The notes beneath the pieces are model-generated. The model saw only the letters and a program-made list of their open reading frames with translations. It did no database searches and had not been told where the DNA came from. The position numbers and the translations under genes were made by a program. Shown here in pieces: positions 1 through 64,000 of a stretch of 64,000 nt of DNA. Origin of the DNA: a virus. Lineage: Duplodnaviria; Caudoviricetes. The first letter of the stretch is position 1. Each line of letters starts with the position of its first letter. The DNA is taken from positions 10,816 to 74,815 of IMG/VR virus record IMGVR_UViG_3300025018_000138, one strand, 5' to 3'.

Positions 1-54
1 ACTCCTATAAATGTAGATTGGATTGAAATACGTAACAAATTATTTGAATATAAA

Positions 55-471
55 TTAATCCATTGAAATTAACATAGCATTAACACCGTGTATAGGATAA
101 TCTTTAACAGTCACTCCTTTACGTTGCAATAATAATTTATACATTTTATTTTTTCTATCATTATAAGAACCTATAATAATTTTCCCATATTCTTTAACCC
201 ATTCAACAGCTTTAATTAATATCTGATGACCATCTTCTAATGATACTGCATCAGGAATGATATGTTCCATCTGTTGATTAGAATCGGTAAAATCTAATCC
301 TTTACGTTGAACACCTATTGAATATGGTGTGACAGGATATATATGACTTTTGATTAATACCAATTGGTATTCGCCAACTTGAAAATCTTCAATGATTTCT
401 ATACCCATATTTTCTAATTTATCTTTTTGGTCAGGTGATATTTCCTCAAGTAATAATTTTAATAATCCCAT
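55..471 (-). CDS. hypothetical protein
   Basis: 138-aa ORF, co-oriented and tightly packed with the upstream gene. Confidence 0.6.
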   Translation of the reverse strand: MGLLKLLLEEISPDQKDKLENMGIEIIEDFQVGEYQLVLIKSHIYPVTPYSIGVQRKGLDFTDSNQQMEHIIPDAVSLEDGHQILIKAVEWVKEYGKIIIGSYNDRKNKMYKLLLQRKGVTVKDYPIHGVNAMLISMD

Positions 472-476
472 TTTAT

Positions 477-1133
477 TTATCGATTATATTTTTTAATAAT
501 TTTTCCAATAGCATCCGCTTCTTTTTTTATCAATTCGGATTCATATTTTGTTAATTCTGATGTATCTTCATTTGTTGAACAAGACATATACCACACCTTT
601 TTACGTTTAGAATCGGTTAAATATAAAACAATTGACAATTTTACACCTTCTTGGTCATAGATAGCTTTTAATAATCCATTTTGTATTTTATTTGTATGTA
701 CAATAATTTCACCTTTAGTCATTATTTCTACAAGCATATTTACATAATCGGCATCTAATGGTACATCTTGATATTCTTGTTTTACACTTTTAAAAGGTGA
801 ATTTAATTTTTCATAAAAAACTGATGTATAAAGTTTAACTCCTGCTTTTATTTCTTGTCCACTATTATGTGATGCAAAAATTAAAATACGTTTCATTTGA
901 GTTTTATCTAGTATGTTTTGCATAGAATCATATATTTTAGATATATCTTCGAATGCAGTTCTACTTTTACTAGTATTTATTTTATCAATAAGTTCTAGTA
1001 TTATTTTTGTCAACCCCCCACCACTTAATAATCCTATTAATGCTACAAGAATTGATGTCCAATTTAATGGTGGTGACTGTTGTAATGCTGTAGATACAAC
1101 TGATAATGTATCAGAAATTAAATACAATATCAT
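477..1133 (-). CDS. single-TM membrane protein, possible T4-T-like holin with GAF-like soluble domain
   Basis: N-terminal hydrophobic helix (WTSILVALIGLLSGGGL), then soluble alpha/beta domain with HNSG motif; 218 aa; function inferred. Confidence 0.4.
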   Translation of the reverse strand: MILYLISDTLSVVSTALQQSPPLNWTSILVALIGLLSGGGLTKIILELIDKINTSKSRTAFEDISKIYDSMQNILDKTQMKRILIFASHNSGQEIKAGVKLYTSVFYEKLNSPFKSVKQEYQDVPLDADYVNMLVEIMTKGEIIVHTNKIQNGLLKAIYDQEGVKLSIVLYLTDSKRKKVWYMSCSTNEDTSELTKYESELIKKEADAIGKIIKKYNR

Positions 1134-1287
1134 GTATATATCCTTTCAACTTTGATACAAATATATTTGTTTAAAATATTTTTACACATTTAATTTATTT
1201 TTTAGTGATAATATGTATAATTATAATGTTTTTCGAATAATATGTTTATAATTATATACATATTATCACTAAACTTAGGCTATACCA

Positions 1288-2919
1288 ATGATTTTAACAT
1301 ATTTAGAGTCACAAAAATTATTTTTATTTAAATGTACTTATGCACAAAGGGGTATACCAAGTAATGCAGGATTGCGATATGACCCTGTATTAAAATTATA
1401 TACGACAAAAGACCCAGATAAAGCATATATATTAAGACAATATGCATCCAAATCTTTGGAAGAACGATTTGTTAAGTACGAAAGATATTTAGCTAAGAAG
1501 ATAAATGAATCTAGTGCTACATCAAGTACGTTAGTTATACCTAAAAATGATAATGGTAAAGACTTTTTTGAATATCAAACAGCAGGCATTGAATTTGCAT
1601 CAACAAAGAATACATTGATAGCAGATGAGATGGGTTTGGGAAAATCGATTCAGGGTATAGGGTTAATTAATTTATTACCACCCAATTTTAAACGTGTATT
1701 AATAATCTGTCCTAATACGGTTAAATTAAATTGGAAACGTGAACTTGAAAGTTGGTCTATTCATAAGGATAAATCTATCACTATATCATCGGGTTCTACA
1801 ATTGAAGTTGGGGATATTATGATTATGAATTTTGAAATATTTAAAAATAAGATTACTGATATAAAAAAATATAATCCATCATTAAGCTTTATTAATTTAG
1901 TTAAGAAATGGAAACATATAGATTTAATTATTATAGATGAATCACACCGATTGAAAAACTTCTCTGCTAATACTACTAAAAATATTTTTAAATTAAAAAA
2001 GTTTGCTAAACATATTGTATCATTAACAGGTACACCAATTTTAAATAAACCCGAAGAATTATGGACAACAATTAAATTATTAGGATATCAAAATGAATTT
2101 GGTAGAACAAAGGATAACTTTGTTAAAAGATATTGTGGAGCAACATTTGACCCAAGGTGGAATAAAATGGTATATAATTTAGATAATGTACCTAAACATA
2201 TCTTACGGGAATTACAGATAAAATTACGTAAGACATTTATGATTAGAAGATTAAAGTCTCAGGTATTAAATCTTCCACCTAAAATTAGGTCATTAGTTCC
2301 TGTTGAAGTTAAATTAGATTTCTTAAAAAAATATTCTAATTTAGATAATTTTGTAAATGAGATATCAGGGATAGTACAATCTGATGATATTAATTCTAAT
2401 TTTCTATCGGGAGTTAAACCATCATTAATAGATGAATTATCTAAATTTAGAAAGGACACGGGTATTGCAAAAATTCCTGCGGTCATAGAATTCGTTGGAG
2501 ATATATTAGACCAAGATGAAAAAGTTGTTATATTTTGTCATCATAAAGATATTATAAATGAATATAAGAAACGATTCCCTGATGCAGTTATTATATATGG
2601 TGATACTCCGATGAAGGATAGACAACGTGCGATAGATGAATTTCAAACCAATCCTGATGTTAAAGTATTTATCGGGAACTTTGATTCAGCAGGTGTGGGA
2701 ATCACTTTAACGGCATCAACTAAAGTTGTAATGGCAGAGTTGTATTGGCATCCATTCATGATGTTACAAGCAGAAGATAGATGTTACCGAATTGGTACAA
2801 CTAATATGGTTAATGTATATTATATTGTTGCAGAAAATACATTAGATTCGTATATTGGACAAACAGTAGTTAGAAAATTAAACATGTTTAAAAGCATAAT
2901 AGAAACAGAAACACTATGA
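1288..2919 (+). CDS. SNF2/SWI2-family (HARP-like) helicase/ATPase
   Basis: ADEMGLGKS Walker A, DESH motif II, LTGTP motif III, C-terminal QAEDRCYRIG motif VI. Confidence 0.92.
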   Translation: MILTYLESQKLFLFKCTYAQRGIPSNAGLRYDPVLKLYTTKDPDKAYILRQYASKSLEERFVKYERYLAKKINESSATSSTLVIPKNDNGKDFFEYQTAGIEFASTKNTLIADEMGLGKSIQGIGLINLLPPNFKRVLIICPNTVKLNWKRELESWSIHKDKSITISSGSTIEVGDIMIMNFEIFKNKITDIKKYNPSLSFINLVKKWKHIDLIIIDESHRLKNFSANTTKNIFKLKKFAKHIVSLTGTPILNKPEELWTTIKLLGYQNEFGRTKDNFVKRYCGATFDPRWNKMVYNLDNVPKHILRELQIKLRKTFMIRRLKSQVLNLPPKIRSLVPVEVKLDFLKKYSNLDNFVNEISGIVQSDDINSNFLSGVKPSLIDELSKFRKDTGIAKIPAVIEFVGDILDQDEKVVIFCHHKDIINEYKKRFPDAVIIYGDTPMKDRQRAIDEFQTNPDVKVFIGNFDSAGVGITLTASTKVVMAELYWHPFMMLQAEDRCYRIGTTNMVNVYYIVAENTLDSYIGQTVVRKLNMFKSIIETETL

Positions 2920-3215
2920 TAGAAATAACACCTGAAGAAGAAAAGAAATATATAAATGAAATTCGACATGGATATTCATTAGGATTGTCAGCATTAGCAT
3001 ATTTGGATGATTTGTCTGAAACTGCATATAATAGAGTAAACAAAGCTATATTGACACTTAGTTTTTTTAAACACAGTGTATCAATAAGTAATTCTAAATA
3101 TGTTAAAATGGGATTCAACGATTTTATAAATACAAATAGTGAAATATTAAATAAACTTTATGCATTATTTAGAGATGTAGAAGAAGAAAAAAATAAAGTG
3201 AAAGCTTCTGCTTAA
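2916..3215 (+). CDS. hypothetical protein
   Basis: ATGA overlap with SNF2 stop. Confidence 0.6.
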   Translation: MIEITPEEEKKYINEIRHGYSLGLSALAYLDDLSETAYNRVNKAILTLSFFKHSVSISNSKYVKMGFNDFINTNSEILNKLYALFRDVEEEKNKVKASA

Positions 3216-3805
3216 AAATCTATTATTATATAATCACCAGTTGGTGATTTTCTAATGTTTGCATAATGAATATCTCTTGGATAAATTTGATATTTAACCA
3301 ATGATTTTATTCCTTTATATATATCCGAAATGAATTTTTCTCCATCGGGAATTTTAGTTAATACTTCTTTTGCTTCATCATCCATTGTGTTTTTAATATA
3401 ATACAATGGGTCATTAACAAATGTCTTTTTAGCTATATGAGTCGTTATAGAAAATAAAACATTTTTAAATCTAATCAATTCTTGCTCAATTTTATCGGGC
3501 ATATATTCTTGAACAATAACTGTAAATGAATAATCTCGTATCTTAATTGGCAATTTTTCTATAAAGATAATGTTTGCAACATTTTTTATTTTTTTATTTT
3601 GTATTAATTTAAATTTTTCTATTTCAACATCAAATGTCGAGGATATAATTTTTAATACATATTTATTATTTATTTTATAAACTTCGCTGTATAAACCCGA
3701 ATCTAAATAACTAATATCTTCAATGGGTTCTAAATCTATATAAAATATATTAAAAATTTCAATAATTTTTTTTAACTCCGATTTTTTTAAACTGTATCTT
3801 TTCAT
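3212..3805 (-). CDS. minimal protein-kinase-like (APH/RIO-type) protein
   Basis: DSGLYSEVY loop, VLK, RDIHYANI catalytic loop, ends at IIDF. Confidence 0.75.
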   Translation of the reverse strand: MKRYSLKKSELKKIIEIFNIFYIDLEPIEDISYLDSGLYSEVYKINNKYVLKIISSTFDVEIEKFKLIQNKKIKNVANIIFIEKLPIKIRDYSFTVIVQEYMPDKIEQELIRFKNVLFSITTHIAKKTFVNDPLYYIKNTMDDEAKEVLTKIPDGEKFISDIYKGIKSLVKYQIYPRDIHYANIRKSPTGDYIIIDF

Positions 3806-3807
3806 AT

Positions 3808-5223
3808 TTATGTTAATTTAAAATATTCTTTATTTAAAAATAATATTGCCCACATATTAGAACGATTATGGTGTTGTGATACTATTTTAATGTATGCTAT
3901 TAATTTTGAATTTGGTGTATAAATGTTAATCGTATCTTTCGGATGTACTAATACCATTAACATAGCGTCTTCTTCCGAAACTTTTCTTTCAATCCAAAGT
4001 TTAATTTTAATTTCTGGTCTAATAAAATCTTCGTCAAATGGAGTCTTATCTATTTTATATCCATAACCAATAAATTCACTATCATTTATTATAGTAGTAG
4101 TATCATCATCATTACCTTTCATTTTATATGATTTTAAAAAGTTTTTAACTTGTTCCATAAATTTTTTATAACTTTTGGATTTATATTTTTCTATATCCAT
4201 TTGTATATTATCTAAATATGGTGGTGGCAAACTATATAACAATGTTAAATCATTCTTATCTTCTTCATAACTTACTTCATATTTATCATCTATATAATCC
4301 CATACTGTTAATTTATCATCAGTTAATAAATCCGCAATCTTATTTGTTATAGACCCGATTATAATATCAGTAAAACCATATAACTTTTCTATAACGATTG
4401 TATCTTTGATTTGACGAACGATAAGTCTTACGATAGGTGTGAAGTCATGTGTCTTACCACAAACGTCTCTGAAGGGTTTCTTGTAGCCAATAAGTATGAT
4501 TTTAGAATTGTTATCAAAGACATTCGATAACAGTTTAGTTGCATGAGTGAATTTATAATTTGGTGCATTTAAATTATATACATTTTGACATGAATCAAAA
4601 AATGGAGATACAGACATATACATAATGTCATCTGGCTTTGATGTAACTCTAAATGTCACTTTCTCTTTATTTATGTTGACCAATGACATCACTTGATTGA
4701 AAAAATGCTGATGTAAATTTTGTATCGTGTTATAGTTATCCAATAATTCTTTAGCTACTTGTTTAAGCGAAGCGTATTTATAGAAATCGGCAACTGATTT
4801 TAAGAATTTATACAATGATGTTTTGGTCTGATTTAAATAGGAATCCCTCGTAATCAATGGGTATTGTTTATCAAACATATTTAATAATGTTATTTTTTTG
4901 TCACTGCTATATTCGACAAGAGTTTCTAACTGTGGAAATGATATCGTCATTTCAGCTACTAATCTATGTAATTTTCTATATTCTTCCCATAATGTTTTAA
5001 ACGTATGATTATCATTAGTTTCAATATTCTTTAGTATTAGCCCTAAAATATCATTAGTTGATAATTCCCTAAGTGTGATAGGATAATCTCCATCGGGTAA
5101 AGCAGGTATTTTATTCTGAGCTACATTTTGATTTAATATTTCTTCACCCCATACCTTTTTAACTAATGGATGTAACTCAGAATTTAATTCGTCTTTTAAA
5201 GATTCTAATAATAATTGTATCAT
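3808..5223 (-). CDS. hypothetical protein
   Basis: 471-aa ORF, no recognised motif. Confidence 0.65.
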   Translation of the reverse strand: MIQLLLESLKDELNSELHPLVKKVWGEEILNQNVAQNKIPALPDGDYPITLRELSTNDILGLILKNIETNDNHTFKTLWEEYRKLHRLVAEMTISFPQLETLVEYSSDKKITLLNMFDKQYPLITRDSYLNQTKTSLYKFLKSVADFYKYASLKQVAKELLDNYNTIQNLHQHFFNQVMSLVNINKEKVTFRVTSKPDDIMYMSVSPFFDSCQNVYNLNAPNYKFTHATKLLSNVFDNNSKIILIGYKKPFRDVCGKTHDFTPIVRLIVRQIKDTIVIEKLYGFTDIIIGSITNKIADLLTDDKLTVWDYIDDKYEVSYEEDKNDLTLLYSLPPPYLDNIQMDIEKYKSKSYKKFMEQVKNFLKSYKMKGNDDDTTTIINDSEFIGYGYKIDKTPFDEDFIRPEIKIKLWIERKVSEEDAMLMVLVHPKDTINIYTPNSKLIAYIKIVSQHHNRSNMWAILFLNKEYFKLT

Positions 5224-5238
5224 ATTAATATAATTATA

Positions 5239-5454
5239 TTATTTATTGAATAACCGTTTAAAAAACCCTCTATTTTCTAATAAATGTATTTTTGTAGATA
5301 ATTCATCAATACGATTGTTTAGCCATACAATTTCTTTTTTCAATTCATCATTTCTTTTAACATGATTTTCATATAATTTAGCAAGAGATGATATTGTATC
5401 ATCTTGTCTACTGATTGATGATAAATCCACCCGTTTGTTATCCGATTTTTCCAT
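5239..5454 (-). CDS. hypothetical coiled-coil protein
   Basis: 71-aa ORF with heptad pattern. Confidence 0.55.
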   Translation of the reverse strand: MEKSDNKRVDLSSISRQDDTISSLAKLYENHVKRNDELKKEIVWLNNRIDELSTKIHLLENRGFFKRLFNK

Positions 5455-5474
5455 AATATAATCCTTTCATAAAT

Positions 5475-5502
5475 AAAAAATGAGATATTACCTATCTCAT
5501 TT
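5475..5502 (-). terminator. Rho-independent terminator
   Basis: AAATGAGATA/TATCTCATTT stem followed by T-run on minus strand, just after 5514 stop. Confidence 0.6.
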
Positions 5503-5513
5503 ATGTTTATATA

Positions 5514-5984
5514 TTAATTATATGCTTCTTTTAGAATAACATCATAATGGTTGGATTTAGTAACTCTCCCATCTGAATGGTGTGATATGTATGATAATGG
5601 AAAATCGTGTTTTAACTTATCAACTCTGTCTTTCCAACGATGATTTTGTAACGTATGATATTTGTAATATAATAAAGCAGTCCAATAAGAATCTGGTTCA
5701 TCAGTATGTAAAAATATACAAAATTGTTTTTTAAATAATACCAATGAAAACAAAGGTGCATATTCATATCTATAATCTATATCTGACCATTTTGTTTTCC
5801 ACCCTAATCCCACAAAATCAATTCCAAACCAAACTTTGGCTTTAAATGTATAATGAGTTTTGTCATCTGACAATATCATTTTTCGAGGATAAAAATAAGG
5901 TGTACCCATTTCTATATTTCCAAAATAAAATTTTAATTTGGGTCTTTTAAAAGGAGAAAAAAAAGCATGAAATAAAATATTCAT
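5514..5984 (-). CDS. hypothetical phage protein
   Basis: 156-aa ORF followed by terminator. Confidence 0.6.
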   Translation of the reverse strand: MNILFHAFFSPFKRPKLKFYFGNIEMGTPYFYPRKMILSDDKTHYTFKAKVWFGIDFVGLGWKTKWSDIDYRYEYAPLFSLVLFKKQFCIFLHTDEPDSYWTALLYYKYHTLQNHRWKDRVDKLKHDFPLSYISHHSDGRVTKSNHYDVILKEAYN

Positions 5985-6121
5985 ATTGTTATTCGCAAAA
6001 TTTATTAACTACCATTTTTAGCATACTTTTATAATGACTTTCCGTAATTTTACATAGTAAATAATCTGTTGACATACTTATTAATAGTTCGGCATATTTT
6101 TGTTTTTCTTGTTCATTCATG

Positions 6122-6685
6122 TTATTTTATATATTTAGTTCTAATGTTATTTAAATGTTCTCTCGACATCGTTATACCTGTATCGTTAATTGATAAAAAT
6201 AGTTTAATTTTTTCATCCACATCATCGGTTTTATATTCAGCAACAGATATAGTTGCATTATTAAATCTATATTTTAATTTAACATCTAATTCACTATAAT
6301 AATATCCACGGTATTTCCACCTATCTAAATAAAAATCTATTAATGTAGATAATCGTTGTTTACCATCTAATATTTCATATTCTACCGTGGTTTGTTTAGA
6401 ATATTCATATGAATGGTCAATTATAACTATTTTACCAATATCTGTTCCTTCTAATACTGATGTAATAAAATCTTCTTTGTCTTTATTTGACCACACCAAA
6501 TCTCTTTGATATTCAGGGTCGAGGTTTACATTCCATGTAAAATAATGAGATAATAAACCATCAATAGATTTTTTACTATATTGTAAATTGTAATTATTAT
6601 CTTTAATATTAAAGTATACAGTTTGAACATTAGTTTTATATATTTCATACCACATCCATCTATTTATACTCGTATTTGCATTCAT
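6122..6685 (-). CDS. stand-alone DUF262 (ParB-like/GmrS-type) domain protein
   Basis: PEYQRDLVWS and LDGKQRL motifs. Confidence 0.85.
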   Translation of the reverse strand: MNANTSINRWMWYEIYKTNVQTVYFNIKDNNYNLQYSKKSIDGLLSHYFTWNVNLDPEYQRDLVWSNKDKEDFITSVLEGTDIGKIVIIDHSYEYSKQTTVEYEILDGKQRLSTLIDFYLDRWKYRGYYYSELDVKLKYRFNNATISVAEYKTDDVDEKIKLFLSINDTGITMSREHLNNIRTKYIK

Positions 6686-6699
6686 ACATTTCGCATTAA

Positions 6700-8149
6700 T
6701 ATATGGTCATGTAAAAGATGATAAGAATTTATGTTAAATAATAGAAATTATATGAAACTTTTTCTATTATTTCAAATAATATACTAAATTTATTTTAAAA
6801 AACAAAATTTATTTATAATTAAAGTCTATAAGACCAAAATTAATAAATGCAACTATCGGAACGACATATTATCAAAGAAGACCATCTTTATTTTAAAGAA
6901 TGTGATAACATTACTTTTAAATCAAAGAACCTTTATAATTCCTGTCTATATACCATAAGACAACCATTTATAAATGATAATGTCAATGTTTCATTCGATT
7001 TGCATCATTTAATTAAAAACCATGAAGCATATAAAGAACTTCCTGCTAAAGTATCTTCGAGTGTTATTCTAATGGTTCAAAAGAATTTTAAATCTTATTT
7101 TAAAGCTACTTCTGCGTTTTACAAAACACCAGAAAAATTTAAAGGGAAACCCAAATTACCTTATTATTTAAACAAATTAGATGGTAGATTTGTCGCTTCA
7201 TACACGAATCAAGCTATTTCCAAAATTTCTTTCAATAAATACAAAAAGATTAAACTATCTAATACAAATATCGAATTAAATACAAAAATTAAACAATTTA
7301 CTGATATAGATTGTGTTAGAATTGTACCTAAACTTGGATATTTTGTTATTGAAGTTATTTATACTATCCCCGATACTCCTTTATTGGAAGATAATAACAA
7401 CTATTTAGGAATAGATTTGGGAATAAATAACTTAGCTACATTATCATCAAATGAAAAAAGTTTTAAACCAATAATAATCAATGGCAAACCATTAAAGTCG
7501 ATAAACCAATTTTATAATAAAAAGTTATCAAAGATAAAATCGACATTAGAAGTAAGAAATAAAAAAAGTAAAAGTAAAAAACTTTATAAGTTAACTAATA
7601 AAAGACATTTTAAAGTGGAAACTTATTTACATAAAGCAAGCAAAGAAATTGTTAAATTAGCAAAAAACAATAACATAAATACAATAATCGTTGGAAAAAA
7701 CGAACAATGGAAACAAAATATTAACATCGGTAAAGTTAATAATCAAAAATTTGTTTCCATTCCTCATAGTAGATTTATAGAAATGATACAATATAAATGC
7801 GAAAAAGAGGGTTTAAACTTCAAAATAAATGAAGAAAGTTATACATCAAAAGCATCATTCTTAGATTTAGATGAAATTCCTACTTATAATTCAAAAAATA
7901 AGGAAACTTATAATTTCTCAGGATATAGAAAATATCGTGGATTATATAAATCAAAAATAACAGGAAAACAGATAAATGCTGATGTGAATGGAAGTTATAA
8001 TATAATAAGAAAAGCAATTCCAAATGTCTTTAAAAACGATGGAATAGAGGGTGTAGGAGTACACCCAATAATCAAACAAATAAGTTTTAATTAATTTTTT
8101 TGTTCCATTATAAAAATTTACCATAGATTTCTATGATAAGTTATACTCT
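6700..8149 (+). mobile_element. IS200/IS605-superfamily element carrying tnpB only (IS1341-like); left boundary approximate
   Basis: tnpB on the strand opposite to its neighbours; 38-nt downstream end sequence recurs at 23743-23780; no tnpA nearby. Confidence 0.65.
6847..8094 (+). CDS. tnpB: RNA-guided endonuclease TnpB
   Basis: RuvC-I GIDLG, RuvC-II NEESYTSK, RuvC-III NADVNGSYNI; N-terminal HTH-like region; Zn finger replaced by ASFLD. Confidence 0.93.
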   Translation: MQLSERHIIKEDHLYFKECDNITFKSKNLYNSCLYTIRQPFINDNVNVSFDLHHLIKNHEAYKELPAKVSSSVILMVQKNFKSYFKATSAFYKTPEKFKGKPKLPYYLNKLDGRFVASYTNQAISKISFNKYKKIKLSNTNIELNTKIKQFTDIDCVRIVPKLGYFVIEVIYTIPDTPLLEDNNNYLGIDLGINNLATLSSNEKSFKPIIINGKPLKSINQFYNKKLSKIKSTLEVRNKKSKSKKLYKLTNKRHFKVETYLHKASKEIVKLAKNNNINTIIVGKNEQWKQNINIGKVNNQKFVSIPHSRFIEMIQYKCEKEGLNFKINEESYTSKASFLDLDEIPTYNSKNKETYNFSGYRKYRGLYKSKITGKQINADVNGSYNIIRKAIPNVFKNDGIEGVGVHPIIKQISFN

Positions 8150-8180
8150 TATATATTCCATGTTGGGTAATGACATGTTA

Positions 8181-8828
8181 TTAATCCCACCAATTTCTAC
8201 AATCTGAATCGGATATGGTATCATCGCCAAATAATAAACATTTAAGTTCATTCCATTCATCTTGTTCCAATTTACATGCTTTATCGAATACTTGTCTATT
8301 ATGTTCTTGTACTTCTTCCGAAGCTAATGATTGCATTACTTCAACTTTACGATTTTCCAATATCATTTCTACCCACTCGTAATCCTCTTGAACATGACCA
8401 CTTCGTTCTAAGTAATCTCCATTATAGATATTTTCTATAATTTCTATTACACGTTTGATATTTGGAATAGTTTTTTCAGCTTTGAATGTATTTTTACCCA
8501 TCCACTTTAACGTTTCAGTTAAATGTGCATGAACATAATATGTCCAATCGTCACCATTGAATGTATATGGAATTTTACCACTTTTAATCATGTTTCTCCA
8601 CACCTTGAATGAAGCATAGATATTTTTTAATTTATCTAATTCATCAAAAGGTAAATATATAACTGATATATAAACATTAGAATAAAATTTTGGATATTTT
8701 TTGAATAACCAATCCTCAAATTTTTCCCTCAATCTTTTATAGATTGATTCTTTAAATACAGTAATATTTTTTATATCAACTGTTTCCATTGGTTCATCGG
8801 ATGTAATTACTAATTTTTCTTTTTTCAT
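8181..8828 (-). CDS. hypothetical phage protein
   Basis: 215-aa ORF ending in WWD. Confidence 0.6.
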   Translation of the reverse strand: MKKEKLVITSDEPMETVDIKNITVFKESIYKRLREKFEDWLFKKYPKFYSNVYISVIYLPFDELDKLKNIYASFKVWRNMIKSGKIPYTFNGDDWTYYVHAHLTETLKWMGKNTFKAEKTIPNIKRVIEIIENIYNGDYLERSGHVQEDYEWVEMILENRKVEVMQSLASEEVQEHNRQVFDKACKLEQDEWNELKCLLFGDDTISDSDCRNWWD

Positions 8829-9196
8829 AATATATTCCTATGTTCTAATTCTTGTTCAACTTTTAACCAATCCACTACGTATTCCAAATGTACATTCTGA
8901 ATCATTGGACAAACCGCAGAAGGTAAATCATCTATAAAAAATTCTGTTTCTGTCGGCGGCGTTGGAGTCAATTTATAATCACATATATGAAATACATGAA
9001 TATTATTAGTAGATAAATAATTTACCGCATCAAATAATGAATGTGTACTCAATTGTGAACGCATGGTGTTTAGATATATATCCACTTTTTTATCTTGCAA
9101 CCGTTTTAAAACACGTATTGCATGTTCAACAGGAATTCCAATTACAGGATACCTATGTGATACTACTGTACCATCAAAGTCTAAAAATATTTTCAT
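8825..9196 (-). CDS. HAD-superfamily hydrolase (BT0820-like)
   Basis: FLDFDGTVV motif I and FFIDD motif IV. Confidence 0.8.
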   Translation of the reverse strand: MKIFLDFDGTVVSHRYPVIGIPVEHAIRVLKRLQDKKVDIYLNTMRSQLSTHSLFDAVNYLSTNNIHVFHICDYKLTPTPPTETEFFIDDLPSAVCPMIQNVHLEYVVDWLKVEQELEHRNIL

Positions 9197-9407
9197 TTAT
9201 TTCTTTCAAATCTGTTAAAGTTAAATTTGGAATTTCTATTAGAAATAGATTTTCTAGGAGTTTTATGAATTTTTTAATTTTATTATTTCTAACTACTCCG
9301 TTTATTTTTTATTCCTAATAAATCTCAAATTTGGTCTATGATGATATGGTGCAATATATGTTAAATAATCAATCGGGAGTTTGTGTTTAACTAAGTTTGG
9401 ATATTGA

Positions 9408-9439
9408 ATATTATTCCTATTATATAATAGGAATAATAT
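9408..9439. repeat. perfect 32-bp palindrome
   Basis: ATATTATTCCTATTATATAATAGGAATAATAT equals its own reverse complement. Confidence 0.9.
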
Positions 9440-9480
9440 AAAACAAAAACCGATGCAAAAATATATAAAGTCTATCATGA

Positions 9481-9885
9481 TTAGTTCTCCGAAAATTCTA
9501 AAGGTAAAAGTTCATAACCAAAATTTTTGATAAGGTAGTAACATCCATCAATCTTAACTACATCACCACTTGATATAGATGAATGAGTCGCATTTATCTC
9601 ACCACTTTTAATTTTATCAGAGATAACCGATGGATATGACCCAATGTTATGTGATTTAATTATTTGATTAATAATGTTCTCAATAGTATCGTCAAATTTC
9701 AAATCAGTAGTAACTACTGCATAATGTGATAGTTGAGGACTGATATCCTCTTTAGTATTCAAATCTATAAATTTGTCTGTGATACTAAAAAATCTAGTGC
9801 TACACGTGTTGTTGGTATATAAAACTGATACTGATGTCATAAGAAACTCCAATGGGTTAGTGTTGATTACATTCATAATATACAC
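9481..9885 (-). CDS. YodL-like domain protein
   Basis: C-terminal HSSISSGDVVKIDGCYYLIKNFGY resembles the YodL signature. Confidence 0.55.
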   Translation of the reverse strand: MYIMNVINTNPLEFLMTSVSVLYTNNTCSTRFFSITDKFIDLNTKEDISPQLSHYAVVTTDLKFDDTIENIINQIIKSHNIGSYPSVISDKIKSGEINATHSSISSGDVVKIDGCYYLIKNFGYELLPLEFSEN

Positions 9886-9935
9886 TCTTTAAAGTAATGT
9901 CAATAGTTTAATTTAATTATTTTATCATATCATAA

Positions 9936-10262
9936 TTAGCCTACCATATCATTGTCATCGATATACATAGTTAAAAACGCAATGGGATTTGGATATTTAT
10001 CAAAATCACAACCCCTATTTTCCAAAGCTGATGTAAAAAATTTAACCAAATCTCCATGTTGTTTTTTCCAGTGTTCAAGTAATTTAATTCTATTAAACGA
10101 TTTTAACCTACCCAATTGGCGAGATTTATGTTGTTCCATCGTTATAGATTTAGTTTTATAACCTTTAGGTACATAAATAAAATATAGATTAAATAATTTA
10201 TCTAATGTGAATATTTCTATTTTAGTTTCCATATGTTCTACAGTTTTATTTGATGCAGTCAT
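9936..10262 (-). CDS. hypothetical protein
   Basis: 108-aa ORF in operon. Confidence 0.55.
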   Translation of the reverse strand: MTASNKTVEHMETKIEIFTLDKLFNLYFIYVPKGYKTKSITMEQHKSRQLGRLKSFNRIKLLEHWKKQHGDLVKFFTSALENRGCDFDKYPNPIAFLTMYIDDNDMVG

Positions 10263-10287
10263 ATTTTCTTAATTTAAATTTGGTTTT

Positions 10288-11121
10288 TCATTTATTAGTT
10301 GGGATTAATTTCATACCATAATTATCAATTTCATCTGATAATTCTAAACCATCGATACGAATCAATTTATTATTTTTAAAAGGTTTATAATTTACTTCAT
10401 GATGCCATCTATCATATCTCCAAACCTTTTTAACGACATCGGGGTGTTGAGACACTAAAGAGTCTACGAATTCACTTCTATGCTCATCAGCTTCATATAT
10501 GGGAGTATTACCACCACTTGTAGTCATTGTTGCATCTTTATCACCTGAGAATGCATTAAAGTTTACCGTACAATATCCATCTTTAAGCATACGTAAACAA
10601 ATATCAGTATCATCATTGAAAATACCTCTCCATTTATAAGGGAGTTCATTGTTTACTAAACTCATAGAATATACTCTACTGTTTAAAATATATGGTGGTC
10701 TACCATCAGGTATAGCATAATTCATATAGTTCAACCCTGCCATAGAAACATTAGTATATCTATCAACAAAATCTTCTACGCATCTAAATATCACATGTGT
10801 TAATACTTTATTCCTTTTATTGTTATTTAATCTATAAAAAGCTTTAACATTATCATCAAATTGCCAATGTCTTTTATGACCTTCTGATATTGAATGTTCT
10901 TTAATCCAATTCCTTGTAGTTACTAATTGGCTTGATTCATTCGGTTTTGAATAAGGCAAAACCAATATTTGATTATCACTTAATACGGTTTTATATAACT
11001 CATATTCTTGTGGTTCAATTACTACTCTAAAATCTGCATTCATTTCTAATAATGCATTTACAGTTTTTCTAGAATTAAATCTACCTTTAGTTGGTATATA
11101 AATTGGATATTTATTCTTCAT
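10288..11121 (-). CDS. TET-associated/GREB1-like glycosyltransferase (DNA base hypermodification type)
   Basis: YPIYIPTKGR, RNWIKEH, HWQFDDN, FNDDTDICLR, GGNT motifs. Confidence 0.8.
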   Translation of the reverse strand: MKNKYPIYIPTKGRFNSRKTVNALLEMNADFRVVIEPQEYELYKTVLSDNQILVLPYSKPNESSQLVTTRNWIKEHSISEGHKRHWQFDDNVKAFYRLNNNKRNKVLTHVIFRCVEDFVDRYTNVSMAGLNYMNYAIPDGRPPYILNSRVYSMSLVNNELPYKWRGIFNDDTDICLRMLKDGYCTVNFNAFSGDKDATMTTSGGNTPIYEADEHRSEFVDSLVSQHPDVVKKVWRYDRWHHEVNYKPFKNNKLIRIDGLELSDEIDNYGMKLIPTNK

Positions 11122-11380
11122 CTTCAGATATGTATACGAATTCAGATGGTCGTGGGTCTAATGGATACCAAGTAGTATAATTATTTTTAACTTGTTTTCC
11201 ATCGATAACTCTTTTTCCATTATACAATTGTTCTTTTACAATTGCCATGAACGAATCATAATCATCTTTATTTTTAAATTTAAAAGTTACTGTGACTTCG
11301 GGGTCGTTTGGTTTTTCATTTATATATTCAGGCATATTGAGCCACTCATCTTTCCAATTGTGTGTTTCATGTTTTGACAT
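11111..11380 (-). CDS. small protein coupled to the glycosyltransferase
   Basis: WxxMPEY...TWYP pattern; overlaps the start of the GT. Confidence 0.55.
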   Translation of the reverse strand: MSKHETHNWKDEWLNMPEYINEKPNDPEVTVTFKFKNKDDYDSFMAIVKEQLYNGKRVIDGKQVKNNYTTWYPLDPRPSEFVYISEDEE

Positions 11381-11383
11381 ATT

Positions 11384-11674
11384 TTATGAATATTTTTTTT
11401 GTAATTCTGCTAATAGTTTTAATTCTCGTTCTTTGTCTTTTTCTAGTTTTGTATGTTCTTCTTTAAGACGAAGTGTATATTCGTCATCCGTTTCATATCT
11501 TTCTGAATAAAACTGAACAATTATTCTACCATCCGACCTAGTATACAAAGATGTATGGGTAGCACCCATTAGTTCTGCATCATCTAAATCTTTTCTAATA
11601 TCATGTATTGTTTTATTTGCATACGTGTCCCACTCAGGATATATATTGAGATTAAATCGTTTAAGTTGTTTCAT
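11384..11674 (-). CDS. hypothetical protein
   Basis: 96-aa ORF, coiled-coil C-terminus. Confidence 0.55.
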   Translation of the reverse strand: MKQLKRFNLNIYPEWDTYANKTIHDIRKDLDDAELMGATHTSLYTRSDGRIIVQFYSERYETDDEYTLRLKEEHTKLEKDKERELKLLAELQKKYS

Positions 11675-12135
11675 TTCTGTTCCGTATGCATAACAAACAT
11701 ATCATATAGTTGTCGTATTGAAATTTCGGGGTTCTTTGGATATCTAGATACTTTAGGCATCTCAGGATTCCATTCTTGCGTTGGTATATTTCTAAGATTT
11801 CTTAATACATAGTAAATAAATGCAGTAGGCATATCGTATTCGGGTAATTCCTCAACTTGTTTACCAAATGACCATTTACAATGTTTAGTATAATATCCAT
11901 ATTTCCAACACTCCGTTGGATGAATACCAATCAGTACTTCTTTTAAATCAGTCCATCTATATAATTCGGATTCATATGTTGCATTTAAAATTATTACATA
12001 TACATCAACATAATTATGTGGGTCATAATCATCTAATTTTAAAATTTGTTTTAAATCTTCCCAAACATCATCAGTTTTTTTATACCAACCTTTAGCATAA
12101 AGAATTACATGTGTTAATTTAAATTTATTTTTCAT
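11671..12135 (-). CDS. hypothetical phage protein
   Basis: 154-aa ORF, 4-nt overlap with next gene. Confidence 0.6.
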   Translation of the reverse strand: MKNKFKLTHVILYAKGWYKKTDDVWEDLKQILKLDDYDPHNYVDVYVIILNATYESELYRWTDLKEVLIGIHPTECWKYGYYTKHCKWSFGKQVEELPEYDMPTAFIYYVLRNLRNIPTQEWNPEMPKVSRYPKNPEISIRQLYDMFVMHTEQK

Positions 12136-12260
12136 GATATTAAATATTATTTGGTGACATTAAGATGACTGTACCCACCCATGATGTTATGTTTAATTTT
12201 ACTAATTTTACAGCACTTGACATGTTTTAAATTTTAAAAGTTATTTGTTTAGTTTTAGTT

Positions 12261-12289
12261 AATATACTTAAACAGACAATAAATGTCAA
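12261..12289 (-). promoter_or_regulatory. sigma70-type promoter
   Basis: TTGACA-N17-TATATT. Confidence 0.7.
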
Positions 12290-12308
12290 TACGAAATTTT
12301 AAAAAATG

Positions 12309-12385
12309 TACCCACGACAAGATTCGAATCTTGTATGTATCCATTACACTTTCGACACGTTCGTAGCGTGAGGTGATACGTGGGC
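12309..12385 (-). ncRNA. rearranged tRNA-like RNA, anticodon ACG (Arg), copy 1
   Basis: acceptor GCCCACG/CGTGGGT, anticodon arm CACG-CTACGAA-CGTG, T arm with TTCGAAT; no D arm; D-loop-like AATGGA placed after the anticodon arm. Confidence 0.7.
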
Positions 12386-12443
12386 ATATGTTTTTATCAC
12401 CATTCCTCGTCCAATCGAGTCTAAAACTATGACATTTGATAAA

Positions 12444-12770
12444 TTATCTAAATGTAATAGTTTTAGTTTCAATTGGACTTCCATCGGAATTCTTTTCAAC
12501 AATGTTTAATTCTCTTTCCATTTCCCATAAAAGTTCTTCCATTTTAAGTTGTAACTGCTGTACCTTGTTGTAATCAATTTGTCTTGATGGTGTCATTTTA
12601 TTTTGTGTTTGTTTAACACAATTTGGACTTGCACCTGATAACAATGCAATTGATAGCAGTGTTCTGAAATTTGAATGTTCACTTCCAATACCTCTATCAT
12701 TTGATAATGATATTGATAAGTTTACTTTTTGTTTTTTAACTTCTATTTTGTCAAGAGAAACGGCTTTCAT
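12444..12770 (-). CDS. hypothetical protein
   Basis: 108-aa ORF with its own promoter. Confidence 0.6.
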   Translation of the reverse strand: MKAVSLDKIEVKKQKVNLSISLSNDRGIGSEHSNFRTLLSIALLSGASPNCVKQTQNKMTPSRQIDYNKVQQLQLKMEELLWEMERELNIVEKNSDGSPIETKTITFR

Positions 12771-12811
12771 ATTTTTAATCCTTTGTGTGTTTGGTTACTT
12801 ACTACATCACT

Positions 12812-12840
12812 AATATACAAACAAAAACATCAAAAGTCAA
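12812..12840 (-). promoter_or_regulatory. sigma70-type promoter
   Basis: TTGACT-N17-TATATT. Confidence 0.7.
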
Positions 12841-12867
12841 CCCTTTTTATTAAAATTTTAAAAAATG

Positions 12868-12944
12868 TACCCACGACAAGATTCGAATCTTGTATGTATC
12901 CATTACACTTTCGACACGTTCGTAGCGTGAGGTGATACATGGGC
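12868..12944 (-). ncRNA. rearranged tRNA-like RNA, anticodon ACG (Arg), copy 2
   Basis: identical to copy 1 except a C-to-T change giving a U-G wobble in the acceptor stem. Confidence 0.7.
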
Positions 12945-12951
12945 ATATTAA

Positions 12952-13185
12952 TTATTTTGTATCTGCATCTAATTGTTTTACTAATTTGTAAAAAGTATCT
13001 TTATTAATTCCATGTGTTAACATTATCAATGCAGTATATTCATGTTTGTTGTACATATATTTATTATCAACAGCAAGTGTAGTATTATTATGCTGTGTTT
13101 GTACTGATTGTATTAATGGATTTTCTATGTTAAATATTGTTTTCATATAGTGAATTATTAGTTGATTAAAAAAGAAACATATCAA
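12952..13185 (-). CDS. hypothetical protein (start probably at MKTIF)
   Basis: short ORF. Confidence 0.45.
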   Translation of the reverse strand: MICFFFNQLIIHYMKTIFNIENPLIQSVQTQHNNTTLAVDNKYMYNKHEYTALIMLTHGINKDTFYKLVKQLDADTK

Positions 13186-13377
13186 ATTACTGCTTTACCT
13201 ATCAATGATTAATATCAAGGTTCTGTACTTTCTTCTTATTTCGTTGCGTATTTAACGCCTACGACTTATAGATTTCCTCCGAGTGCACCTTCCTATATTT
13301 GCGCAGTAGGCGATGCTCTTACGGTCAGCACTATTAAAGTCTTGGCAAGCTACTCCAAGTCATAATAAGATATGTTT
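13175..13377 (-). ncRNA. candidate structured ncRNA (~200 nt), family unknown
   Basis: closed by 9-bp AAACATATC/GATATGTTT stem; several GC-rich internal helices; no ORF. Confidence 0.5.
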
Positions 13378-13382
13378 AACTG

Positions 13383-13454
13383 TACTCAGTATTGGAATCG
13401 AACCAATATTAAAGGCTTAGAAGTCCCTTGTACTATCCATTGTACGAACTGAGC
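13383..13454 (-). tRNA. tRNA-Arg(TCT)
   Basis: cloverleaf, loop CTTCTAA, T-loop TTCGATT. Confidence 0.9.
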
Positions 13455-13526
13455 ATAAAAAGCAGTAACATAATATCATCACGACATGATGTTACTTATT
13501 CCTAATGATATAGGAATATAATCGAG

Positions 13527-13612
13527 CGGAAAGCACCATAGTTGAAATGGATGGCTTTGACACCACAATCTGTTTAGCAAACAGTTACAAGCACCTACTT
13601 GTTTTACTTTCC
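13527..13612 (-). tRNA. tRNA-Ser(GCT) with 8/4 acceptor/T-stem structure
   Basis: 8-bp GGAAAGTA/TGCTTTCC, 4-bp T stem CCAT/ATGG, loop TTGCTAA, long V arm, G73. Confidence 0.75.
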
Positions 13613-13683
13613 AATTAAAAACAGAAAGTCATTGGAAACTTTCATACCTATGTTTTTATCACCATTCCTCGTCCAATCGAGTC

Positions 13684-13914
13684 TTATTTTAATAATGATA
13701 AATTATATTCATTTAGATATTGTTCAACATATTTTTTATCAAGTTTGATATTAACACTGACAATATGACCCGATGAATTATGTTTGTATCTATTAAATAA
13801 TTCATCTGATTCTATATCGTGAAAAACATCAATAAATTCAAAATCCACATCATGTTGTTTCTTACTTTTATATGCAAGAAATTCTTTATATTCATCGACT
13901 GTTATATATGGCAT
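13684..13914 (-). CDS. hypothetical protein
   Basis: 76-aa ORF between tRNAs. Confidence 0.55.
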   Translation of the reverse strand: MPYITVDEYKEFLAYKSKKQHDVDFEFIDVFHDIESDELFNRYKHNSSGHIVSVNIKLDKKYVEQYLNEYNLSLLK

Positions 13915-13937
13915 AGTATTCCAAAAGTGATAATTTG

Positions 13938-14012
13938 TACATCATATCAGATTCGAACTGATACTACCAAGTTTCTAAGACTTGTGACTCCTACCGATTG
14001 GTCTAATGATGC
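13938..14012 (-). tRNA. tRNA-Leu(TAG), short variable loop
   Basis: CAAGT-CTTAGAA-ACTTG; T arm TTCGAAT. Confidence 0.8.
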
Positions 14013-14017
14013 AAGTG

Positions 14018-14091
14018 TACTCTTGGACAGATTCGAACTGTCATTCAACAAATTTTAAGTCTGTTGGCGTTACCATTTAGCCTACAAGAGC
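14018..14091 (-). tRNA. tRNA-Leu(TAA), short variable loop
   Basis: ACAGA-CTTAAAA-TTTGT; T arm TTCGAAT. Confidence 0.8.
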
Positions 14092-14206
14092 ATTAAAGCG
14101 CTTATCACGAATCTCACGACATGATGATAAGCTTTCCATAAGATACTGAATATGTTTTAATATACATATGTTTTATTCTAATGTCAATATATCAACGAAC
14201 TTTTTG

Positions 14207-14290
14207 AGGAAGATGTGGGATTTGAACCCACGGGACAAGATGCCCTTTAGTTTTCAGGACTAACGCAATAATCCACTCTGCCAATCTTCC
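14207..14290 (-). tRNA. tRNA-Ser(TGA), atypical C33 and U73
   Basis: TTAGT-CCTGAAA-ACTAA, long V arm, acceptor GGAAGAT/ATCTTCC. Confidence 0.75.
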
Positions 14291-14293
14291 TTA

Positions 14294-14560
14294 TTAAATA
14301 CCATCGCCATCTAACATGTTAAGACGAACAGTTTCATCTTCACCGATTAGATAAATTCTATTTATGAATTCACCATTTTCATCCGTTTTACCATTCCAAC
14401 CTTCTGGGTGTGAATGAATTTCAACACAATATTCCCAACATAATGTTTGGACTTTACTTATAAATTCTTTCATTTTAGGTGATGTGTTATTTTTCATATG
14501 TATTTGTGTTTGTGTTATGTTTTCAATGTTGCCCGAACAAGATTCGAACTTGTACACCAT
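14294..14560 (-). CDS. hypothetical protein (true start probably downstream of tRNA-Gln, at MKNN)
   Basis: ORF in tRNA cluster; its 5' part overlaps tRNA-Gln. Confidence 0.5.
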   Translation of the reverse strand: MVYKFESCSGNIENITQTQIHMKNNTSPKMKEFISKVQTLCWEYCVEIHSHPEGWNGKTDENGEFINRIYLIGEDETVRLNMLDGDGI

Positions 14561-14600
14561 AATTCAAAGTTATGTTTCCTGCCAATTAGAATATCGAGCA
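14529..14600 (-). tRNA. tRNA-Gln(TTG)
   Basis: CATAA-CTTTGAA-TTATG; U1-A72. Confidence 0.9.
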
Positions 14601-14613
14601 ATGTATTTGTATG

Positions 14614-14688
14614 TAGCGTAGGGGGGATTTGAACCCCCAGTCTCCTGTTCCCAAAACAGGCGGAATAACCGAATTATCCTACTACACT
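14614..14688 (-). tRNA. tRNA-Pro(TGG)
   Basis: CCTGT-TTTGGGA-ACAGG. Confidence 0.88.
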
Positions 14689-14730
14689 ATTTATTATAAA
14701 ATCAATTGTTATTTAAATAAATCAAGGAAC

Positions 14731-14766
14731 AAAAAAAGTCATGCACCTTTTCGAGATACATGACTT
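14731..14766 (-). terminator. terminator hairpin ahead of tRNA cluster 1
   Basis: AAGTCATGTATC/GGTGCATGACTT followed by T-run. Confidence 0.75.
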
Positions 14767-14797
14767 AAAATCTATTTAAAGTATACACATATCTCTC

Positions 14798-14866
14798 TCA
14801 GCACAACAACGGTTGTGAATGTCTACGTAGACTTAAAGATGATAATATGTATGTTTTGTTTTCCAT
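14798..14866 (-). CDS. putative 22-aa leader peptide MENKTYILSSLSLRRHSQPLLC
   Basis: short ORF directly upstream of the terminator. Confidence 0.35.
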   Translation of the reverse strand: MENKTYILSSLSLRRHSQPLLC

Positions 14867-14918
14867 GAATAGTAATTATAGTATTTTTTTATTTAAATCA
14901 ATTTTTTCTTAAAAAAAA

Positions 14919-15188
14919 TTAAAAATCTTTTTGGATGTCAATGTAATCGTCTCTATCCACATCAAGCAAGTCTTCTTCAAACTCACGATTTAGAAAGGAT
15001 TTAAACCTTTCTACTAAAGCTTTTTTAGTTGCTTTAACAGCATCTTCTTCCGCATTTACAAAATCAAAGGAATCGGGGATTGATGTTGTAGTTTCGATAT
15101 TGGCAGAGTCAACTGTTTTAATAGTATCTTTTACTTTTAAAAGACCTTTTGCAGTCCATGTAATTTCAAATTTTGCTGATTTAATCAT
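14919..15188 (-). CDS. hypothetical protein
   Basis: 89-aa ORF. Confidence 0.55.
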   Translation of the reverse strand: MIKSAKFEITWTAKGLLKVKDTIKTVDSANIETTTSIPDSFDFVNAEEDAVKATKKALVERFKSFLNREFEEDLLDVDRDDYIDIQKDF

Positions 15189-15217
15189 AGTTTTTTTGTA
15201 ATTTAGGGGATTGTGTT

Positions 15218-15646
15218 TTATTTTTGAATAGCAGGTGCAATTTGTATTGCTTCGATTAATTGTTCTAAGAATTTTTCATCAAATACATCTTTAAGAGTAG
15301 TGATTCCTAATTTTTCTAAAATGTAAAATTCCATATGCGATGCCAATGCAGAATCTACAATTTGATTTAACAAATGTGCATTTTCTTGTGTAGGTTGATA
15401 TCCTAACAGTGATGCTTTACGCATTAACGTTGCAACAACAATCTGTCTGATGTCATTAAACTCTTGCTTCATTTTAGGAATAGGAGCAAGTTTTGAGGAT
15501 GGTTGGGTAATGGAAGATTCTTCAACTGTATCTATATCTGTATCTGTATCTGTATCATCGTCCGAAATGACGAGAGGAATTTGGTTTTCGGATACATCTT
15601 CGTTGATAGAATCTTCGTTGATAGAATCTAGGTCTAGTAATTTCAT
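15218..15646 (-). CDS. hypothetical acidic protein
   Basis: 142 aa; SINED tandem and DT repeats. Confidence 0.55.
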   Translation of the reverse strand: MKLLDLDSINEDSINEDVSENQIPLVISDDDTDTDTDIDTVEESSITQPSSKLAPIPKMKQEFNDIRQIVVATLMRKASLLGYQPTQENAHLLNQIVDSALASHMEFYILEKLGITTLKDVFDEKFLEQLIEAIQIAPAIQK

Positions 15647-15674
15647 GTGTAAGTTTTTAAGTGTTTATAAAAGT

Positions 15675-16475
15675 TTAATATAAATTAAAAATACGTGCGA
15701 TTGCAATAGCAGATAAAACATCTGCACCATATTTTTCTAATTGAAATACAACATTCTTAATATACTGAGCTTTTTCGAAAAAGTCAACAACAATAACAAC
15801 TTTTTTATTTTTTATTTTAGATATTTGTTTTTCATCTATCGTTAATAAACCGTTTAAAAATGATTGTTGTTTAGCAGGTATATTCATATCTGCAAAACTA
15901 TAATCTCGGTCTTCACGATTTAATGTTTGTATTTTTTTATTTAGCATATCTTTAACATCAGATGGTGTATTTTTCATTAATGATAAGTCACTACCATCAA
16001 CAACATTCTCTTTAGTAAAGATATTATCATATCGAGCGGATACACCATTAGTTAGTTTTAAGAAGAATCTGTTGTAAATATCAGTATCATTATTAATACC
16101 AACTGCTACTACATCTTCTTCTAAAACTCCATTTTTAGTTAAGAATTTCTTCATTTCAGTAGCTGATAAATCTACCCAATTCCTAATGTATTCATTATTC
16201 AATGATTGTGCTTTCATATTGTTAGCAAATTCATTTGTTGATTTATATTTAGGTGGTAGTTCATCTTTTTTAATTTTATAAGTATAAAACACAGTAAGCA
16301 TTTCGGATTTAATAACACCAATATGTGGGACAAATTCTTTAGAATTTTGTTTACCGAGATTGGTCATATTCGTTGTATTATTTCCTGCATCAATATAAAT
16401 TGTCCCATCTTGTAATGTATCGATAGGACTGGTTGATTTTGGAGATTCTAATGGTTTTTGTGTTTTATCTGCCAT
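15675..16475 (-). CDS. degenerate type I phosphoribosyltransferase-like protein
   Basis: C-terminal KNKKVVIVVDFF...LEKYGADVLSAIAI resembles the PRTase core but lacks DD/TTG. Confidence 0.45.
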   Translation of the reverse strand: MADKTQKPLESPKSTSPIDTLQDGTIYIDAGNNTTNMTNLGKQNSKEFVPHIGVIKSEMLTVFYTYKIKKDELPPKYKSTNEFANNMKAQSLNNEYIRNWVDLSATEMKKFLTKNGVLEEDVVAVGINNDTDIYNRFFLKLTNGVSARYDNIFTKENVVDGSDLSLMKNTPSDVKDMLNKKIQTLNREDRDYSFADMNIPAKQQSFLNGLLTIDEKQISKIKNKKVVIVVDFFEKAQYIKNVVFQLEKYGADVLSAIAIARIFNLY

Positions 16476-16481
16476 GTTGTT

Positions 16482-16814
16482 TTATCTACTATTTCGTTGG
16501 TGTTTGCGTCTATTACTTTTCAGTTTAAACTTATTCAAAGAGTGTTCATTCCATTCTACACGGATTATTTTATCTTTACTTGATACTTCAGCATGTCTTT
16601 TTAGACCTTCGGAAATATTATAAGTAATGATACCCATCCATTCATCAAAAGTTACTGAATTTTTACTTTTAATATATACTCTATCCAACTTTTTTTTCAT
16701 TTTATCTGATTGCATAATATATTTTTGACGTAGAGCAACTAAATCTACATCTTTAAGTTCTTCTTCTGTTTTTCCGCTTGTAAATAAGCGCATATATTGA
16801 TTAGGTGTTAGCAT
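16482..16814 (-). CDS. hypothetical protein
   Basis: 110-aa ORF. Confidence 0.55.
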   Translation of the reverse strand: MLTPNQYMRLFTSGKTEEELKDVDLVALRQKYIMQSDKMKKKLDRVYIKSKNSVTFDEWMGIITYNISEGLKRHAEVSSKDKIIRVEWNEHSLNKFKLKSNRRKHQRNSR

Positions 16815-16844
16815 GTTAAGCCTTTATTGTTAATTGTTAAGTGT

Positions 16845-17243
16845 TTAAATTAATTCTTCATCTTCATCTTCTTCATCAAATAAATCTTCATCTTCCTCTT
16901 CTTCATCAGACCAATCTGCTAATCTTGTATACTTATATTTAAATTTAATATCTGTATTTCTTAGCGTTTGCCAAAATTGAGAACCATGTGATGGTGCATT
17001 TAATAATGTAATGAATACTCGAATGGGTATTCTAAAATATTGGTATTCAGAACCGAATGTAGCTCTTTCACCCTTGGTTTTATTATCACCTTTGAATCTA
17101 ATTCGTAATAATTTTTCTGTTGGTAAATATAACAACGAGTGGATATTAGAAGATTCAACTTCTACATATTTCCCATATAGTAATTTCACATTTCTATATG
17201 TTACTCTAACATTTACCGCTTCTAATAATAGGTCTTTTAACAT
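16845..17243 (-). CDS. KTSC-domain protein with acidic tail
   Basis: VESSNIHSLLY...LRIRF...YQYFRIP...LLNAPSHG. Confidence 0.8.
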   Translation of the reverse strand: MLKDLLLEAVNVRVTYRNVKLLYGKYVEVESSNIHSLLYLPTEKLLRIRFKGDNKTKGERATFGSEYQYFRIPIRVFITLLNAPSHGSQFWQTLRNTDIKFKYKYTRLADWSDEEEEDEDLFDEEDEDEELI

Positions 17244-17258
17244 ATTATTAATTATTAG

Positions 17259-17903
17259 TTATTTCGAAAAATTGATAAATCGATTTATATTATATGTCGA
17301 TTCTTCTATTTCAGATAGAATTGGAATAACATCATTTGTATGTTCACAAACTAATGCATCCAAATTATATTGTTTTTTTAATAACATGGGTGAATAATTT
17401 TTGTTATGTTCAGCACGTATTAAAATTTTAGTAGTTGAATATACAGATTCGATTAAATTTTTCTGATAATCATCAATAATAATATTTGCCTTATATAATC
17501 CTTTACTATCACTAATCAGATTTAAACGATTTGCAATATCTTCATTAAAATGAAATTTTAACCATTCGTATTTTTGTTTATAAATAGATTTATATTTTTC
17601 TTTTTTTGTTCCCGAACAACTAGATAATATTTGAAAATCAAATATATCATTTGAATTAATTAAATATGTTATCAACTCTGTTGCACCTTTTTTTATTGGA
17701 ACATCATAAAAAAATCCATCATAATCAAAATATTTAAAAATTTTATGACCATAAATTGAATGCTTATGTGCATCCCAAGTTTTAAATTTAATAATTTCAC
17801 CCGTTTCTAAATAATGAAGACGTTTCCAATGCGAACTTAATGAATTTAAAACATCATCTAAATCTACATTAATAGTAATTTTGTCGTTGTTCAATTTATA
17901 CAT
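17259..17903 (-). CDS. 5'(3')-deoxyribonucleotidase (NT5C, HAD)
   Basis: VDLDDVL, KYEWLKFHF, IIIDD motifs. Confidence 0.85.
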   Translation of the reverse strand: MYKLNNDKITINVDLDDVLNSLSSHWKRLHYLETGEIIKFKTWDAHKHSIYGHKIFKYFDYDGFFYDVPIKKGATELITYLINSNDIFDFQILSSCSGTKKEKYKSIYKQKYEWLKFHFNEDIANRLNLISDSKGLYKANIIIDDYQKNLIESVYSTTKILIRAEHNKNYSPMLLKKQYNLDALVCEHTNDVIPILSEIEESTYNINRFINFSK

Positions 17904-17905
17904 AG

Positions 17906-18346
17906 TTATATTCTATCAATTTTAAATATATTAATATAATATTTATGAATAAAATAATCAAGATACGATTTAAAATTAAACAATAAAGTTAATGTGTATG
18001 TAGTATTAGTTTTTTTTACCAATAAATGTGTAATTAAGACATCATTGGTTTCTTCTTGAATCACTAAAAAATCATTTGTATTTATATGTGTAATAATTTT
18101 TAAATCATCTACTACGTATGGGCGTATTAATATCGAACCTTTGGTTAATACTGTAGGACAAATATTCATTATCGTTTTAGTTTTATAAAAAGTATTCCAA
18201 AAACTATTTGCATTGAATAGATATTTTTCCTTTTGAATCTCCGTTAATGTCATACTAATGCTTGTCAAATGTTTAAAAGCATTAGTATTTTTAATCGGTA
18301 GTAAAGGAATAATATTTTTTTTTAAAAAATCAGATGAATATTTCAT
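17906..18346 (-). CDS. hypothetical protein
   Basis: 146-aa ORF in operon. Confidence 0.5.
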   Translation of the reverse strand: MKYSSDFLKKNIIPLLPIKNTNAFKHLTSISMTLTEIQKEKYLFNANSFWNTFYKTKTIMNICPTVLTKGSILIRPYVVDDLKIITHINTNDFLVIQEETNDVLITHLLVKKTNTTYTLTLLFNFKSYLDYFIHKYYINIFKIDRI

Positions 18347-18348
18347 TA

Positions 18349-18927
18349 TTACTTAGTTAGTGTTACAGAATTCAATTTATCAATTGGTACTTTAAATTTT
18401 TTAAATTTAGAAATTGGTAAAAGGTCTTCTATCTTATTTTTTATGATAGTCTTATCTTTTGAATTAACAGGTTTATATTTTGCTTCTACAATAGTTTTAT
18501 TTTCTAATTCGATACCCGAGAAGTATAAAAACTCATCTTTTTCTTCAAGACCATGTGTTAACACTTTGAAAGGGGATTCTTCTCTTGCTTTCTCATGTTT
18601 GACACTATCGAATGATACTAATTTTGATTCATAATTAGTAATCAAATCTTTAATGATAGTAAATATTTCATCAGATGTGGTACCTTCTTTTAAAACTTTA
18701 GATTCGTTTAATCTTTTTGCAGTTGCTAAACGTAAATCTCGATTGATTCCTTTTAACTTAGCTAAACTTTCTTTAATCAGTTCTTCATAGTCCCAATCCA
18801 ATGATAATTCTATATTGTATGTTCCACTTGACAATATCTTTTTACCATCGGCTTCTTTTTTATAATTTAAAATTGATACATGTTTGTATCCATCTTTTAT
18901 TTGTTGTACTAATTCTGCTTTTGTCAT
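18349..18927 (-). CDS. hypothetical phage protein
   Basis: 192-aa ORF. Confidence 0.6.
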   Translation of the reverse strand: MTKAELVQQIKDGYKHVSILNYKKEADGKKILSSGTYNIELSLDWDYEELIKESLAKLKGINRDLRLATAKRLNESKVLKEGTTSDEIFTIIKDLITNYESKLVSFDSVKHEKAREESPFKVLTHGLEEKDEFLYFSGIELENKTIVEAKYKPVNSKDKTIIKNKIEDLLPISKFKKFKVPIDKLNSVTLTK

Positions 18928-19769
18928 AATATTATTGATTTTAAATTGTTAAATAAATCTTCTCGAAGTCCATTATTTGTTATATCAAATAGTGAATGAT
19001 TCAGTGCATCAGGTGATGTATAATAATCCAATGCGGTTTCACTTTCGTGTGTAATTACTGAAATTATTTCTGGTTGTTGTTGTGATAAATATCTCATTAT
19101 TTCAGGTTCAGGAACATCAATAATAGATTTTACACCAAAAATTTCTGGTTGTAAATTTAATCGTAAACCCAAATGTCTGTGTAAAAAAATAAATGTGAAA
19201 TTATTAGTTGCACATCGTTCATATTCATTGATGAAACGTAAGTCAGTAATTATGTTATTTTCATCTAATTTTAATTTATTAAATGCTATATTTACCCAAA
19301 TATCGGGGTGTAAAATATTTCTCCCAGCTTCTGTTCCTAGTAATTGCAATAGTAACCTAGGAGTTAATTTAACTAACGCCCTTTCATCAAATAAATCTTT
19401 GTGTTTCATGTATGAAAAAATTTGTCTTTTATTTGCATTATCGAAAGTTTCAAAAATCCACCATTCTTTACCCAAATGCGTATTCTTAAATTCTCTATCT
19501 TCTAATTTGGCTCTAGTACATCCTAACCAAGAACATATCGTATCTTTAATAGCATCTGCAAATTTAATATTGTTAGTCCCATAACGAATGCTATCTTTTA
19601 AATTTAAATAATGTCCATATGTACTTATATTCAAATACCCTGATGATGAAATTAAAAAATTTAACATATCATATGTTGTATCTTTACCCGAACCTAATTT
19701 TCCTCGTATTGCAATATTAAAATTATTCATTAGTAGTCTCCGTGACTTTATCAAATAAACGTACTCCAA
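18924..19769 (-). CDS. deoxynucleoside monophosphate kinase (T4 gp1-like)
   Basis: GKLGSGKDT, FADAIK, TPRLLLQLLGTE, ITDLRF, HESE. Confidence 0.9.
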   Translation of the reverse strand: MEYVYLIKSRRLLMNNFNIAIRGKLGSGKDTTYDMLNFLISSSGYLNISTYGHYLNLKDSIRYGTNNIKFADAIKDTICSWLGCTRAKLEDREFKNTHLGKEWWIFETFDNANKRQIFSYMKHKDLFDERALVKLTPRLLLQLLGTEAGRNILHPDIWVNIAFNKLKLDENNIITDLRFINEYERCATNNFTFIFLHRHLGLRLNLQPEIFGVKSIIDVPEPEIMRYLSQQQPEIISVITHESETALDYYTSPDALNHSLFDITNNGLREDLFNNLKSIIL

Positions 19770-19983
19770 TTAATTCTAATTCGAACTCGATTTTGGTATT
19801 AGTAAATTTGGGTACTGTTTTGATAATACATAGTTTTACTTGTTCGAGTCTACTATCTTTAATACCATTATTAGTTGCCGATATGATATCATATTCAACT
19901 GTATTAAAATCGAACAACAATGCACCATATCGTATCGATTTATTTGTTGTTATAATTTTGTAAGTGTAAACACATTTATACAT
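19723..19983 (-). CDS. hypothetical protein
   Basis: 86-aa ORF. Confidence 0.45.
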   Translation of the reverse strand: MYKCVYTYKIITTNKSIRYGALLFDFNTVEYDIISATNNGIKDSRLEQVKLCIIKTVPKFTNTKIEFELELIGVRLFDKVTETTNE

Positions 19984-20044
19984 TTTTTTGTTTCCTTTTG
20001 TTATTTAAAATGGCATATCTATATGTTCATATATAGTAATCCAT

Positions 20045-20284
20045 TCATTTACTAATATAATGTTTTTTTCTTAAAAAAGTCAATGTGTAAAATTCTCTAT
20101 TAATTCTATATCCAACGCTTCCACCACATTTAATCTTGGTCAGTTTTCTGAATGGGCGAGTGCGTTCATGGCAATGTGCTATTTGATAAAACACACCATC
20201 GTAATCACATACAATATATTCTAAGTGTTTAAACCTACATCTTATGTGTAACTTTAAACCTTTGGGGTGTAATTGGTTAATCAT
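20045..20284 (-). CDS. hypothetical protein
   Basis: 79-aa ORF. Confidence 0.5.
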   Translation of the reverse strand: MINQLHPKGLKLHIRCRFKHLEYIVCDYDGVFYQIAHCHERTRPFRKLTKIKCGGSVGYRINREFYTLTFLRKKHYISK

Positions 20285-20317
20285 AAATATTACACATTAG
20301 CTTCTTATATTAACAAG

Positions 20318-20569
20318 TTATAAGCCATTTATCTGCTCACCTAATTCAGCAATTTGAAAGCACCATTTTAATTGGTCTTTATTCATTTGCAAGATATTGT
20401 CGTTAAGTGGTGCGCCTATGGCAAAACACATACCATTTATTTCTCTTTTAATGATTGTGTTTTCTTTTAAACATGCTTTTAAATCTTCAATCTCAATTTG
20501 TTGTTTAGTAATCAATTCTTCTTGTGTCATAATTTTAAAATAAAACGGCTTATAACAGCACCTATGCAA
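20318..20569 (-). CDS. hypothetical protein in integron-like cassette (start probably MTQEE)
   Basis: stop TAA lies inside the inverse core site GGCTTATAAC. Confidence 0.6.
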   Translation of the reverse strand: MHRCCYKPFYFKIMTQEELITKQQIEIEDLKACLKENTIIKREINGMCFAIGAPLNDNILQMNKDQLKWCFQIAELGEQINGL

Positions 20570-20683
20570 AAGCAGGGGTTATGTGGTAGCCGAAAGTTTG
20601 AAGCACTTAATTAATTTTGTGCGAGCCGACAGGTAAGTGCTTTTTAAACCCTGCCTTCGCATAGCTGCAAAACGTTATCACCA
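20547..20683 (-). mobile_element. attC-like cassette recombination site (Bacteroidota type)
   Basis: minus strand TGGTGATAAC ... imperfect inverted repeat with bulges ... GTTATAAGCC; matching inverse core at 20317-20326. Confidence 0.7.
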
Positions 20684-20686
20684 ATA

Positions 20687-20935
20687 CTATCTAACAAGGT
20701 CATCAAGTGCTAATTCAAACAATGTGAAGGCAAGCTCTTTGTTTTTTAATTGGCTCACGTGGTATCCTACTATTATCTCTAAATCAAGTTCTTCACTTTT
20801 TAAGATTACTGGATACGAAGGCATTCCACATTGTTGTCCTCCTGTTACTTTGGGTCGCTTACTATCCCATTCCACATTGTTTTTTATCTGTTGTTTAATT
20901 TCGTTCAATTCCTTTTTGATGTAATGGTTGCACAA
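20687..20935 (-). CDS. hypothetical cassette-type protein
   Basis: ends immediately before the attC inverse core. Confidence 0.55.
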   Translation of the reverse strand: MCNHYIKKELNEIKQQIKNNVEWDSKRPKVTGGQQCGMPSYPVILKSEELDLEIIVGYHVSQLKNKELAFTLFELALDDLVR

Positions 20936-21237
20936 ATATCAATCACATGAACTAAGTCTAATAGTTCAACATTTTTAATTACAAGGAGTTTAGACCCTGT
21001 TTTTTTTCTAAGGTCTATTTGATATAAATCTCCTTTTTTATGAATTATAGCTAATCCACTAAATGTTTCAGTATTAATATCAAATGTAAAACCGACATTA
21101 TCTATATTTGAAACTGTAGTAGTTTTCCAATGTTTAACAATATGCTTAGATTCTCTAAACATAAATCGTATTGCATCCACGTTAGTATCTTTACTAAATT
21201 TTGTTACAGCATTGAAATTGTTTTGAGAAGTAAGCAT
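20905..21237 (-). CDS. hypothetical protein
   Basis: 110-aa ORF behind a Bacteroidota-type promoter. Confidence 0.55.
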   Translation of the reverse strand: MLTSQNNFNAVTKFSKDTNVDAIRFMFRESKHIVKHWKTTTVSNIDNVGFTFDINTETFSGLAIIHKKGDLYQIDLRKKTGSKLLVIKNVELLDLVHVIDICATITSKRN

Positions 21238-21267
21238 ATCGTTATTTATTAAGTTTCCGATTCTGAT

Positions 21268-21298
21268 TAAAGATACACAAAAAAATAATTAAACCAAA
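21268..21298 (-). promoter_or_regulatory. Bacteroidota-type promoter
   Basis: TTTG-N19-TATCTTTA. Confidence 0.5.
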
Positions 21299-21303
21299 CT
21301 TTT

Positions 21304-21891
21304 TTAGTATAATAAATAAAAAAACATTCCAATTCCAGTTAGTATATGCCATGCACTATGTAATCTATCATGTGACTTATATCCTTCATCGGTATTTTTA
21401 TAATATTTAGTTTGCCCTATTTGCCGTATATAAAAAGCAATTAGAAAACATATACCACTAATCACCCATGTTACAAATGGTAATATAAAAAATGATAGTA
21501 TTAATGTCGATGAATATAATAAACCTACAATATAATATGTTAATTCTATATCAAATAATTTTTTTTTATCTAATCTATTATGCATAACAGTCAATAATAA
21601 ACCTAATACCAAACTATTAATTAAGATACTCGGATGAAATATTCCGAATTGATATAAAAATGTAAATATAAATGCCGAAAACGTGAAGTACATCGCACTC
21701 CAATCTGCTAATACATATTCATGTCTTTCATAATAATGATATATACCACTACCTATCATTAAATATACTAAGGTGCAAGCAAGTATAAAACCACTCCAAC
21801 CGTGTAAAACGGCACATATGATGCCTATTAATCCATATATTAAATTTGTGTATGTACTAAATTGATTATGTACGTCAATTATTTTTTTCAT
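21304..21891 (-). CDS. CREST-superfamily membrane hydrolase (alkaline ceramidase/hemolysin III-like)
   Basis: multiple TM helices with STYTN, SGIYH, D, and HSAWH metal-binding pattern. Confidence 0.7.
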   Translation of the reverse strand: MKKIIDVHNQFSTYTNLIYGLIGIICAVLHGWSGFILACTLVYLMIGSGIYHYYERHEYVLADWSAMYFTFSAFIFTFLYQFGIFHPSILINSLVLGLLLTVMHNRLDKKKLFDIELTYYIVGLLYSSTLILSFFILPFVTWVISGICFLIAFYIRQIGQTKYYKNTDEGYKSHDRLHSAWHILTGIGMFFYLLY

Positions 21892-21972
21892 AGTTATTTT
21901 ATTTTAAATGGTTAAAATTATAATTATATATAATTACTTATATATTTATTTTATAGAATACAAATTATTATC

Positions 21973-22614
21973 ATGATACTAATCGAACAACAGATTGATT
22001 CACAATCATTAGCTATGTTACTAAAATGTCGAACTCAATTGATTAATTTAATTAATTCATTCAAACCTTATTGTAATAATTATTTTTATATTTATGGTGG
22101 GTTTATACGAGATTTAATATCTGGGTTTAAACCAGTTGATATTGATATTAATATTGCCGACAGTAATGATAAAAATCGTGTTATTAAGTACCTATCCAAA
22201 ACACATGATATTTCATATGAATCAGCTTGGGTAACTCGTTACAAGTCAAAAATGGGTTTACCAAAAACAATGTATGATATTGCATCCAATTTTAAAACAC
22301 CAACGGAATTTATATCAAATTCCGATTTTTCAAATAATGCTATATTATTTGATTCCAATTATGATTTGTTTTGTTTGGACTCGACTATATATGCAAATAC
22401 GAATAGAAAATTAATTTTAAAACCAATTGAATCTAATAGTCCTATGATTTTAGCATATAGAGCAGGTAAACTAATTCAAAAAGGGTTTGTATATAAATCC
22501 GAAAATCCTATAGACTTGATTAAAGATATAGAATATCAATTTGAACTATATACAAACCCAATCGATATTTATAAAGTTAATTTATCCATTAACGATAGAA
22601 ATGTATCACGTTGA
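21973..22614 (+). CDS. class II nucleotidyltransferase (poly(A) polymerase/CCA head domain only)
   Basis: YGGFIRD...DIDI and DFSNNAI motifs; 213 aa. Confidence 0.7.
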   Translation: MILIEQQIDSQSLAMLLKCRTQLINLINSFKPYCNNYFYIYGGFIRDLISGFKPVDIDINIADSNDKNRVIKYLSKTHDISYESAWVTRYKSKMGLPKTMYDIASNFKTPTEFISNSDFSNNAILFDSNYDLFCLDSTIYANTNRKLILKPIESNSPMILAYRAGKLIQKGFVYKSENPIDLIKDIEYQFELYTNPIDIYKVNLSINDRNVSR

Positions 22615-23624
22615 AAATTTCCAATTTCAGCACCTACTAATGTTTTAGGATAATCAACTCCTAATGCTTTGTACAACAATTGTACAATACTTACGAAAGA
22701 TTCATCCAATTTACATAACATGTTAACATTGTTCATAACAACTCGTCTATTTTTCCAAATAAATAATTTTGACTCGTTTATATCATCTACATAACTATCA
22801 ATCATAATATAGTTACCATAAAATTTAGATACTTGAGCAACTTCTTTTTTGATTGGTAATGAATCAATGAATGAATCATCAAACATACTAAATAAAAACG
22901 CAAATGAAGCATCAACATCATGGTCAATACACTCTTGAACTTCATCAATTCCCAACGATACGTCATCGATGAAACCTACATTATATAATAATACTTTTGG
23001 GATGAAATTAAATGTAGTAATACATTTAGCAAATTCATCCAAGATTCTTTCCATTGATAATACTTTATCCAATTTAACAGTATCAAGAATTTTTTCAATT
23101 GCCAATTTAGTACTTGCATCAAATGTCAAACCATATTTAACATAGAATCTAAAGGCTCTAATCACCCGTAAATAATCTTCTTCAAATCTGTGATACGGAT
23201 TACCAACAGTTTTTAAAATATTATTTTCCAAATCTGATTGTCCATCAAACCAATCTAATATTTTTGTTCCATCAAAACCCATCGCATTTATTGTAAAATC
23301 TCTACGTTGAGCATCTTCATAAAATGAATTGGTGAATTCTACTGTTGCACGTCTACCATCAGTACCCACATCTTTTCTAAATGTAGTATGTTCTACATGA
23401 ACCCCGTGAATTATAAATGTGACCGTTCCATGCTCTATACCAGTATCATATGATGAAAAAGGTAATAAATCTTTAATTTCCAATGGTGTATATGCTGATG
23501 CTACATCGATATCATGTGCTTCACGATTGAGTAACATATCCCTTACACAACCACCAACAGCAATTACTTCGGGTGCATATTGATGAATGGCATGTAAAAT
23601 TAATTCGATATTCGGGGTTGTCAT
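22569..23624 (-). CDS. cca: CCA-adding tRNA nucleotidyltransferase
   Basis: VGGCVRD, DIDV, RRDFTINAM, FEEDYLRVIRAFRF. Confidence 0.92.
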   Translation of the reverse strand: MTTPNIELILHAIHQYAPEVIAVGGCVRDMLLNREAHDIDVASAYTPLEIKDLLPFSSYDTGIEHGTVTFIIHGVHVEHTTFRKDVGTDGRRATVEFTNSFYEDAQRRDFTINAMGFDGTKILDWFDGQSDLENNILKTVGNPYHRFEEDYLRVIRAFRFYVKYGLTFDASTKLAIEKILDTVKLDKVLSMERILDEFAKCITTFNFIPKVLLYNVGFIDDVSLGIDEVQECIDHDVDASFAFLFSMFDDSFIDSLPIKKEVAQVSKFYGNYIMIDSYVDDINESKLFIWKNRRVVMNNVNMLCKLDESFVSIVQLLYKALGVDYPKTLVGAEIGNFQRDTFLSLMDKLTL

Positions 23625-23742
23625 AATTATTATTGAAAGATTAAAAATTTAATTAAATAAAATGTACTAAAAATTTTTACTATTGTCAAATATATTTTAC
23701 TTCTCCACCATCGTTCTTTATATCTACCAACAAACCATCGGT

Positions 23743-23780
23743 AGAGTATAACTTATCATAGAAAACTATGTTAAATTGTT
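23743..23780 (-). mobile_element. orphan copy of the tnpB element right end
   Basis: 35/38 identity to 8112-8149 in inverted orientation. Confidence 0.8.
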
Positions 23781-23881
23781 ATTTGTCCTACATGAACCTT
23801 TAATTATATTACTAATTCTATTGAAGATAAGATTAAAATTTTTAATTCGCGAATCACGAATGAATACATATAGTAATACGT

Positions 23882-24427
23882 TTAAAAGAATAGATACGTC
23901 TTCCATTCATCAGGTATCTCCCCCGAATAAGATTTCATTAACATTAACCAATGTGGTCTATAAGGTTGTGGAATAGGTCTACCCCATTCTTCATCAGTCA
24001 AACAATCTTTCTCATTATTGCATTTTTTACATGCAGTAACTAAATTGTCCCATGAATCTTTTCCACCCCTCGCTTTTGGTATAACATGGTCTAATGTTAA
24101 TTCTTTTCTATTTTTATCGAACCCACAATAAACACACGCATGGTTATCACGTTTCAAAATGTTATCACGATTTAATGGAACCGCTTTGTTATGAACATTA
24201 ACCCATTTATCGATTAATATAATTGAGGGTTTTTTGTATTGTAAATTGGGATTGATTGTTTTAAAAAACACATCATGTTCATATACTATACGTGCATTAC
24301 CTTTATACCAAATAGCAAAGGCACGTTCTGTTCGTATGATTTGCATAGGCATATATGCGGAATTAAGAACCAAACATTTATTGACCATTTCGGTTGAAGT
24401 GGTTAAGTTCTTTACATTAGTTACCAT
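23882..24427 (-). CDS. HNH endonuclease (McrA/HNH_5-like)
   Basis: RDNHACVYCG, LTLDHVIPKARGG, NLVTACKKCNNEK. Confidence 0.9.
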   Translation of the reverse strand: MVTNVKNLTTSTEMVNKCLVLNSAYMPMQIIRTERAFAIWYKGNARIVYEHDVFFKTINPNLQYKKPSIILIDKWVNVHNKAVPLNRDNILKRDNHACVYCGFDKNRKELTLDHVIPKARGGKDSWDNLVTACKKCNNEKDCLTDEEWGRPIPQPYRPHWLMLMKSYSGEIPDEWKTYLFF

Positions 24428-24489
24428 CAGTGGATTTTTATGTTATAATTGTAATTATAGTTGAATATACAAATAATATACAAATAAAA

Positions 24490-24520
24490 AAAGATTATTT
24501 CGTCTGTCGAAATAATCTTT
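24490..24520 (-). terminator. terminator hairpin after tRNA group
   Basis: AAAGATTATTT(CG) inverted repeat followed by T-run. Confidence 0.65.
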
Positions 24521-24524
24521 AGTG

Positions 24525-24597
24525 TGTTCCTAACAGGACTTGAACCTGTAACCTACTGATTATGAGTCAGTTGCTCTCACCATTGAGCTATAGGAAC
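24525..24597 (-). tRNA. tRNA-CAT (Ile2-like or Met)
   Basis: ACTGA-CTCATAA-TCAGT. Confidence 0.88.
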
Positions 24598-24603
24598 ATA
24601 GTG

Positions 24604-24675
24604 ATGCATGGGGGATTCGAACCCCCGAATTCGAGTTTATGAGACTCGCCACGTAGACCACTGGTGTACCATGCA
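24604..24675 (-). tRNA. tRNA-CAT (Met), atypical: acceptor/T branch 2 nt short
   Basis: CGAGT-CTCATAA-ACTCG; only 5 C available for T-stem plus acceptor. Confidence 0.6.
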
Positions 24676-24684
24676 ATATATTTG

Positions 24685-24767
24685 TGGCGGTGGTGGGAGT
24701 CGAACCCACGCTCTGAAACAGATAAGTTTATGAGACTTATGAGGAAAACCACACCTTCTTCACCGCA
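24685..24767 (-). tRNA. tRNA-CAT with 1:72 mismatch and long variable arm
   Basis: TGCGGTG/CACCGCC, ATAAGT-CTCATAA-ACTTAT, V arm CTGTTTCAG. Confidence 0.7.
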
Positions 24768-24770
24768 AAG

Positions 24771-24841
24771 AGTTGGATAACAGAATTGAACTGTTCTAAG
24801 ATGTTTTGCAGACATCTACCTAACCACTCGGTCAATCCAAC
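24771..24841 (-). tRNA. tRNA-Cys(GCA)
   Basis: GATGT-CTGCAAA-ACATC; U73. Confidence 0.9.
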
Positions 24842-24845
24842 GTTT

Positions 24846-25547
24846 TTACATATTTATTAATGCATTTATTATTTTTTTCCATATTGGTTTAATTTTTATA
24901 TTTAAATCATTATATACTTCGGGTAAATTAGATTTTAACCATTGTGGTGCAGTAAAAAAATGCATAAAATTTTCTGCAAATACTTCACTGGTGTGTTGAA
25001 TACCATAAGAAGAACTTGCGTAAGTTATGGTCGATGCTATACCTTCCTTATAATATTTATAATGATATATATGACCTAATTCATGTATCAATACATTAAT
25101 ATTAACCACGGATGGTACTTCTAATTTATCAAGACTAACTTGAGCATAATTTCCATGACCATTATATTCCCTGACTGATACTTTAAAATCTAATTTACTT
25201 GCTATTAATTCAACTATATTAAACTTTATTTCTTTATCAATGTGTTTAGGCTCATTAGAACCCAAATCTCTTAATCTGTATATTGTTTTTGCATATTCTC
25301 GATAATTTTCAAAATTCAAGAAATCTTTTTTTGACTTTATGTCTTTTAAAGATGCATTATTTATTAAATCAACATCTTGTTTTCCATATTTCTTATCATA
25401 ATCTATTCCGAATTTATCATTTAGTATTTTCTTATATTTCTGATATGAAGGTTTTTCAGGATTCATTGATATTATATCAATATAGTCTTGAATTTCTTCT
25501 TTATTTTCATATAATAATTTACGTTTTGTCACATTTATGCTTTTCAA
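24846..25547 (-). CDS. zincin-like metallopeptidase-domain protein
   Basis: HELGH plus downstream EVFAENF. Confidence 0.55.
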   Translation of the reverse strand: MKSINVTKRKLLYENKEEIQDYIDIISMNPEKPSYQKYKKILNDKFGIDYDKKYGKQDVDLINNASLKDIKSKKDFLNFENYREYAKTIYRLRDLGSNEPKHIDKEIKFNIVELIASKLDFKVSVREYNGHGNYAQVSLDKLEVPSVVNINVLIHELGHIYHYKYYKEGIASTITYASSSYGIQHTSEVFAENFMHFFTAPQWLKSNLPEVYNDLNIKIKPIWKKIINALINM

Positions 25548-25610
25548 TATGTTATGTTCATTTATTTCATTTGTTCACGTAAAATGAACACTGTAATTAT
25601 GTGAACGTTG

Positions 25611-25682
25611 TACCGTAAGCAGGATTCGAACCTGCAACCTAATGTTTATGAGACATTATGCTCACCTCTCGCATTCTACGGC
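25611..25682 (-). tRNA. tRNA-Met(CAT)
   Basis: AATGT-CTCATAA-ACATT. Confidence 0.85.
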
Positions 25683-25741
25683 ATGTATCGGGAATAAAAT
25701 TTTATCCCCGATGTTTTATAATTATACACAAATGTCATTTT

Positions 25742-27415
25742 TTAAATAACAATCGCTTTAATATCGTTGAGTACTGCTTTTGGGTCAAACTCAACTTTTT
25801 TAATCAGTTCATAGATATCTTGTGTATATCCTTCGAGAGAAAACACACGTGGGTGTTTACTATTAAACATTTCTGTTGGATAACCACAAACATTTATACT
25901 ATAAACATAGGTATTACCATTCAGTTTTTCATATTCTTTAAAAGAATTTATTACCGAATCTTTACCTTGCATATCACTAATGATAAATACTCTATCATAT
26001 CGTCCTTTTAATGATGGAAAGATAGTATCAAACGCAGTACCATAACCAACAGACCCTTGTTTTGATGCAATTACTTTTTTAATAGTATTTACAGAATCCA
26101 AAGGATTTATATTAATAGGTTGAGTATAGTTTGCAAAATGATATACATCTGCATTTGTAGCTTTCGCTAAAGTTGATGCAACCAATGATGCTTTTTCGAT
26201 TGCTGATTTACTACCTTGTTTTTTATTTGCTAAAGTAATCAAACTTGTCATAGAACCTGAGCTATCTAATACTACAGCAGTTTTACCTGTGAAGTAATCT
26301 TCTAAATTTGGTATTGATAATTCATATGCTTTATTTAATGCAGTTAATATTGAACCTAAATCACTTGGGCTATGTTCTTGTAACAGAAACTCCAATGCCA
26401 AATCTATTTGGTGTGGAAACACTAATGATTTTTTGATAAATTCTGGTTCAATTAGTAAAGCAGATACTTTTTCTTTTAATGTACTATGTCCAAGTTTAAT
26501 GATATTGTTTAAGTTTCTTAACAATGCCAAGTACCCAATTTTTTTAGTATCAATTAGCTCTACAAAATTTTCACCCTTTAAATCATCCAATTCAACTTTA
26601 GCTTGCTCAACACTTAATTCACCTGATGCCACTTTTGCAGAAACATCTTGACCCGATTTGGTGTTTTTATCTTCAACAGTATTGAACTGTTTTAATAAAC
26701 CTAACGTTAATGCAAACAATGTTGGGATAGTTACTTCTCCATCATCACTAATATTTCTTGTTAGTTTATGTGCTTGTTCTTCATATAATACATGCCCTTT
26801 GACTGCTTTAAGTAATTTAGCTTTAGGTACAGATACTACTCCTTGAATTTCGGTTTCCCGTGGGTGTACTAACTTGACAATATTCAATAAAGAAATACTA
26901 GAAGTTTTCAATTGGTATTTAGCCAATTGGTATTTATCAGCATTTTCAATCACAGATTTGAATCCACGTTTGATAGCATTTGATAATTTCTTACCGTTAT
27001 TTAATGCCATATATGCACCTGCGATTTCCATCATATCATCTAAACGATATACAACTCCACCGCGATTTTCACCACGAACACGTTTAGTGAAGAAATGAGT
27101 TCCTAATTCGGTACCACTAAGATATCTAGCTAATACTGCTGATGCAAAATGTGTTGTTGCACGTTGTCCTACGACTGAACGTACATAAACAATTGCTTTG
27201 GCTACCAATTCTTTATCACCAATTTTATCAATTAATGATAATATTCGTGCTTCTCTTGTTTCACTTGTTTCATAAAATGTATTATCTACACCTGTAGCAA
27301 GAATTCCTACTAATTCTACGATTGGGTCTTTTGCAAAACCGTTTCCGTTTTCATATGTAGTTACATTTGGTTCTGCTTTAGTAGCAGATACTTGGTGTGA
27401 GTTATATTTTCCCAT
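25742..27415 (-). CDS. rsr: Ro60/TROVE-domain RNA-binding protein with vWA domain
   Basis: N-terminal ENGNGF, YLALLRNLNNI, FPHQ, MIDAS VLDSSGSMT, C-terminal vWA. Confidence 0.92.
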   Translation of the reverse strand: MGKYNSHQVSATKAEPNVTTYENGNGFAKDPIVELVGILATGVDNTFYETSETREARILSLIDKIGDKELVAKAIVYVRSVVGQRATTHFASAVLARYLSGTELGTHFFTKRVRGENRGGVVYRLDDMMEIAGAYMALNNGKKLSNAIKRGFKSVIENADKYQLAKYQLKTSSISLLNIVKLVHPRETEIQGVVSVPKAKLLKAVKGHVLYEEQAHKLTRNISDDGEVTIPTLFALTLGLLKQFNTVEDKNTKSGQDVSAKVASGELSVEQAKVELDDLKGENFVELIDTKKIGYLALLRNLNNIIKLGHSTLKEKVSALLIEPEFIKKSLVFPHQIDLALEFLLQEHSPSDLGSILTALNKAYELSIPNLEDYFTGKTAVVLDSSGSMTSLITLANKKQGSKSAIEKASLVASTLAKATNADVYHFANYTQPININPLDSVNTIKKVIASKQGSVGYGTAFDTIFPSLKGRYDRVFIISDMQGKDSVINSFKEYEKLNGNTYVYSINVCGYPTEMFNSKHPRVFSLEGYTQDIYELIKKVEFDPKAVLNDIKAIVI

Positions 27416-27580
27416 TGTTTGCTATCCTTTCGATATTATTAGTTGATTGGAAGAATTATAATGTTATAAAATGATGTTGAATATTATCAACATATTTGAG
27501 TTATTTGTTTAATATATTAAACAATTTCTAAAAAGTCAAATGATTGTCGTATTTTTACTATTTGAAAAAAAAATATTTTT

Positions 27581-27740
27581 GGAGAATTTTGTGTAACAGT
27601 TTTACAGGTTCATCCCTCTGCTTTTTTTTATAATGTATATTTATAATTTGATACCTTTGCGGTGTCTACAATTATAAACAGTTGATTTTTAATCATTGTT
27701 TTGTTTTTTGTTTTACGAAGTACCTGTTATACCGCTACCA
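27581..27740 (-). ncRNA. Y-RNA-like element 1 (no tRNA-like domain)
   Basis: shared 5' TAGC..TAACAG-GTACTTCG and 3' CTGTTA..TTCTCC ends. Confidence 0.6.
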
Positions 27741-27754
27741 AAAAAAAATAAAAT

Positions 27755-27827
27755 TTTCATCAAAAGGATTTGAGCCTTTATTTTATCTCCGTAGAAGGGA
27801 GTTGTTCTACCATTGAACTATGATGAA
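27755..27827 (-). tRNA. degenerate tRNA, anticodon TCT (Arg-like)
   Basis: acceptor TTCATCA/TGATGAA, CTCC-CTTCTAC-GGAG, T-loop CTCAAAT. Confidence 0.5.
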
Positions 27828-27832
27828 AATTG

Positions 27833-27905
27833 TACTCCTACAAGGAATCGAACCTTGATTTTTCTCCGTAGAAGGGAGATATTTTACCATTAAAATATAA
27901 GGAAA
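27833..27905 (-). tRNA. degenerate tRNA, anticodon TCT (Arg-like)
   Basis: TCTCC-CTTCTAC-GGAGA, good T arm, imperfect acceptor. Confidence 0.5.
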
Positions 27906-27910
27906 TATTG

Positions 27911-27983
27911 TACGTCTGATGGGGTTCGAACCCATGACTTATAGTTTAAAAGACTATTACTCTACCAACTGAGTTACAGACGT
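27911..27983 (-). tRNA. tRNA-Lys(TTT)
   Basis: ATAGT-CTTTTAA-ACTAT. Confidence 0.92.
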
Positions 27984-27994
27984 ATATTTTATTG

Positions 27995-28065
27995 TAGGAG
28001 TACAAGTAATCGAAACTTGATATATTGGATGTAAACCAATCGCTTTACCATTAAGCTATACTCCC
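27995..28065 (-). tRNA. tRNA-Val(TAC)
   Basis: ATTGG-TTTACAT-CCAAT. Confidence 0.88.
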
Positions 28066-28070
28066 AAGTC

Positions 28071-28101
28071 GAAAACTCAGAACCACATATTCTGAGTTTT
28101 C
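28071..28101. terminator. hairpin GAAAACTCAGAA/TTCTGAGTTTTC
   Basis: 12-bp perfect inverted repeat. Confidence 0.5.
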
Positions 28102-28513
28102 ATGTAGTATTTATTCGATTTGATTTAATTGTATATTTTTCATCTTAGATTATTTATGTGATAATTGACCAAGAGTCTAAGATTAGTATTGATAAATTTT
28201 TTTTGATATATTTTTTGACATATATTCTTATTTATTTTATCTACTAAGTATAAATCTGAGCCATTCTATTTACTTGGAATAGATTACTTCGTCAGAAAGA
28301 AGTATCACCAAAATGCTTATATACCAATCGCATATGGTTTAAAGATTAACTCATGTGTTTATGCAGAAACCATGTGCATCTTTTGGCACATGTAGAGTTG
28401 TGATTTCAGTCACTCTAAAATCTGAAATTTCATCTGTATGCTTTCTTAAATACTAGTCACTGAAGACCATCGATACTATGTGTTCACGATTTTAATAATA
28501 CAAATTACTTTTG

Positions 28514-28585
28514 CACTACGGGGGAATTTCGAAATCCCATGACAAGTTTTGGAGACCTGCATATTAGCCTTTATATGACCGCAGT
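28514..28585 (-). tRNA. tRNA-Trp(CCA)
   Basis: CAGGT-CTCCAAA-ACTTG; G73. Confidence 0.85.
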
Positions 28586-28801
28586 ATAAATGATACTTTT
28601 AGTATAATCAAAACATATCAGTATCCCACATGAACTGTTTTTCATTTACAAGGAGTAGCAATTTACTACACATCTACCTTTTTAGTACATTAACGTGTAC
28701 TACTTCGGAACAGTCCATAACGTTGATGTACAAAACGCTAACTCTTATCGTAAGTCAGAAACGCCATTTTAGCTATAGTTCAAATGGTAACACATTGGAT
28801 G

Positions 28802-28873
28802 TATCGCATACGAGAATCGAACTCGTGTCTCTACCTTGAAAGGGTAATGACTTAACCATTTGTCCAATGCGAC
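28802..28873 (-). tRNA. tRNA-Glu(TTC)
   Basis: TTACC-CTTTCAA-GGTAG. Confidence 0.9.
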
Positions 28874-28886
28874 ATATAAAAATATA

Positions 28887-29010
28887 AAGAAATATCAAAA
28901 CAGAATTTTTAGCGCTCTACCATTGAGCTACATGTCCCCATAAGGGACATGGTTGGACTCGAACCAACAACCACTCGTTTCAATACGATGAAACTGTTTT
29001 TGTCACTATT
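28887..29010 (-). ncRNA. YrlA-type Y RNA (element 2; circularly permuted tRNA mimic)
   Basis: order T arm, then closed acceptor hairpin CATGTCCC/GGGACATG, then D arm GCTC-AATGGTA-GAGC, inside the outer AAACAG/CTGTTT stem. Confidence 0.85.
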
Positions 29011-29020
29011 ATATTTTTTG

Positions 29021-29092
29021 CTCCCCAAGTAGGACTCGAACCTACAACCTATTGGTTAACAGCCAATTACTCTGCCATTGAGTTATTGAGGA
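29021..29092 (-). tRNA. tRNA-Asn(GTT)
   Basis: ATTGG-CTGTTAA-CCAAT. Confidence 0.92.
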
Positions 29093-29101
29093 ATATATAT
29101 G

Positions 29102-29174
29102 CGATGTTGATGGGATTCAAACCCACATAATCTTCGCTGACAACGAAGTGCATTAGTCATTATGCTACAACATC
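29102..29174 (-). tRNA. tRNA-Asp(GTC)
   Basis: CTTCG-TTGTCAG-CGAAG. Confidence 0.85.
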
Positions 29175-29810
29175 ATTATGTTCATGTTTTTCGTAGAATT
29201 TTATCCATTTTCTTATAGAATTATCTGAAACTCCATATTTTCTACCTGTAGCACTAAATCCTAATGATTTTGTGTCTTGTATTAATATTTCATATGGTGG
29301 TCTGTTTCTTTTTCTATCTTTTTTTAATATTTCAATATTTATTTTTTTTTCTTTGAATGGGTTATTATTTTCATAATCATTTAAATAATTTATTTTAAAT
29401 TTTTCTTCATTTACTCTAATTGCTGTTTTATTTTCAATATCAGATGTAGATAAGAAAAAAATACCACCGCTTTTTACTACAATAATAATATAATCTATTT
29501 TATTTTTATCAAAATATTTTCGTGTATTATTATATTTATTACCACCGCTAGTTGCAAGTGTTACTATCCAATTATTATTTTTATAAACACTTGTTGATTT
29601 GACTTGAACTTTTAGTAAGCAATTATCTTTTTCAATAATAAAATCATACGATTGATTTTCGTTTAATGGTTTAGATACTGTGTATCCTTCTTTTATTAAG
29701 AAAGCTAAAGCGTATGCTTCACCAACATTACCTTTATCTTTTTGGGTTTTACAATTTTCAAATATATTCATGATATTAATTATAATATATTTTATATTTT
29801 TGAACCCCAA
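29160..29810 (-). CDS. free-standing PD-(D/E)XK homing endonuclease (I-Ssp6803I/PDDEXK_5-like) with C-terminal HTH
   Basis: KGNVGE, YDFIIEKD, KVQVKS; C-terminal GRKYGVSDNSIRKW. Confidence 0.85.
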   Translation of the reverse strand: MGFKNIKYIIINIMNIFENCKTQKDKGNVGEAYALAFLIKEGYTVSKPLNENQSYDFIIEKDNCLLKVQVKSTSVYKNNNWIVTLATSGGNKYNNTRKYFDKNKIDYIIIVVKSGGIFFLSTSDIENKTAIRVNEEKFKINYLNDYENNNPFKEKKINIEILKKDRKRNRPPYEILIQDTKSLGFSATGRKYGVSDNSIRKWIKFYEKHEHNDVVA

Positions 29811-29832
29811 AAATAAAATAAAATAATTTTTG

Positions 29833-29919
29833 TGCGGTTCGAAAGATTCGAACTTTACGCCACCAACCCCACTTAGTTTTTGACAACAGTTTTACAGACT
29901 GCCGTGGGGAACGAACCGC
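29833..29919 (-). ncRNA. rearranged tRNA-like RNA, anticodon GTA (Tyr)
   Basis: acceptor GCGGTTC/GAACCGC, CCCCAC/GTGGGG stem enclosing GCAGT-CTGTAAA-ACTGT, TTGG loop, T arm TTCGAAT. Confidence 0.75.
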
Positions 29920-29929
29920 AAATAAAAAC

Positions 29930-30072
29930 AAAGAAATTTATAATCAGTTGACCAACATTTCAACCCCCGTACTAATACTAATTATATTAACATTAGTACG
30001 GGGGGCAGGAATTGAACCTACGTTATAGCAAAGCATGATTTTGTACGAAGTATCTGATTTATTACGCTATTG
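29930..30072 (-). ncRNA. YrlA-type Y RNA (element 3; extended 13-bp acceptor hairpin)
   Basis: AATCAG-ATACTTCG; T arm GTAGG-TTCAATT-CCTGC; CCCCCGTACTAAT hairpin; D-like TTGA/TCAA. Confidence 0.75.
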
Positions 30073-30078
30073 TTTTTG

Positions 30079-30150
30079 TGCAGGATAAGGGATTCGAACC
30101 CTTATAGCAAGTGTGGAAAACTTGAAGATTAACCATTATCGTAATCCTGC
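30079..30150 (-). tRNA. tRNA-Gly(TCC)
   Basis: CAAGT-TTTCCAC-ACTTG. Confidence 0.85.
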
Positions 30151-30162
30151 AAAGAATTAATC

Positions 30163-30238
30163 AAAGAAATTTTAAATGAGCGTGTTTGTAGATGTTATGT
30201 TGTAGATAATTTACGATGAAACTCATTAAGTGCTATTG
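30163..30238 (-). ncRNA. Y-RNA-like element 4 (minimal, 76 nt)
   Basis: TAGC..AATGAG-TTTCATCG ... CTCATT..TTTCTTT. Confidence 0.6.
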
Positions 30239-30246
30239 ATTAAGTG

Positions 30247-30321
30247 TACCCATAGATGGATTTGAACCATCGCATAACTGCGTATCAGACAGTTGCCTTA
30301 ACCAAGCTTGGCTATATGGGC
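30247..30321 (-). tRNA. tRNA-Ile(GAT)
   Basis: ACTGT-CTGATAC-GCAGT. Confidence 0.9.
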
Positions 30322-30334
30322 ATAATAAAATAAA

Positions 30335-30454
30335 AGGAGAAATATAAAAAGTGTGTTCCTCTTACGAGGTCGAGTGGAATTGAACCACTGAAGTTTATTT
30401 TCAAGATAAATGCCCAACCATTGAGCTACGATGTAACACTTTTAAACGCTACCT
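30335..30454 (-). ncRNA. Y-RNA-like element 5 containing a non-permuted tRNA body (anticodon TGA)
   Basis: AAAGTGT-TACATCG, then D arm, anticodon arm, T arm, GNRA hairpin, ACACTTT..TTTCTCC. Confidence 0.75.
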
Positions 30455-30460
30455 TTTTTG

Positions 30461-30533
30461 AGCTTTCATTGGGAATCGAACCCACTTCCTCGCTTTACAA
30501 GAGCGAACATCATCCAATAAATGTTTTGAAAGC
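30461..30533 (-). tRNA. tRNA-Thr(TGT)
   Basis: TCGCT-CTTGTAA-AGCGA. Confidence 0.85.
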
Positions 30534-30937
30534 TATTTTCTAGTTGTTCTAGAAGATTTTCTATTATTTATATTTTTGTACGTTTTGGTTAAAGAGTGAC
30601 AATTCGGACATAATAATCTTAGATTTTCTCGCAAATTATTTTTAGCATCTCCATCTATATGGTCAATCTCTAATGGTATATTACCCGTAAATTCATTTAT
30701 TTGTGACCAACCACATAATGAACATTTATTATCATTTTCTTCTAATAAAAATTTTCTTATCCAATTAGGAATGGTCAATCCATTACCACGTAGATAATTT
30801 TTACCATTTAACCACATATTAATACGTTGATTCATTTGAAATTCTTGTTGACATTTATTATTACAAAAAATGTTATTATTAACAATTTCATTATTACAAA
30901 ATTTACAAGTTTTTTCCTTTTTTTCTCTTTTTCTCAT
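30533..30937 (-). CDS. free-standing HNH homing endonuclease
   Basis: CSLCGW, LEIDHIDG, NLRLLCPNCHS; N-terminal Cys-rich zinc motif. Confidence 0.9.
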   Translation of the reverse strand: MRKREKKEKTCKFCNNEIVNNNIFCNNKCQQEFQMNQRINMWLNGKNYLRGNGLTIPNWIRKFLLEENDNKCSLCGWSQINEFTGNIPLEIDHIDGDAKNNLRENLRLLCPNCHSLTKTYKNINNRKSSRTTRK

Positions 30938-30998
30938 CGGTCAACCATTTTTATATATAATTATATGGTTTTCCAAAAAAATAAAAATTATATTATTG

Positions 30999-31073
30999 GG
31001 TGTCAGGTGGGACTTGAACCCACAAGGTACTAGAGTCACAATCTAGCGCATCTACCAATTCTGCTACAGACAC
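30999..31073 (-). tRNA. tRNA-His(GTG)
   Basis: CTAGA-TTGTGAC-TCTAG. Confidence 0.88.
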
Positions 31074-31193
31074 ATGTAAGTATTTAATAAATATATTAAG
31101 GATTCTGATACATACATAATTCAACACGTTACTACAATCCTTTTCACAGAGTTAGCAATGTATACATTACAGTATTTATTAGTGATACTTTAG

Positions 31194-31265
31194 TGAAGTC
31201 TATAGGAATCGAACCTATACTCATGGGGCTTCAACCCATCGCTCTACCAATTGAGCTAAGACTCC
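31194..31265 (-). tRNA. tRNA-Phe(GAA)
   Basis: ATGGG-TTGAAGC-CCCAT. Confidence 0.9.
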
Positions 31266-31268
31266 AAG

Positions 31269-31363
31269 TGCTTATGGCAAGAATCTCACTAGGAGTCTTG
31301 CACGAACTATTAATCGTTCTCATACCTTGTTAGGTATTTAGTGTCTAATTCCACCACATAAGC
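31269..31363 (-). tRNA. aberrant class II (Leu-like) tRNA with expanded T loop
   Basis: acceptor GCTTATG/CATAAGC, D arm, V arm, T stem GCAAG/CTTGC around a 15-nt loop; irregular anticodon loop. Confidence 0.5.
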
Positions 31364-31366
31364 TTG

Positions 31367-31439
31367 TGGAGACTGAGATAATCGAAATCTCCCAAACGGT
31401 ATGCAAAACCGTTTCGCCAACCTTGGTACATTAGCCCCC
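31367..31439 (-). tRNA. tRNA-Ala(TGC)
   Basis: G3-U70, ACGGT-TTTGCAT-ACCGT. Confidence 0.85.
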
Positions 31440-31538
31440 TTTTTCTCAAGAGTTTACCAACCATTTTGGTTTTACTCTCGATTGCAAATAGTAAAAAAAT
31501 ACGTCAATGAACTGTTAGAAAGGTAAGAAGTTTTTTTA

Positions 31539-31694
31539 TTAAAAGTCAACAGATAATCTGCATTTATTTTTATTTGCTTCTTTTTTCTTGTCTACTACAA
31601 CTTTAGGAGTAAATCTCCCATCGAAATAACCGACAGATTTTAGTTGTTCTCTAAAACCTTTTGTCTTCTTGTATGTAGTAGTATTTGTTTTCAT
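31539..31694 (-). CDS. small basic protein (51 aa)
   Basis: MKTNTTTYKKTKGFREQLKSVGYFDGRFTPKVVVDKKKEANKNKCRLSVDF; below the ORF-track cutoff. Confidence 0.5.
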   Translation of the reverse strand: MKTNTTTYKKTKGFREQLKSVGYFDGRFTPKVVVDKKKEANKNKCRLSVDF

Positions 31695-31740
31695 GATTAT
31701 AAGATATGAAGTTATTTATTAAATATCAAGTGTTATAAAT

Positions 31741-31775
31741 AAAAAAGTCCAAATTTTTTTAGGGTTTGGACTTTT
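31741..31775 (-). terminator. terminator hairpin ahead of tRNA cluster 2
   Basis: AAAGTCCAAA/TTTGGACTTT followed by T-run. Confidence 0.75.
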
Positions 31776-31810
31776 ACAACTAATAATCTGCGATACCTCA
31801 ACCAAACCTA

Positions 31811-31894
31811 TTAGATATTCACCCCCTTCACAAAACCATAATGGTTGGTTGAATCGGTGTTATTATCCCAAATAAATGTTGTAGTTGTTTTCAT
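31811..31894 (-). CDS. putative 27-aa leader peptide MKTTTTFIWDNNTDSTNHYGFVKGVNI
   Basis: short ORF directly upstream of the terminator. Confidence 0.35.
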   Translation of the reverse strand: MKTTTTFIWDNNTDSTNHYGFVKGVNI

Positions 31895-31903
31895 GATTAG
31901 TAA

Positions 31904-32770
31904 TTATAGTATTTTTTTATTAAAATCAAAAAAATCTTCAAAATTTTCAAAAATAATTTCTTTTTTAATATCATCATATACAATAAACTCAGTTGGATAC
32001 ATAAATAATGAAGTATCAGACATTATTAATGAAGGATTTAAATAATATGGTGAATGTAATGGGAGACCATGTATATTACTAGTATGCCCGAATATTTGTA
32101 TAATATTCTTATTTGTCGCAGTAGGAACAGTAATTTCTGATGGTCTCAGCCAAAAAATTCCTCCACACGATTTATATCCACCCGATATATATCCAATGTC
32201 AAATAACGATTTAACTTCCGAATTTCTATTACCACTTGATAATACATATAGATACATATCATTTGTTAATGGTTTTAATGTTTCATTAATATCATCGATA
32301 GTAATTTCTTCAAATGGTATATGTTTAGTATTAGGGAGTTGTTTAAATATATCCCCATCTAATCCTGCATGAGTACATAAAAGATTATCGATTGAATGAT
32401 AAAATTTTAAAATCTTTTTATCCATCATTTTTTCATAATATGGATAAAACGAAAATCCTGCACCTGCACTATACCCAGAACATTGAAATGGATTTTCCAC
32501 ATGTGGTTTAATCATATATTGTAAATCGTGATTACCGATTAGATATGTCATCTTTTCGGGTTCATATTCATACATCATAGTTTTTAATAACTCTTGTTGC
32601 TTTTTTCTACCAAACTCAGGGTTATGATTATTCCCCCAAGTCACTTGTCTATTATCTACATAATCGCCTAAAAATACTACTTTATAGTCATCAGTTGATT
32701 TTATAAATTTATTAACTTTGTTAAATAAATTTATATTACCGTGTAAATCACCAAATATTATATGTTTCAT
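31904..32770 (-). CDS. calcineurin-like metallophosphoesterase
   Basis: GDLHG, GDYVD, GNHD, THAG, FGHT. Confidence 0.9.
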   Translation of the reverse strand: MKHIIFGDLHGNINLFNKVNKFIKSTDDYKVVFLGDYVDNRQVTWGNNHNPEFGRKKQQELLKTMMYEYEPEKMTYLIGNHDLQYMIKPHVENPFQCSGYSAGAGFSFYPYYEKMMDKKILKFYHSIDNLLCTHAGLDGDIFKQLPNTKHIPFEEITIDDINETLKPLTNDMYLYVLSSGNRNSEVKSLFDIGYISGGYKSCGGIFWLRPSEITVPTATNKNIIQIFGHTSNIHGLPLHSPYYLNPSLIMSDTSLFMYPTEFIVYDDIKKEIIFENFEDFFDFNKKIL

Positions 32771-33309
32771 TATTTTTTACTTATATCAGTTTGATAGTAT
32801 ACTTTTCCGTGATGAAAAGTTTCTATATAGTCAATAGCTTTAAATATCAATAGTTTCCTTTCATCTTCGGTTGTTCGGGAAAACAATAATACCATATTAT
32901 CATATATGACAAATTTTTTCATGTAGTTATTAAGTTTACCCAATTTTCTGAGTAAATCTTCTTGTTTACTTACACGCATTCTATCCAATATTGCATACCG
33001 CATGTGTTCTTCAATCATCATCAATACATCACGTTTGATGTTAATTGGTATGAATTTTTTAGCATATTTTAATGATGCTTTTTCATGTCCAAATGCAGTA
33101 GGAGTTCCATCTTCCTTATATTTCAAAGTATCAATTTTACCAAAATCGTGAAATAATGCCGTGTACAATAGTTCATCGGGTTCATTATTTTCTAATGCTT
33201 GACCCAATACTAATAGAGTATGGGTTAATACATCACCTTCGGGATGATAATCCTTACGTTGGGGAGTATTCTGTAATTGTTTGAGTAAGTTTGTTAAGTC
33301 CATAATCAA
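32770..33309 (-). CDS. HD-domain phosphohydrolase (resembles HD domain of long CCA enzymes)
   Basis: HPEGDVLTHT, HDFGK, GHE, EHM. Confidence 0.85.
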   Translation of the reverse strand: MIMDLTNLLKQLQNTPQRKDYHPEGDVLTHTLLVLGQALENNEPDELLYTALFHDFGKIDTLKYKEDGTPTAFGHEKASLKYAKKFIPINIKRDVLMMIEEHMRYAILDRMRVSKQEDLLRKLGKLNNYMKKFVIYDNMVLLFSRTTEDERKLLIFKAIDYIETFHHGKVYYQTDISKK

Positions 33310-33337
33310 ATATATGAAGTATTACAGTATAATCAAA
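33307..33337 (-). promoter_or_regulatory. Bacteroidota-type promoter (consensus match)
   Basis: TTTG-N19-TATATTTG. Confidence 0.6.
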
Positions 33338-33343
33338 ATAAAC

Positions 33344-34048
33344 TTAAATTTTATTTTTATACTTTTTGGAAAACTCAGCATAAGTCATTTCTTCTTCAGT
33401 ATGAACTACCTTTTTAACACCTGATAATTTTTTAATATTGATGCTTTGTCCTTCATCACTTGGTAATAGATATCCATCGACATTAAGACTAAAGCTATGT
33501 CTTATTAAACGCTCTTGACCCATATTAGCGACAGATGATGCATTAGTAATATTCGGATAGGTCACACGAAGATAGTACCCATCGATAGACCAATATTTTG
33601 ATTCATTAAGTATGAATTGCTCTATGTTCTTATCATTATGTTTAACATAATTTGATACTATATCTACGGTATAATTAGCAGTGATTTTAACAGGTAATCG
33701 TGGTAATACATATTGAACGTTTTCATTATCTTCGAATGAAGGAGTATTATATTTCAATAGTTCATAACGCAATAAATCATTGGGGAGCCAATGTGGAAAA
33801 CGATTCTTTTCAATTTCCAATGAGTCTCTGTTTAATAATATTAGAGGAAGAATATATAATTCACCCGATTGGTCTTTCTCCTCATCATTTTTCAATAATT
33901 TAGCCCAACGTTCTTGGTTCTTAAAATCTACTCTAGTTTTAGTACCATCTGTAAATGTTGTAGCAATATGATTTTCTATATAGGTTTTAATTGCTAAATC
34001 TATATCAATTAGTTCAATGTCTACATTTGTATTAATAAAATCGCTCAT
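33344..34048 (-). CDS. putative virion tail-completion/terminator-like protein
   Basis: DIDLAIK..ERW..LPLILLNR pattern reminiscent of jumbo-phage neck/tail proteins; tentative. Confidence 0.4.
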   Translation of the reverse strand: MSDFINTNVDIELIDIDLAIKTYIENHIATTFTDGTKTRVDFKNQERWAKLLKNDEEKDQSGELYILPLILLNRDSLEIEKNRFPHWLPNDLLRYELLKYNTPSFEDNENVQYVLPRLPVKITANYTVDIVSNYVKHNDKNIEQFILNESKYWSIDGYYLRVTYPNITNASSVANMGQERLIRHSFSLNVDGYLLPSDEGQSINIKKLSGVKKVVHTEEEMTYAEFSKKYKNKI

Positions 34049-34067
34049 ACTATTAAGTATAGATTAT

Positions 34068-34757
34068 TTATAATTTAAGTATTGCTATTGTAGTTATCAT
34101 ACCCGTTGATAATCCAACCCAAAACCAATAAAAAGACTTTTTTTGTTTCAAGGTTGTTTTATTCGTTATATTTAATTCTACAAAATCTGTTGATGAAATA
34201 TATGAGATTACAGTAGATTGGTCATCGGATACTGTTGAAGTAATTTGTATATTTATATCTCGCAATTGTACCAAATCTATTTCATTAGTCATAGTATTAT
34301 CTTTTATATCAACTTTAGAATTTACCATTATCAAACTATCACCAAATGTATTCGATGTAGTTATTGTGGTATCTGTAATTTTATTATTAATTATTTCTAA
34401 ATCTCTTTTTACCAATGGTAATGAATCTGCTATTGTAAATCCATCTAAAAATTTTAATGAATCAATTGTTTTTTTTAAATTATCATTGTTTAATCGCAAT
34501 CTACCTGTTAAGTTAGATAAAGAAAATATTTTCATATCACTATCTTTAATCTTTTGGACAAATTCTTTCGATAAGTCTTTATATAAATTTTGTTGAGTTT
34601 CATATTGTGCAACAGATACCCATTTGGTTGAATCAATTTGTTCAGTTTTTACTTCATATGTCATACGAGGGAAATATTTTGTAGTGATGTGCCAACTGAA
34701 TACCGTTATAAAAATAGACCAAGCAAAAAAAATAGTTAAAAGTATACGTTTGTTCAT
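34068..34757 (-). CDS. membrane protein with N- and C-terminal TM helices (possibly spanin-like)
   Basis: hydrophobic termini with a coiled-coil/beta middle. Confidence 0.4.
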   Translation of the reverse strand: MNKRILLTIFFAWSIFITVFSWHITTKYFPRMTYEVKTEQIDSTKWVSVAQYETQQNLYKDLSKEFVQKIKDSDMKIFSLSNLTGRLRLNNDNLKKTIDSLKFLDGFTIADSLPLVKRDLEIINNKITDTTITTSNTFGDSLIMVNSKVDIKDNTMTNEIDLVQLRDINIQITSTVSDDQSTVISYISSTDFVELNITNKTTLKQKKSFYWFWVGLSTGMITTIAILKL

Positions 34758-34832
34758 AATATTATAATTTAAAATAAAAAAGCCACTGCTTATTACAACA
34801 GTAGCTTTAATTATAAATTATATTTTTTATTG

Positions 34833-35060
34833 TTAAAAAAATCTTGATATAAGTAAATTAAATCGAAATATAAGTTTTCCTAAATCTGTTTTGATATTAG
34901 AATCTTTTTCGATTAATTCTTTAATTACGAAATACCACCATGCGATAATTGATACCATAGCGATACCAACGAAATGTTCTTTATTTTTATTACCCCACGT
35001 TTTCACATTCACGTATAAAAAAAATAAAAAAGCACATATTAAGTATAGATTGAGTAACAT
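34833..35060 (-). CDS. small membrane protein
   Basis: two hydrophobic segments. Confidence 0.5.
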   Translation of the reverse strand: MLLNLYLICAFLFFLYVNVKTWGNKNKEHFVGIAMVSIIAWWYFVIKELIEKDSNIKTDLGKLIFRFNLLISRFF

Positions 35061-35097
35061 AGGAGTTAAAATTAGTTGTTAATTGTTTAGTGGATAT

Positions 35098-35128
35098 TAA
35101 ATATACGAAAATTTTATTTTTTATCAAA
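35098..35128 (-). promoter_or_regulatory. Bacteroidota-type promoter
   Basis: TTTG-N19-TATATTTA. Confidence 0.5.
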
Positions 35129-35134
35129 AAAAAA

Positions 35135-36436
35135 TTATAATCGTATAAAAACTTTATTTGACGCTCTTGTTATAGCAACATATAATAACTGATTTCTTTC
35201 TTTAATGACGCTATTTCTTGCGATATTAGGCATATCAATAAACACATTAGCAAATGTACTACCTTGTGACTTATGTACGGTTAGGGAGTGAGAATACGAA
35301 ATATCATTAAAGAATTTTTTTACTTTATAATGAGTTTTCCAATCTTTTTTATCAGCAGTTTTTCTAAGAAAATCTTTTAAATCATCTTCATATGCTTCAT
35401 GAATAACTCGAATAAATTTTTCAGTTATTGTTCCCACTAATCGTATACCTAATTCATAGTAATCTAATTTACAAGGGTTACTAAGAGTTTTAATTTTAAT
35501 TGAAGTAACTATTGCTTCTTCGGAATTTGGTAATACTATATTCATACCAATTTCATCAAGACACGCTTCATTCGCAATAATTTTATCACCAATGACAAAT
35601 TTATCATCTGATTTTACGAACAATCCACGTACTTTAGTGTTCCATGTGGAAACATTGACATTGGTATATGCTAATATCCTACAAAAATCTTCATCACGAC
35701 TATAATCATCAGATAAAAAATATTCATTTAAAGTAGATGTAAATTGTCTCCTATCTAATAGGATTACAGAATCGGATTCATGTTTTTCAACTAAGTCTTC
35801 AAAATCGATTCGCTTATCCAAGTTTTCTCTAATATCGGTAGCAAGTCTACCAATTTCATTCCCATAACGAACTACATTAGTCAATGTTTTTGTAGTTTTT
35901 TCATTACCTTGTAATGCCAATGATTCAATTTCTTTAATAGGTGGTAATTGTGCAGGGTCTCCAACAAACAGAATCTTAATGGTATAACCGCTAACCGCTT
36001 TTGTTATATAATCTTCATACAACACTTTATTAATCATAGATGCTTCATCTATAATAACAAAATTATAATCGTATAACGACTGGTCTACGGTTTTATCAGG
36101 TATATATGTTTCTTCACCCGTTTTATAATCTACAAAAGGCTTGATTGCCAAATGTCCATGTATAGTTTTAGTCTCTACATTTGCCAACCCCGATTCTTCC
36201 AATTTTTTACGAATCACCTTTACTGCTTTATTAGTTGGTGCAGAGATGGTCAAGTCAGCACGATTTACACCATAAACTAATGGTCTGTGATGTTGTACAT
36301 ATTCTGCTAAACTAATGAGAAGCGTAGTTTTTCCCGTTCCTGCAAATCCTTTTAGTACATAAAATTGGTCATTCGGTGAAGTCACCCATTTGATAATATC
36401 ATCAAATGCTTCACGTTGTTCGTCTGTTAATGTCAT
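35135..36436 (-). CDS. SF1B DNA helicase (Dda/RecD-like)
   Basis: GFAGTGKT, IIDEASM, GDPAQLPP, HKSQGST, YVAITRA. Confidence 0.92.
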   Translation of the reverse strand: MTLTDEQREAFDDIIKWVTSPNDQFYVLKGFAGTGKTTLLISLAEYVQHHRPLVYGVNRADLTISAPTNKAVKVIRKKLEESGLANVETKTIHGHLAIKPFVDYKTGEETYIPDKTVDQSLYDYNFVIIDEASMINKVLYEDYITKAVSGYTIKILFVGDPAQLPPIKEIESLALQGNEKTTKTLTNVVRYGNEIGRLATDIRENLDKRIDFEDLVEKHESDSVILLDRRQFTSTLNEYFLSDDYSRDEDFCRILAYTNVNVSTWNTKVRGLFVKSDDKFVIGDKIIANEACLDEIGMNIVLPNSEEAIVTSIKIKTLSNPCKLDYYELGIRLVGTITEKFIRVIHEAYEDDLKDFLRKTADKKDWKTHYKVKKFFNDISYSHSLTVHKSQGSTFANVFIDMPNIARNSVIKERNQLLYVAITRASNKVFIRL

Positions 36437-36483
36437 ATCGAATATTAATAATTAAAATTTAATTAATGCTAAGATACAAAATC

Positions 36484-36987
36484 TCATTTACAAAATAAAA
36501 TCTTTTGTAATAATTTTGCTCTACATCTTTTGACATTTCTATTGATTTCCTTTTCTGTAAAACGAATTAAATTTAATTTATTCATTTTTGCTAATTTGTT
36601 CTTAACAAAATCATTCGTTACATTCTTCTTTTGAACTTCATTCAAATCCTTTTTAGTATTACCATGCCAGTAGTCACCATCAACCTCAATTAATAATTTT
36701 ACCGATGGGATATAAAAATCATAAAACTTGGTAGCAATCCTATATTGTGCTTCATAAGGATAGTTTAATGGTTTCAAAACATAATCTTCAAATGTTGTTT
36801 CAAGACCTGAAGATTTAATAAATTTTTTTGAAACTATATACTTATTGATGGGTAATCTCTTTTTAACAATATCTGTGAACTTAGTAAAATTAATTCGATT
36901 TCTTACTTTCAATTTATTTTTTTTCGCTATCGATTTGGAATTTTGCGTTAAAGATTTCTTTATTCTCTTTATGTCAAATTTTTTCAT
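36484..36987 (-). CDS. DUF559/Vsr-like PD-(D/E)XK endonuclease
   Basis: YDFYIP..LLIEVDGDYWH. Confidence 0.85.
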   Translation of the reverse strand: MKKFDIKRIKKSLTQNSKSIAKKNKLKVRNRINFTKFTDIVKKRLPINKYIVSKKFIKSSGLETTFEDYVLKPLNYPYEAQYRIATKFYDFYIPSVKLLIEVDGDYWHGNTKKDLNEVQKKNVTNDFVKNKLAKMNKLNLIRFTEKEINRNVKRCRAKLLQKILFCK

Positions 36988-37028
36988 ATATTTGTTTAAC
37001 TTGTTACTATAACTATATAATTATCACT

Positions 37029-37358
37029 ATGACTACAAAAAATGTAAAATATAAATACGCTTCTCGATTGATGGAACGATTATCAAAAGATTCTGATGGT
37101 GAACCTATAGACCGCACCACAGAAGTTGATACCGAAGATGTACAATTATCATCAAAAAACATCAGGGGTATAATATCTGATAATAAAAATATGATAAAAG
37201 ATATAATTAATAAAGAATTGGCATTACCCGACAAGGAATTTTCTAATGATGAATTATTACAACGTATATTCTTCTTAGAATACGAAAATTCACAAATCAC
37301 ACAAGAGGTTGAACGCTTACACAGGTTGTTAATCTTAAATAATATTAAATTTAATTAA
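37029..37358 (+). CDS. hypothetical protein
   Basis: 109-aa ORF heading a plus-strand operon. Confidence 0.55.
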   Translation: MTTKNVKYKYASRLMERLSKDSDGEPIDRTTEVDTEDVQLSSKNIRGIISDNKNMIKDIINKELALPDKEFSNDELLQRIFFLEYENSQITQEVERLHRLLILNNIKFN

Positions 37359-37360
37359 TT

Positions 37361-37759
37361 ATGAACATAAAAATATATATAGATTCAGTTAAAAAGGTTA
37401 TCAAAGAAAATTTAGATACGTTATATAATGTACAAGATGGATATCCTACCCCAGAAGATAAGTTCGAAAAATGGATGTCATCAAAACCCGATTTAGCATC
37501 CAATGGTATAATGTTTGATTTATCCGATAATCGCATCGTACATGGACTAATTTTTAGATATTCAGATGATATTATTTTCGGTTCAATCAGTGATGGTGGT
37601 ATCGATGCAGAAGTATTTGATTTACCTAAAGATTCAGGAAAATACTTCGCACGTTTCAAGAGTGAAATCAAAAAGAAATATGATGAATCACTTCTCAATG
37701 AAGATGATTGTAAAAAACAATTTGAAACATATCTTTCTAAAAATTTTATAAAGCTTTAA
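37361..37759 (+). CDS. hypothetical protein
   Basis: 132-aa ORF. Confidence 0.55.
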   Translation: MNIKIYIDSVKKVIKENLDTLYNVQDGYPTPEDKFEKWMSSKPDLASNGIMFDLSDNRIVHGLIFRYSDDIIFGSISDGGIDAEVFDLPKDSGKYFARFKSEIKKKYDESLLNEDDCKKQFETYLSKNFIKL

Positions 37760-37769
37760 ATAAACAATA

Positions 37770-38930
37770 ATGGCAGATTATCCATCAATAGTTATTCCTT
37801 ATTACGAAGGAACTACTCCTTACATCTCAGGTAGTACAACACCGTTCAAATATTTTGATAATGAGTCCACCTTTGTATCGTTTGCACCTACGGTAGCAGA
37901 TTATGTAGCATCTAATCTTGGATTTCCTGTACATCAAATTGAGATTACTCCAAATCAAATATACACGAATTTAGAATCTGCAATGGTTACGTATTCTAAA
38001 ATTATAAATGAGTTTAGAACCAAAGAAGATTTTTTTAATCTTATTGGTCAACCAACAGGTAGTAATTATACAAACCGCTTACCATATCAATCTAATCGTT
38101 ATCTGATTAGATTATCAGAAGCTTATTCCGCAGAAGCTAAAGTTTCTACTCATGTTTCATTATATACATCATCGGTAGAGTTGGATACTAATCAATCGGT
38201 GTATAATATCAAGCAACACCTGATGGATATACACCCCGATGAATATGAATTCCAAATAAATATGGTTTTTCATAATCGTATCCCTGCAAACAGACAATAT
38301 TTAAATTCGAATTTTGCATTCCCAAATGGGGTAAATGCAGGGATGATTGGTGATAATTCTTACTATACAATGTATCCATTGGGGTTTGACCTGTCTCGTA
38401 TGCAAACTGTTAATACACATAGAGATATGAGATTGAGTGACTACTCATTTAAATTAGAAGGTGATAACATTCGTTTTCTACCAATACCCAAATACCCAAT
38501 GAAAATTTGGTTCAATTATTATGTAGGGTCTGAATTATCAGGCAAATTTGCTGATGATAAAAATAATGCATATACACAAGATAATCTAATAGTAAACCCC
38601 AGTGATATCCATTATGATTTTCTTCCTTTCTCCCGACTAAATCAACACGCAAAACAATGGATTATCGATTATACATTGGCACTATCAATGATTACTTTAG
38701 GTATTAACAGACGTAAATTTGGTTCTGTTAATTATCCAACTGGTACAATTAGCTTGGATGGGGATGCATTTGTAGGAGATGGTTCTACCAAAAAAGATGC
38801 TTTAGAGCAAGAATTACGAGAAATGTTGATGAAATTGTCTAAGGAGGAAGGTATGGATATACAAGCAAGAATATTACAAAATCAGAAACAATTATTAGCA
38901 GCAATACCATTAGGTATATATAGATTTTAA
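37770..38930 (+). CDS. head-tail adaptor/neck protein (T4 gp13-like)
   Basis: C-terminal WIIDYTLAL..LG..RRKF....P.G...LDG pattern. Confidence 0.7.
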   Translation: MADYPSIVIPYYEGTTPYISGSTTPFKYFDNESTFVSFAPTVADYVASNLGFPVHQIEITPNQIYTNLESAMVTYSKIINEFRTKEDFFNLIGQPTGSNYTNRLPYQSNRYLIRLSEAYSAEAKVSTHVSLYTSSVELDTNQSVYNIKQHLMDIHPDEYEFQINMVFHNRIPANRQYLNSNFAFPNGVNAGMIGDNSYYTMYPLGFDLSRMQTVNTHRDMRLSDYSFKLEGDNIRFLPIPKYPMKIWFNYYVGSELSGKFADDKNNAYTQDNLIVNPSDIHYDFLPFSRLNQHAKQWIIDYTLALSMITLGINRRKFGSVNYPTGTISLDGDAFVGDGSTKKDALEQELREMLMKLSKEEGMDIQARILQNQKQLLAAIPLGIYRF

Positions 38931-38959
38931 AAAAAGGTCAGATATCTGACCTATAAAAA
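38931..38959. terminator. bidirectional terminator between convergent genes
   Basis: AGGTCAGA/TCTGACCT flanked by A-runs. Confidence 0.6.
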
Positions 38960-39172
38960 TTAATAATCGTTATTATAATCATCGTCATCATAATATGATT
39001 TATTATCGTAATCTTCGTCATCGTCATCCATAGATGTAAATTCATCCAATCCGAAACTTCCTTCCTCGACCTCAAGTTTTGTTTTATCAATTAAGTTGGA
39101 GCATTCATCATACAAACCTTGGTTTAATAATTTTGATAGTTTTGTTAATACTTTAATAAATAATTCATCCAC
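38960..39172 (-). CDS. small acidic hypothetical protein
   Basis: 70 aa, Asp-rich tail. Confidence 0.55.
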   Translation of the reverse strand: MDELFIKVLTKLSKLLNQGLYDECSNLIDKTKLEVEEGSFGLDEFTSMDDDDEDYDNKSYYDDDDYNNDY

Positions 39173-39239
39173 TATAGTTATATTTAAATTGTTAATGTAT
39201 AACGCTTAAATATAGGCTATAGTGGATTTTTAAACTAAA

Positions 39240-41837
39240 TTATTCTGTCTCAATATCTTCACCGATAATTTCTTCAATCGAAATTGAAGCATCGGTAGTA
39301 AGAATCAATCCTGCAATCGAAACTGCATTTAATAAAGCAGATTTTGTAATCTTAAATGGGTCAATAATACCCATCTCAAACATATCTCCATTAGTATTAT
39401 TTCTAACATCTAATCCCATGTTTACATTAGAATCCTCAGTGAATCGCTTTACAAATTCTCTAATATCATTTTTACTATAACCTGCATTTTCTAATATGGT
39501 CTCAAATGGTTTTTTTAATGAATAAAATAATATATCATATGCTAAATTTTTTTCTATTGATTTATTAATATATTTTGATGGAGAATATTCTGTTGATATT
39601 TTCAACAATGGAATCCCACCACCTGCTACAATACCATACTCAGTTGCAGATTTAGTAGCAAATAATGCATCTTCAATTCTATCCTTTTTCTCTTGTAATT
39701 CTACTTCAGAATTTGCACCAACTTTGATGATGGATACACCATTTGTAAAATTAGCATAACGTTCATTAATAGCATTTCTTTCAAACATTGATAATTTTGA
39801 GTCATTGATTAAAGATTCTAATAATTCTTTTCTATCATTGTATTCTTTAACTTTTGGAATACCACCGATGATAACAGAATTCTCTTTTTTACTTATAATT
39901 CGTTCAGCTTGACCTAAGTAGTCCATCGAAATATTTTTAATAGAATGTCCAAGTTCGGGAGTTATGAATGTAGCACCCGTAGATACTGCAATGTCCTTCA
40001 TAATCTCTTTTCTATTATCTCCAAATGATGCAGCTTTAATCAGACAAACTTTAATCACTCCACTTAATTTATTCTGAGCTAATACTCCTGCTACTTCCGC
40101 TTCAAAATCTTCAGCAATAATAACCAATGGTTTTCCTGATGATACTACACCTTCAAGCACAGGTAATAATTCTTTAGCAGTTGATAAAGTACCTGCATAT
40201 ACCATGACAAACGTGTTGTTTAATTCTGCTACCATTTTTTTCATGTCAGTAACAAAATAAGAAGAGAAATAACCTCTATCAATCTGCATACCCTCGACAT
40301 GTGACAAATAAGTTTCATCATTTTCTGAATCTTCAACTGATACATATCCACCGACACCAACCTTGGATATAGCTTTAGCAATGATAGAACCTAGAATGGT
40401 ATCTCCATTTGCAGAAATAGTTGCTACTTGACGTAGATGTTCTTCTGAATCAATATTTTTTTTCATTGATTCTAATTTTTCAACTACATCTACTGTTAGT
40501 AAATCCAATTCTCGTTTCAATTGAATTAAATTCATAGATTGGTTTGATGATTTAATTAACTCAAATGCTTTATGAAGAATTGCTTGTGTTAATACAGTTG
40601 CAGTAGTTGTATTGTGTGTTAAAATGAAATTATCAGTGAAATAAAGTTTATCGTTATTGCTGACTTTTATACAACGCATTGGAGTATATACATCAGTAGG
40701 AGTAATAGATACTATTTTGTTTCCATATTTATACCCTTTCAATTGTATAAATCTATGAATAGGATTATAGGAATAAGAATTGTCATCACTATCTCTTGTA
40801 TGAAATTTGAAATTTAAAGAAATGCCTAAACTATAACATAATACTTCAAAGTTTCTTGCTAACCTTCCACTTACGGTACTAAATACAAATCTACCTCGTT
40901 TATTTTTATAACCACCCATGTCAAGTAAACCTTGTAATAAATTTTCTCTTGTTGTATAATCATTATATAGATATTCATCTGGAATAAATTTAGTAAAACT
41001 ATTTACACCACGTAAATTAAGTTGTTCTAAAATTTCTGATAAGGATTTACCATATAATTTAACTCTAAAACTATTACTTTTTTCTACATGAGTTACATCT
41101 TTTCGTACACCTTCGGGTAGAATCAATTTGTCAATGATATGCTGCTTTTTAAAACCTAAAGATAACTCTATAGTTTCTCCACTTAAACTTCCATCGCCTA
41201 ATAGTACACCTAGTGTGTAAGGGTCTATGGGTACAGATTTCTGTGGAAAATTGACACCTTCTGATTGCACATAGTATCCATGTCTATTATTTTTCATTGT
41301 TATTCTACCAGAGTCTATTAAAGCACGTGTGGACATAGACTTCTTAGCACCATAATTAGTTATTACCGTCCATATATGAGTATCATCACAGTCGACCACT
41401 CTACCATCAGCAAATTTCACTTGATGTATTTGTAAATTACCTTTTTCATACACTTCTTCTACTGTTTGTACAGTATTATTAGTACCATTGATTAAATCAC
41501 CCTTTTTAATTTCAGCCATAGTAGTCCAACCATTTGGTGTGGAAATTTTAGACCAAAGTGGTTGACAACCGTCACCTGCATTATCGGCAGTTTTTTCAGC
41601 TACGGATTTGATTAAATCCGCACCCATATTTTCGATTGGGTCTTTAAGTATAATGTGTTTCGCAACAGTTACCCCATCTTTAGTAATTAGTGGTAGTTGC
41701 ATTTCTCGTTGAATGATAACATTCTTACCCGATGCACCAAGCGTTGATTTAACTGCATTAGCTAATTTGTCAACGCCTGATTTTAATTTATGACGAGTTT
41801 CTACATCGTATGATATATGTTTAATTATCTGTTTCAT
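39240..41837 (-). CDS. groEL: chaperonin GroEL (intein-containing; 546 aa after splicing)
   Basis: TKDGVTVAK, AGDG|TTTATVL, DRGYFS, KDRIEDALFAT, GIVAGGG, GIIDP. Confidence 0.95.
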   Translation of the reverse strand: MKQIIKHISYDVETRHKLKSGVDKLANAVKSTLGASGKNVIIQREMQLPLITKDGVTVAKHIILKDPIENMGADLIKSVAEKTADNAGDGCQPLWSKISTPNGWTTMAEIKKGDLINGTNNTVQTVEEVYEKGNLQIHQVKFADGRVVDCDDTHIWTVITNYGAKKSMSTRALIDSGRITMKNNRHGYYVQSEGVNFPQKSVPIDPYTLGVLLGDGSLSGETIELSLGFKKQHIIDKLILPEGVRKDVTHVEKSNSFRVKLYGKSLSEILEQLNLRGVNSFTKFIPDEYLYNDYTTRENLLQGLLDMGGYKNKRGRFVFSTVSGRLARNFEVLCYSLGISLNFKFHTRDSDDNSYSYNPIHRFIQLKGYKYGNKIVSITPTDVYTPMRCIKVSNNDKLYFTDNFILTHNTTTATVLTQAILHKAFELIKSSNQSMNLIQLKRELDLLTVDVVEKLESMKKNIDSEEHLRQVATISANGDTILGSIIAKAISKVGVGGYVSVEDSENDETYLSHVEGMQIDRGYFSSYFVTDMKKMVAELNNTFVMVYAGTLSTAKELLPVLEGVVSSGKPLVIIAEDFEAEVAGVLAQNKLSGVIKVCLIKAASFGDNRKEIMKDIAVSTGATFITPELGHSIKNISMDYLGQAERIISKKENSVIIGGIPKVKEYNDRKELLESLINDSKLSMFERNAINERYANFTNGVSIIKVGANSEVELQEKKDRIEDALFATKSATEYGIVAGGGIPLLKISTEYSPSKYINKSIEKNLAYDILFYSLKKPFETILENAGYSKNDIREFVKRFTEDSNVNMGLDVRNNTNGDMFEMGIIDPFKITKSALLNAVSIAGLILTTDASISIEEIIGEDIETE
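40611..41567 (-). mobile_element. intein (319 aa) with LAGLIDADG homing-endonuclease domain
   Basis: starts Cys (CQPL), ends THN before Thr; block B DDTHIW; LGVLLGDGS and LLQGLLDMGG. Confidence 0.93.
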
Positions 41838-41846
41838 AGTTAATTT

Positions 41847-42557
41847 TTAAAGTTTAAATTGATAAATTGTATTGTTTGCGATGTTTCTTACTTTATTATA
41901 AAGTCCATCACCTTCTCTAGAACCTGCGTTATTAGTATTACCTTCAATAGTAACAACTTTATCAGGGATATTTTGCATTAAAGATTCGATTGGGTCAACT
42001 ATATATACATGTCCGAACCCGTTATCATTAACCCACCCACCGATTACTATTGTATCTCGTCTGAGTTGATTAATATTAGTCACTTTAATATAATTTGCTC
42101 GAACACTTGCCCAATCTAACATATCTTTTGCGCGTGCAGTTTTTAATAATTTGTTATGAACATCAGGGTAAGAATTGAATAGTACATACGTTACAAAAAT
42201 TGCACACCATGCGTATCCTTTTGTAGTTTTATCTTCGATATTAAACTGAGGAAATACAAATTTAATCATCTTATCAATTTCTTCACCACGATTATCTGAT
42301 TTCCCATCACCATCAACGTCAATTTCTCGTATATTTTTTAATAATAATTTGTGTGACGTTACTATATGTTCAGGTGTAATAAGTTTTAAATAATCATAAA
42401 GTTTTTCTGTAGTAGTTCCACCCACTGATGAATCGAATAATACTGATGATTTAAGATGGGTAAGCGTTTGATTCCCAAATACACCATCGGTAGTAATACC
42501 AAGAGCATATTGTAATAATCGTACATCCCCACCACGAGATTTTAATGTTAAAGTCAT
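41847..42557 (-). CDS. endolysin: PG-binding domain plus CHAP amidase
   Basis: LLQYALGITTDGVFG; AWCAIFV, GHVYIV, TIEGNT. Confidence 0.85.
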   Translation of the reverse strand: MTLTLKSRGGDVRLLQYALGITTDGVFGNQTLTHLKSSVLFDSSVGGTTTEKLYDYLKLITPEHIVTSHKLLLKNIREIDVDGDGKSDNRGEEIDKMIKFVFPQFNIEDKTTKGYAWCAIFVTYVLFNSYPDVHNKLLKTARAKDMLDWASVRANYIKVTNINQLRRDTIVIGGWVNDNGFGHVYIVDPIESLMQNIPDKVVTIEGNTNNAGSREGDGLYNKVRNIANNTIYQFKL

Positions 42558-43147
42558 AATGTTTTTTGTGTTAGTTTTTGTTGATTATAAATATACTTTT
42601 CTTTTCTATCCATTATAGAATAAATTTTTTCGAAACTTATTGGTTCACCATCATAACCATCTACACCAACATCTAAAAGTTTTTCATTTATTAATAATGG
42701 TTGGTTATGAAAAGTTGAACCATGAAGCATCCATGCACCTTCGTTCTTTCTGTTCCAATTTAATTGTGGATGATGATTTAAAGTAATTGATATATCATTA
42801 ATGAATATATCGAGTTTATAGCTGATAGACATCAATTTATCTTTACACGCCAAAATTGTATCGTGTGTATCTGATGTTCCAATAATCAAATTTATATTTC
42901 CATTTAGTTTCTGTAAAATAGATTTAGTAAGTGGTATCGAACCTACACTAAAATTTCCTAAATGAAAAACTATATCGTTACGCTTAACAACAGAGTTCCA
43001 TTTCTGAATCAAATAATCATTCATTTGTTCTACAGTCCATGATTGACGTTCATATAATATATCTTCATCATAAAACAACTGGTCTGATGTAAATAATATA
43101 TCATCTCTAACTGCATTAAGAGCTTTCATGCCTTTAATAACGTACAT
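42554..43147 (-). CDS. degenerate calcineurin-like phosphoesterase
   Basis: FTSDQLF / HLGNF / GTSD / HGSTF in place of DxH, GD, GNHD, HGH. Confidence 0.7.
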   Translation of the reverse strand: MYVIKGMKALNAVRDDILFTSDQLFYDEDILYERQSWTVEQMNDYLIQKWNSVVKRNDIVFHLGNFSVGSIPLTKSILQKLNGNINLIIGTSDTHDTILACKDKLMSISYKLDIFINDISITLNHHPQLNWNRKNEGAWMLHGSTFHNQPLLINEKLLDVGVDGYDGEPISFEKIYSIMDRKEKYIYNQQKLTQKTL

Positions 43148-43148
43148 A

Positions 43149-43577
43149 TTACTTTTGTTTTAACGATTTGATTTTATCTTTGATTTCTAAAATTTTTGAA
43201 TTAAGTGTTTCACGTTCTGATTGCAAACCTTTGAGTTCATCATTCAAGCGAGATATTAATTTTATATGAGAAATTTTTAATTCGGGTATAAAATAAAAAG
43301 GGAATGATTTGTGATTAAATTTTACTACTGAAAATACATCATAAACTTTTGATTTATCAAACTGTTTTTGGTCATCAGTAGAAATTTTATCAATGGCACA
43401 TACTAAATCAGATAAAGAATTTATTTTATTCGCATCATAACCACCAATTTTTTCATTTATCAATGGTTGTGGTGATACTCTATATTTTTTTAATTCTTGT
43501 TCATAATACGTACATTGTTTTTCGGTATCAAATTCAAACCCATCTTCTGATTGGTATTTGACTATCATATTACCCAA
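43149..43577 (-). CDS. hypothetical protein
   Basis: 142 aa, coiled-coil end. Confidence 0.55.
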   Translation of the reverse strand: MGNMIVKYQSEDGFEFDTEKQCTYYEQELKKYRVSPQPLINEKIGGYDANKINSLSDLVCAIDKISTDDQKQFDKSKVYDVFSVVKFNHKSFPFYFIPELKISHIKLISRLNDELKGLQSERETLNSKILEIKDKIKSLKQK

Positions 43578-43776
43578 ACATCAGACGTTTATTTGCAACA
43601 CTTAGATTCACCGTTTTTACTTCACAGATAGTTTTCGGTACTTCTTGTACGATTCCACCATCTTGAATGAAATAATTTTTCTCATCTTGGTACATAACAG
43701 GATAGTGAACATCCAATTTTAGATTTTTTGTAGTAGTAAATCTTGCATCAGTAATTTTAACAAGCATTTTTTCCAT
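43570..43776 (-). CDS. hypothetical protein
   Basis: 68 aa. Confidence 0.5.
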   Translation of the reverse strand: MEKMLVKITDARFTTTKNLKLDVHYPVMYQDEKNYFIQDGGIVQEVPKTICEVKTVNLSVANKRLMFG

Positions 43777-43800
43777 AATAGTTTAATTTATAGGTTAGGG

Positions 43801-44115
43801 TTAATTGTTTAAGTAGGCGAATTTAGTAAAAACATATTTTTTTGTTTTAATAAATTCTTTTTTTAAAAAAGTTATATCGGTTTCGGAAATATTTATGAAC
43901 TCATTTCGAATTTTATACATTATTGTATGATTTTTATTATGTCCATTGTATTCCATTGTAAAAAAATTGTTAGATTTTATATCATCATCAAAAATTTTTT
44001 TGATTTTATGATTATTTATAATCATTTCAAAGTATAATTTTTGGTTTCTGTCAACCGATTTATATAAAATATAACAAAAATTTAAATCGGAGACTAATTT
44101 TTTTAAAAAGTCCAT
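43801..44115 (-). CDS. hypothetical protein
   Basis: 104 aa. Confidence 0.5.
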   Translation of the reverse strand: MDFLKKLVSDLNFCYILYKSVDRNQKLYFEMIINNHKIKKIFDDDIKSNNFFTMEYNGHNKNHTIMYKIRNEFINISETDITFLKKEFIKTKKYVFTKFAYLNN

Positions 44116-44161
44116 AAAATGTAAGAGTAATTATGGACTTTTTATAAAATAAAACTACTTT

Positions 44162-44884
44162 TTAACGATAATTTTTAAAATCTTCTGTTTCTGCATAATA
44201 TTCTAAAATTCTATCTACTACGGGGTGTCTATGATTAGTTAAAAGTTCACTAAATCCTACCCCTTCGATTTTATCTCGAAGATTAATCAATTTATTTATT
44301 CCTGATGTAGGTTTTCTTTTTAAATCAATCTGATTTATATCACCACATAGTACCATCTTCGAATGTAACCCTAAACGTGTCATAACCATTGCAGTTTGTT
44401 CATTGGTTAAATTTTGTACTTCATCAGCTATGATAAATTTATTAAGGAATGTTCTCCCTCTAAAAAATTGTAATGGAACTATCTCCAATTTGTTTAATAA
44501 TATTAGTTTTTTAAACTCCACTTTACCAACAACCGATTCAATATTGTCGTATACGGGATATACCCATGGTTGCATTTTATCGTTCAAATCTCCCTTTAGA
44601 AAGCCAATATCTTCTGTACCCACTGTAGGTCTTGTAATAACTATTTTATCAACTTCATCGGCATATAATAGTTCGATTCCTGTTAATACTGCGGTTAATG
44701 TTTTACCACTTCCTGCTTTACCCGTTAATACTGTTATATCATTTTCAATTATTATTTTTTTTGTTATCTGTTGCTCTTTGTTTAATCTAATTCTCGATTT
44801 CATTAGATTCTCGATTGATAACTCGGTTAAACTATTTTCATGGATAACCATTTTTGTGTTATTAGAATTTTTATTTCTTTTCAT
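44162..44884 (-). CDS. phoH: PhoH-family ATPase
   Basis: GKAGSGKT, IGFLKGD, FRGRTF, DEVQN, GDINQID. Confidence 0.95.
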   Translation of the reverse strand: MKRNKNSNNTKMVIHENSLTELSIENLMKSRIRLNKEQQITKKIIIENDITVLTGKAGSGKTLTAVLTGIELLYADEVDKIVITRPTVGTEDIGFLKGDLNDKMQPWVYPVYDNIESVVGKVEFKKLILLNKLEIVPLQFFRGRTFLNKFIIADEVQNLTNEQTAMVMTRLGLHSKMVLCGDINQIDLKRKPTSGINKLINLRDKIEGVGFSELLTNHRHPVVDRILEYYAETEDFKNYR

Positions 44885-45416
44885 ACGATAGTTGTTTTGT
44901 TTCTAGGTAATTAATCATAAAATGAAAATATATATCCTTTGATAATTTTTTCATTTCAGTAGATATTTCAGAAACCACATTTTTTGTATTTTTTTCGAAC
45001 CATGAACCATCAGTAGATTTTCTTACGATGTCACTATCTGATATATCTACTAAATATAAAAATCTTTGTGATGTGGCTGATTTAGAATGAAACACTGAAT
45101 CTAAAAATTCCCACTTTGATTTATCTTCTTGGACTATCCCACTCTCTTCTGCTAATTCTCTTATTGCAGTATCAAAATGATTTTCGTTTGGTTCGATTGT
45201 ACCCGATATACAAGTTAATTCAGCTTTTTTGTTTCTCCATATATTAATTGGTTCTAAAAGATAGACCACATATATCTTATCATTTGATATAAAATATGGA
45301 AGAACCATCACCTTATCTGATTCTTTAAAAATCGTATATTTATCCCCTGAATCAGAGTTTGTCTTCTCGATTAACGAGACCCATTTGTTTTTAAATAATA
45401 TTTTTTCTTTACTCAT
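44871..45416 (-). CDS. NUDIX hydrolase
   Basis: GTIEPNE..TAIRELAEESG Nudix box. Confidence 0.88.
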   Translation of the reverse strand: MSKEKILFKNKWVSLIEKTNSDSGDKYTIFKESDKVMVLPYFISNDKIYVVYLLEPINIWRNKKAELTCISGTIEPNENHFDTAIRELAEESGIVQEDKSKWEFLDSVFHSKSATSQRFLYLVDISDSDIVRKSTDGSWFEKNTKNVVSEISTEMKKLSKDIYFHFMINYLETKQLSYEKK

Positions 45417-45434
45417 TATAGCTTAAATATAATA

Positions 45435-45710
45435 TTATTTCAATAATAAAATAGAATCTTTTAAGAAAATCCCATCAAATTTTAATAATATTATATAATA
45501 CCCATTTTGTAAATCATTATTTTGTGGTTGTGTACCCGAACCATCACTTATTGTACTCCAAAGAGTTTTATCATTGAAAAAACCATTACCTTGAGAGTAA
45601 TAACTTGTTTGTCCGAATACGTTACCGATAAAGAAAAATAAAGTAAAGAATAGTGAAAACCAAAATGGTTTCCAATGTGTTTCGATGATGTTATATAGCG
45701 TTTTATTCAT
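45435..45710 (-). CDS. small secreted-type protein resembling fused ends of a T9SS substrate
   Basis: signal-like N-terminus, QTSYYS..W motif, C-terminal LQNGYYII....ILLLK. Confidence 0.45.
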   Translation of the reverse strand: MNKTLYNIIETHWKPFWFSLFFTLFFFIGNVFGQTSYYSQGNGFFNDKTLWSTISDGSGTQPQNNDLQNGYYIILLKFDGIFLKDSILLLK

Positions 45711-45744
45711 ACCAATAAGTATATTATTTAAAAATAATTGGTAT

Positions 45745-45766
45745 AAAAAAAGCCCCCGAAGGGGCT
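45745..45766 (-). terminator. Rho-independent terminator
   Basis: AGCCCC-TTCG-GGGGCT followed by T-run. Confidence 0.85.
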
Positions 45767-45771
45767 AAATA

Positions 45772-46710
45772 TTAAAGAAGTACTACTGCTTTTTCAAAAG
45801 CTTTCTCTTTACTCGTAGCACCAGAACCCAACCAAATCGCTTCAAGTTTGTTTGTGCGTTCTTGGTAGTTTTTGTAGTGGTCGTAGTATTCGGTCACTGC
45901 ATTATAAGCACCCCAAAGTGAACCACGTACACCTTTTAAGTCTGTTCCTGCTCCAACTTCAACCAAGCGATTAATCTCCACGATTGTGTTTTCTGCCTGA
46001 GTAGATTCACCTACAACTGCTTTGAAATAAGCATCCATACTTTCAGAGGTCAGTTGTTTTTTGAACATCTCAGCGTACAATTCTTCGATTTTTACTGCTT
46101 GTTTTTTGATGATTCCCATTGATTCGGAAGCAATCATCATATTTGCTCTTGCATTCGTAGTGTGACGAATGTTCACTTTGTTTTTGTTTCCTTTTAATGC
46201 CCAATTCAACGTGTTGTTACATACAACTCGGATTGGAGTTAAAGCCAACTGAATGGATTGTTTACCATTGTGACCGTTTGATAGGAGAACAAAATTCTCA
46301 ACTACATCCCCATGACCAACTTGCATGTATGTAGGCATTTTAGCAAGCATCCATACGATTTCACCTTCTCTTAGTGAACCTGCTGTTTCGAACATTGCTT
46401 CTTTAGCTTCTACGATTGTATCGAAGAATTCAAAAGCATCTCTGTTTTGGATAGGAGTATAACGTCCTGTTCCCATACCTAACACTTTATGGTCAGTGTT
46501 TCTAACCAATGCGAATTGGTTATCGATTTCTAACTGTGTACCATCGGGTAGACCTTGGTATACAATTCTTTTTTCTACAGACCAATGAAGACCTGCTTTT
46601 ACGATAGCATCTTCGGATGTCATCAGACCATCTACTGCTACACCTAGACCGTGCCAAGGTTTTTCGTTATTAGAATTGTTATAAGCCATTGTTTCTACAT
46701 TGTGAGCCAT
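45772..46710 (-). CDS. DUF932/TIGR03299-family phage protein
   Basis: PWHGLG, YTPIQN, ETAGSL, TPIRVVCNNT, GSLWGAYNAVTEY. Confidence 0.9.
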   Translation of the reverse strand: MAHNVETMAYNNSNNEKPWHGLGVAVDGLMTSEDAIVKAGLHWSVEKRIVYQGLPDGTQLEIDNQFALVRNTDHKVLGMGTGRYTPIQNRDAFEFFDTIVEAKEAMFETAGSLREGEIVWMLAKMPTYMQVGHGDVVENFVLLSNGHNGKQSIQLALTPIRVVCNNTLNWALKGNKNKVNIRHTTNARANMMIASESMGIIKKQAVKIEELYAEMFKKQLTSESMDAYFKAVVGESTQAENTIVEINRLVEVGAGTDLKGVRGSLWGAYNAVTEYYDHYKNYQERTNKLEAIWLGSGATSKEKAFEKAVVLL

Positions 46711-46756
46711 GATATTTTTCTTTCGTTATGTTTGGGTGATTGTTGACTTCCTTACT

Positions 46757-46785
46757 AATATAAAAAGAATAATTTAAAAAGTCAA
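46757..46785 (-). promoter_or_regulatory. sigma70-type promoter
   Basis: TTGACT-N17-TATATT. Confidence 0.7.
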
Positions 46786-46811
46786 TAGTTTAATTTAATT
46801 ATTTTCTAAAA

Positions 46812-47297
46812 TTAAGAAATACTTATCGAAAATGGAACAGGTAATCCTGAAGTTGGATTAGTAGTTATTATAACCCCTTTAATTGATTTTATATGATTTT
46901 TGATTTTATCAGTCAATAGTTTACAAAAATCTTGATATGAACGGTCTATATTAGGTATATAGAAAGGAATGCCACCAAAAGCTACAATACTTGATACTTT
47001 GATATTACCATTAATTGGGGATGCTATACCAAAAGTTGTACCCACCCACCCTGAAGAAATTGCACTACCAAAAGCTATACTAAATTGTTGTTTACTTAAT
47101 AATGATGTTAATGTTATTTTCATTAAACTATCATTGAATGTTAATGGTGTATCAATACTATTTGGATAATCATTGGCTACTGCAACTACGTAATCTTTAT
47201 ATATAGTCACGAATTTATCAATATAATCATTCAAATCATTAGATGGTTTAGAATGTAATTCTAAAAGTTTGTTCTCTAAAATAGTAAAATTTACCAT
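46812..47297 (-). CDS. hypothetical protein
   Basis: 161 aa. Confidence 0.5.
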   Translation of the reverse strand: MVNFTILENKLLELHSKPSNDLNDYIDKFVTIYKDYVVAVANDYPNSIDTPLTFNDSLMKITLTSLLSKQQFSIAFGSAISSGWVGTTFGIASPINGNIKVSSIVAFGGIPFYIPNIDRSYQDFCKLLTDKIKNHIKSIKGVIITTNPTSGLPVPFSISIS

Positions 47298-47313
47298 ATT
47301 TTGTATTATTCCT

Positions 47314-48228
47314 TCAACGATTGATTAATTGTTTAAAAGTATTATTTACATGTTCAATAGTATTTAAATAGTACTTTCTTTTTTTTCTATCATTCATAAC
47401 AACTTCATCAAATTTCCATACCATTCTATTATTATATTCTTCATCTGCAATATTATTTATCGTTATCAATTGAATTGGTTGGTCGTTTTTGTCTATTTGG
47501 TTAAATAAAAGCATCAACCAAGTATCCTCAAATCCATAATGATAAAAACTATCTGGTATACCATATACTTTATCCATTGCTATTTTTGAAAAACATGTCA
47601 TACAACCACCACCCCATTTATATTTAATACCATATTTACTATTATCTATAATTCCAATATAAATATTAGTATCAATATTTTCTATTTCGTATTTTACATT
47701 AGTATATTTGTGAAAATTAAAGTCTTTATTTAAAAATTTTTTATTAACCAGACAATCCCATGATGAATCCCATTTTTTAAGTATTTCTGGTGTTATTATA
47801 ATATTTTCTCCATTATAAAAAACCATTATTTGTTCATAATAACTTAAAAAATCATTTTTAAAAATGATATCACTATCTACCCATAAAAAATAATCATATT
47901 GTTTTTTTAAACAATCCCTCCTAGCCGATGTACATCCGTATATATCAATTTTATCTATTATTGGGACAATATTAATATTTTTATTATTGAATTTATGTAA
48001 AATATTATTAAAATATTTTAATATTTCAGCCTTTGAAATTTTAGTTTTAGTCCAATCTACCGAATCATCTATGTCTAAATAAATAAATAAATCCCATTGT
48101 ATTTTACCAATGTTTATTTGTTCATCAAATTGCTTTAGCAACCTTTCGAACATTAAAAATTCACTTGGCATAATATATAAACATATACTACATTTTATTG
48201 TATTATTCAAATTTATAAGTTCTAGCAT
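47314..48228 (-). CDS. GT-A (GT2-like) glycosyltransferase
   Basis: WVDSD DxD, GFED. Confidence 0.7.
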   Translation of the reverse strand: MLELINLNNTIKCSICLYIMPSEFLMFERLLKQFDEQINIGKIQWDLFIYLDIDDSVDWTKTKISKAEILKYFNNILHKFNNKNINIVPIIDKIDIYGCTSARRDCLKKQYDYFLWVDSDIIFKNDFLSYYEQIMVFYNGENIIITPEILKKWDSSWDCLVNKKFLNKDFNFHKYTNVKYEIENIDTNIYIGIIDNSKYGIKYKWGGGCMTCFSKIAMDKVYGIPDSFYHYGFEDTWLMLLFNQIDKNDQPIQLITINNIADEEYNNRMVWKFDEVVMNDRKKRKYYLNTIEHVNNTFKQLINR

Positions 48229-48949
48229 AATTTATGTATTCTTGTAATTTATCTAATTTGCCAATTTTTTTGAAGAATTCATACATATTATAATTAGCTT
48301 TGTCATTATAATTAGAAATTTCTTTACGGTCTGAATATTTTTTAACAGTATAATTTCCTAAGTGTACAATAGGACAATAATCCAAAATACATATTTTCCA
48401 ATTATTTTCTTCACAAATCATACCTGTATATAAATCATTACCCCAACCATATTTCAAAAGGTCATCAAATTGATTTATTTTTTTGATGACATCTATATGT
48501 ATCAAACACGACTGAAAATCTACAAATTTGACATCTCTTGGGGTTTTTGAATTCCAATTGTGCATAGATAACCAATAACATTGTTCATGTTGTACAGGTT
48601 GAATTATCGTTGAAGATACAATTTTATAATCATCATTAAACATAACTCCACGCAAAGTTTTTATAAAATTATAAGGATGGATTATTACATCCGAATTTAA
48701 TAATAGCAATGAGTCGTACAATTCTTGATTATTTAATATAATTTCGAATGCTACATTTACTCCACCACCATAAAAAGTATTACTTGATAAGTCAATCGAT
48801 TCATATTTACATTTTTTATCATCATCAGAGCCATTGTCCAATATAAAAACATCATATAAATCGGATTGGTTTTTTTTTAAATCTTCATATAATGGGTTGG
48901 TTAGTTCAGGAGTATTATAATTTAATATTAAAATTAAAGTTTTTTTCAT
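48203..48949 (-). CDS. GT2 glycosyltransferase
   Basis: ILNYN, DNGSDD, LNSD, WGND. Confidence 0.85.
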   Translation of the reverse strand: MKKTLILILNYNTPELTNPLYEDLKKNQSDLYDVFILDNGSDDDKKCKYESIDLSSNTFYGGGVNVAFEIILNNQELYDSLLLLNSDVIIHPYNFIKTLRGVMFNDDYKIVSSTIIQPVQHEQCYWLSMHNWNSKTPRDVKFVDFQSCLIHIDVIKKINQFDDLLKYGWGNDLYTGMICEENNWKICILDYCPIVHLGNYTVKKYSDRKEISNYNDKANYNMYEFFKKIGKLDKLQEYINYARTYKFE

Positions 48950-49617
48950 AATTTTATATAATCGTTAATTAAAAATTCATTGTTATAAGGTTCAGTCCCA
49001 TTAAATTCGTATAAACATTTTATTTTCGATTCGTGACTACTACCTATCCAAAATTCTGCACCATATCTATCACCGTTATTATCTAAATAACTAGAATTTA
49101 AGGTAAGTATATTTTTTGAATTAGTCCACCAATAGTTTCCTGAATAATGAGGATGAAAACCTAAAAAGGTATTTTCTCTATACAAAACACCGACCGAGTC
49201 GTAACCACTTTCAAGTTGAATTATACAATTTTCCCATCCGTATATTATATAATGTTCCATCAATCGTCTCCATTGATTGGTATTATACGTTGCTCTTGTT
49301 ATTCCTTTTGTGTGAAAATAACAAATATAGCAATCTTTAGTTTTTGCAAATTCGAGTATTAACCTCAAAGTATTTTTTTCTTCAAGTGCATTATCTTTGT
49401 GTAAAATAATTTGGATTTTGGGATACTGACTGATTAGATTTTGTAACCAATGTAAATCTTTTTCTTCGACATAATTCACTCCTATAAAAATATTTGAAAC
49501 ATTATTGTATAATTTAGATTGAAATAGATTTGTAAGTTGTTCTTGTACTAATTGTTTATAATTTTTACTTAAATATACATGATAAAAAATTACTTTTTCC
49601 ATATTCCAATCCCACAT
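48946..49617 (-). CDS. putative glycosyltransferase-like protein
   Basis: YHVY, YFHTKG, HYSGNYWW pattern typical of phage glyco clusters. Confidence 0.5.
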   Translation of the reverse strand: MWDWNMEKVIFYHVYLSKNYKQLVQEQLTNLFQSKLYNNVSNIFIGVNYVEEKDLHWLQNLISQYPKIQIILHKDNALEEKNTLRLILEFAKTKDCYICYFHTKGITRATYNTNQWRRLMEHYIIYGWENCIIQLESGYDSVGVLYRENTFLGFHPHYSGNYWWTNSKNILTLNSSYLDNNGDRYGAEFWIGSSHESKIKCLYEFNGTEPYNNEFLINDYIKL

Positions 49618-50246
49618 TTATCAGACTTAATAAATTCCAAACAATTTTGTTTTTTTATTTCGTTCCATAAATTATTTACACCTGAACATTGGTGACTTGC
49701 TATATCATGAAAAACTAAGTATCCATCTTTTTTTAATAATTTCTCACTATTAATAAAATCGAATTTTACTCCATCATAAGAATGGTCTCCATCTATAAAA
49801 ATAATATCAAATTTTTCATCAGGATGTTCATCAAAAAATTTTCGACTTGTTCCATCAAAAAATACGATTTTAGTATTTGTATTTTTTTGAAGAAATGAAA
49901 TATTTTGTCGAATGGTATTTTTCTGTTCATTTCCCCAATAAGATGAATTATCTATCGCAACACTTAATTTCAGTAACGGTTGAATGTAAGTTTCTATTAA
50001 AAAAGAACCACCTTTACCTACACCGATGTTAAGATATGATTCAAACTTATGGTTTTTTAAAAACCATAAATATTCCACGTATTCTTCGGGGATTTGTTGT
50101 ATTTCTAATCCCCCATATTTTAAATTGTCCCCAAACCAATTTGGGTGATTTACACCTGCTTCATTTTTAAGCCAATTTAATAATTCTTCTTTTGTTAATT
50201 TGTTTATATTTGTCATTGTTATAAAATTTTTAGTTCGGGAAAACAT
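49590..50246 (-). CDS. class I SAM methyltransferase (Methyltransf_24-like)
   Basis: LNIGVGKGG, FIDGDHSY, FHD. Confidence 0.85.
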   Translation of the reverse strand: MFSRTKNFITMTNINKLTKEELLNWLKNEAGVNHPNWFGDNLKYGGLEIQQIPEEYVEYLWFLKNHKFESYLNIGVGKGGSFLIETYIQPLLKLSVAIDNSSYWGNEQKNTIRQNISFLQKNTNTKIVFFDGTSRKFFDEHPDEKFDIIFIDGDHSYDGVKFDFINSEKLLKKDGYLVFHDIASHQCSGVNNLWNEIKKQNCLEFIKSDKCGIGIWKK

Positions 50247-51433
50247 ATTATAAATTTTTCATCGTAAATATCCGATAATGATTCCATTATATATTCTTTA
50301 AAATTATGAGATAGTATCAATATGTAATCAGGCTTATACGTTTGAATTATGTTTCTATCGACTATTTCAATTCCAAGTTTGGGCAAAAATTTTCCTTGTT
50401 TTATATCCGTATCATCTATTATATATGGAATATCAGTATAATCTAACCCTAAACTATTTAAAAAAATACCACCTTTGGCTGATGCTCCAAATCCTACAAT
50501 TTTATATCCATCTTCAATCAACGTATTAATGAAAGTTTTACAATCATTTATATGGTTTTTTATATTTTTCCCCCAATTTATATGAGAATCTAAAGTATAT
50601 TTCTTTTCCATTTCTATATATTTTTCTACCGAACCATCTGATTTAATAACATTAGAAGTATCATGAGATATAATCAAACGTAAAGAACCTGAGTGCATAT
50701 CATGAAAAATTATAACATTTATTTTTAAATTATGTTTCTGCATTAATTTTACTAATGGTGATACGGAGTAATAATAAATATGCTCGTGATAAATTTGGTC
50801 GAACTGATTAGTATTCATATTATGAATCCAATATGGAAATTCCAATACCCAAATACCATCTTCTTTTAATATTTTTTTAATAGTTTTAACAAATTCATCT
50901 ATGTTTTTTAAGTGCTGAAATACATTTGTAGAAATAATTACATCGAATTTGTCACTTACATGTTCGAATACATTTTCATTAAAAAAGTTGTTAATAGTAG
51001 GAATTCCAATCGATTTGGAAATTTTAGATAAATTATCCGAAGGTTCTATATTTAATAACTTTAATTTTTTATCGGAACAATCTTTAAATGTTTTTAATAA
51101 AGTACCATCGTTACCCCCTATATCCATGATGTTGGTATTATCATCTATATTTACCATAGATTGTATATATTCAAACATTTTTTTACAATGTTCGATATAA
51201 GGTTTATTCACTGACGTTTTAAACAAGTAATTATTAAATAATTTTTTAGCTTCGATTTCATTAGTTAACGATGTTAACCCCGATTCATTGAAATATTGAA
51301 GTTCGAGTTTATATGTTTTTATTTTTAAAGAATCCTCTCGTGTCAAACATAAATCGTTGACTAACGGCATATTACCTAAGTTGAAATATTTTGTGGAAGT
51401 TTCCGTTTGTGTTATTGGACATATGTTTATCAT
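50219..51433 (-). CDS. NDP-sugar C-methyltransferase
   Basis: MDIGGNDG, YHEH, H.GS, GFGASAKG, DDT..KQG motifs. Confidence 0.88.
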   Translation of the reverse strand: MINICPITQTETSTKYFNLGNMPLVNDLCLTREDSLKIKTYKLELQYFNESGLTSLTNEIEAKKLFNNYLFKTSVNKPYIEHCKKMFEYIQSMVNIDDNTNIMDIGGNDGTLLKTFKDCSDKKLKLLNIEPSDNLSKISKSIGIPTINNFFNENVFEHVSDKFDVIISTNVFQHLKNIDEFVKTIKKILKEDGIWVLEFPYWIHNMNTNQFDQIYHEHIYYYSVSPLVKLMQKHNLKINVIIFHDMHSGSLRLIISHDTSNVIKSDGSVEKYIEMEKKYTLDSHINWGKNIKNHINDCKTFINTLIEDGYKIVGFGASAKGGIFLNSLGLDYTDIPYIIDDTDIKQGKFLPKLGIEIVDRNIIQTYKPDYILILSHNFKEYIMESLSDIYDEKFIICFPELKIL

Positions 51434-51459
51434 TTTAATACTAATTACTCTCTAATGCT

Positions 51460-52155
51460 TTATAATTTGTTATATAAATCGTTTTGTTGTTCCTGTTTAC
51501 TAATTTCTTTAACATGGAGGATTTCTAATTCATCACCTAAAGTTGCATAATTTTTTATATTAGTCAATTTTTCATGCACTTTACCCGACCATACAATATT
51601 ATTTCGTTTTACATGAATTCTACCTTGAAAATCGGGATAATTTATTCTGTTAAACTGGTCTAATCTCCAACCCCATCGTTGGACATGACTTGGTGTAATA
51701 CCATTGACATAATTAGCCCTTGTACAATAGATTAAATCTAAAGTTGGATTTTCTTTAAATACATGATATGCTACAATAAAAAAGTTATCAGAAACTTGTT
51801 CATCAGCATCTAACCATAATACAATATTTCCATCTTTTATATGTTCAAATACTACATTTCTAAATGCTGAAAAGTCTCCTTCAAATTTAGTAAATACAAA
51901 AATAAAATCATCCACGTTAATAGATGATTTTATTTGATTAAAAAAATCAGATTCTTTAGTCACTTTAGATTCATCCAATAGTATAACAGGTTTATCAAAA
52001 ATATTGATATTGTTAAACATTTGGTCTGAAATGCTAGTTAATAATCTAAATGTTTCTGATTCACCACATGTTACTATAATAGGTGTTAATTTCATATTAG
52101 ACTCCTGTACTCCCAAAACCACCAATACCACGTACTGTTTCTGATAAGTCATCAA
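51460..52155 (-). CDS. GT2-like glycosyltransferase
   Basis: DFSAFRN, LDADE, YPDFQGRI, W.GKVHE. Confidence 0.8.
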   Translation of the reverse strand: MMTYQKQYVVLVVLGVQESNMKLTPIIVTCGESETFRLLTSISDQMFNNINIFDKPVILLDESKVTKESDFFNQIKSSINVDDFIFVFTKFEGDFSAFRNVVFEHIKDGNIVLWLDADEQVSDNFFIVAYHVFKENPTLDLIYCTRANYVNGITPSHVQRWGWRLDQFNRINYPDFQGRIHVKRNNIVWSGKVHEKLTNIKNYATLGDELEILHVKEISKQEQQNDLYNKL

Positions 52156-52525
52156 CTATTTTGAATCCATTTAATGTTAAAACAGGTACAAATACTATTT
52201 GTCCTACTTTATCACCAAAATTATAGCTTTCATCACTATCCGATGTTTGATAATATCTAAAACGTATAGTTCCTCTATAATCAGGGTCTATTACACCAAC
52301 ACTATTTTTTAACATTAAATCCATTTTTGTAACTGAACTTCTTGGAAATAATAAACCGACATATCCTATTGGAATAGTCATCGCAACACCTGTATCATAT
52401 TCTATATATTTTTGAGTATGATTCACATTTATACAAGTCATATCATACCCCACAGCATTTTCAGAACCTTTTGATGGTATCGTTGCATGTTCATCAACTA
52501 ATTTTATTTCTATATAATTTAACAT
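52097..52525 (-). CDS. dut: trimeric dUTPase
   Basis: AVGYD, PRSS, GVIDPDYRG, RGIGGFGSTG. Confidence 0.95.
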   Translation of the reverse strand: MLNYIEIKLVDEHATIPSKGSENAVGYDMTCINVNHTQKYIEYDTGVAMTIPIGYVGLLFPRSSVTKMDLMLKNSVGVIDPDYRGTIRFRYYQTSDSDESYNFGDKVGQIVFVPVLTLNGFKIVDDLSETVRGIGGFGSTGV

Positions 52526-52526
52526 A

Positions 52527-53819
52527 TTATTCTACCTTTTTAATATTTAACGATTTTAAATTTGGTAATTTGATTTGTAATTGTTTAGCATGATAATTTG
52601 CAATAACATTAGTAATCTGTTTTGATACAGATTCATATCCAAATTTTGTTTTAATTTCTTCAATATTAGACAAATTTTTTGTGAAATCAAAATTATTTCC
52701 ACTTCGATTAATATATTTCAAATATCCTTTTAGCGAATCAATATTTATTTCATACCACTTAGAGCCTTGTACTAATATTTTACCCATAACAGCTGATGGT
52801 GGAATATCTTTAAAAGCGCCCTTCATATAACTAACATTTTCACAACCGATAGTAAAATCCCTAAATGCTCCAACTTCGGGTACAATTAATGGTTTATTAG
52901 ATAAAACGGCATCCAAAATCATTCTTCCAAATCCCTCACCTTTAGTGGGATAAATATTAGCAATGTTTTTTTCATGGGATAGTAAGGCAAATAAGAACTG
53001 TGGGGATAGATGACCTGATAAAACAAGTAATGGAGCATTATCTTTAGATTTGATTTCTAAATCGACTACTGAGATTGCTTTTTTAAATAGATAATCAGTC
53101 ATATAACTGCTATTTAAGCCATTCAATTTAGCAACTAATGCTATCTTATCAGTTGATTTAAATTGCTCTTTAAAAGCGATGTATAAGTCTCTGAATCCTT
53201 TTCTATCTCCACCCGATTCTAATTTATCAGGTGATACTTGACCCGATGTGAACATAAATTTTTCAATACCATTATCTTCTAATGATTTATTAAACTGTAC
53301 CATTATCTTTTTATCATCATTAGTCAACGGATTAAATATCCGTTCATCATAAGATTCGGGAATGACTTCCACTTGCTTATGTAATCTGAGTTTCTGCGAT
53401 GGGTCTTGATTATTTATATATTCAGTATTTAAAAATACGTTTTTTACAAATTCGGATGGTACAACTATTAAATCTAAATTTGATTTATTCAATATATCAA
53501 TCCATTCGGGAGATATGTTGTCAACTTCTACACCTGATGTAAATAATATATTCCGTTTACCGATTAATTGTCTCATATCTTCGGGTACACCAATGACAAT
53601 AAATAAATCGGGTTGTTGGTTTAGTTGTGGGTTTGATAATATCGTAGATTCTAATTCTTTAAATTTAGAATTTTTCAATCCTGTATTTACATTGTTACCC
53701 CAATTCGTTGGTAATATTTTAACATCATTACCAAATTCTTTGAAAATAGCATAAGAGATTTCTCTTGCTTTATGTCCATATCCACTTTCGGATAAAATGG
53801 GTGCTTGTATTAATATCAT
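52527..53819 (-). CDS. GT-B (GT4-like) glycosyltransferase
   Basis: SESGYG, RKG, KGEGFG. Confidence 0.8.
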   Translation of the reverse strand: MILIQAPILSESGYGHKAREISYAIFKEFGNDVKILPTNWGNNVNTGLKNSKFKELESTILSNPQLNQQPDLFIVIGVPEDMRQLIGKRNILFTSGVEVDNISPEWIDILNKSNLDLIVVPSEFVKNVFLNTEYINNQDPSQKLRLHKQVEVIPESYDERIFNPLTNDDKKIMVQFNKSLEDNGIEKFMFTSGQVSPDKLESGGDRKGFRDLYIAFKEQFKSTDKIALVAKLNGLNSSYMTDYLFKKAISVVDLEIKSKDNAPLLVLSGHLSPQFLFALLSHEKNIANIYPTKGEGFGRMILDAVLSNKPLIVPEVGAFRDFTIGCENVSYMKGAFKDIPPSAVMGKILVQGSKWYEINIDSLKGYLKYINRSGNNFDFTKNLSNIEEIKTKFGYESVSKQITNVIANYHAKQLQIKLPNLKSLNIKKVE

Positions 53820-53821
53820 GG

Positions 53822-54190
53822 TTATTCTATTAGTTTAATTTGATTCATCATCAGGTTCGTAAATTTTGAGCCTGATATTTCGACTTCTGTAATGTTATGT
53901 GAATTTTTATAGATTGATGCTACTGTCACAGGAGTTTTATCATATGATGAAAAAACTTGCATCCCTACTTTGATATCCTGTTCATCAACGGTAGTATTAA
54001 ATACAGGATATTTGATACCATATTTACCAATCACCTCAGTCACTTCAGATGATTTGTAAGTTGGTTTTTTCTTTGTTTTCTTTGTTTTGATGTGTTTTTT
54101 AACACTACTTCTATCTACAAATTTAATATTTATAGATGTTGAGTTCTGGTCTTGGTTCGAAATTGCTAACTGTTTTTTCAATGACTTCAT
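53822..54190 (-). CDS. hypothetical protein
   Basis: 122 aa. Confidence 0.5.
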   Translation of the reverse strand: MKSLKKQLAISNQDQNSTSINIKFVDRSSVKKHIKTKKTKKKPTYKSSEVTEVIGKYGIKYPVFNTTVDEQDIKVGMQVFSSYDKTPVTVASIYKNSHNITEVEISGSKFTNLMMNQIKLIE

Positions 54191-55520
54191 AAATATCGTT
54201 TGCCATTATTTTATTAGTAAATCTAGTTCTAACGTATGTTGCTCCATATGTTTGAGCATTGTGTTTCAATATATCAATATTTTCATACATTTTCAATAGA
54301 CCATCAGATAAAGTTATAATTGAAATTCTATCTTCATAGATATACGGAGTAATTATAGCACCAATCATAGTTGATGCATCAGCATACATGGGTATTGACC
54401 ATTCTTTACCAACGTATTCGTCTTCGTAATTACATTCAAATTGTTTTACTAACTGTTTTTGTAAATCTAAGTGTCTTGATTTATGTGCAGAATCTTCATC
54501 CCATGTCTTTTTGTATGGGAATTGGTCTTGTATACCACCTGTTACAGTATGTAATACGGGTACACCACTCATAACTGCTTCAAGTACAGGTAAACCGAAT
54601 CCTTCTGCGTTAGAATTGTTAATGAAAGCATCAGAAGTATTATACAATATTGCCAAATCTTCATCAGATAATAATCCATTATCTGTAAATAGAATATTTG
54701 CAGAACCGTATTCAGTTTTCATTTGTAATTGAGCCTGAATCAAATCACTTCCTTCTTCTGCGATAGGATTTGTGTGCATGATAAGAACTGTATTGTTTTT
54801 AAAATTTTCATCTTTGTTACAAGCAGTATAATATGCGTATATCATATCCAACGGATGTTTTCTATGTTGGTTTTTTCCTACCCATAAGAATACTTTTTTG
54901 TGAGGTAATGATTCCACGATGTCTTTATAATGATTATACTTATCTCCCATGCTTTTTTTCATTAAATCCTTGATTTGAGTAAGGTTTAATTTTTTATGTT
55001 TGAATGTGTTATCATCTACACCATGTGGTACAAATGCAATGATTCGATTAGATTTATCTTCAGGGAGAAGTAGATTTTCTATAATGTTTTTAGTCTGTGA
55101 ATTAATACAAATAAGCGCATCACAAGACTTATAAAATGGATAATTATATTTAGGAATTGGATAATTATCCCAAATATTATAGTAAATATATGGTACAAAC
55201 TGACGTATTTCGTATTCTACACTAAATAAGTCATAGAAATGTCTTGGGTCAGTTATAAAAAACACAAAATCAGGTTTTTCTTCTTCAAAAACCTTTCGAA
55301 TCATGTCTGCACTTCCATATCCATGTGGAGATGGAATAATTTTACACACATCTTTATAATTTACAATTGTATTAGGTTCTGGATGATTTCTCGCCCCACC
55401 AATCTGTACCCAATCGATGTTTGGTGCAGTATTTATTATTATTTCTTTTAACGCCCTAGCAACACCTGTGAAGAATCTGATATCATCTCCTAGTGCTAAT
55501 CCTTTAAGTTTTTTTTTCAT
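54123..55520 (-). CDS. GT4 glycosyltransferase
   Basis: TGVAR, GKNQHRK, AEGFGLPVLEA. Confidence 0.88.
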   Translation of the reverse strand: MKKKLKGLALGDDIRFFTGVARALKEIIINTAPNIDWVQIGGARNHPEPNTIVNYKDVCKIIPSPHGYGSADMIRKVFEEEKPDFVFFITDPRHFYDLFSVEYEIRQFVPYIYYNIWDNYPIPKYNYPFYKSCDALICINSQTKNIIENLLLPEDKSNRIIAFVPHGVDDNTFKHKKLNLTQIKDLMKKSMGDKYNHYKDIVESLPHKKVFLWVGKNQHRKHPLDMIYAYYTACNKDENFKNNTVLIMHTNPIAEEGSDLIQAQLQMKTEYGSANILFTDNGLLSDEDLAILYNTSDAFINNSNAEGFGLPVLEAVMSGVPVLHTVTGGIQDQFPYKKTWDEDSAHKSRHLDLQKQLVKQFECNYEDEYVGKEWSIPMYADASTMIGAIITPYIYEDRISIITLSDGLLKMYENIDILKHNAQTYGATYVRTRFTNKIMANDIYEVIEKTVSNFEPRPELNIYKY

Positions 55521-56335
55521 ATTATCTTATTATTTAATAAAATTATTTTTTCTAAGAAGTTATCTATAACTAAATCGATAGAATTTAATATCTCTGTTGT
55601 TATTGTAGTATGTTTTTCCATATTTGGAATGGGAATAACTGCTTGTTCGGGCATATCATTCATATCAGGCATATCATTTATAGATGGTAAAAATATATTG
55701 GTGTTATCATCCGATGGATAAATGATATTAATACTTTCCATAAACGTTTTAAAATTTGTTATCTGTTTGGTTAACAGGTCAACTTGTTCGTGGGTTTGGT
55801 CAATTCTTTTCTTGTTGTAAGCCCTCGGTTTTATTAAGACATAATCTAATTCACCCAATTTTGGGTCTGATTCTAGAATGTTCATTTTATTTTCAGGTGT
55901 AAATACATTTTTGAATGTTTCAGATGTATTAATAACATCTTTTATCATTTTTAATGATTCGTACTTATCAATCGATGCTACTGTTTCGACTGCAAATAAA
56001 AAATCATAAATTAAAAATATACCTAAGTCTCTATAATCGCCTACAGTTTTCTCTATAATATCAATCATTTCTTGAATATTATTCAAATCAAAATTTTTCA
56101 CATCAACTGCATAAAACATTATTAATTCATGTTGTTCTTGTTCTTTAACATGATATAAAAACGCATATTTAAAATCTTCAAACTCGTTTATATTTACAAC
56201 ATTAGTAAACATAGATGGAGTTTCAGATTTTTTAATGTAATCTTCATAAGTTTTTAATAAAATCGATTTGAATTTATCTTGTCCTTCAATGCTACTATCA
56301 AAAAAAAGTAGTTTAAAACGTCTATTTTTATTCAT
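55517..56335 (-). CDS. hypothetical protein
   Basis: 272 aa. Confidence 0.55.
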   Translation of the reverse strand: MNKNRRFKLLFFDSSIEGQDKFKSILLKTYEDYIKKSETPSMFTNVVNINEFEDFKYAFLYHVKEQEQHELIMFYAVDVKNFDLNNIQEMIDIIEKTVGDYRDLGIFLIYDFLFAVETVASIDKYESLKMIKDVINTSETFKNVFTPENKMNILESDPKLGELDYVLIKPRAYNKKRIDQTHEQVDLLTKQITNFKTFMESINIIYPSDDNTNIFLPSINDMPDMNDMPEQAVIPIPNMEKHTTITTEILNSIDLVIDNFLEKIILLNNKII

Positions 56336-56726
56336 GCATACCTGCCATTTGAATATATGTTATGTATTCGGAAGATGGTATTATTTTTAAATACATTTCT
56401 GCTTCCTTATCTGTTAATTGATACAGTAATTTTAAAGATTTTTTTATACCCACAAAAGATTCCAATTTAGTAGTTTTTTTACCTAGATATGTAAAATCAT
56501 ATCTACCACGAGGAATAATATTGAATAAAATGATATAAAGTTCTTTATCTGTAAACTTGTTTTCTATGGTATTAAGAGTATTTACTATAGGTAAAAGATT
56601 CTTATCCATACTTAGATATTTTAAAATCATAAAAGAAGACCATTTTTTACGGTCTTCCTCACTAAGATTATCAAAATCTATATATGATTTATTACAAATA
56701 CTATATAGATATTGGAAAAGGTTCAT
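56328..56726 (-). CDS. clamp-loader small subunit (T4 gp62-like)
   Basis: F+I+KYLSM pattern, size and synteny with gp44/gp45-like genes. Confidence 0.65.
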   Translation of the reverse strand: MNLFQYLYSICNKSYIDFDNLSEEDRKKWSSFMILKYLSMDKNLLPIVNTLNTIENKFTDKELYIILFNIIPRGRYDFTYLGKKTTKLESFVGIKKSLKLLYQLTDKEAEMYLKIIPSSEYITYIQMAGMHE

Positions 56727-56728
56727 AA

Positions 56729-57085
56729 TTAACCTGCTTTAATAATTTTCGGTTTTCTTCCACGTTTTGATGGGGTTTTTACTACTGTATCATCCGTCTC
56801 ATCATCATTTTGGTCTTCTCCATTGAGATAATCTACATTTACATTAGTATCTTCTACCTTTTCGGATTTTACAAATTCAGGCTCTTTATAATAATTAGTA
56901 GCTTCAAATTCATATAAGAAGTTTAATCTTACAGGATGTCCACGCTCAACTTCTTCTGTTTTTCTGAATGATTCTGCTTGGTCAGTAGATACAAAATCTT
57001 TTTGAAAATGAAATCCAACAACTTTTTTATCAGTAGATAGAACTTGTACTTCGTATTTATATCGTTTTTCTACATTATTTTTCAT
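56729..57085 (-). CDS. hypothetical protein
   Basis: 118 aa. Confidence 0.5.
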   Translation of the reverse strand: MKNNVEKRYKYEVQVLSTDKKVVGFHFQKDFVSTDQAESFRKTEEVERGHPVRLNFLYEFEATNYYKEPEFVKSEKVEDTNVNVDYLNGEDQNDDETDDTVVKTPSKRGRKPKIIKAG

Positions 57086-57090
57086 ATTGT

Positions 57091-57534
57091 TTATTTTTTA
57101 TTGATTTTTTTTGTTTTAGTTTGTTTTGGTTCTTCGATATCTTTCATAATAGTAGAATCGACTAATTCTGTTGTCATATCAGCTTTTAATTCTTTGATTT
57201 CTATTTCATATTCATAATTTTGAATTATTTGCTTAACATGTGTATCACCACCTTCTTTAGCAGGGTCTACCGAAAAAGTATATTTTTGTGAGATTTGTTC
57301 GTCATCGAAAGGTGACTCATAAACTTGAGGATACAATTCTCCTTTGTTACTGTTAACATTATTATAATATACTAATTGAGGAGTGTAAACGCAACCATGT
57401 TGATTAAATAATTCAGTTTTTTTGGCTTCTAATTGATAACTTAATTCCTCTTCTGATTCAGATTCAAACAAAATTGTTTTGAATTCGTATTTTGTTCCAC
57501 CATTTTTTTGAAACTTGTATTTTGTGTTAATCAT
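57091..57534 (-). CDS. hypothetical protein
   Basis: 147 aa. Confidence 0.5.
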   Translation of the reverse strand: MINTKYKFQKNGGTKYEFKTILFESESEEELSYQLEAKKTELFNQHGCVYTPQLVYYNNVNSNKGELYPQVYESPFDDEQISQKYTFSVDPAKEGGDTHVKQIIQNYEYEIEIKELKADMTTELVDSTIMKDIEEPKQTKTKKINKK

Positions 57535-57544
57535 TATTGTTAAA

Positions 57545-58474
57545 TTAAAGATTTAAAAGTTCTAAAATTAGAGCAGATGTATTCATCTCTTTATCTATTT
57601 GTGTATTAAATTTAAAAGCATATGATGATATAAGAATTTTAGCATATACTAATTTATTTACACTTAGATTATCATCTACCCAATTATTCAATTCTGTATA
57701 GAATGATAAAAGTTGTAATTCTGAAAAGGATAATAACAACGGTCTTATATTTTTATATGTAAGTATAAGGTTTTTCTCATTTTTTGGAGTAGAATAAAAA
57801 TTTTCTAACAACTCGAAAATTGGTGTGTAAATATCAGAAGATGTTTCTTTATGGTCAAATGTATATGTATTATTTGATATACTTGCTTCTAAAGACATTA
57901 TCATACGTCTAATATCAGGAAAGTATCTATTGACTAATGCCATTACATCTTTTTTATCCGCTTCAATATTCTCAGCTAATATTACATTGCTCCATAAATG
58001 TCTTGCAACTTCTTTATTATCATTAGGTTCGATATGTAAAACTTCACATCTGCTGATGATTTCAGGGATGATTTTACCAACATTATTAGTTGTAAATATG
58101 AAACGAGTATCTTCTGAATTTGATTCGATAATATCTTTTAATGCTTTTTGAGCATTAGGTGTCAATTCTTCTGCTTCACGTAAATCTACAATCTTCATAG
58201 CATTCGTCATAGAAACTTTATCAACGAATGGCATAATTTCATCTCGGATAACATCAATACCACGTTGTTCTGATGCGTTATATGACTCGTAGTCAGCTCC
58301 TAATTCTTTTATAATGATATTAACTAACGAAGTCTTACCTGTCCCTGCCTTACCGTATAATATAAGGTTGGGAACAGATTTTTTTTCAATAAAAGATGAT
58401 ATCTTTTCACGTATTGAAGGGTTCAATACAATATTTTCTAAGCTGTTTGGTCTATATTTTTCTACTAATAACAT
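57545..58474 (-). CDS. clamp-loader large subunit (RFC/T4 gp44-like AAA+)
   Basis: VEKYRP, GKAGTGKT, NASEQRG, AQKAL, SRC, FPDIRR. Confidence 0.92.
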   Translation of the reverse strand: MLLVEKYRPNSLENIVLNPSIREKISSFIEKKSVPNLILYGKAGTGKTSLVNIIIKELGADYESYNASEQRGIDVIRDEIMPFVDKVSMTNAMKIVDLREAEELTPNAQKALKDIIESNSEDTRFIFTTNNVGKIIPEIISRCEVLHIEPNDNKEVARHLWSNVILAENIEADKKDVMALVNRYFPDIRRMIMSLEASISNNTYTFDHKETSSDIYTPIFELLENFYSTPKNEKNLILTYKNIRPLLLSFSELQLLSFYTELNNWVDDNLSVNKLVYAKILISSYAFKFNTQIDKEMNTSALILELLNL

Positions 58475-58475
58475 A

Positions 58476-60128
58476 TTATGGTTTTGAATAGATGGTTGAA
58501 ATTAATCCTTCTGTTTTAGAAAGTACATACAATGATGCTTTTCTATGAGATGCAATATATCCTTTTTCATGATGCCAATAATCAGGTTTAGCTAATGATG
58601 GTACGATAATATCGTAAACACCATCTGCATCTTCTGTTTTAGCTTTATGTAAATGTCCACTAAAAAAGTAGAAATTATCAAATAACAATGAGTTGATTTG
58701 TAGTTGATATTTAGCTTCATGAATTAAAAATTTTTGTAATGTATAGTTTCTATTTAATCCTGATGCCATTGGAAGTTCATCCCCATGCGTAAATGTAAGG
58801 AGATTTGTACCAAACGTAACATAATGACGTAGTTCCTTATTTGTAACAGTTTCCACGTGTGCTACATTTCTATAACGCTGATTGACTGATAATAAGAAAT
58901 TTAATGATAAAAGTCTATCATGATTTCCAGCTACATTGAAAAATTTGACAGGAATACCTAAATCTACAATCATATCAGTTAATTCGAAACCACATAGATA
59001 ACCATCGATAATCATATCGTAAACGTGCATCGACATATTATTATTTTGTGGTGTTCCTCTAGTTGTAGTTGATTGAAAGGTGTCAACATGGAACATATCA
59101 GAACCTAATGGAACATATATCACCGATGGTAGTCCATTTTTTAATCCTCTTTCAATTAATTTTGCATAAGAAGTTAAGATTTCATTTCTATAGACTGAAA
59201 ATGGGATATTAGTGTCAGGATATGACATTTTTCCAATATGTAAATCAAATGGTGGTAACACCCATGCACACTCACTATTTTCAAAATCAAATTCAAAATC
59301 TATGTCAAATGGAATTTGTTCATAAGGTGTAGCAATAGAATCGAGTTTTTCAATGATTGGTTTTACAACATATGTTTCTAATTCTCTATACTTTTGTGCT
59401 TCTTTTTTAATTTCATTCCATTTATCAACCTCAAACTTCTGATATAGGTTTGCTCGCCTATTCATTAATGCTTCTTCGATTAAGACATCATCTTCTTTAT
59501 TCAAAATTTCATCATCTAAAAATGGGTCTGAGTCATGTGTCCATCCCATGATAGTTTTTAATTCAATGAACCAAGGTCTAGGAATTTTAAAATCCCTACA
59601 AATTTCATTAATCGTTGAATCAACCCCATCCCAATTTGAATAACGTTCTTTTAATCTTTTTAAATCTTCATTGGTAACTACCAAAGGTTTTGGTGCAGAC
59701 TTTAAAAAGAATATGTGGTTTCCGTTTTCATTATCTTTGAATACCTTTTTTTTGTATTCACTAATAATACTATTAGTTTGTATTTCTTCTAATGTTTCTT
59801 CAATTTTATTTTCTTCATCTAAATGACTATTATCATTATCTTCATCTTCATCTTCATTATTATCAACATATTCGGATAAATAATTAGTTATAAATTGTAA
59901 CGTGTAATCCAAACCTTTTTTTAGATAAATAACATACCAACGATAAAATCGTTTTTGTAACGCATTATTAGTATCTCTTTTATCAGTTATTTCTTCCCAC
60001 ACAACAGATACAGTATTAAAAAATTTTTGTGGTGTCGGATTATTATTTTCTTTATTTTCTACAAAAAATTCAAATAAGTCAGTTAATTTATTTATTGCCA
60101 TGTTTTTTATGTTAGTTGTTCTATTCAC
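58476..60128 (-). CDS. metallophosphoesterase/nuclease with N-terminal extension
   Basis: DLHIG, GSD, GNHD, HGD, GHLH. Confidence 0.8.
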   Translation of the reverse strand: MNRTTNIKNMAINKLTDLFEFFVENKENNNPTPQKFFNTVSVVWEEITDKRDTNNALQKRFYRWYVIYLKKGLDYTLQFITNYLSEYVDNNEDEDEDNDNSHLDEENKIEETLEEIQTNSIISEYKKKVFKDNENGNHIFFLKSAPKPLVVTNEDLKRLKERYSNWDGVDSTINEICRDFKIPRPWFIELKTIMGWTHDSDPFLDDEILNKEDDVLIEEALMNRRANLYQKFEVDKWNEIKKEAQKYRELETYVVKPIIEKLDSIATPYEQIPFDIDFEFDFENSECAWVLPPFDLHIGKMSYPDTNIPFSVYRNEILTSYAKLIERGLKNGLPSVIYVPLGSDMFHVDTFQSTTTRGTPQNNNMSMHVYDMIIDGYLCGFELTDMIVDLGIPVKFFNVAGNHDRLLSLNFLLSVNQRYRNVAHVETVTNKELRHYVTFGTNLLTFTHGDELPMASGLNRNYTLQKFLIHEAKYQLQINSLLFDNFYFFSGHLHKAKTEDADGVYDIIVPSLAKPDYWHHEKGYIASHRKASLYVLSKTEGLISTIYSKP

Positions 60129-60161
60129 TCCTATGAATATTGATTAGTAAATATATATTAT

Positions 60162-60953
60162 CTATTTTTTTGGTGCTATAATAAATTGTTTATTATAAGA
60201 TACATCATTTTTATATAAATATAAAATGTTATTTACTGTAAGTATTGAAATGTTAAATTCATCATCAAACAAAGTTAATAAATTTAATAATTCTTTTGAT
60301 GAAAATTTAATTACCATTTCTTCTAATGTTTCAACATCACCAACTTCTACTGCAATAGAATTGTTTAATTTTTTATAATCCTTAGAAAAGATAAAGTAAA
60401 GTTTTTTCTTTTCAATCACCATATAAACGAATTCTGATTTTATGGACGACCCTTTCTTAATAACCTTCTTTATGACATCTGAAGTCATAACCATATCAAG
60501 TTTGGTATTAAAATTTTCAGGAAATGTAACATTTTTAACAATAGATTCCTTTGCTAAAACGAATTTAGCTAATGTATTCTCTAATTCATCCTCTATTTTT
60601 AAGTACAATGGAATATGCATTCTATTTTCAACTTCCAATGATATGATTGGATTCTTAATCGTTTTCATGAATGAAATAAGATTGGGTAAATCTTGTATAA
60701 TGAAAGATGAATCTGGTAAATCAATTGTGTTATCTTTCAATTCTATCTTACCCCTAATAGTATCGGAGTTATCAGACATAATGGATACGATTGATTTATT
60801 CTTTATAGAGAATTTTATCTTAGGTACTTGACCTGTTATAGTATTGAATATACCTTTAGCATAGGCAGATTCGAAAAAATCTTTTAAATTTGTATTTTGT
60901 TTCATAATCCTAGTAATTGTTCTAATGTTTCTCCATTGAATGGAACTCGCCAA
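60162..60953 (-). CDS. sliding clamp (T4 gp45/PCNA-like)
   Basis: 263 aa, two-repeat beta pattern, between PolB and clamp loader. Confidence 0.6.
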   Translation of the reverse strand: MASSIQWRNIRTITRIMKQNTNLKDFFESAYAKGIFNTITGQVPKIKFSIKNKSIVSIMSDNSDTIRGKIELKDNTIDLPDSSFIIQDLPNLISFMKTIKNPIISLEVENRMHIPLYLKIEDELENTLAKFVLAKESIVKNVTFPENFNTKLDMVMTSDVIKKVIKKGSSIKSEFVYMVIEKKKLYFIFSKDYKKLNNSIAVEVGDVETLEEMVIKFSSKELLNLLTLFDDEFNISILTVNNILYLYKNDVSYNKQFIIAPKK

Positions 60954-63616
60954 TCCAATGCATTATAATATAATTCTATCTTATTGTCAAGTAAACTTGA
61001 GATAGTTTTTTTATAATCAATATTTTCAATAACAAAATCATGGATTTTATCATCTATATATTCATTTAATGGTATAGCCATATTATCAAAACCATATAAA
61101 TTTTTTTCTAAGTATACCCACCCGATTTTATCACCACCTTGTATAGGTTTATATTTGGATAAAATATCTTCATATTTAAGATATTTGTTATAATTTGCAG
61201 ATGCTTTCACGGATGCAGGAGTTCCACTTATAAAGTCAAAGTTTGCACCTACATATTTATCATAGGTTTTAACACTAGATATCCTTGCGATTTTAGTATA
61301 ATCAGATACTGCATACGATTCCATCGTTGCATAAAAATCAGTTACTTTTTTATCAATTCCTTCATCATTGTAATCCAAGATATCAGATAGTAAATCTTTC
61401 ATAAAATCTTGACACACTTTAGGAAAATCAGAACGTACAATATCCAAACCTTTAATATCCATCTTAGGTTCTTGTAGAATTACACCCTCTTTAAGAGCAA
61501 TTTTATTTGCATAACGCTTTTTAACACCTGTATAAAATCCTGCCAATGCCACCCATTCTTCCTTGAAGAATAATTTATTATTATCTGAATTTAACCAATA
61601 TGTAGCAAATGTATCCATTCGTTCATTGATTTTATTAGATAATTTTTTTGAAATTTTAAGTACAGTATTCAACAATAAATGTTTATCTTGTTTCATCCAA
61701 TCTTTTCCGTACATAACGTATAGGATTGGTTCAGCAGTCATGATAATTGAATCTGTATCACCTGCTAAAATTGGGTCATTGAATAATTCTTTTAGTCTAG
61801 AATCTTCTATAATGTGGTCTAATTTATTATATAAATCTTGATGTAAATGGTACACTGTATCCATTGCTGACAAGTTAGCATATCTACCCGTTAAAGTTAT
61901 TGATTGAGCATTATCTTTATCGTAGAAACGGAAAAATTCGTTACATAAAACACCATAAATACTATTAATAACGATTTTCATCGTCCATTGTTGATTATCA
62001 TAGTATTCTTCAAGTTCGTGATTATTTTGTTCTAAATACACATCACGTAATTTCTTGAATTCTTTACGTTTATTAAAAATTTCCATAATAATCATAGGAA
62101 TTACACCCTGATTATCTTTTTTGTAAAAGACTCCATTACCCGAAAGTGTAAGATTTCTTTCATTCATAAACGTGTATAATGCTCCCATCGTAGGGATTTT
62201 ATAAAATTTATTCTCATTATACACTCTAACTTTGATATTAATCTCAGTATCGAAATCGGGTACTTCTAATGTGTCATTGAATATCTCATGGTTGATTTTA
62301 AAATGTGTTTTATCGTGTTCTGTCCATACTGTGATGTAGTTATCAATAATTGCGTATTTTGTCTCAGGAGATATATTTAGCGTTACATCAATCATTGGGT
62401 ATAGTGATGTTAAATCCTCATCATATGTGTATGAAAATCTACCTTTGCGTGGTGGTTTGACGTATGCACCCACAATTTTATCTGAATCAAACTTCTCTTC
62501 ATCTTCGTTAACTAAATCGTCATTACCGATTGAAAGGCGTTTATCCCATTCTGATATGGTAGTTGGTTTATTTGGAACAACTAAGTTTAACGCATTAGTT
62601 TGAGATAGGAATAAACCTTCGGTAGTAGCTACGGCACTAATCACATCCTCGTATGGTATGTGGGCAATATGAGCTAACATCCTAGCTTTATTAATAAATT
62701 TTAATTTTTCTTCTAAATCTAAAATTAACATAACGTCAATCACGTTATAATGAACATACAAATCGATATCAGAGTTAAATAATGTCTGAAGTGAACCATT
62801 GTATTTCACCTTTTCTTTACCCAATTCAATCTTAGCAATTTCATCCAATTTGTAGGATGGGCGTTGTTGCGGAGTATACTTTTTGTATAATTTTATGTAA
62901 TCTAAAACGGATATTCCTGCAATCTTAACTTTATTATTTTCAAGATTGTAAGTAACTGTGTCATAAGGTGATAGTTTGTTTACTAAACCATTATGAAATA
63001 ACTTTTCCATGCGATTGTATATGTACGGAAAATCATAAAAATCTACATTCCATCCTGTTATTAAATCTATCTGTTGTTCATTCCAATATATAATAAAATT
63101 TCTAAATAATTCCCATTCATCTCTACATAAAACTACATCATAACCATATTGGTACGAATCTTTATATCGTTTACTAGAATCTAATAAAAACGTTTTAATT
63201 TTTTTAGTAGAAAATTCAATCATTGTGATTGCTAATACAGGACTTGTAGATTGTTGAGGTGTAACAAAACCCGAATCAGTCATTTCAACCTCGATATCTA
63301 AACCCCAAATATTAACGTTTTTGCTAACATCATTGTTGTGACCAAACATGTCAATTAAGACTCTATGTTCAGGTTTAACATCAATTTCTAAGAATGTATG
63401 TGGGTCTTCTTTTCTTCCACAATGAACTTTTTTAACATAATCACCAAAAATACTTTTGTATTTTGTAGGGGTATCAGATTTGATATACGCATACCTATCG
63501 TACTCGAATTGTAAATATCCATTATCCGTGTTAAGGTGAACTAAGTTTGTTTTGTAATCGTAAAAGATGTTTTTATACATTGGTTTTAATTTAAAAACAA
63601 TTTTTATAAAAAACAA
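60902..63616 (-). CDS. family B DNA polymerase (start probably MYKNIFY)
   Basis: DIE, GWNVDFYD, YNVID exonuclease motifs; DLTSLYP, KIVINSIYG, GDTDS. Confidence 0.96.
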   Translation of the reverse strand: MFFIKIVFKLKPMYKNIFYDYKTNLVHLNTDNGYLQFEYDRYAYIKSDTPTKYKSIFGDYVKKVHCGRKEDPHTFLEIDVKPEHRVLIDMFGHNNDVSKNVNIWGLDIEVEMTDSGFVTPQQSTSPVLAITMIEFSTKKIKTFLLDSSKRYKDSYQYGYDVVLCRDEWELFRNFIIYWNEQQIDLITGWNVDFYDFPYIYNRMEKLFHNGLVNKLSPYDTVTYNLENNKVKIAGISVLDYIKLYKKYTPQQRPSYKLDEIAKIELGKEKVKYNGSLQTLFNSDIDLYVHYNVIDVMLILDLEEKLKFINKARMLAHIAHIPYEDVISAVATTEGLFLSQTNALNLVVPNKPTTISEWDKRLSIGNDDLVNEDEEKFDSDKIVGAYVKPPRKGRFSYTYDEDLTSLYPMIDVTLNISPETKYAIIDNYITVWTEHDKTHFKINHEIFNDTLEVPDFDTEINIKVRVYNENKFYKIPTMGALYTFMNERNLTLSGNGVFYKKDNQGVIPMIIMEIFNKRKEFKKLRDVYLEQNNHELEEYYDNQQWTMKIVINSIYGVLCNEFFRFYDKDNAQSITLTGRYANLSAMDTVYHLHQDLYNKLDHIIEDSRLKELFNDPILAGDTDSIIMTAEPILYVMYGKDWMKQDKHLLLNTVLKISKKLSNKINERMDTFATYWLNSDNNKLFFKEEWVALAGFYTGVKKRYANKIALKEGVILQEPKMDIKGLDIVRSDFPKVCQDFMKDLLSDILDYNDEGIDKKVTDFYATMESYAVSDYTKIARISSVKTYDKYVGANFDFISGTPASVKASANYNKYLKYEDILSKYKPIQGGDKIGWVYLEKNLYGFDNMAIPLNEYIDDKIHDFVIENIDYKKTISSLLDNKIELYYNALDWRVPFNGETLEQLLGL

Positions 63617-63749
63617 GCGTTAAATTAATTTTCAAACTTAATTTTTTATTTGGAAATTGAATTTTTTATATGTATATTATATTAAGAAAGAAAGTTAATA
63701 GATACAAACTATATAGTGATAGAAAATATCTATTTGACTTTAGTATTTA

Positions 63750-64000
63750 GTTATTATATATTATATAATAATTTATATATATATATATATATAATATATA
63801 TATATATATAATATATATAATAAATATAATATATAAATATTATATATAAATATATATATATATAATAAATATAATAAATAAATATAATATATAATATATA
63901 AATAAATATAATATATAAATATAATATATAAATAAATAAATATATATAATAAATATAATATATAAATAAATATATATAATAAATATAATATATAAATATA
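63750..64000. repeat. pure A/T low-complexity tract (TA, ATAAAT units)
   Basis: about 250 bp without G or C. Confidence 0.9.

What the first reader, a model, noticed from the sequence alone, without database searches (positions are those of the whole stretch)
12309..12944. Duplicated tRNA-like RNA (ACG) with its D-loop element moved behind the anticodon arm
Minus strand: GCCCACG-TA-TCACCT-[CACG CTACGAA CGTG]-TCGAAAGTGTAATGGATACAT-[ACAAG ATTCGAAT CTTGT]-CGTGGGT-A. There is no D arm. A D-loop-like AATGGA follows the anticodon arm, and the segment after the acceptor can pair weakly with AGTG. The two copies differ only by a wobble-preserving change. No canonical Arg(ACG) tRNA is in the window. 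It also contains GUCGAAAG, reminiscent of Ro-binding motifs.
Basis: partly seen in the sequence, partly recalled or inferred. Interest (0 to 1): 0.75.

Follow-up and report, generated by a model that had tools for sequence, protein, structure and literature searches.

The report
Rewired, non-cloverleaf phage arginine tRNA
The two near-identical 77-base elements are genes for an arginine tRNA (anticodon ACG) whose D-arm is wired in a different strand order from the classic cloverleaf; over 100 distinct phage sequences share this layout, gene finders miss it, and I found no paper describing it.

Summary
Two copies lie on the minus strand at 12309-12385 and 12868-12944. They sit inside a 96-nt duplication and differ by one C/T change that still pairs with G. 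ARAGORN and Rfam do not call them.

They are not an oddity of one genome. Pattern scans of viral contigs gave 101 distinct well-formed relatives with the same plan: a 7-bp acceptor stem, U8-A9, a 3-bp helix (11-13 with 37-39) that encloses the anticodon arm, a TYGAAA linker, a D-loop-like TA..GGA..A-CAT strand, and a T arm. All four helices covary (99% of cells paired; 0 of 500 shuffles reach the observed score), and RNAalifold predicts the same fold on its own.

When the anticodon arm was left free in the search, only the six arginine anticodons appeared. Members lie in phage tRNA clusters, 37 of 55 encode CCA, and a canonical Arg(ACG) is absent from 54 of 55 loci.

The window's copies alone carry an extra A in the T-loop, so their activity is less certain than the family's. 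The Ro-binding idea is not supported.

This scan has found the same family before on other DNA. I found no published description.

The parts
12309..12385 (-). Copy B of the rewired tRNA-Arg(ACG) gene, 77 nt. RNA position p = 12386 - p. Acceptor 1-7 with 70-76, discriminator A77, U8 A9.
   Evidence: 81.5 bits to family model R1.
12868..12944 (-). Copy A of the same gene. It is identical except T6 in place of C6, which still pairs with G71.
   Evidence: 79.5 bits.
12373..12375 (-). Copy B, CAC (RNA 11-13). This strand of the D-stem equivalent runs straight into C14 and the anticodon stem, so it takes the place of canonical 23-25.
   Evidence: It pairs with GTG 37-39. The three pairs are 100% paired and all covary across 57 sequences.
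12347..12349 (-). Copy B, GTG (RNA 37-39). This is the partner strand of the D-stem equivalent, followed by T40 A41 A42, so it takes the place of canonical 10-12 followed by 13, A14, R15.
12355..12371 (-). Copy B anticodon arm (RNA 15-31): T15 and T31 unpaired or U-U, 4 bp CACG/CGTG, loop CTACGAA. The anticodon ACG is at 12362-12364.
   Evidence: The stem covaries in the family.
12350..12354 (-). Copy B linker CGAAA (RNA 32-36); the family consensus is TGAAA.
   Evidence: Present in all 11 same-span members found by a pattern that did not constrain it.
12335..12346 (-). Copy B D-loop-like single strand TAATGGATACAT (RNA 40-51). It carries the A14, R15, G18, G19, A20 and A21 equivalents and then the conserved CAT.
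   Evidence: CAT is 57/57, 57/57 and 55/57 conserved in the 57-sequence alignment, whose members came from searches that did not constrain it.
12317..12334 (-). Copy B T arm: stem ACAAG/CTTGT, loop A+TTCGAAT (8 nt). The extra A57 could instead pair with T64, giving 6 bp and a 6-nt loop.
   Evidence: the model treats A as an insertion; 98 of 101 relatives have a 7-nt loop.
12294..12308 (-). Shared 3' flank CATTTTTTAAAATTT. 'CA' follows the discriminator, as in 22 of this phage's 25 canonical tRNAs, and a T-run comes next. The same flank follows copy A at 12853-12867.
12261..12289 (-). Promoter-like site TTGACA-17-TATATT (11 of 12 matches), 20 nt after copy B and ahead of the 154-aa ORF 11671-12135.
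   Evidence: This is a consensus match only; the count of such sites in the region is no higher than in shuffles.
12812..12840 (-). Promoter-like site TTGACT-17-TATATT (10 of 12 matches) after copy A, ahead of the 108-aa ORF 12444-12770 and copy B.
12444..12770 (-). 108-aa ORF between the two copies, with no Pfam family. Copy B lies 58 nt after its stop codon.
12952..13185 (-). 77-aa ORF ending 7 nt before copy A, with no Pfam family.

Best explanation
Each copy encodes a transfer RNA for arginine (anticodon ACG) with a non-cloverleaf secondary structure. It belongs to a widespread family of rewired phage tRNA-Arg genes.

[quoted passage not shown] The usual D hairpin is replaced by a 3-bp helix between nucleotides 11-13, directly after U8-A9-U10, and nucleotides 37-39, which lie behind the anticodon arm. 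The anticodon arm is therefore nested inside this helix. The D-loop nucleotides (A14, R15, G18, G19, A20, A21 equivalents) follow as a single strand and lead through a conserved CAT into the T arm.

Inferred: the strand 11-13 plays the part of canonical 23-25, because it continues through C14 (the '26' position) into the anticodon stem. The strand 37-39 plays the part of canonical 10-12, because it continues into 13, A14 and R15. The chain is thus joined 9->22, 45->10 and 21->46. In canonical tRNA these are places where nucleotides already touch through the 9-12-23, 45-10-25 and 8-14-21 base triples, so the L-shape, the G18G19 contact with the T-loop, and the positions of the anticodon and the CCA end can all be kept.

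Inferred function: the RNA is cut out of the small-ORF transcripts by RNase P and 3' processing, and CCA is added (the phage encodes a CCA-adding enzyme). ArgRS charges it through A20, C35, G36 and N73. TadA, which needs only the anticodon arm, deaminates A34 to inosine. The tRNA then reads CGU, CGC and CGA, which make up 39% of arginine codons in this 28% G+C phage.

Why the core is rewired is unknown. My best guess is escape from a host factor that recognises the canonical D-arm or core of tRNA-Arg, such as a tRNA-targeting defence nuclease.
For: Family: pattern scans of viral contigs gave 57 aligned sequences (55 relatives plus the two window copies) and later 101 distinct well-formed ones.

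Structure: 99% of cells are paired, against 70.8% in shuffles. 17 of 19 pairs have double changes. The covariation score is 0.81 against 0.24, with 0 of 500 shuffles as high. Slid registers give 33-49% paired. The highest mutual-information column pairs are exactly the helix pairs, including 11:39, 12:38 and 13:37. RNAalifold predicts the identical structure unaided. The helix filter removed no candidate that had a good acceptor and T arm.

tRNA-Arg identity: with the whole anticodon arm unconstrained, 77 well-formed distinct hits carried ACG 32, TCT 28, CCT 11, TCG 3, CCG 2 and GCG 1. These are exactly the six arginine anticodons.

Context: 42 of 55 members lie within 300 nt of a canonical tRNA, 37 of 55 encode CCA after the discriminator, and 54 of 55 loci lack a canonical Arg(ACG) although many hold other Arg isoacceptors. 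The one locus that has a canonical Arg(ACG), L083, carries a decayed rewired copy.

This window: the two copies score 81.5 and 79.5 bits, against 25 bits or less for canonical tRNAs. Every helix is fully paired and every family-invariant base is present. No canonical Arg(ACG) is present. CGT, CGC and CGA account for 187 of 481 Arg codons. 'CA' follows the discriminator as in 22 of the phage's 25 canonical tRNAs. A CCA-adding-enzyme domain is encoded at about window 23214-23558.

Published context: a D-arm-less tRNA can work in E. coli translation, which shows the machinery tolerates altered cores (PMC11551756).
Against: There is no expression, processing, aminoacylation or modification data for any member. 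The 3D threading is inference only.

The window's two copies have an 8-nt T-loop (an extra A between G53 and T54). This is unique among 101 distinct members, and no relative with it was found in viral or metagenome contigs. It could impair the T-loop/D-loop elbow.

Some conserved motifs (TYGAAA, TA, GGA) were imposed by my search patterns, so their invariance is only partly independent evidence.

The discriminator varies (G 27, A 16, T 12 among the 55 relatives). The anticodon stem has only 4 Watson-Crick pairs plus U-U.

No arginine-specific host factor that would explain the rewiring is known to me.
Confidence: 0.7

Rival explanations
1. The RNA is derived from a tRNA but is not used in translation. 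It could be a decoy for tRNA-targeting nucleases or tRNA-binding enzymes, or a punctuation or terminator module that RNase P or RNase Z cuts at the ends of small-ORF transcripts.
For: Each window copy sits directly after a small ORF and before a T-run and a promoter-like site. The copies have an aberrant 8-nt T-loop and no encoded CCA. Phage tRNAs are known to counter tRNA nucleases (PMC10264068, PMC11555353, PMC11464382, seen).
Against: A decoy or punctuation element would not need all six arginine anticodons and only those, an encoded CCA in 37 of 55 members, or to fill the Arg(ACG) slot that is empty in 54 of 55 tRNA clusters. None of this phage's 25 canonical tRNAs encodes CCA either, so the lack of CCA here is not informative.
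Confidence: 0.14
2. The two window copies are recently inactivated pseudogenes of the rewired tRNA-Arg family, disabled by the one-base insertion in the T-loop and duplicated by recombination among repeated spacers.
For: The 8-nt T-loop is unique among 101 members, and the only other odd T-loop (6 nt, L083) belongs to a visibly decaying copy. The region holds other segmental repeats. No relative with the insertion was found.
Against: Apart from the insertion there is no decay. All 19 base pairs and all invariant bases are intact although the nearest relative is only 79% identical. The one difference between the copies preserves pairing. The phage has no other Arg(ACG) gene, yet it uses 187 CGT, CGC and CGA codons in the ORFs counted.
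Confidence: 0.13
3. It is a Ro60-associated Y-RNA-like (YrlA-type) RNA, with GUCGAAAG as part of a Ro-binding site.
For: The window encodes a TROVE-domain protein at 25742-27415. YrlA RNAs contain tRNA-like modules (my own knowledge).
Against: No Y-RNA or YrlA family matches, even at E<=10. The GAAA linker is a core feature of a family that is almost never next to TROVE: 1 of 113 loci, 1.03 Mb of flanks. The element has a full anticodon arm and acceptor end, and no helix that could serve as a Ro-binding stem. The TROVE gene lies 13 kb away.
Confidence: 0.02

Closest known systems
Canonical bacterial and phage tRNA-Arg(ACG/ICG), class I cloverleaf (Rfam RF00005; e.g. E. coli tRNA-Arg ICG)
   Same: 7-bp acceptor stem with discriminator; U8 and A9; anticodon loop CUACGAA; D-loop nucleotides A14, R15, G18, G19, A20, A21; T arm with TTCGAAT; total length 75-78 nt; position in tRNA clusters; often an encoded CCA.
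   Different: There is no D hairpin 5' of the anticodon arm. The D-stem is only 3 bp and is formed by strands that flank the anticodon arm. The D-loop lies 3' of the anticodon arm, inside what would be the variable region. The anticodon stem has 4 bp plus U-U. RF00005 and ARAGORN do not detect it.
D-armless tRNAs: animal mitochondrial tRNA-Ser(AGY) and the engineered 'mini HisT' used by evolved E. coli (PMC11551756; review PMC7609411)
   Same: No D hairpin between the acceptor and anticodon stems. Both show that translation can tolerate a non-cloverleaf core.
   Different: Those tRNAs have lost the D-loop and the elbow contact and are shorter (mini HisT is 62 nt). Here the D-loop nucleotides and a D-stem are kept but relocated, the length is normal, and the setting is bacterial rather than mitochondrial.
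The rewired tRNA-Tyr(GTA) of the same phage (window 29833-29919) and the rewired Arg/Ile/Tyr phage tRNAs noted earlier in this scan
   Same: The same wiring: a 5' connector pairs with a strand behind the anticodon arm (CCCCAC with GTGGGG in the Tyr gene, read by eye), followed by about 11 nt that include GG and then the T arm. Gene finders miss these too.
   Different: The Tyr gene has a different amino-acid identity, a longer helix (6 bp) and a longer spacer. I did not analyse that family myself.
Circularly permuted tRNA genes (Cyanidioschyzon merolae) and split tRNAs (Nanoarchaeum)
   Same: The order of tRNA segments in the gene departs from the norm.
   Different: In those, the mature tRNA is a normal cloverleaf restored by processing, and the gene's termini lie inside the tRNA. 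Here the acceptor ends are the gene ends and the mature RNA itself must be non-cloverleaf.
YrlA / bacterial Y RNAs bound by Ro60 (Rsr)
   Same: A tRNA-like module in a genome that also encodes a TROVE protein.
   Different: There is no Ro-binding helix, a complete anticodon arm and aminoacyl end are present, and the family is not linked to TROVE genes.

Membership tests
Canonical cloverleaf tRNA (Rfam RF00005) | 7-bp acceptor stem closing the molecule, with an unpaired discriminator | tested here: met
   GCCCACG pairs with CGTGGGT, then A. All 7 pairs covary in the family.
Canonical cloverleaf tRNA (Rfam RF00005) | D hairpin (10-13 / loop / 22-25) between position 9 and the anticodon arm | tested here: not met
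   Only 6 nt (TCACCT) separate A9 from the anticodon stem, and the D-loop motif lies 3' of the anticodon arm.
Canonical cloverleaf tRNA (Rfam RF00005) | Anticodon arm with a 7-nt loop, U33, and a purine at 37 | tested here: met
   The loop is CTACGAA. The stem has 4 covarying bp plus a conserved U-U.
Canonical cloverleaf tRNA (Rfam RF00005) | T arm with a 5-bp stem and a 7-nt T-loop | tested here: not met
   The window copies have an 8-nt loop ATTCGAAT; 98 of 101 relatives meet this feature.
Canonical cloverleaf tRNA (Rfam RF00005) | Scores above the RF00005 gathering threshold, or is called by ARAGORN | tested here: not met
   No hit even at E<=10. ARAGORN of 57 true family members. RF00005 is silent at four relatives.
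Rewired phage tRNA-Arg family (unnamed; model R1 built here) | Helix 11-13 with 37-39 enclosing the anticodon arm | tested here: met
   CAC pairs with GTG. The family shows 10 different pair combinations and is 100% paired.
Rewired phage tRNA-Arg family (unnamed; model R1 built here) | Core motifs: U8 A9 N10, C14 U15, T-YGAAA linker, TA..GGA..A D-loop strand, CAT before the T stem | tested here: met
   All are present in both copies.
Rewired phage tRNA-Arg family (unnamed; model R1 built here) | An arginine anticodon | tested here: met
   ACG here. Family members found with the anticodon arm unconstrained carry only the six Arg anticodons.
Rewired phage tRNA-Arg family (unnamed; model R1 built here) | Lies in a phage tRNA cluster | tested here: met
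   It lies at the end of the array 13382-14688 on the same strand. 42 of 55 relatives are within 300 nt of a tRNA.
Functional aminoacyl-tRNA-Arg | Mature RNA with CCA, charged by ArgRS, I34 formed, used on the ribosome | not testable with these tools
   No transcriptome or biochemical data. Only the identity nucleotides (A20, C35, G36, A73) can be read from the sequence.
Y RNA / YrlA (Ro60 ligand) | A Ro-binding stem, and a match to the Rfam Y-RNA or YrlA models | tested here: not met
   No such match at E<=10, and no free helix remains besides the tRNA helices.
D-armless mitochondrial-type tRNA | Loss of the D-loop and D-stem, with a short connector only | tested here: not met
   The D-loop nucleotides and a covarying D-stem equivalent are kept.

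The most novel reading that the evidence does not exclude
Bacterial translation naturally uses tRNAs that are not cloverleaves. Phages have fixed a rewired tRNA core (joined 9->22, 45->10, 21->46) for arginine, and in this same phage for tyrosine. The rewiring would be an adaptive counter-defence that keeps ArgRS, TadA, EF-Tu and ribosome recognition while escaping a host factor that reads the canonical D-arm or core. The 8-nt T-loop in this phage would be a further, compensated variation (its D-loop is one base shorter than the modal type).
Probability: 0.25. Interest if true: 0.92.

Novelty: new variant of a known kind. Interest (0 to 1): 0.8.

Why it matters
The literature I could read states that all known bacterial tRNAs are cloverleaves and that cytosolic tRNAs vary only in arm sizes (PMC11551756). 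The review of non-canonical tRNAs does not mention phages at all, and none of its D-arm passages I saw describes a relocated D-arm (PMC7609411).

A natural, widespread, covariation-supported tRNA-Arg with a different strand topology would be a new structural class of tRNA. It would open four lines of work:
- Phage tRNA inventories are systematically incomplete. The 'missing' Arg(ACG), and here Tyr, are present but not called.
- It gives a natural test of which parts of the tRNA core ArgRS, TadA, RNase P, EF-Tu and the ribosome really need.
- It offers a new scaffold for orthogonal tRNA engineering.
- It raises a testable link to tRNA-targeting phage defence.

Cultured carriers exist (Streptomyces, Microbacterium and Rhodococcus phages), so experiments are feasible now.

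Tried and rejected
- Single-sequence MFE fold: it pairs GUAUC 7-11 with GAUAC 45-49 and breaks the anticodon arm. I rejected it because it has no support in the family.
- Local D hairpin GTGT/ACAT (37-40 with 48-51): it is possible in this sequence only. I rejected it as the conserved fold because CAT is invariant while 37-39 varies and covaries with 11-13.
- Plain terminator or intergenic repeat: no terminator-like site was called, and family conservation goes far beyond a hairpin.
- Close relatives of the phage, to test the T-loop insertion: none found by megablast against cultured phages, by an exact 25-mer in viral contigs, or by insertion-specific patterns in viral and metagenome contigs (all 11 metagenome hits were chance).
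- Bacterial origin: in the GTDB genome scan only 1 of the matches returned was real, a 16-kb MAG contig (L102).
- Ro60 link: tblastn of the window's TROVE protein against 113 family loci gave one hit.
- Literature: seven full-text searches found no description of this architecture. The held library is not complete.
- Pfam on the flanking small ORFs: nothing found.

Full report
**Setting.** The window is part of a 74.8-kb IMG/VR viral contig that CheckV rates 36% complete. It has 28% G+C. It encodes a GroEL, a family-B DNA polymerase, a TROVE/Ro60-like protein and a CCA-adding-enzyme domain. It has no close cultured relative. ARAGORN finds 25 tRNAs, all on the minus strand. None is Arg(ACG) and none is Tyr. 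Rfam finds 23 tRNAs.

**Observation.** The duplicated unit is 96 nt, 12294-12389 and 12853-12948, and 99% identical. The one difference is C6 against T6, and both pair with G71. The flanks outside the unit are unrelated. Neither ARAGORN nor Rfam calls anything there, whether at gathering score or at E<=10 over a 900-nt slice. Copy A starts 7 nt after a 77-aa ORF and copy B 58 nt after a 108-aa ORF. Each copy is followed by CATTTTTTAAAATTT and then by the two best promoter-like matches of the region, TTGACA-17-TATATT and TTGACT-17-TATATT.

**Relatives.** I scanned for a pattern that fixed only the anticodon loop, GGATA and the T-loop. It gave 28 viral loci, of which 11 had exactly the window's 45-nt span and a shared architecture. 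A second pattern (anticodon loop, TYGAAA linker, TA, GGA) gave 68 viral loci, of which about 57 have 7/7 acceptor pairs, 5/5 T-stem pairs and 3/3 pairs in a short helix between positions 11-13 and 37-39. The same pattern over one genome per prokaryote species gave 120 or more matches. As far as sampled, the family is viral. ARAGORN calls none of the 57 true members, tested with flanks. RF00005 is silent at four that I checked. Cultured carriers exist: Streptomyces phages (Mildred21, Braelyn and others), Microbacterium phages (Zooman, A3Wally) and Rhodococcus phage Trina. The gene is unannotated in Mildred21, where it lies in a gap inside a tRNA array. In Trina it is annotated 'tRNA-OTHER'.

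**Structure.** I counted pairs on the alignment of 57 distinct sequences (A2), using this structure: acceptor 1-7/70-76, helix 11-13/37-39, anticodon stem 16-19/27-30, and T stem.
- 99.0% of cells are paired, against 70.8% in shuffles.
- 17 of 19 pairs have changes on both sides.
- The covariation score is 0.81 against 0.24, and 0 of 500 shuffles reach it.
- Slid registers give 33-49% paired.
- The short helix is 100% paired and all three of its pairs covary. Ten combinations occur: ACC:GGT, GCC:GGC, ACT:AGT, AAC:GTT, CAC:GTG, GGC:GCC, CTC:GAG, CCT:GGG, ACA:TGT and AGG:CCT.

The helix filter did not bias this result, because every candidate with a good acceptor and T arm already had 3/3 pairs. 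The highest mutual-information column pairs are exactly these helix pairs, and RNAalifold returns the identical structure unaided. The single-sequence MFE fold and the local hairpin GTGT/ACAT are not supported by the family.

**Identity.** I then scanned for the scaffold with the entire 15-17-nt anticodon arm left free. This gave 101 loci and 77 well-formed distinct sequences. Their anticodons are ACG 32, TCT 28, CCT 11, TCG 3, CCG 2 and GCG 1, which are exactly the six arginine anticodons and no other. Six distinct anticodons falling by chance on the six arginine ones has odds of about 1 in 75 million (1/C(64,6)), relatedness aside.

The context agrees:
- 42 of 55 members lie within 300 nt of a canonical tRNA.
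- 37 of 55 encode CCA right after the discriminator.
- 54 of 55 loci have no canonical Arg(ACG), although many have TCT, CCT, TCG, CCG or GCG isoacceptors.

The single locus with a canonical Arg(ACG), L083, has a rewired copy with a 5/7 acceptor stem and a 6-nt T-loop. That looks like decay under redundancy. I take this as strong comparative evidence that the family consists of working arginine tRNAs.

**How it probably folds (inference).** The strand 11-13 is followed by an invariant C and the anticodon stem, as canonical 23-25 is followed by 26 and 27. The strand 37-39 is followed by T-A-R...G-G-A...A, as canonical 10-12 is followed by 13, A14, R15, G18, G19, A20 and A21. The invariant CAT then enters the T stem as 46-48 does. 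Compared with a cloverleaf, the block made of the D-stem 5' strand and the D-loop has moved from before the anticodon arm to inside the variable region, between 45 and 46.

The three new joins (9->22, 45->10, 21->46) connect nucleotides that already touch in canonical tRNA through the 9-12-23, 45-10-25 and 8-14-21 triples. This rests on textbook tRNA structure, which is my own knowledge. An L-shape with the usual elbow is therefore plausible. The ArgRS determinants (A20, C35, G36, N73) and the TadA substrate (the anticodon arm with CUACGAA) are present.

**This window in particular.** The two copies score 81.5 and 79.5 bits against the family model, while canonical tRNAs of the window score 25 bits or less. 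Both copies were in the training alignment, so this score is not independent. The nearest relative is 79% identical, yet every pair and every invariant base is intact.

CGT, CGC and CGA make up 187 of 481 arginine codons in 58 ORFs, and the phage has no other gene for that decoding. The discriminator A is followed by CA, as in 22 of the phage's 25 canonical tRNAs. None of those encodes CCA, so the missing CCA here is normal for this genome.

There is one real anomaly. An extra A lies between the T-stem 5' strand and T54, giving an 8-nt T-loop or, alternatively, a 6-bp stem with a 6-nt loop. It is unique among 101 distinct members. Insertion-specific patterns found no carrier in viral or metagenome contigs. 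The D-loop strand is one base shorter than the modal type, so the total length is still the modal 77 nt. Whether that compensates is unknown. This anomaly is why I rate the activity of these two copies lower than that of the family.

**Ro60.** The window has a TROVE gene 13 kb away. However, the GAAA linker is a family core feature, only 1 of 113 family loci (1.03 Mb) has a TROVE homologue in its flanks, and no Y-RNA model matches. The Ro reading is not supported.

**Literature and earlier scan notes.** Seven full-text searches found no description of this architecture. [quoted passage not shown] The 2020 review of non-canonical tRNAs does not mention phages, and none of its D-arm passages shown to me describes a relocated D-arm (PMC7609411). 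Work on phage tRNAs that escape tRNA-targeting defences (PMC10264068, PMC11555353, PMC11464382, PMC12445682) supplies a possible selective reason, but none of it concerns arginine or this fold.

Earlier notes of this scan report the same rewired Arg family on other genomes, with Ile and Tyr versions, and likewise found no paper. I reached the family independently before reading them, and my counts agree with theirs.

**Verdict.** The element is a member of a large, covariation-supported family of phage non-cloverleaf arginine tRNAs, present here in two copies that carry a lineage-specific T-loop insertion. I give membership about 0.95, the family being working tRNAs about 0.8, and these two copies being active about 0.65.

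Noticed in passing
window 29833-29919 (-): A tRNA-Tyr(GTA)-like gene with the same wiring. The 5' connector CCCCAC can pair with GTGGGG behind the anticodon arm (loop CTGTAAA), followed by TTGGTGGCGTA and a T arm with TTCGAAT. The discriminator A is followed by CA. ARAGORN and Rfam miss it, and the window has no other Tyr tRNA.
   Followed up: partly
window 13528-13612 (-): An uncalled tRNA-Ser(GCU)-like gene. The MFE fold gives an 8-bp acceptor, a 6-bp D-stem with a 4-nt loop, an anticodon loop region TTGCTAA, a 5-bp variable arm and a 4-bp T stem with TTCAACT. This is an 8/4 'allo-tRNA'-like or tRNA-Sec-like shape. ARAGORN and Rfam miss it.
   Followed up: partly
window 12387-12422 and 13649-13684: An exact 36-nt repeat (minus strand AGACTCGATTGGACGAGGAATGGTGATAAAAACATA). 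One copy abuts the 5' end of tRNA copy B. The other follows the 76-aa ORF 13684-13914, ahead of a hairpin with a T-run and the Ser-like gene. The ORF ends next to it are also similar (12437-12456 and 13696-13715, 80%).
   Followed up: no
window, all 25 canonical tRNAs: 22 of 25 tRNA genes have 'CA' directly after the discriminator, and none encodes CCA. This could be a phage-specific 3'-processing signature. It may relate to the phage's own CCA-adding enzyme at about 23214-23558 (ORF 22569-23624).
   Followed up: partly
L083:3025-3101 and L083:3106-3179: The only family locus with a canonical Arg(ACG) next door. Its rewired copy has a 5/7 acceptor stem and a 6-nt T-loop, as if decaying under redundancy.
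   Followed up: partly
L010:1883-1962 and L032:952-1031: A family member that is normal up to the T-loop and then diverges (…TTCGAATCTCGCCATTTTAAATGGCAGATCAGCACCC). Its 3' part is either disrupted or interrupted by an insertion.
   Followed up: no
L210 (Rhodococcus phage Trina NC_042040.1 104372-104450): The family member is annotated 'tRNA-OTHER', and the annotated start of the thioredoxin CDS (104417) overlaps it. The CDS start is probably set too far upstream.
   Followed up: no
window 39240-41837 (-): An 865-aa GroEL-like protein. The Cpn60 match is split into two stretches, and tblastn covers only 64% of it in two pieces, which suggests a large insertion, possibly an intein, or an extension.
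   Followed up: no
window 30370-30431 (-): Rfam calls a partial tRNA (model positions 5-66, 44.5 bits) that ARAGORN does not. It has no acceptor stem, and it lies among elements that earlier notes call Y-RNA-like, upstream of the TROVE gene.
   Followed up: no

What the first reader, a model, noticed from the sequence alone, without database searches (positions are those of the whole stretch)
25742..30454. Phage Ro60 served by five Y-RNA-like elements interleaved with tRNAs
Upstream of rsr on the same strand, five elements share a terminal module: 5' TAG(C/T)-N-[6-bp stem ending G]-NTWCWTCG-TA ... complementary stem-N6-7-TTCT. The stems covary (TAACAG, AAACAG, AATCAG, AATGAG, AAAGTG). The interiors differ completely: permuted tRNA mimic (2), none (2), intact tRNA body (1). 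Ro60-Y RNPs are known, but this resembles a modular scaffold family with swappable effector domains in a jumbo phage.
Basis: partly seen in the sequence, partly recalled or inferred. Interest (0 to 1): 0.88.

Follow-up and report, generated by a model that had tools for sequence, protein, structure and literature searches.

The report
Phage Ro60 gene with five Y RNAs
A large uncultured groundwater phage encodes the RNA-binding ring protein Ro60 and, threaded between its tRNA genes, five small RNAs that share one conserved docking stem but carry different heads; they belong to a large phage-only family of probable Ro60 partner RNAs (Y RNAs) that is absent from Rfam and from the papers I could search.

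Summary

- an outer 6-9 bp stem;
- a bulged U followed by two pairs (AG with CU);
- an extension of the inner stem.

Together these make each module an imperfect terminal helix of roughly 20-25 bp.

A covariance model built almost entirely from relatives recovers all five (47 to 14 bits). Fifteen of 16 pairs show compensatory changes across 92 copies.

In ten phage records of 100-434 kb, the hits that pass lie only within about 0-20 kb of the Ro60 gene, on its strand. Loci fetched by an RNA pattern alone hold the Ro60 gene in 25 of 61 cases, always co-oriented. Eighty bacterial pattern matches gave no hit.

The heads vary widely:
- short A-rich loops;
- YrlA-like permuted tRNA mimics (E2, E3);
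- tRNA bodies in normal order (E5);
- unknown domains of 110-316 nt.

Best reading: a new variant of Y RNA, cut out of a tRNA transcript by tRNA-processing enzymes. Binding to Ro60 and expression are untested.

This scan has already reported the same handle on other phage DNA.

The parts
25742..27415 (-). rsr: Ro60-like protein, 557 aa (TROVE/HEAT ring plus vWA domain with a DxSxS MIDAS motif)
   Evidence: Pfam TROVE scores 31.6 bits against a cut-off of 23. phmmer against the PDB gives E 1.5e-19 to Thermus phage phiLo Ro60 (9KOP/9L5Y) over residues 14-550, and LDSSGSM aligns to VDVSGSM. 67 viral relatives at 43-52% identity.
27573..27745 (-). E1: Y-like RNA directly upstream of rsr. P0 is 27744-27738 with 27582-27576. 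UAGC is at 27737-27734. The inner P1 is 27729-27724 with 27599-27594. GUACUUCG is at 27723-27716. UUCU is at 27586-27583. The interior is 116 AU-rich nt.
   Evidence: Regex. R2 scores 13.8 bits, E 1.3; the score is low because of the long insert, yet all invariant positions are present. Fold z-score -4.0.
28878..29016 (-). E2: Y-like RNA with a YrlA-type permuted tRNA mimic (T arm, acceptor hairpin closed by UUAU, D arm). P0 is 29016-29009 with 28887-28880. The inner P1 is 28999-28994 with 28903-28898. UUUCAUCG is at 28993-28986.
   Evidence: R2 40.6 bits. Rfam YrlA scores 43.3 bits, E 3.5e-7, below the gathering score of 69. Fold. T-then-D order.
29922..30077 (-). E3: Y-like RNA with a permuted tRNA mimic carrying a 19-bp closed hairpin. 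P0 is 30077-30070 with 29931-29924. The inner P1 is 30059-30054 with 29947-29942. AUACUUCG is at 30053-30046.
   Evidence: R2 30.6 bits. Fold z-score -4.7. T-then-D order. No Rfam family matches even at E<=10.
30155..30243 (-). E4: short Y-like RNA (33-nt head after the UCG). P0 is 30243-30236 with 30164-30157. The inner P1 is 30227-30222 with 30180-30175. UUUCAUCG is at 30221-30214.
   Evidence: R2 47.3 bits, E 9e-9; R1, which was built without any window sequence, gives 29.4 bits.
30328..30459 (-). E5: Y-like RNA holding a tRNA body in normal order (D arm, anticodon arm with loop CUUGAAA, T arm). There is no acceptor stem (only UCG/CGA), and an extra CCUC-GUAA-GAGG hairpin follows. P0 is 30457-30452 with 30337-30332. 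The inner P1 is 30442-30437 with 30353-30348.
   Evidence: R2 42.7 bits. Rfam tRNA scores 44.5 bits over model positions 5-66 only, at 30370-30431. ARAGORN does not call it.
27754..27828 (-). tRNA-Arg(UCU), which ends 10 nt before P0 of E1
   Evidence: ARAGORN and Rfam
28801..28873 (-). tRNA-Glu, which starts 8 nt after P0 of E2
29020..29092 (-). tRNA-Asn (no encoded CCA), which ends 5 nt before P0 of E2
30078..30150 (-). tRNA-Gly (no encoded CCA), lying between E4 and E3 with spacers of 8 and 2 nt
30246..30321 (-). tRNA-Ile (no encoded CCA), lying between E5 and E4 with spacers of 10 and 4 nt
30460..30533 (-). tRNA-Thr (no encoded CCA), which ends 2 nt before P0 of E5
22569..23624 (-). CCA-adding-enzyme-like nucleotidyltransferase (context: the tRNA genes here lack an encoded CCA)
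   Evidence: Pfam PolyA_pol head domain, 95.2 bits

Best explanation
The five elements are phage Y RNAs, meaning partner RNAs of the phage's own Ro60 (Rsr) protein. They belong to a previously uncatalogued, phage-restricted family.

Anatomy. The 5' and 3' ends of each RNA pair into a long imperfect helix:
- an outer stem P0;
- an invariant bulged U;
- two conserved pairs, R-Y and G-C;
- a small conserved internal loop (UAA on the 5' strand, A-R-N-U-U-U on the 3' strand);
- an inner stem P1 of 8-9 bp;
- the near-invariant single-strand motif U-A-C-W-U-C-G at the junction with the head.

This 'handle' is the inferred docking site for Ro60. The bulged helix parallels the animal Ro60 site. The UCG(W)A motif parallels the GNCGAA/CGAA motif of bacterial and phiLo Y RNAs.

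The variable head (permuted tRNA mimic, tRNA body, A-rich loop or other) is inferred to recruit a second partner. Candidates are host PNPase or tRNA-handling enzymes, as in known Ro60-Y RNA-PNPase complexes.

In this phage the RNAs are inferred to be made as parts of one long tRNA transcript. They would be released by the enzymes that trim the neighbouring tRNAs: RNase Z-type cleavage after the upstream tRNA, and RNase P at the downstream tRNA.

Shown: the structure, its conservation, and its linkage to rsr and to tRNAs.
Inferred: binding to Ro60, the processing route and the effector role.
For: - Exact shared pattern in five copies and nowhere else in the window.
- Model R1, built only from three relatives, finds E4. 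Model R2 was built from 47 sequences, 46 of them relatives. It finds all five at 47.3, 42.7, 40.6, 30.6 and 13.8 bits.
- Covariation: 12 of 12 pairs and 15 of 16 pairs show compensatory changes. 89.6% of cells are paired, against 42-50% when partners are slid, and 0 of 500 shuffles reach the observed covariation score or the share of paired cells. The A-U pair after the bulge switches to G-C in 23 copies (67 keep A-U). U9, G11, U35, C37, U39, C40, G41 and C350 are invariant in 92 copies.
- Linkage: in ten records of 100-434 kb, every hit at E<=0.01 lies within about 0-20 kb of rsr on its strand.
- RNA-pattern-fetched loci: 61 of 78 are model-positive (145 hits). 25 of 61 contain rsr, all 25 co-oriented. 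None of the 17 model-negative loci contains rsr.
- Two nearly complete records without rsr have no credible module.
- E2's head matches Rfam YrlA at E 3.5e-7.
- The closest solved homologue, phiLo Ro60, binds two Y-like RNAs encoded upstream of its gene and joins host PNPase (PMC12135203).
- All five elements sit 2-10 nt from tRNA ends. The flanking tRNA genes read lack an encoded CCA, and a CCA-adding-like enzyme is encoded nearby.
Against: - There is no direct evidence of transcription, discrete ends or Ro60 binding. The only RNA library that holds part of the stretch covers 28144-28500, not the elements.
- The canonical Ro60 motif GNCGAAN0-1G is not present as such. The window has UCGUA.
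- Rfam YrlA is below threshold for E2 and absent for the other four.
- The handle is absent beside the experimentally studied phiLo Ro60 and beside Vibrio phage Va1 Ro60. No member of this handle family has been tested.
- rsr and tRNA arrays lie together, so part of the linkage could be to the tRNA region rather than to rsr.
- In relatives only 16% of copies abut a tRNA, so release by tRNA-processing enzymes cannot be the general route.
Confidence: 0.78

Rival explanations
1. The stems are leader-trailer processing stems. The long P0/P1 duplex would be a maturation signal, comparable to the RNase III stems that flank rRNAs. It would serve only to excise or stabilise the enclosed cargo RNA. Ro60 would be unrelated, or only a neighbour in the same RNA-metabolism island.
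For: The duplex pairs sequences on both sides of very different cargoes, including cloverleaf tRNA bodies that ARAGORN calls as tRNAs. The elements lie in polycistronic tRNA arrays.
Against: - 55 of 92 copies have a head of only 12-42 nt, so there is little or nothing to excise.
- Eight positions are invariant and two motifs are conserved, which an RNase III-type stem does not need.
- In whole genomes with tRNAs elsewhere, hits occur only around rsr and on its strand.
Confidence: 0.08
2. The tRNA-like members are real tRNA precursors. Elements such as E5 and its relatives would be cut out by RNase P and RNase Z, receive CCA and serve in translation. The handle would be a regulated precursor form.
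For: ARAGORN embedded tRNAs in relatives. GenBank annotates such bodies as tRNA-Gln, tRNA-Tyr and tRNA-Lys in crAss-type phages. M. smegmatis YrlA is cut by RNase P and receives CCA (PMC4201824).
Against: - E5 has no acceptor stem (3 bp only) and Rfam matches tRNA positions 5-66 only.
- In relatives the same A/U-rich acceptor (CGUUUUU/AAAAACA, with a C-A mismatch at the first pair) serves bodies with Gln, Lys and stop-reading anticodons, and one Gly body has a similar one. That would erase acceptor identity.
- The anticodon differs between otherwise near-identical copies: UUG in L033 against UUA in L040.
- Most family members have no tRNA body at all.
Confidence: 0.04
3. The elements act in cis, as attenuators, terminators or stabilisers that regulate rsr or the tRNA operon, and not as free RNAs.
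For: They are on the same strand and mostly upstream of rsr. E1 lies 157 nt before the rsr start codon.
Against: - There are several copies per genome, up to 20 kb from rsr, and some lie downstream of it.
- No U-tract terminators were found at the elements.
- Heads with full tRNA mimicry have no obvious role in cis.
Confidence: 0.04
4. The elements are repetitive DNA (miniature inverted-repeat or homing-related repeats) with no RNA function.
For: HNH and PD-(D/E)XK endonuclease-like ORFs are interspersed in the array.
Against: The stems covary, with complete turnover of sequence but preserved pairing, including G-U pairs. Nearly all hits are on one strand: 89 of 92. This is the signature of selection on RNA, not on DNA.
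Confidence: 0.02

Closest known systems
YrlA / YrlB Y RNAs of bacteria and mycobacteriophages with Rsr (Rfam RF02553; Chen et al. 2014, PMC4201824)
   Same: - Encoded within a few kb of rsr on the same strand.
- Two or more per genome.
- A stem made from the two RNA ends plus a variable second module.
- At least one copy carries a permuted tRNA mimic (T arm, closed acceptor hairpin, D arm), as in E2 and E3.
- A short loop-type partner resembles YrlB, as in E4.
   Different: - The handle is different: bulged-U helix, UAA loop and UACWUCG in place of GNCGAAN0-1G.
- Only E2 scores with RF02553, and it stays below threshold.
- There are five or more copies here.
- The heads include normal-order tRNA bodies, four-arm permuted tRNAs and unknown domains of 110-316 nt.
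- The family was found in phages only in my tests.
Thermus phage phiLo Ro60 with Yrl1/Yrl2 (PMC12135203; PDB 9KOP, 9L5Y)
   Same: It is the closest solved protein homologue (E 1.5e-19). It is a phage-encoded Ro60 with Y-like RNAs just upstream. Each has a stem of the two ends flanking a loop that holds a CGAA-type motif. It forms a complex with host PNPase.
   Different: Protein identity is only 24%. My handle model finds nothing near the phiLo gene. phiLo has two RNAs, and no tRNA-like heads are reported.
Deinococcus radiodurans Yrn1 (Chen et al. 2014)
   Same: It is a Y RNA whose tRNA-like part has D- and T-like arms in the normal order with a stem-loop between them, like E5.
   Different: Yrn1 keeps the animal-type Ro60 helix on both strands. 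E5 has a true anticodon-like arm and a different handle.
Animal Y RNAs (Ro60 site: conserved helix with a single bulged pyrimidine)
   Same: The overall plan matches: the terminal helix of the two ends is interrupted by a one-nucleotide bulge on the 5' strand, followed by two pairs and an internal loop.
   Different: There is no sequence similarity. This is a resemblance of architecture only. I compared it from the descriptions in PMC4201824 and PMC12135203 and did not test it.

Membership tests
Y RNA (functional class: non-coding partner of Ro60/Rsr) | Encoded close to the Ro60 gene on the same strand | tested here: met
   The five elements lie 0.16-3 kb upstream of rsr on the minus strand. 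In ten whole records, all hits lie within about 0-20 kb of rsr and are co-oriented. 25 of 25 are co-oriented in RNA-fetched loci.
Y RNA (functional class: non-coding partner of Ro60/Rsr) | The 5' and 3' ends pair into a long stem that carries the protein site | tested here: met
   P0, the bulge, two pairs and P1. 15 of 16 pairs show compensatory changes across 92 copies.
Y RNA (functional class: non-coding partner of Ro60/Rsr) | Conserved Ro60 recognition motif (animal GGUCCGA in a bulged helix; bacterial GNCGAAN0-1G; phiLo CGAA) | tested here: inconclusive
   The literal motifs are absent from the window (it has UCGUA). Invariant UCG followed by A/U/C, and a bulged helix, are present. Equivalence is inferred.
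Y RNA (functional class: non-coding partner of Ro60/Rsr) | Physically bound by Ro60/Rsr | not testable with these tools
   Needs binding or co-purification experiments.
Y RNA (functional class: non-coding partner of Ro60/Rsr) | Expressed as a discrete small RNA | tested here: inconclusive
   One aquifer metatranscriptome holds an exact contig for 28144-28500 only. None of the five elements is covered.
Rfam YrlA (RF02553) | Score at or above the gathering threshold (69 bits) | tested here: not met
   E2 scores 43.3 bits. E1, E3, E4 and E5 have no match at E<=10.
Rfam YrlA (RF02553) | Permuted tRNA-like domain: T arm, closed acceptor hairpin, D arm | tested here: met
   Met for E2 and E3 only.
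tRNA (for E5) | Complete cloverleaf with a 7-bp acceptor stem and a free 3' end | tested here: not met
   Rfam matches positions 5-66 only. ARAGORN makes no call. Only UCG/CGA can pair in place of an acceptor stem.
Ro60 / Rsr protein (for the gene) | TROVE HEAT-repeat ring followed by a vWA domain with a MIDAS motif | tested here: met
   Pfam TROVE is above its cut-off, although the match is partial. The alignment to phiLo Ro60 covers residues 14-550 and includes DSSGS against DVSGS. The fold was not predicted here.

The most novel reading that the evidence does not exclude
Phages from crAss-type to 400-kb genomes would use one universal Ro60 docking handle as a cassette. Into it they have inserted whole tRNA bodies, re-ordered tRNAs and large folded RNAs. 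The resulting Ro60 particles would display unchargeable tRNA look-alikes during infection. These would act as decoys or sensors for host tRNA-cutting defence nucleases, or would steer host PNPase or tRNA enzymes.

In that reading, 7 of the 14 tRNA-like bodies seen here carry Gln, Lys or Glu anticodons. From my own knowledge, these are the tRNAs that anticodon nucleases typically cut. The copies are not all independent.
Probability: 0.12. Interest if true: 0.88.

Novelty: new variant of a known kind. Interest (0 to 1): 0.66.

Why it matters
Ro60-Y RNA particles are studied in animals (autoimmunity), in a few bacteria and in one Thermus phage. Their RNA partners have been hard to find by sequence.

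This family gives a precise, covariation-backed handle that marks hundreds of candidate Y RNAs in phages. These range from gut crAss-type phages to 400-kb genomes.

The family shows that one docking stem can carry many unrelated heads, which makes the idea of Y RNAs as adaptors directly testable.

There is also a practical consequence. Some genes annotated as tRNAs in deposited phage genomes lie inside such handles and are probably not ordinary tRNAs: tRNA-Gln of cr111_1, and tRNA-Tyr and tRNA-Lys of csAssE-Sib.

The tRNA-Y-tRNA-Y layout of this phage suggests a simple route by which tRNA-processing enzymes make both kinds of RNA from one transcript.

Tried and rejected
- MAFFT of five short members misaligned the 3' halves (A1). 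I seeded the model from three members of equal length instead (A2).
- Rfam at E<=10 gives nothing for E1, E3 and E4. It gives nothing for the 200-316 nt heads in L058, L066 and L037.
- The phage GenBank collection holds no close DNA relative, only tRNA matches. Protein relatives there reach at most 35% identity.
- The handle model finds nothing beside the Ro60 genes of Thermus phage phiLo or Vibrio phage Va1, even with filters off.
- The 5' pattern in bacterial genomes gave 80 loci and no model hit. I read those as chance matches.
- Sequencing runs show the phage in aquifer and cold-spring DNA. The single RNA run does not cover the elements, so there is no evidence on expression.
- An alternative 5' hairpin, AGUAA pairing with UUACU, was suggested by RNAalifold. 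Wherever those columns vary (positions 8, 10, 12), the changes fit the long-stem model and break the hairpin. I rejected it as the main fold but cannot explain the complementarity.
- Promoter and terminator scans were uninformative: 44 promoter-like sites against 43.7 expected.
A search for DUF2828 found nothing relevant.
- The review PMC10870794 is not held.
- No RNA ligase or kinase was found among the 28 neighbouring ORFs scanned.

Full report
**What is in the window**

The window is part of a 74.8-kb IMG/VR virus record with an estimated completeness of 36%. The same sequence occurs in aquifer and cold-spring metagenomes.

The minus strand carries a dense tRNA array: 25 tRNAs in the window. 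It also carries a 557-aa gene at 25742-27415. Three results identify that gene as Ro60-like.
- Pfam TROVE matches above its cut-off.
- The protein aligns over residues 14-550 to the crystallised Ro60 of Thermus phage phiLo, E 1.5e-19.
- The alignment includes the DxSxS metal site of the vWA domain.

A CCA-adding-like enzyme (22569-23624), a metallophosphatase and an HD protein lie nearby. No RNA ligase was found among 28 neighbouring ORFs.

**Checking the observation**

The stems are the ones listed, and there is no other complete site in 64 kb.

- Each element has a further outer stem (P0, 6-8 bp) just outside TAGY and TTCT. Its sequence differs in every copy.
- The 6-bp stem can be extended to 8-9 bp across a bulge or mismatch.
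- TAGY and TTCT are not loose ends (see below).

The corrected spans are E1 27745-27573, E2 29016-28878, E3 30077-29922, E4 30243-30155 and E5 30459-30328.

**Is it a conserved RNA?**

The Ro60 protein retrieved 67 viral loci at 43-52% identity. A loose pattern scan of these loci already showed the same module with different stems.

I built covariance model R1 from three short relatives only (A2). It gave 92 hits at E<10 in 62 sources. Of these, 89 were on the rsr strand, usually several per locus, and they included E4 of the window.

Model R2 was built from 47 of those hits, of which 46 are relatives. It finds all five window elements at 47.3, 42.7, 40.6, 30.6 and 13.8 bits. The last is E1, which is penalised for its 116-nt insert although it has every invariant base.

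On 92 aligned copies:
- U9, G11, U35, C37, U39, C40, G41 and C350 are invariant.
- Position 10 is A in 68 copies and G in 24. Its partner 351 is U in 68 and C in 24.
- Position 8 is G in 80 and A in 12. Its partner 352 is C in 80 and U in 12.

With a 16-pair structure, 15 pairs show compensatory changes. 89.6% of cells are paired, against 42-50% when partners are slid by 1-3 columns. No shuffle of 500 reaches the observed covariation score or the share of paired cells.

The module therefore reads as follows:
- P0;
- a bulged U;
- two pairs (R-Y and G-C);
- a small internal loop (5' UAA, 3' A-R-N-U-U-U);
- P1 of 8-9 bp;
- the motif U-A-C-W-U-C-G leading into the head.

**Is it tied to Ro60?**

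The first loci were chosen through the protein, so I tested the link in three other ways.

1. Whole-record scans with R2. In ten records of 100-434 kb, several of them complete, every hit at E<=0.01 lies within about 0-20 kb of rsr and on its strand. Often the hits directly abut the gene.
2. Loci fetched by an RNA pattern alone. 61 of 78 are model-positive, with 145 hits. 25 of the 61 contain rsr inside the fetched 1-15 kb, all 25 co-oriented. None of the 17 model-negative loci does. Two nearly complete records that matched the pattern but lack rsr have no credible module.
3. The same pattern in bacterial genomes. It produced 80 loci with no model hit. The model is therefore specific, and the family looks phage-restricted within the limits of that capped scan.

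The module is also present in deposited genomes. These are the Crassvirales phage cr111_1, phage csAssE-Sib and a 635-kb uncultured phage. In each case it lies just upstream of the Ro60-like gene. It is absent beside the more distant Ro60 genes of phiLo and Vibrio phage Va1.

**The heads**

Across the 92 copies the part beyond UCG ranges from 12 to 250 nt, and up to about 316 nt in further loci. It falls into distinct architectures.
- Short A-rich loops: 55 copies, including E4.
- A hairpin plus an anticodon-like arm and a T arm, about 58 nt.
- tRNA bodies in normal order, 75-80 nt. ARAGORN of them as tRNAs.
- Permuted T-arm / closed-acceptor / D-arm mimics of the YrlA type, some with a fourth, anticodon-like arm. 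E2 and E3 are of this type.
- Unknown domains of 110-316 nt with no Rfam match.

E2's head matches Rfam YrlA at 43.3 bits, below the 69-bit threshold.

E5 has D, anticodon (loop CUUGAAA) and T arms but no acceptor stem. It cannot be an ordinary tRNA.

In relatives the embedded bodies mostly share one A/U-rich acceptor-like stem whatever their anticodon. Two near-identical copies differ in the anticodon (UUG against UUA). This argues for mimicry and against decoding.

In cr111_1 and csAssE-Sib the annotated tRNA-Gln, tRNA-Tyr and tRNA-Lys lie inside such modules.

**Layout and likely biogenesis**

In the window every element fills a gap between tRNAs.

The order on the minus strand is: tRNA-Thr, E5, tRNA-Ile, E4, tRNA-Gly, E3, an odd tRNA-like gene, a PD-(D/E)XK ORF, tRNA-Asp, tRNA-Asn, E2, tRNA-Glu, then further tRNAs, then tRNA-Arg, E1 and rsr.

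Only 2-10 nt lie between P0 and the neighbouring tRNA ends. The four flanking tRNA genes whose 3' ends I read (Thr, Ile, Gly, Asn) do not encode CCA, and a CCA-adding-like enzyme is present.

The simplest inference is a long precursor. RNase Z-type cleavage after one tRNA and RNase P cleavage before the next would set the Y RNA ends.

In relatives, abutting a tRNA is enriched (16% against 2.5% for random placement) but is not the rule. Tandem arrays of modules are commoner.

**Comparison with what is known**

Several points are already established.
- Y RNAs are modular: a Ro60-binding stem plus an effector-binding part.
- They are encoded near rsr.
- They come in two or more kinds per species.
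- They often mimic tRNA (Chen et al. 2014, PMC4201824).
- Phage Ro60 genes are known (PMC7824862).
- phiLo Ro60 binds two upstream Y-like RNAs and joins host PNPase (PMC12135203).
- Abundant RNAs upstream of an Rsr-like gene were seen in a Listeria phage (PMC12282133).

The new points are these:
- a distinct, well-defined handle that is not in Rfam 15;
- the breadth of the heads, including normal-order and four-arm permuted tRNA bodies and large unknown domains;
- the copy number;
- the spread from crAss-type to 400-kb phages;
- in this phage, strict interleaving with tRNAs.

I found no paper describing this family in the library searched.

Earlier reports of this scan describe the same UACUUCG handle on other phage DNA. 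I derived the structure independently and did not use their conclusions as evidence.

**Verdict**

I rate it a new variant of a known kind (Ro60-Y RNA).

The weak points are the total lack of expression and binding data, and the uncertainty over which conserved feature is the Ro60 site: the bulged helix or UACWUCG.

Noticed in passing
window 28144-28500 (within the 447-nt gap between tRNA-Trp and tRNA-Val, minus-strand array): This stretch has no ORF, no Rfam match and no handle. An aquifer metatranscriptome holds an exact 357-nt contig covering it, the only part of 27400-30600 seen in an RNA library. It may be another non-coding RNA of the array.
   Followed up: partly
window 29833-29919 (-): A tRNA-like gene with an 8-bp acceptor stem, a T arm and a CUGUAAA loop (GUA, Tyr). 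Neither ARAGORN nor Rfam calls it. Its 13 nt CUGUAAAACUGUU (29897-29885) recur in E1 (27607-27595). That is probably chance at this genome size.
   Followed up: no
L009:5491-5917 and L009:4387-4586: In a relative, a GOLLD RNA (Rfam 238.9 bits) lies directly upstream of the Ro60 gene, and a group I intron lies 1 kb further up. GOLLD thus lies in the same RNA island as the Y-like array.
   Followed up: no
L026, L028, L030, L032, L042, L047, L056, L060, L065, L066, L070, L071, L073; L040:3918-3992: Many related loci carry a tRNA with anticodon CUA (ARAGORN labels it 'Pyl'). One module holds a body with anticodon UUA. This suggests stop-codon suppression or recoding in those phages.
   Followed up: no
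L195:6917-6992 (MT774387 cr111_1); L196:7666-7738 and 7811-7884 (OR575929 csAssE-Sib): Genes annotated as tRNA-Gln, tRNA-Tyr and tRNA-Lys in deposited phage genomes lie inside handle modules just upstream of the Ro60-like gene. They are probably Y-RNA heads, not ordinary tRNAs.
   Followed up: partly
window 29160-29810 (-), 30533-30937 (-), 23882-24427 (-): PD-(D/E)XK and HNH endonuclease-like ORFs are inserted inside the tRNA/Y-RNA array. They look like homing endonucleases.
   Followed up: no
family consensus, A4 columns 10-16 and 34-38: The conserved AGUAA of the handle is complementary to the conserved UUACU of the junction motif. Covariation does not support their pairing in the main fold. 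The complementarity is unexplained; it could reflect a folding intermediate or a contact in trans.
   Followed up: partly
window 35495-35584 (+): A weak handle-model match (17.4 bits, E 0.18) on the opposite strand, with several broken pairs. Probably a false positive.
   Followed up: no
window 6847-8094 (+): A TnpB / IS605 OrfB-type gene in the phage (Pfam OrfB_IS605 and Cas12f1-like TNB).
   Followed up: no

Follow-up and report, generated by a model that had tools for sequence, protein, structure and literature searches.

Introduction

Circularly permuted and split tRNA genes, such as those of Cyanidioschyzon and Nanoarchaeum, carry the segments of a tRNA in a non-cloverleaf order, and processing restores the normal cloverleaf. 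To our knowledge, tRNAs that depart from the cloverleaf as far as the one described here have so far been found mainly in mitochondria. The D-armless mammalian mitochondrial tRNA-Ser(AGY) has no D hairpin and is still aminoacylated and active in decoding, with an extended anticodon-side helix that compensates for the loss (PMC9976931). Mitochondrial D-armless tRNAs are short and have no D/T elbow. The (8/4) allo-tRNAs and (8/4) tRNA-Ser and tRNA-His of bacteria and phages, which occur in phage tRNA clusters, have a 12-bp branch made of 8 acceptor and 4 T-stem pairs, a long variable region and a D hairpin with a long stem and a tetraloop (Mukai et al., 2017; PMC5389517). The YrlA/Y-RNA modules bound by Ro60 present tRNA parts in a non-standard order, and YrlA itself has a closed acceptor hairpin, a Ro-binding stem and no anticodon arm (Chen et al., 2014; PMC4201824). 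For tRNA-Tyr in particular, G1:C72 and A73 are the bacterial identity elements (PMC9976931). This tRNA is also a known target of phage defence, as for PtuAB of retron-Eco7, and phage tRNA-Tyr can counter that defence (PMC11555353; see also PMC10264068).

Here we compare these systems with a tRNA-Tyr(GUA)-like gene of a tailed phage. The window analysed is a 64,000-nt stretch (positions 10,816 to 74,815) of the virus record IMGVR_UViG_3300025018_000138, a linear IMG/VR contig of 74.8 kb with 27.9% G+C and a CheckV completeness of about 36%. Judged by comparative sequence analysis, the element is very probably a selected, structured tRNA-Tyr-like gene belonging to a recurrent non-cloverleaf class. 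The reading we favour, at a probability of about 0.55, is that it encodes a working non-cloverleaf tRNA-Tyr(GUA) that is charged and decodes.

A tRNA-Tyr-like gene that lacks a D hairpin

The gene is 87 nt long and runs from 29919 to 29833 on the minus strand, the strand common to all 25 tRNAs called by ARAGORN. Read 5' to 3', it begins with the acceptor strand GCGGTTCG, followed by TT CCCCAC G GCAGT CTGTAAA ACTGT T GTCA (the last four letters being the 5' strand of the V stem) and AAAACTAA, and continues with GTGGGG TTGG TGGC (the last four being the 3' strand of the V stem) GT AAAG TTCGAAT CTTT CGAACCGC A. Its parts, all on the minus strand, are as follows.

29833 to 29919, minus: the whole rewired tRNA-Tyr(GUA) gene, defined by sequence, homologues and pair counts; CCA not encoded
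29912 to 29919, minus: 5' strand of the acceptor stem, GCGGTTCG, element positions 1-8, with G1; partner at 29834-29841
29904 to 29909, minus: 5' strand of helix X, CCCCAC, positions 11-16; 100% paired with GTGGGG in 4 homologues
29886 to 29902, minus: anticodon arm GCAGT-CTGTAAA-ACTGT, with the anticodon GTA at 29893-29895; the stem covaries
29881 to 29884, minus: 5' strand of the V stem, GTCA, positions 36-39; partner TGGC at 29859-29862
29873 to 29880, minus: A-rich loop segment AAAACTAA, conserved in homologues and like the start of the variable arm in a Bacteroidota tRNA-Tyr
29867 to 29872, minus: 3' strand of helix X, GTGGGG, positions 48-53, within the V loop
29863 to 29866, minus: TTGG, D-loop-like; Y16 Y17 G18 G19 by analogy
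29859 to 29862, minus: 3' strand of the V stem, TGGC, positions 58-61; 87.5% of alignment cells paired
29842 to 29856, minus: T arm, with loop TTCGAAT on a 4-bp stem, AAAG/CTTT; of the 4 pairs, 3 changed on both sides
29834 to 29841, minus: 3' strand of the acceptor stem, CGAACCGC, with C72; pair counts from the four-sequence alignment
29833, minus: discriminator A73, read from the sequence

A sequence-only reading of this DNA had named an acceptor, a CCCCAC/GTGGGG stem around a Tyr anticodon arm, a TTGG segment and a T arm, and every one of these parts lies exactly at 29833-29919. The 7-nt anticodon loop has U33 and a purine at position 37, and the T arm carries a TTCRANY loop, as expected of a tRNA. 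A D hairpin cannot form because only 9-10 nt separate the acceptor from the anticodon stem. CCCCAC, which comes after U9-U10, stands in for a D-stem strand and is directly continuous with the anticodon stem. The acceptor/T branch fits 8 bp plus 4 bp better than 7 plus 5, and by analogy with the D loop TTGG may contribute to an elbow. Two other foldings were rejected: threading as an ordinary class II cloverleaf leaves no D-stem partner 5' of the anticodon arm, and a local D-like hairpin 3' of that arm (AAC...GTT) has 3 bp only, is unconserved and clashes with helix X.

Set against canonical class II tRNA-Tyr(GUA), for example that of a Puia sp. MAG (L256), and against the Rfam RF00005 cloverleaf, the element shares the CUGUAAA loop, G1:C72, A73, TTCGAAT, a length in the 85-90 nt range and an extended region 3' of the anticodon arm. 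It differs in having no D hairpin, in a D-stem-like helix that uses a strand inside the variable region, in its 8/4 split and in being missed by both Rfam and ARAGORN. A Bacteroidota tRNA-Tyr has almost the same anticodon arm and first variable-arm bases (GGTCTGTAAAACCGTTGT.CAAAAA), a likeness that suggests descent from a class II tRNA-Tyr.

Like the allo-tRNAs, the element has a 12-bp 8 + 4 branch, a place in a phage tRNA cluster and a long variable region (PMC5389517); unlike them, it has no D hairpin, and it carries a Tyr anticodon and A73 where they have Ser or His identity. The missing D hairpin is shared with mitochondrial tRNA-Ser(AGY), from which the element differs in its greater length, in retaining a consensus T loop and a GG motif, and in its D-stem-like helix of long-range pairs. 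With YrlA it shares the non-standard order of tRNA parts, and its island also includes YrlA-like RNAs and a TROVE/Ro60 gene; in contrast to YrlA, its acceptor ends are free and its anticodon arm is intact, two of its homologues in Pseudomonas phages encode CCA, and the Rfam YrlA match in the window is a separate element (28894-29000). Its order of segments is non-cloverleaf, as in permuted and split tRNA genes, but the acceptor ends already form its 5' and 3' termini, and we see no evident way in which processing could yield a cloverleaf.

Homologues in unrelated phages

Four homologues were found, in L236 (with the same sequence on L240), in L146 and in the Pseudomonas phages Rembedalsseter and SCYZ1. 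L236 and L240 are jumbo-phage IMG/VR contigs of 230 and 461 kb, recovered with a conserved-core pattern. Blastn against cultured phages recovered the copies in Rembedalsseter (PQ464593.1, 44629-44716) and SCYZ1 (MH518298.3), both unannotated; each lies just upstream of the small terminase gene and has A73 followed by an encoded CCA. Rembedalsseter has no annotated tRNA, and ARAGORN calls none in its 45 kb, so that the rewired Tyr gene is the only tRNA-like gene found there. A fifth, more distant copy of 95 nt comes from the metagenome contig L146; a family covariance model built on the window and L236 copies gives it 28.8 bits (E = 1e-4). G1:C72, A73 and the GUA anticodon are kept in all five copies, and the D-loop-like segment reads TTGG in L236 and SCYZ1, ATTGG in L146 and TGTG in Rembedalsseter.

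The genes directly 3' of the element encode a PD-(D/E)XK protein in the window, a SNase-family protein in L236/L240 (L236:504-827, plus strand, directly after the rewired gene) and the terminase small subunit in the Pseudomonas phages (L277/L280). The L146 copy sits within a tight tRNA array with no adjoining ORF. A rewired Tyr gene with a nuclease gene may travel as a cassette, although two cases in nuclease-rich arrays are little to go on.

Other searches gave little. A single-sequence model of the element produced only weak matches in the relatives; an IMG/VR pattern fixing GGGGTTGG plus GTTCGA gave one match, by chance, and one with an Ile-type TTGAAAAY connector gave 46, all by chance. 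A scan of genome contigs returned chance matches and one ordinary Bacteroidota tRNA-Tyr, and the L146 copy had no blastn match in the phage collection. The contigs of the closest metagenome relatives, found through Ro60 (L107-L110), do not extend to a copy of the element. A blastn match in Lactobacillus phage Satyr (MG744354.1; L278:574-660) was set aside as a D-arm-bearing gene outside the rewired class; this tRNA-Tyr(GUA)-like gene, absent from the annotation, has the T loop CGCGAAT and follows shortly after the annotated tRNAs.

A gap in the decoding set

The sequence-only reading held that canonical tRNAs here serve 19 amino acids without Tyr, and ARAGORN agrees: its 25 tRNAs lie in three clusters, all on the minus strand, and none is for Tyr. 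The element itself is not called in any of the four ARAGORN modes used (standard, mitochondrial and relaxed; -t, -mt, -mtx, -ps), and Rfam RF00005 gives no match to it at E<=1 in a scan of 12000-33000. On the assumption that U34 tRNAs read whole four-codon boxes, the 25 tRNAs cover 21 of 24 codon boxes and leave out UAY, CGN and AGY. The anticodons of the three uncalled tRNA-like genes, GTA, ACG and GCT, match these three boxes exactly, for which a rough count (3!/24^3) gives a chance of about 4e-4. The genes besides the Tyr element are the following.

12309 to 12385, minus: rewired tRNA-Arg(ACG), copy 1, of the same class; rewired ACG is the only CGN reader in the contig
12868 to 12944, minus: rewired tRNA-Arg(ACG), copy 2; one acceptor change from copy 1, C:G to U:G
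13527 to 13612, minus: uncalled tRNA-Ser(GCU)-like gene, 86 nt; the only AGY reader in the contig

Of the 16,079 codons in the long ORFs of the contig, 5.4% are for Tyr. The whole 74.8-kb contig holds no second GTA anticodon arm with a T loop. The element is therefore the only Tyr decoder candidate of the contig, as had been claimed; the claim weakens beyond it, because the contig is about 36% of the genome, so that a normal tRNA-Tyr may lie elsewhere, and because L236/L240 and L146 carry canonical tRNA-Tyr as well.

Several further features of the tRNA complement are recorded here. In the tRNA-Ser(GCU) gene the acceptor has 8 bp and the T stem 4 bp; a 6-bp D stem ends in a tetraloop, and the variable arm is long. 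L001, L002, L010 and L015 carry conserved copies of this gene, and its layout agrees with the (8/4) tRNA-Ser described by Mukai et al. (2017; PMC5389517). The two ACG copies sit in 96-nt direct repeats (12294-12389 and 12853-12948) that are 99% identical, and a 36-nt perfect repeat (12387-12422 and 13649-13684) flanks the ACG region. Four genes for CAT-anticodon tRNAs, one of 81 nt, lie at 24524-24764 and 25610-25682 on the minus strand and presumably include initiator, elongator and Ile2 (lysidine) species. Many Ro60-encoding relatives (L018, L020, L022, L024, L028, L034, L039, L041, L042 and others) have CTA-anticodon tRNAs, labelled 'Pyl' by ARAGORN, that may be amber suppressors and point to possible recoding of TAG in the phages concerned. 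No CTA-anticodon tRNA occurs in the window, where the stops TAA/TGA/TAG number 40/12/3.

Genomic neighbourhood, and decoder or decoy

The element lies within a 21-kb island of translation- and RNA-related genes, which also has HNH endonuclease ORF(s) and the following features.

22569 to 23624, minus: CCA-adding enzyme gene (PHROG 2244, E = 7.5e-49), 6 kb from the element
25742 to 27415, minus: TROVE/Ro60 gene (Pfam PF05731)
28894 to 29000, minus: YrlA-like RNA (Rfam, 43 bits, below the gathering score)
29160 to 29810, minus: PD-(D/E)XK endonuclease ORF (Pfam PF11645), beginning 23 nt downstream of the element
29940 to 30050, minus: second permuted T/acceptor/D module with a 13-bp closed acceptor, a tRNA-mimicking RNA upstream of Ro60
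30370 to 30431, minus: acceptor-less tRNA body with a CTTGAAA loop (Rfam tRNA, positions 5-66)

The sole full-length match of the PD-(D/E)XK ORF among 5.8 billion proteins is itself, and an identical endonuclease is present on a 2.7-kb contig. The phage CCA-adding enzyme could supply the CCA that the element gene lacks. A sister phage, L107, is close to the window (Ro60 92% identical, tRNA-Asp 96%) and carries at L107:4-75, just upstream of tRNA-Asp, a tRNA-Tyr of the ordinary cloverleaf form, 72 nt long and with a short variable loop; between its Asn and Glu genes there is neither the PD-(D/E)XK ORF nor the YrlA-like RNA. Because this cloverleaf gene stands where the window has its element and endonuclease, the rewired gene occupies the Tyr slot, and by sequence comparison the pair in the window looks like a cassette replacement relative to L107.

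Both the filled gap and the replaced cloverleaf gene point to decoding. They weigh against an alternative that we consider about half as probable, namely that the tRNA-like RNA is functional but not employed by the ribosome, acting as a decoy or sponge for a host nuclease or other defence protein that targets tRNA-Tyr, or as a regulator that binds TyrRS or the Ro60/Y-RNA system. A canonical tRNA-Tyr lies about 30 nt upstream of the rewired gene in L236/L240 and 2.4 kb from it in L146; in those genomes the rewired gene is thus an addition and need not be a decoder. The 47-nt core, unpaired segments included, is almost invariant (2-4 differences between window and L236), but about half of the positions in the outer stems have changed with pairing kept, a pattern expected of a protein-binding surface. 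The window's TROVE/Ro60 gene and several tRNA-mimicking Y-like RNAs would suit a regulator, and the attack on tRNA-Tyr by phage defence would suit a decoy (retron-Eco7 PtuAB, PMC11555353). A decoy, however, has no need of an encoded CCA, A73 and G1:C72 along with an 8 + 4 = 12-bp branch of the length recognised by EF-Tu (PMC5389517).

Fold and covariation

Pairs were counted in the four-sequence alignment under a named pseudoknotted structure, with L146 considered separately as a fifth member. Standard pairs fill 96.3% of the cells, as against 80% in shuffles, and pairing falls to 43-53% when partners are shifted by one column. Changes on both sides occur in 13 of the 27 pairs, distributed as follows.

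Acceptor stem: 8 pairs, 7 changed on both sides; pair 8:82 is G:C, U:A, U:G, U:G
T stem: 4 pairs, 3 changed on both sides
Anticodon stem: 5 pairs, 2 changed on both sides (A:U to and from G:C; G:U to and from U:A/C:G)
Helix X (11-16 with 48-53): 6 pairs, 1 changed on both sides; 100% paired
V stem (GTCA:TGRC): 4 pairs, 0 changed on both sides; 87.5% of cells paired

The covarying pair 8:82 together with a T stem of 4 pairs only, the would-be 49:65 pair being mismatched, makes the acceptor/T branch 8/4. So short a T stem is a point against a working tRNA. RNAalifold on the window and L236 copies returns the same branch and a continuous 12-bp helix X/anticodon stem with a 12-nt bulge, and the RNAfold minimum free energy structure of the single sequence (-25.9 kcal/mol, z = -2.0) reproduces the acceptor stem and CCCCAC/GTGGGG. 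The V stem, which closes the region 3' of the anticodon arm, is GTCA:TGGC in the window, GTCA:TGAC in L236 and GTC:GAC in the Pseudomonas phages. Since the loop of this variable-arm-like hairpin contains the 3' strand of helix X, whose partner lies on the other side of the anticodon arm, the proposed core is a pseudoknot and not a four-way junction. Helix X and the anticodon stem would together stack as about 12 pairs, with the 12-bp 8/4 branch as the other limb; since a limb of that size is roughly as long as the normal D-plus-anticodon limb, an L shape built from two helices of about 12 bp is plausible on geometric grounds. A near-constant core framed by outer stems that drift and stay paired is the signature of a selected RNA and not of decay.

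The pairing of helix X deserves separate consideration, because the RNA might be a working tRNA-Tyr in which this helix is not real, a D-armless molecule, comparable to the D-armless tRNAs of mitochondria, with a very large variable arm and with C-rich and G-rich segments that match by composition. Connector shuffles that keep the base composition form helices almost as stable, the difference not being significant, because anything C-rich pairs with the G-rich strand. A duplex-energy test in which cognate connector/strand pairs proved more stable than swapped ones (p about 0.002) is for that reason given no weight. Helix X is, moreover, almost invariant in the closest homologues, its covariation there being confined to one pair; it is poorly resolved in the Ile(GAU) family treated below, and relatives have D-stem-less tRNA-Tyr genes that lack any such helix (the 'CAGGG' family, L071). 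We nevertheless judge this account improbable: helix X is fully paired in the four homologues with a C:G, C:G, U:G, U:A series at pair 13:51, L146 has unrelated but complementary strands at the equivalent places (ACGGC:GTCGT for helix X, CCATT:AATGG for the V stem, then ATTGG), and the Arg members of the class differ from one another in complementary triplets (CAC:GTG in the window, CCC:GGG, CCGT:ACGG, CGA:TCG).

Two further accounts deny that the RNA is a tRNA at all, or that it is still one. That a protein gene follows directly in 3 of 3 cases examined (PD-(D/E)XK, SNase, terminase small subunit) would suit a cis-acting RNA (a processing site, a terminator or a leader for the downstream gene) that resembles a tRNA by chance; this is very unlikely, as those downstream genes are mutually unrelated, the L146 element sits in its tight tRNA array with no ORF beside it, and anticodon loop, T loop and identity nucleotides are conserved in the manner of a tRNA. 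Least credible and disfavoured is a decaying tRNA-Tyr pseudogene scrambled by insertion of the neighbouring endonuclease gene: tRNA finders do reject the element, a mobile-looking PD-(D/E)XK ORF does adjoin it and the sister phage has an intact cloverleaf gene instead, but unrelated phages, including 45-47-kb Pseudomonas phages, keep all helices through compensatory change, both Pseudomonas-phage copies retain the encoded CCA, and the core stays nearly identical to that of L236 (2-4 differences in 47) despite stems that differ at half of their positions.

A wider class of rewired tRNA genes

When about 280 loci were scanned with a descriptor, genes for tRNA-Ile(GAU), tRNA-Ile(UAU) and tRNA-Arg(UCG, UCU, ACG) showed this arrangement too (acceptor, a 7-10-nt connector, anticodon arm, a 20-38-nt segment, T arm). 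The Tyr element fits this descriptor with d1 = 10 and d2 = 28, under the 7/5 split that the descriptor uses. Dozens of phage contigs have rewired Ile and Arg genes, and for 38 of 39 rewired genes ARAGORN calls no tRNA of the same anticodon in the locus concerned. Among 12 distinct Ile(GAU) genes pairing is 100% in the acceptor stem, 93% in the anticodon stem and 98% in the T stem, and 6 of 7, 5 of 5 and 4 of 5 pairs, respectively, changed on both sides (15 of 17 in all). Their spanning helix is only 61-75% paired and has two competing registers, so that the core pairing is not settled for every family.

The sequence-only reading suggested a functional tRNA class of altered topology here, and a conserved class of such tRNA-like genes does exist: homologues keep every helix by compensation, and the Ile and Arg genes recur. 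Its further statement that the Tyr element has the same architecture as the ACG element survives for the order of parts, but the spanning helix of the ACG element is only 3-4 bp long, its T loop has 8 nt, and a local D-like hairpin could form there as an alternative. We found no published description of this layout in the literature.

Two other groups of unusual tRNA genes were seen in the same loci. A family of short tRNA-Tyr(GUA) genes (66-71 nt) has a 14-17-nt 'CAGGG' loop instead of a D arm and a 5-nt variable loop; its members (in L014, L027, L040, L042, L050, L051, L052, L058 and L066, and at L071:4658-4728) are missed by ARAGORN, and some lie beside a canonical tRNA-Tyr. At L091:7734-7811 (plus strand) and L103:7150-7228 (minus strand) are class II tRNA-Ser(GCU) genes that have no D hairpin and a covarying long variable arm.

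Proposed function

If the element is the decoder that we favour, its RNA would be transcribed together with the tRNA array, trimmed and given CCA by the phage CCA-adding enzyme. The host TyrRS would then charge it through G1:C72, A73, the GUA anticodon and the enlarged variable region, and the charged RNA would read UAY codons. A broader proposal, which we put forward tentatively and at somewhat less than even odds, is that a tRNA with a pseudoknot core is charged with Tyr, used by bacterial ribosomes and spread by phages, sometimes beside nuclease genes and in Rembedalsseter as the only tRNA-like gene, its body perhaps escaping defences or competitor nucleases that recognise the ordinary tRNA-Tyr or its gene. 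Evasion of nucleases as the purpose of the element, which the sequence-only reading had suggested for host anticodon nucleases, we regard as unlikely; what speaks for it is circumstantial, in that defence is known to target tRNA-Tyr, and in that two small cultured phages carry the gene and Rembedalsseter does so with no other tRNA-like gene found.

Implications

The question can be addressed directly, since two cultured and fully sequenced Pseudomonas phages, SCYZ1 and Rembedalsseter, hold unannotated copies that encode CCA. Standard tRNA finders under-count phage tRNAs: because they miss rewired and (8/4) genes, a decoding set that is complete appears to be without Tyr, CGN-Arg and AGY-Ser. 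The rewired design offers a possible natural scaffold on which to build orthogonal tRNAs. Should the element prove to be charged and to decode, the cloverleaf would not be obligatory for work with a bacterial TyrRS, EF-Tu, RNase P, CCA enzyme and ribosome.
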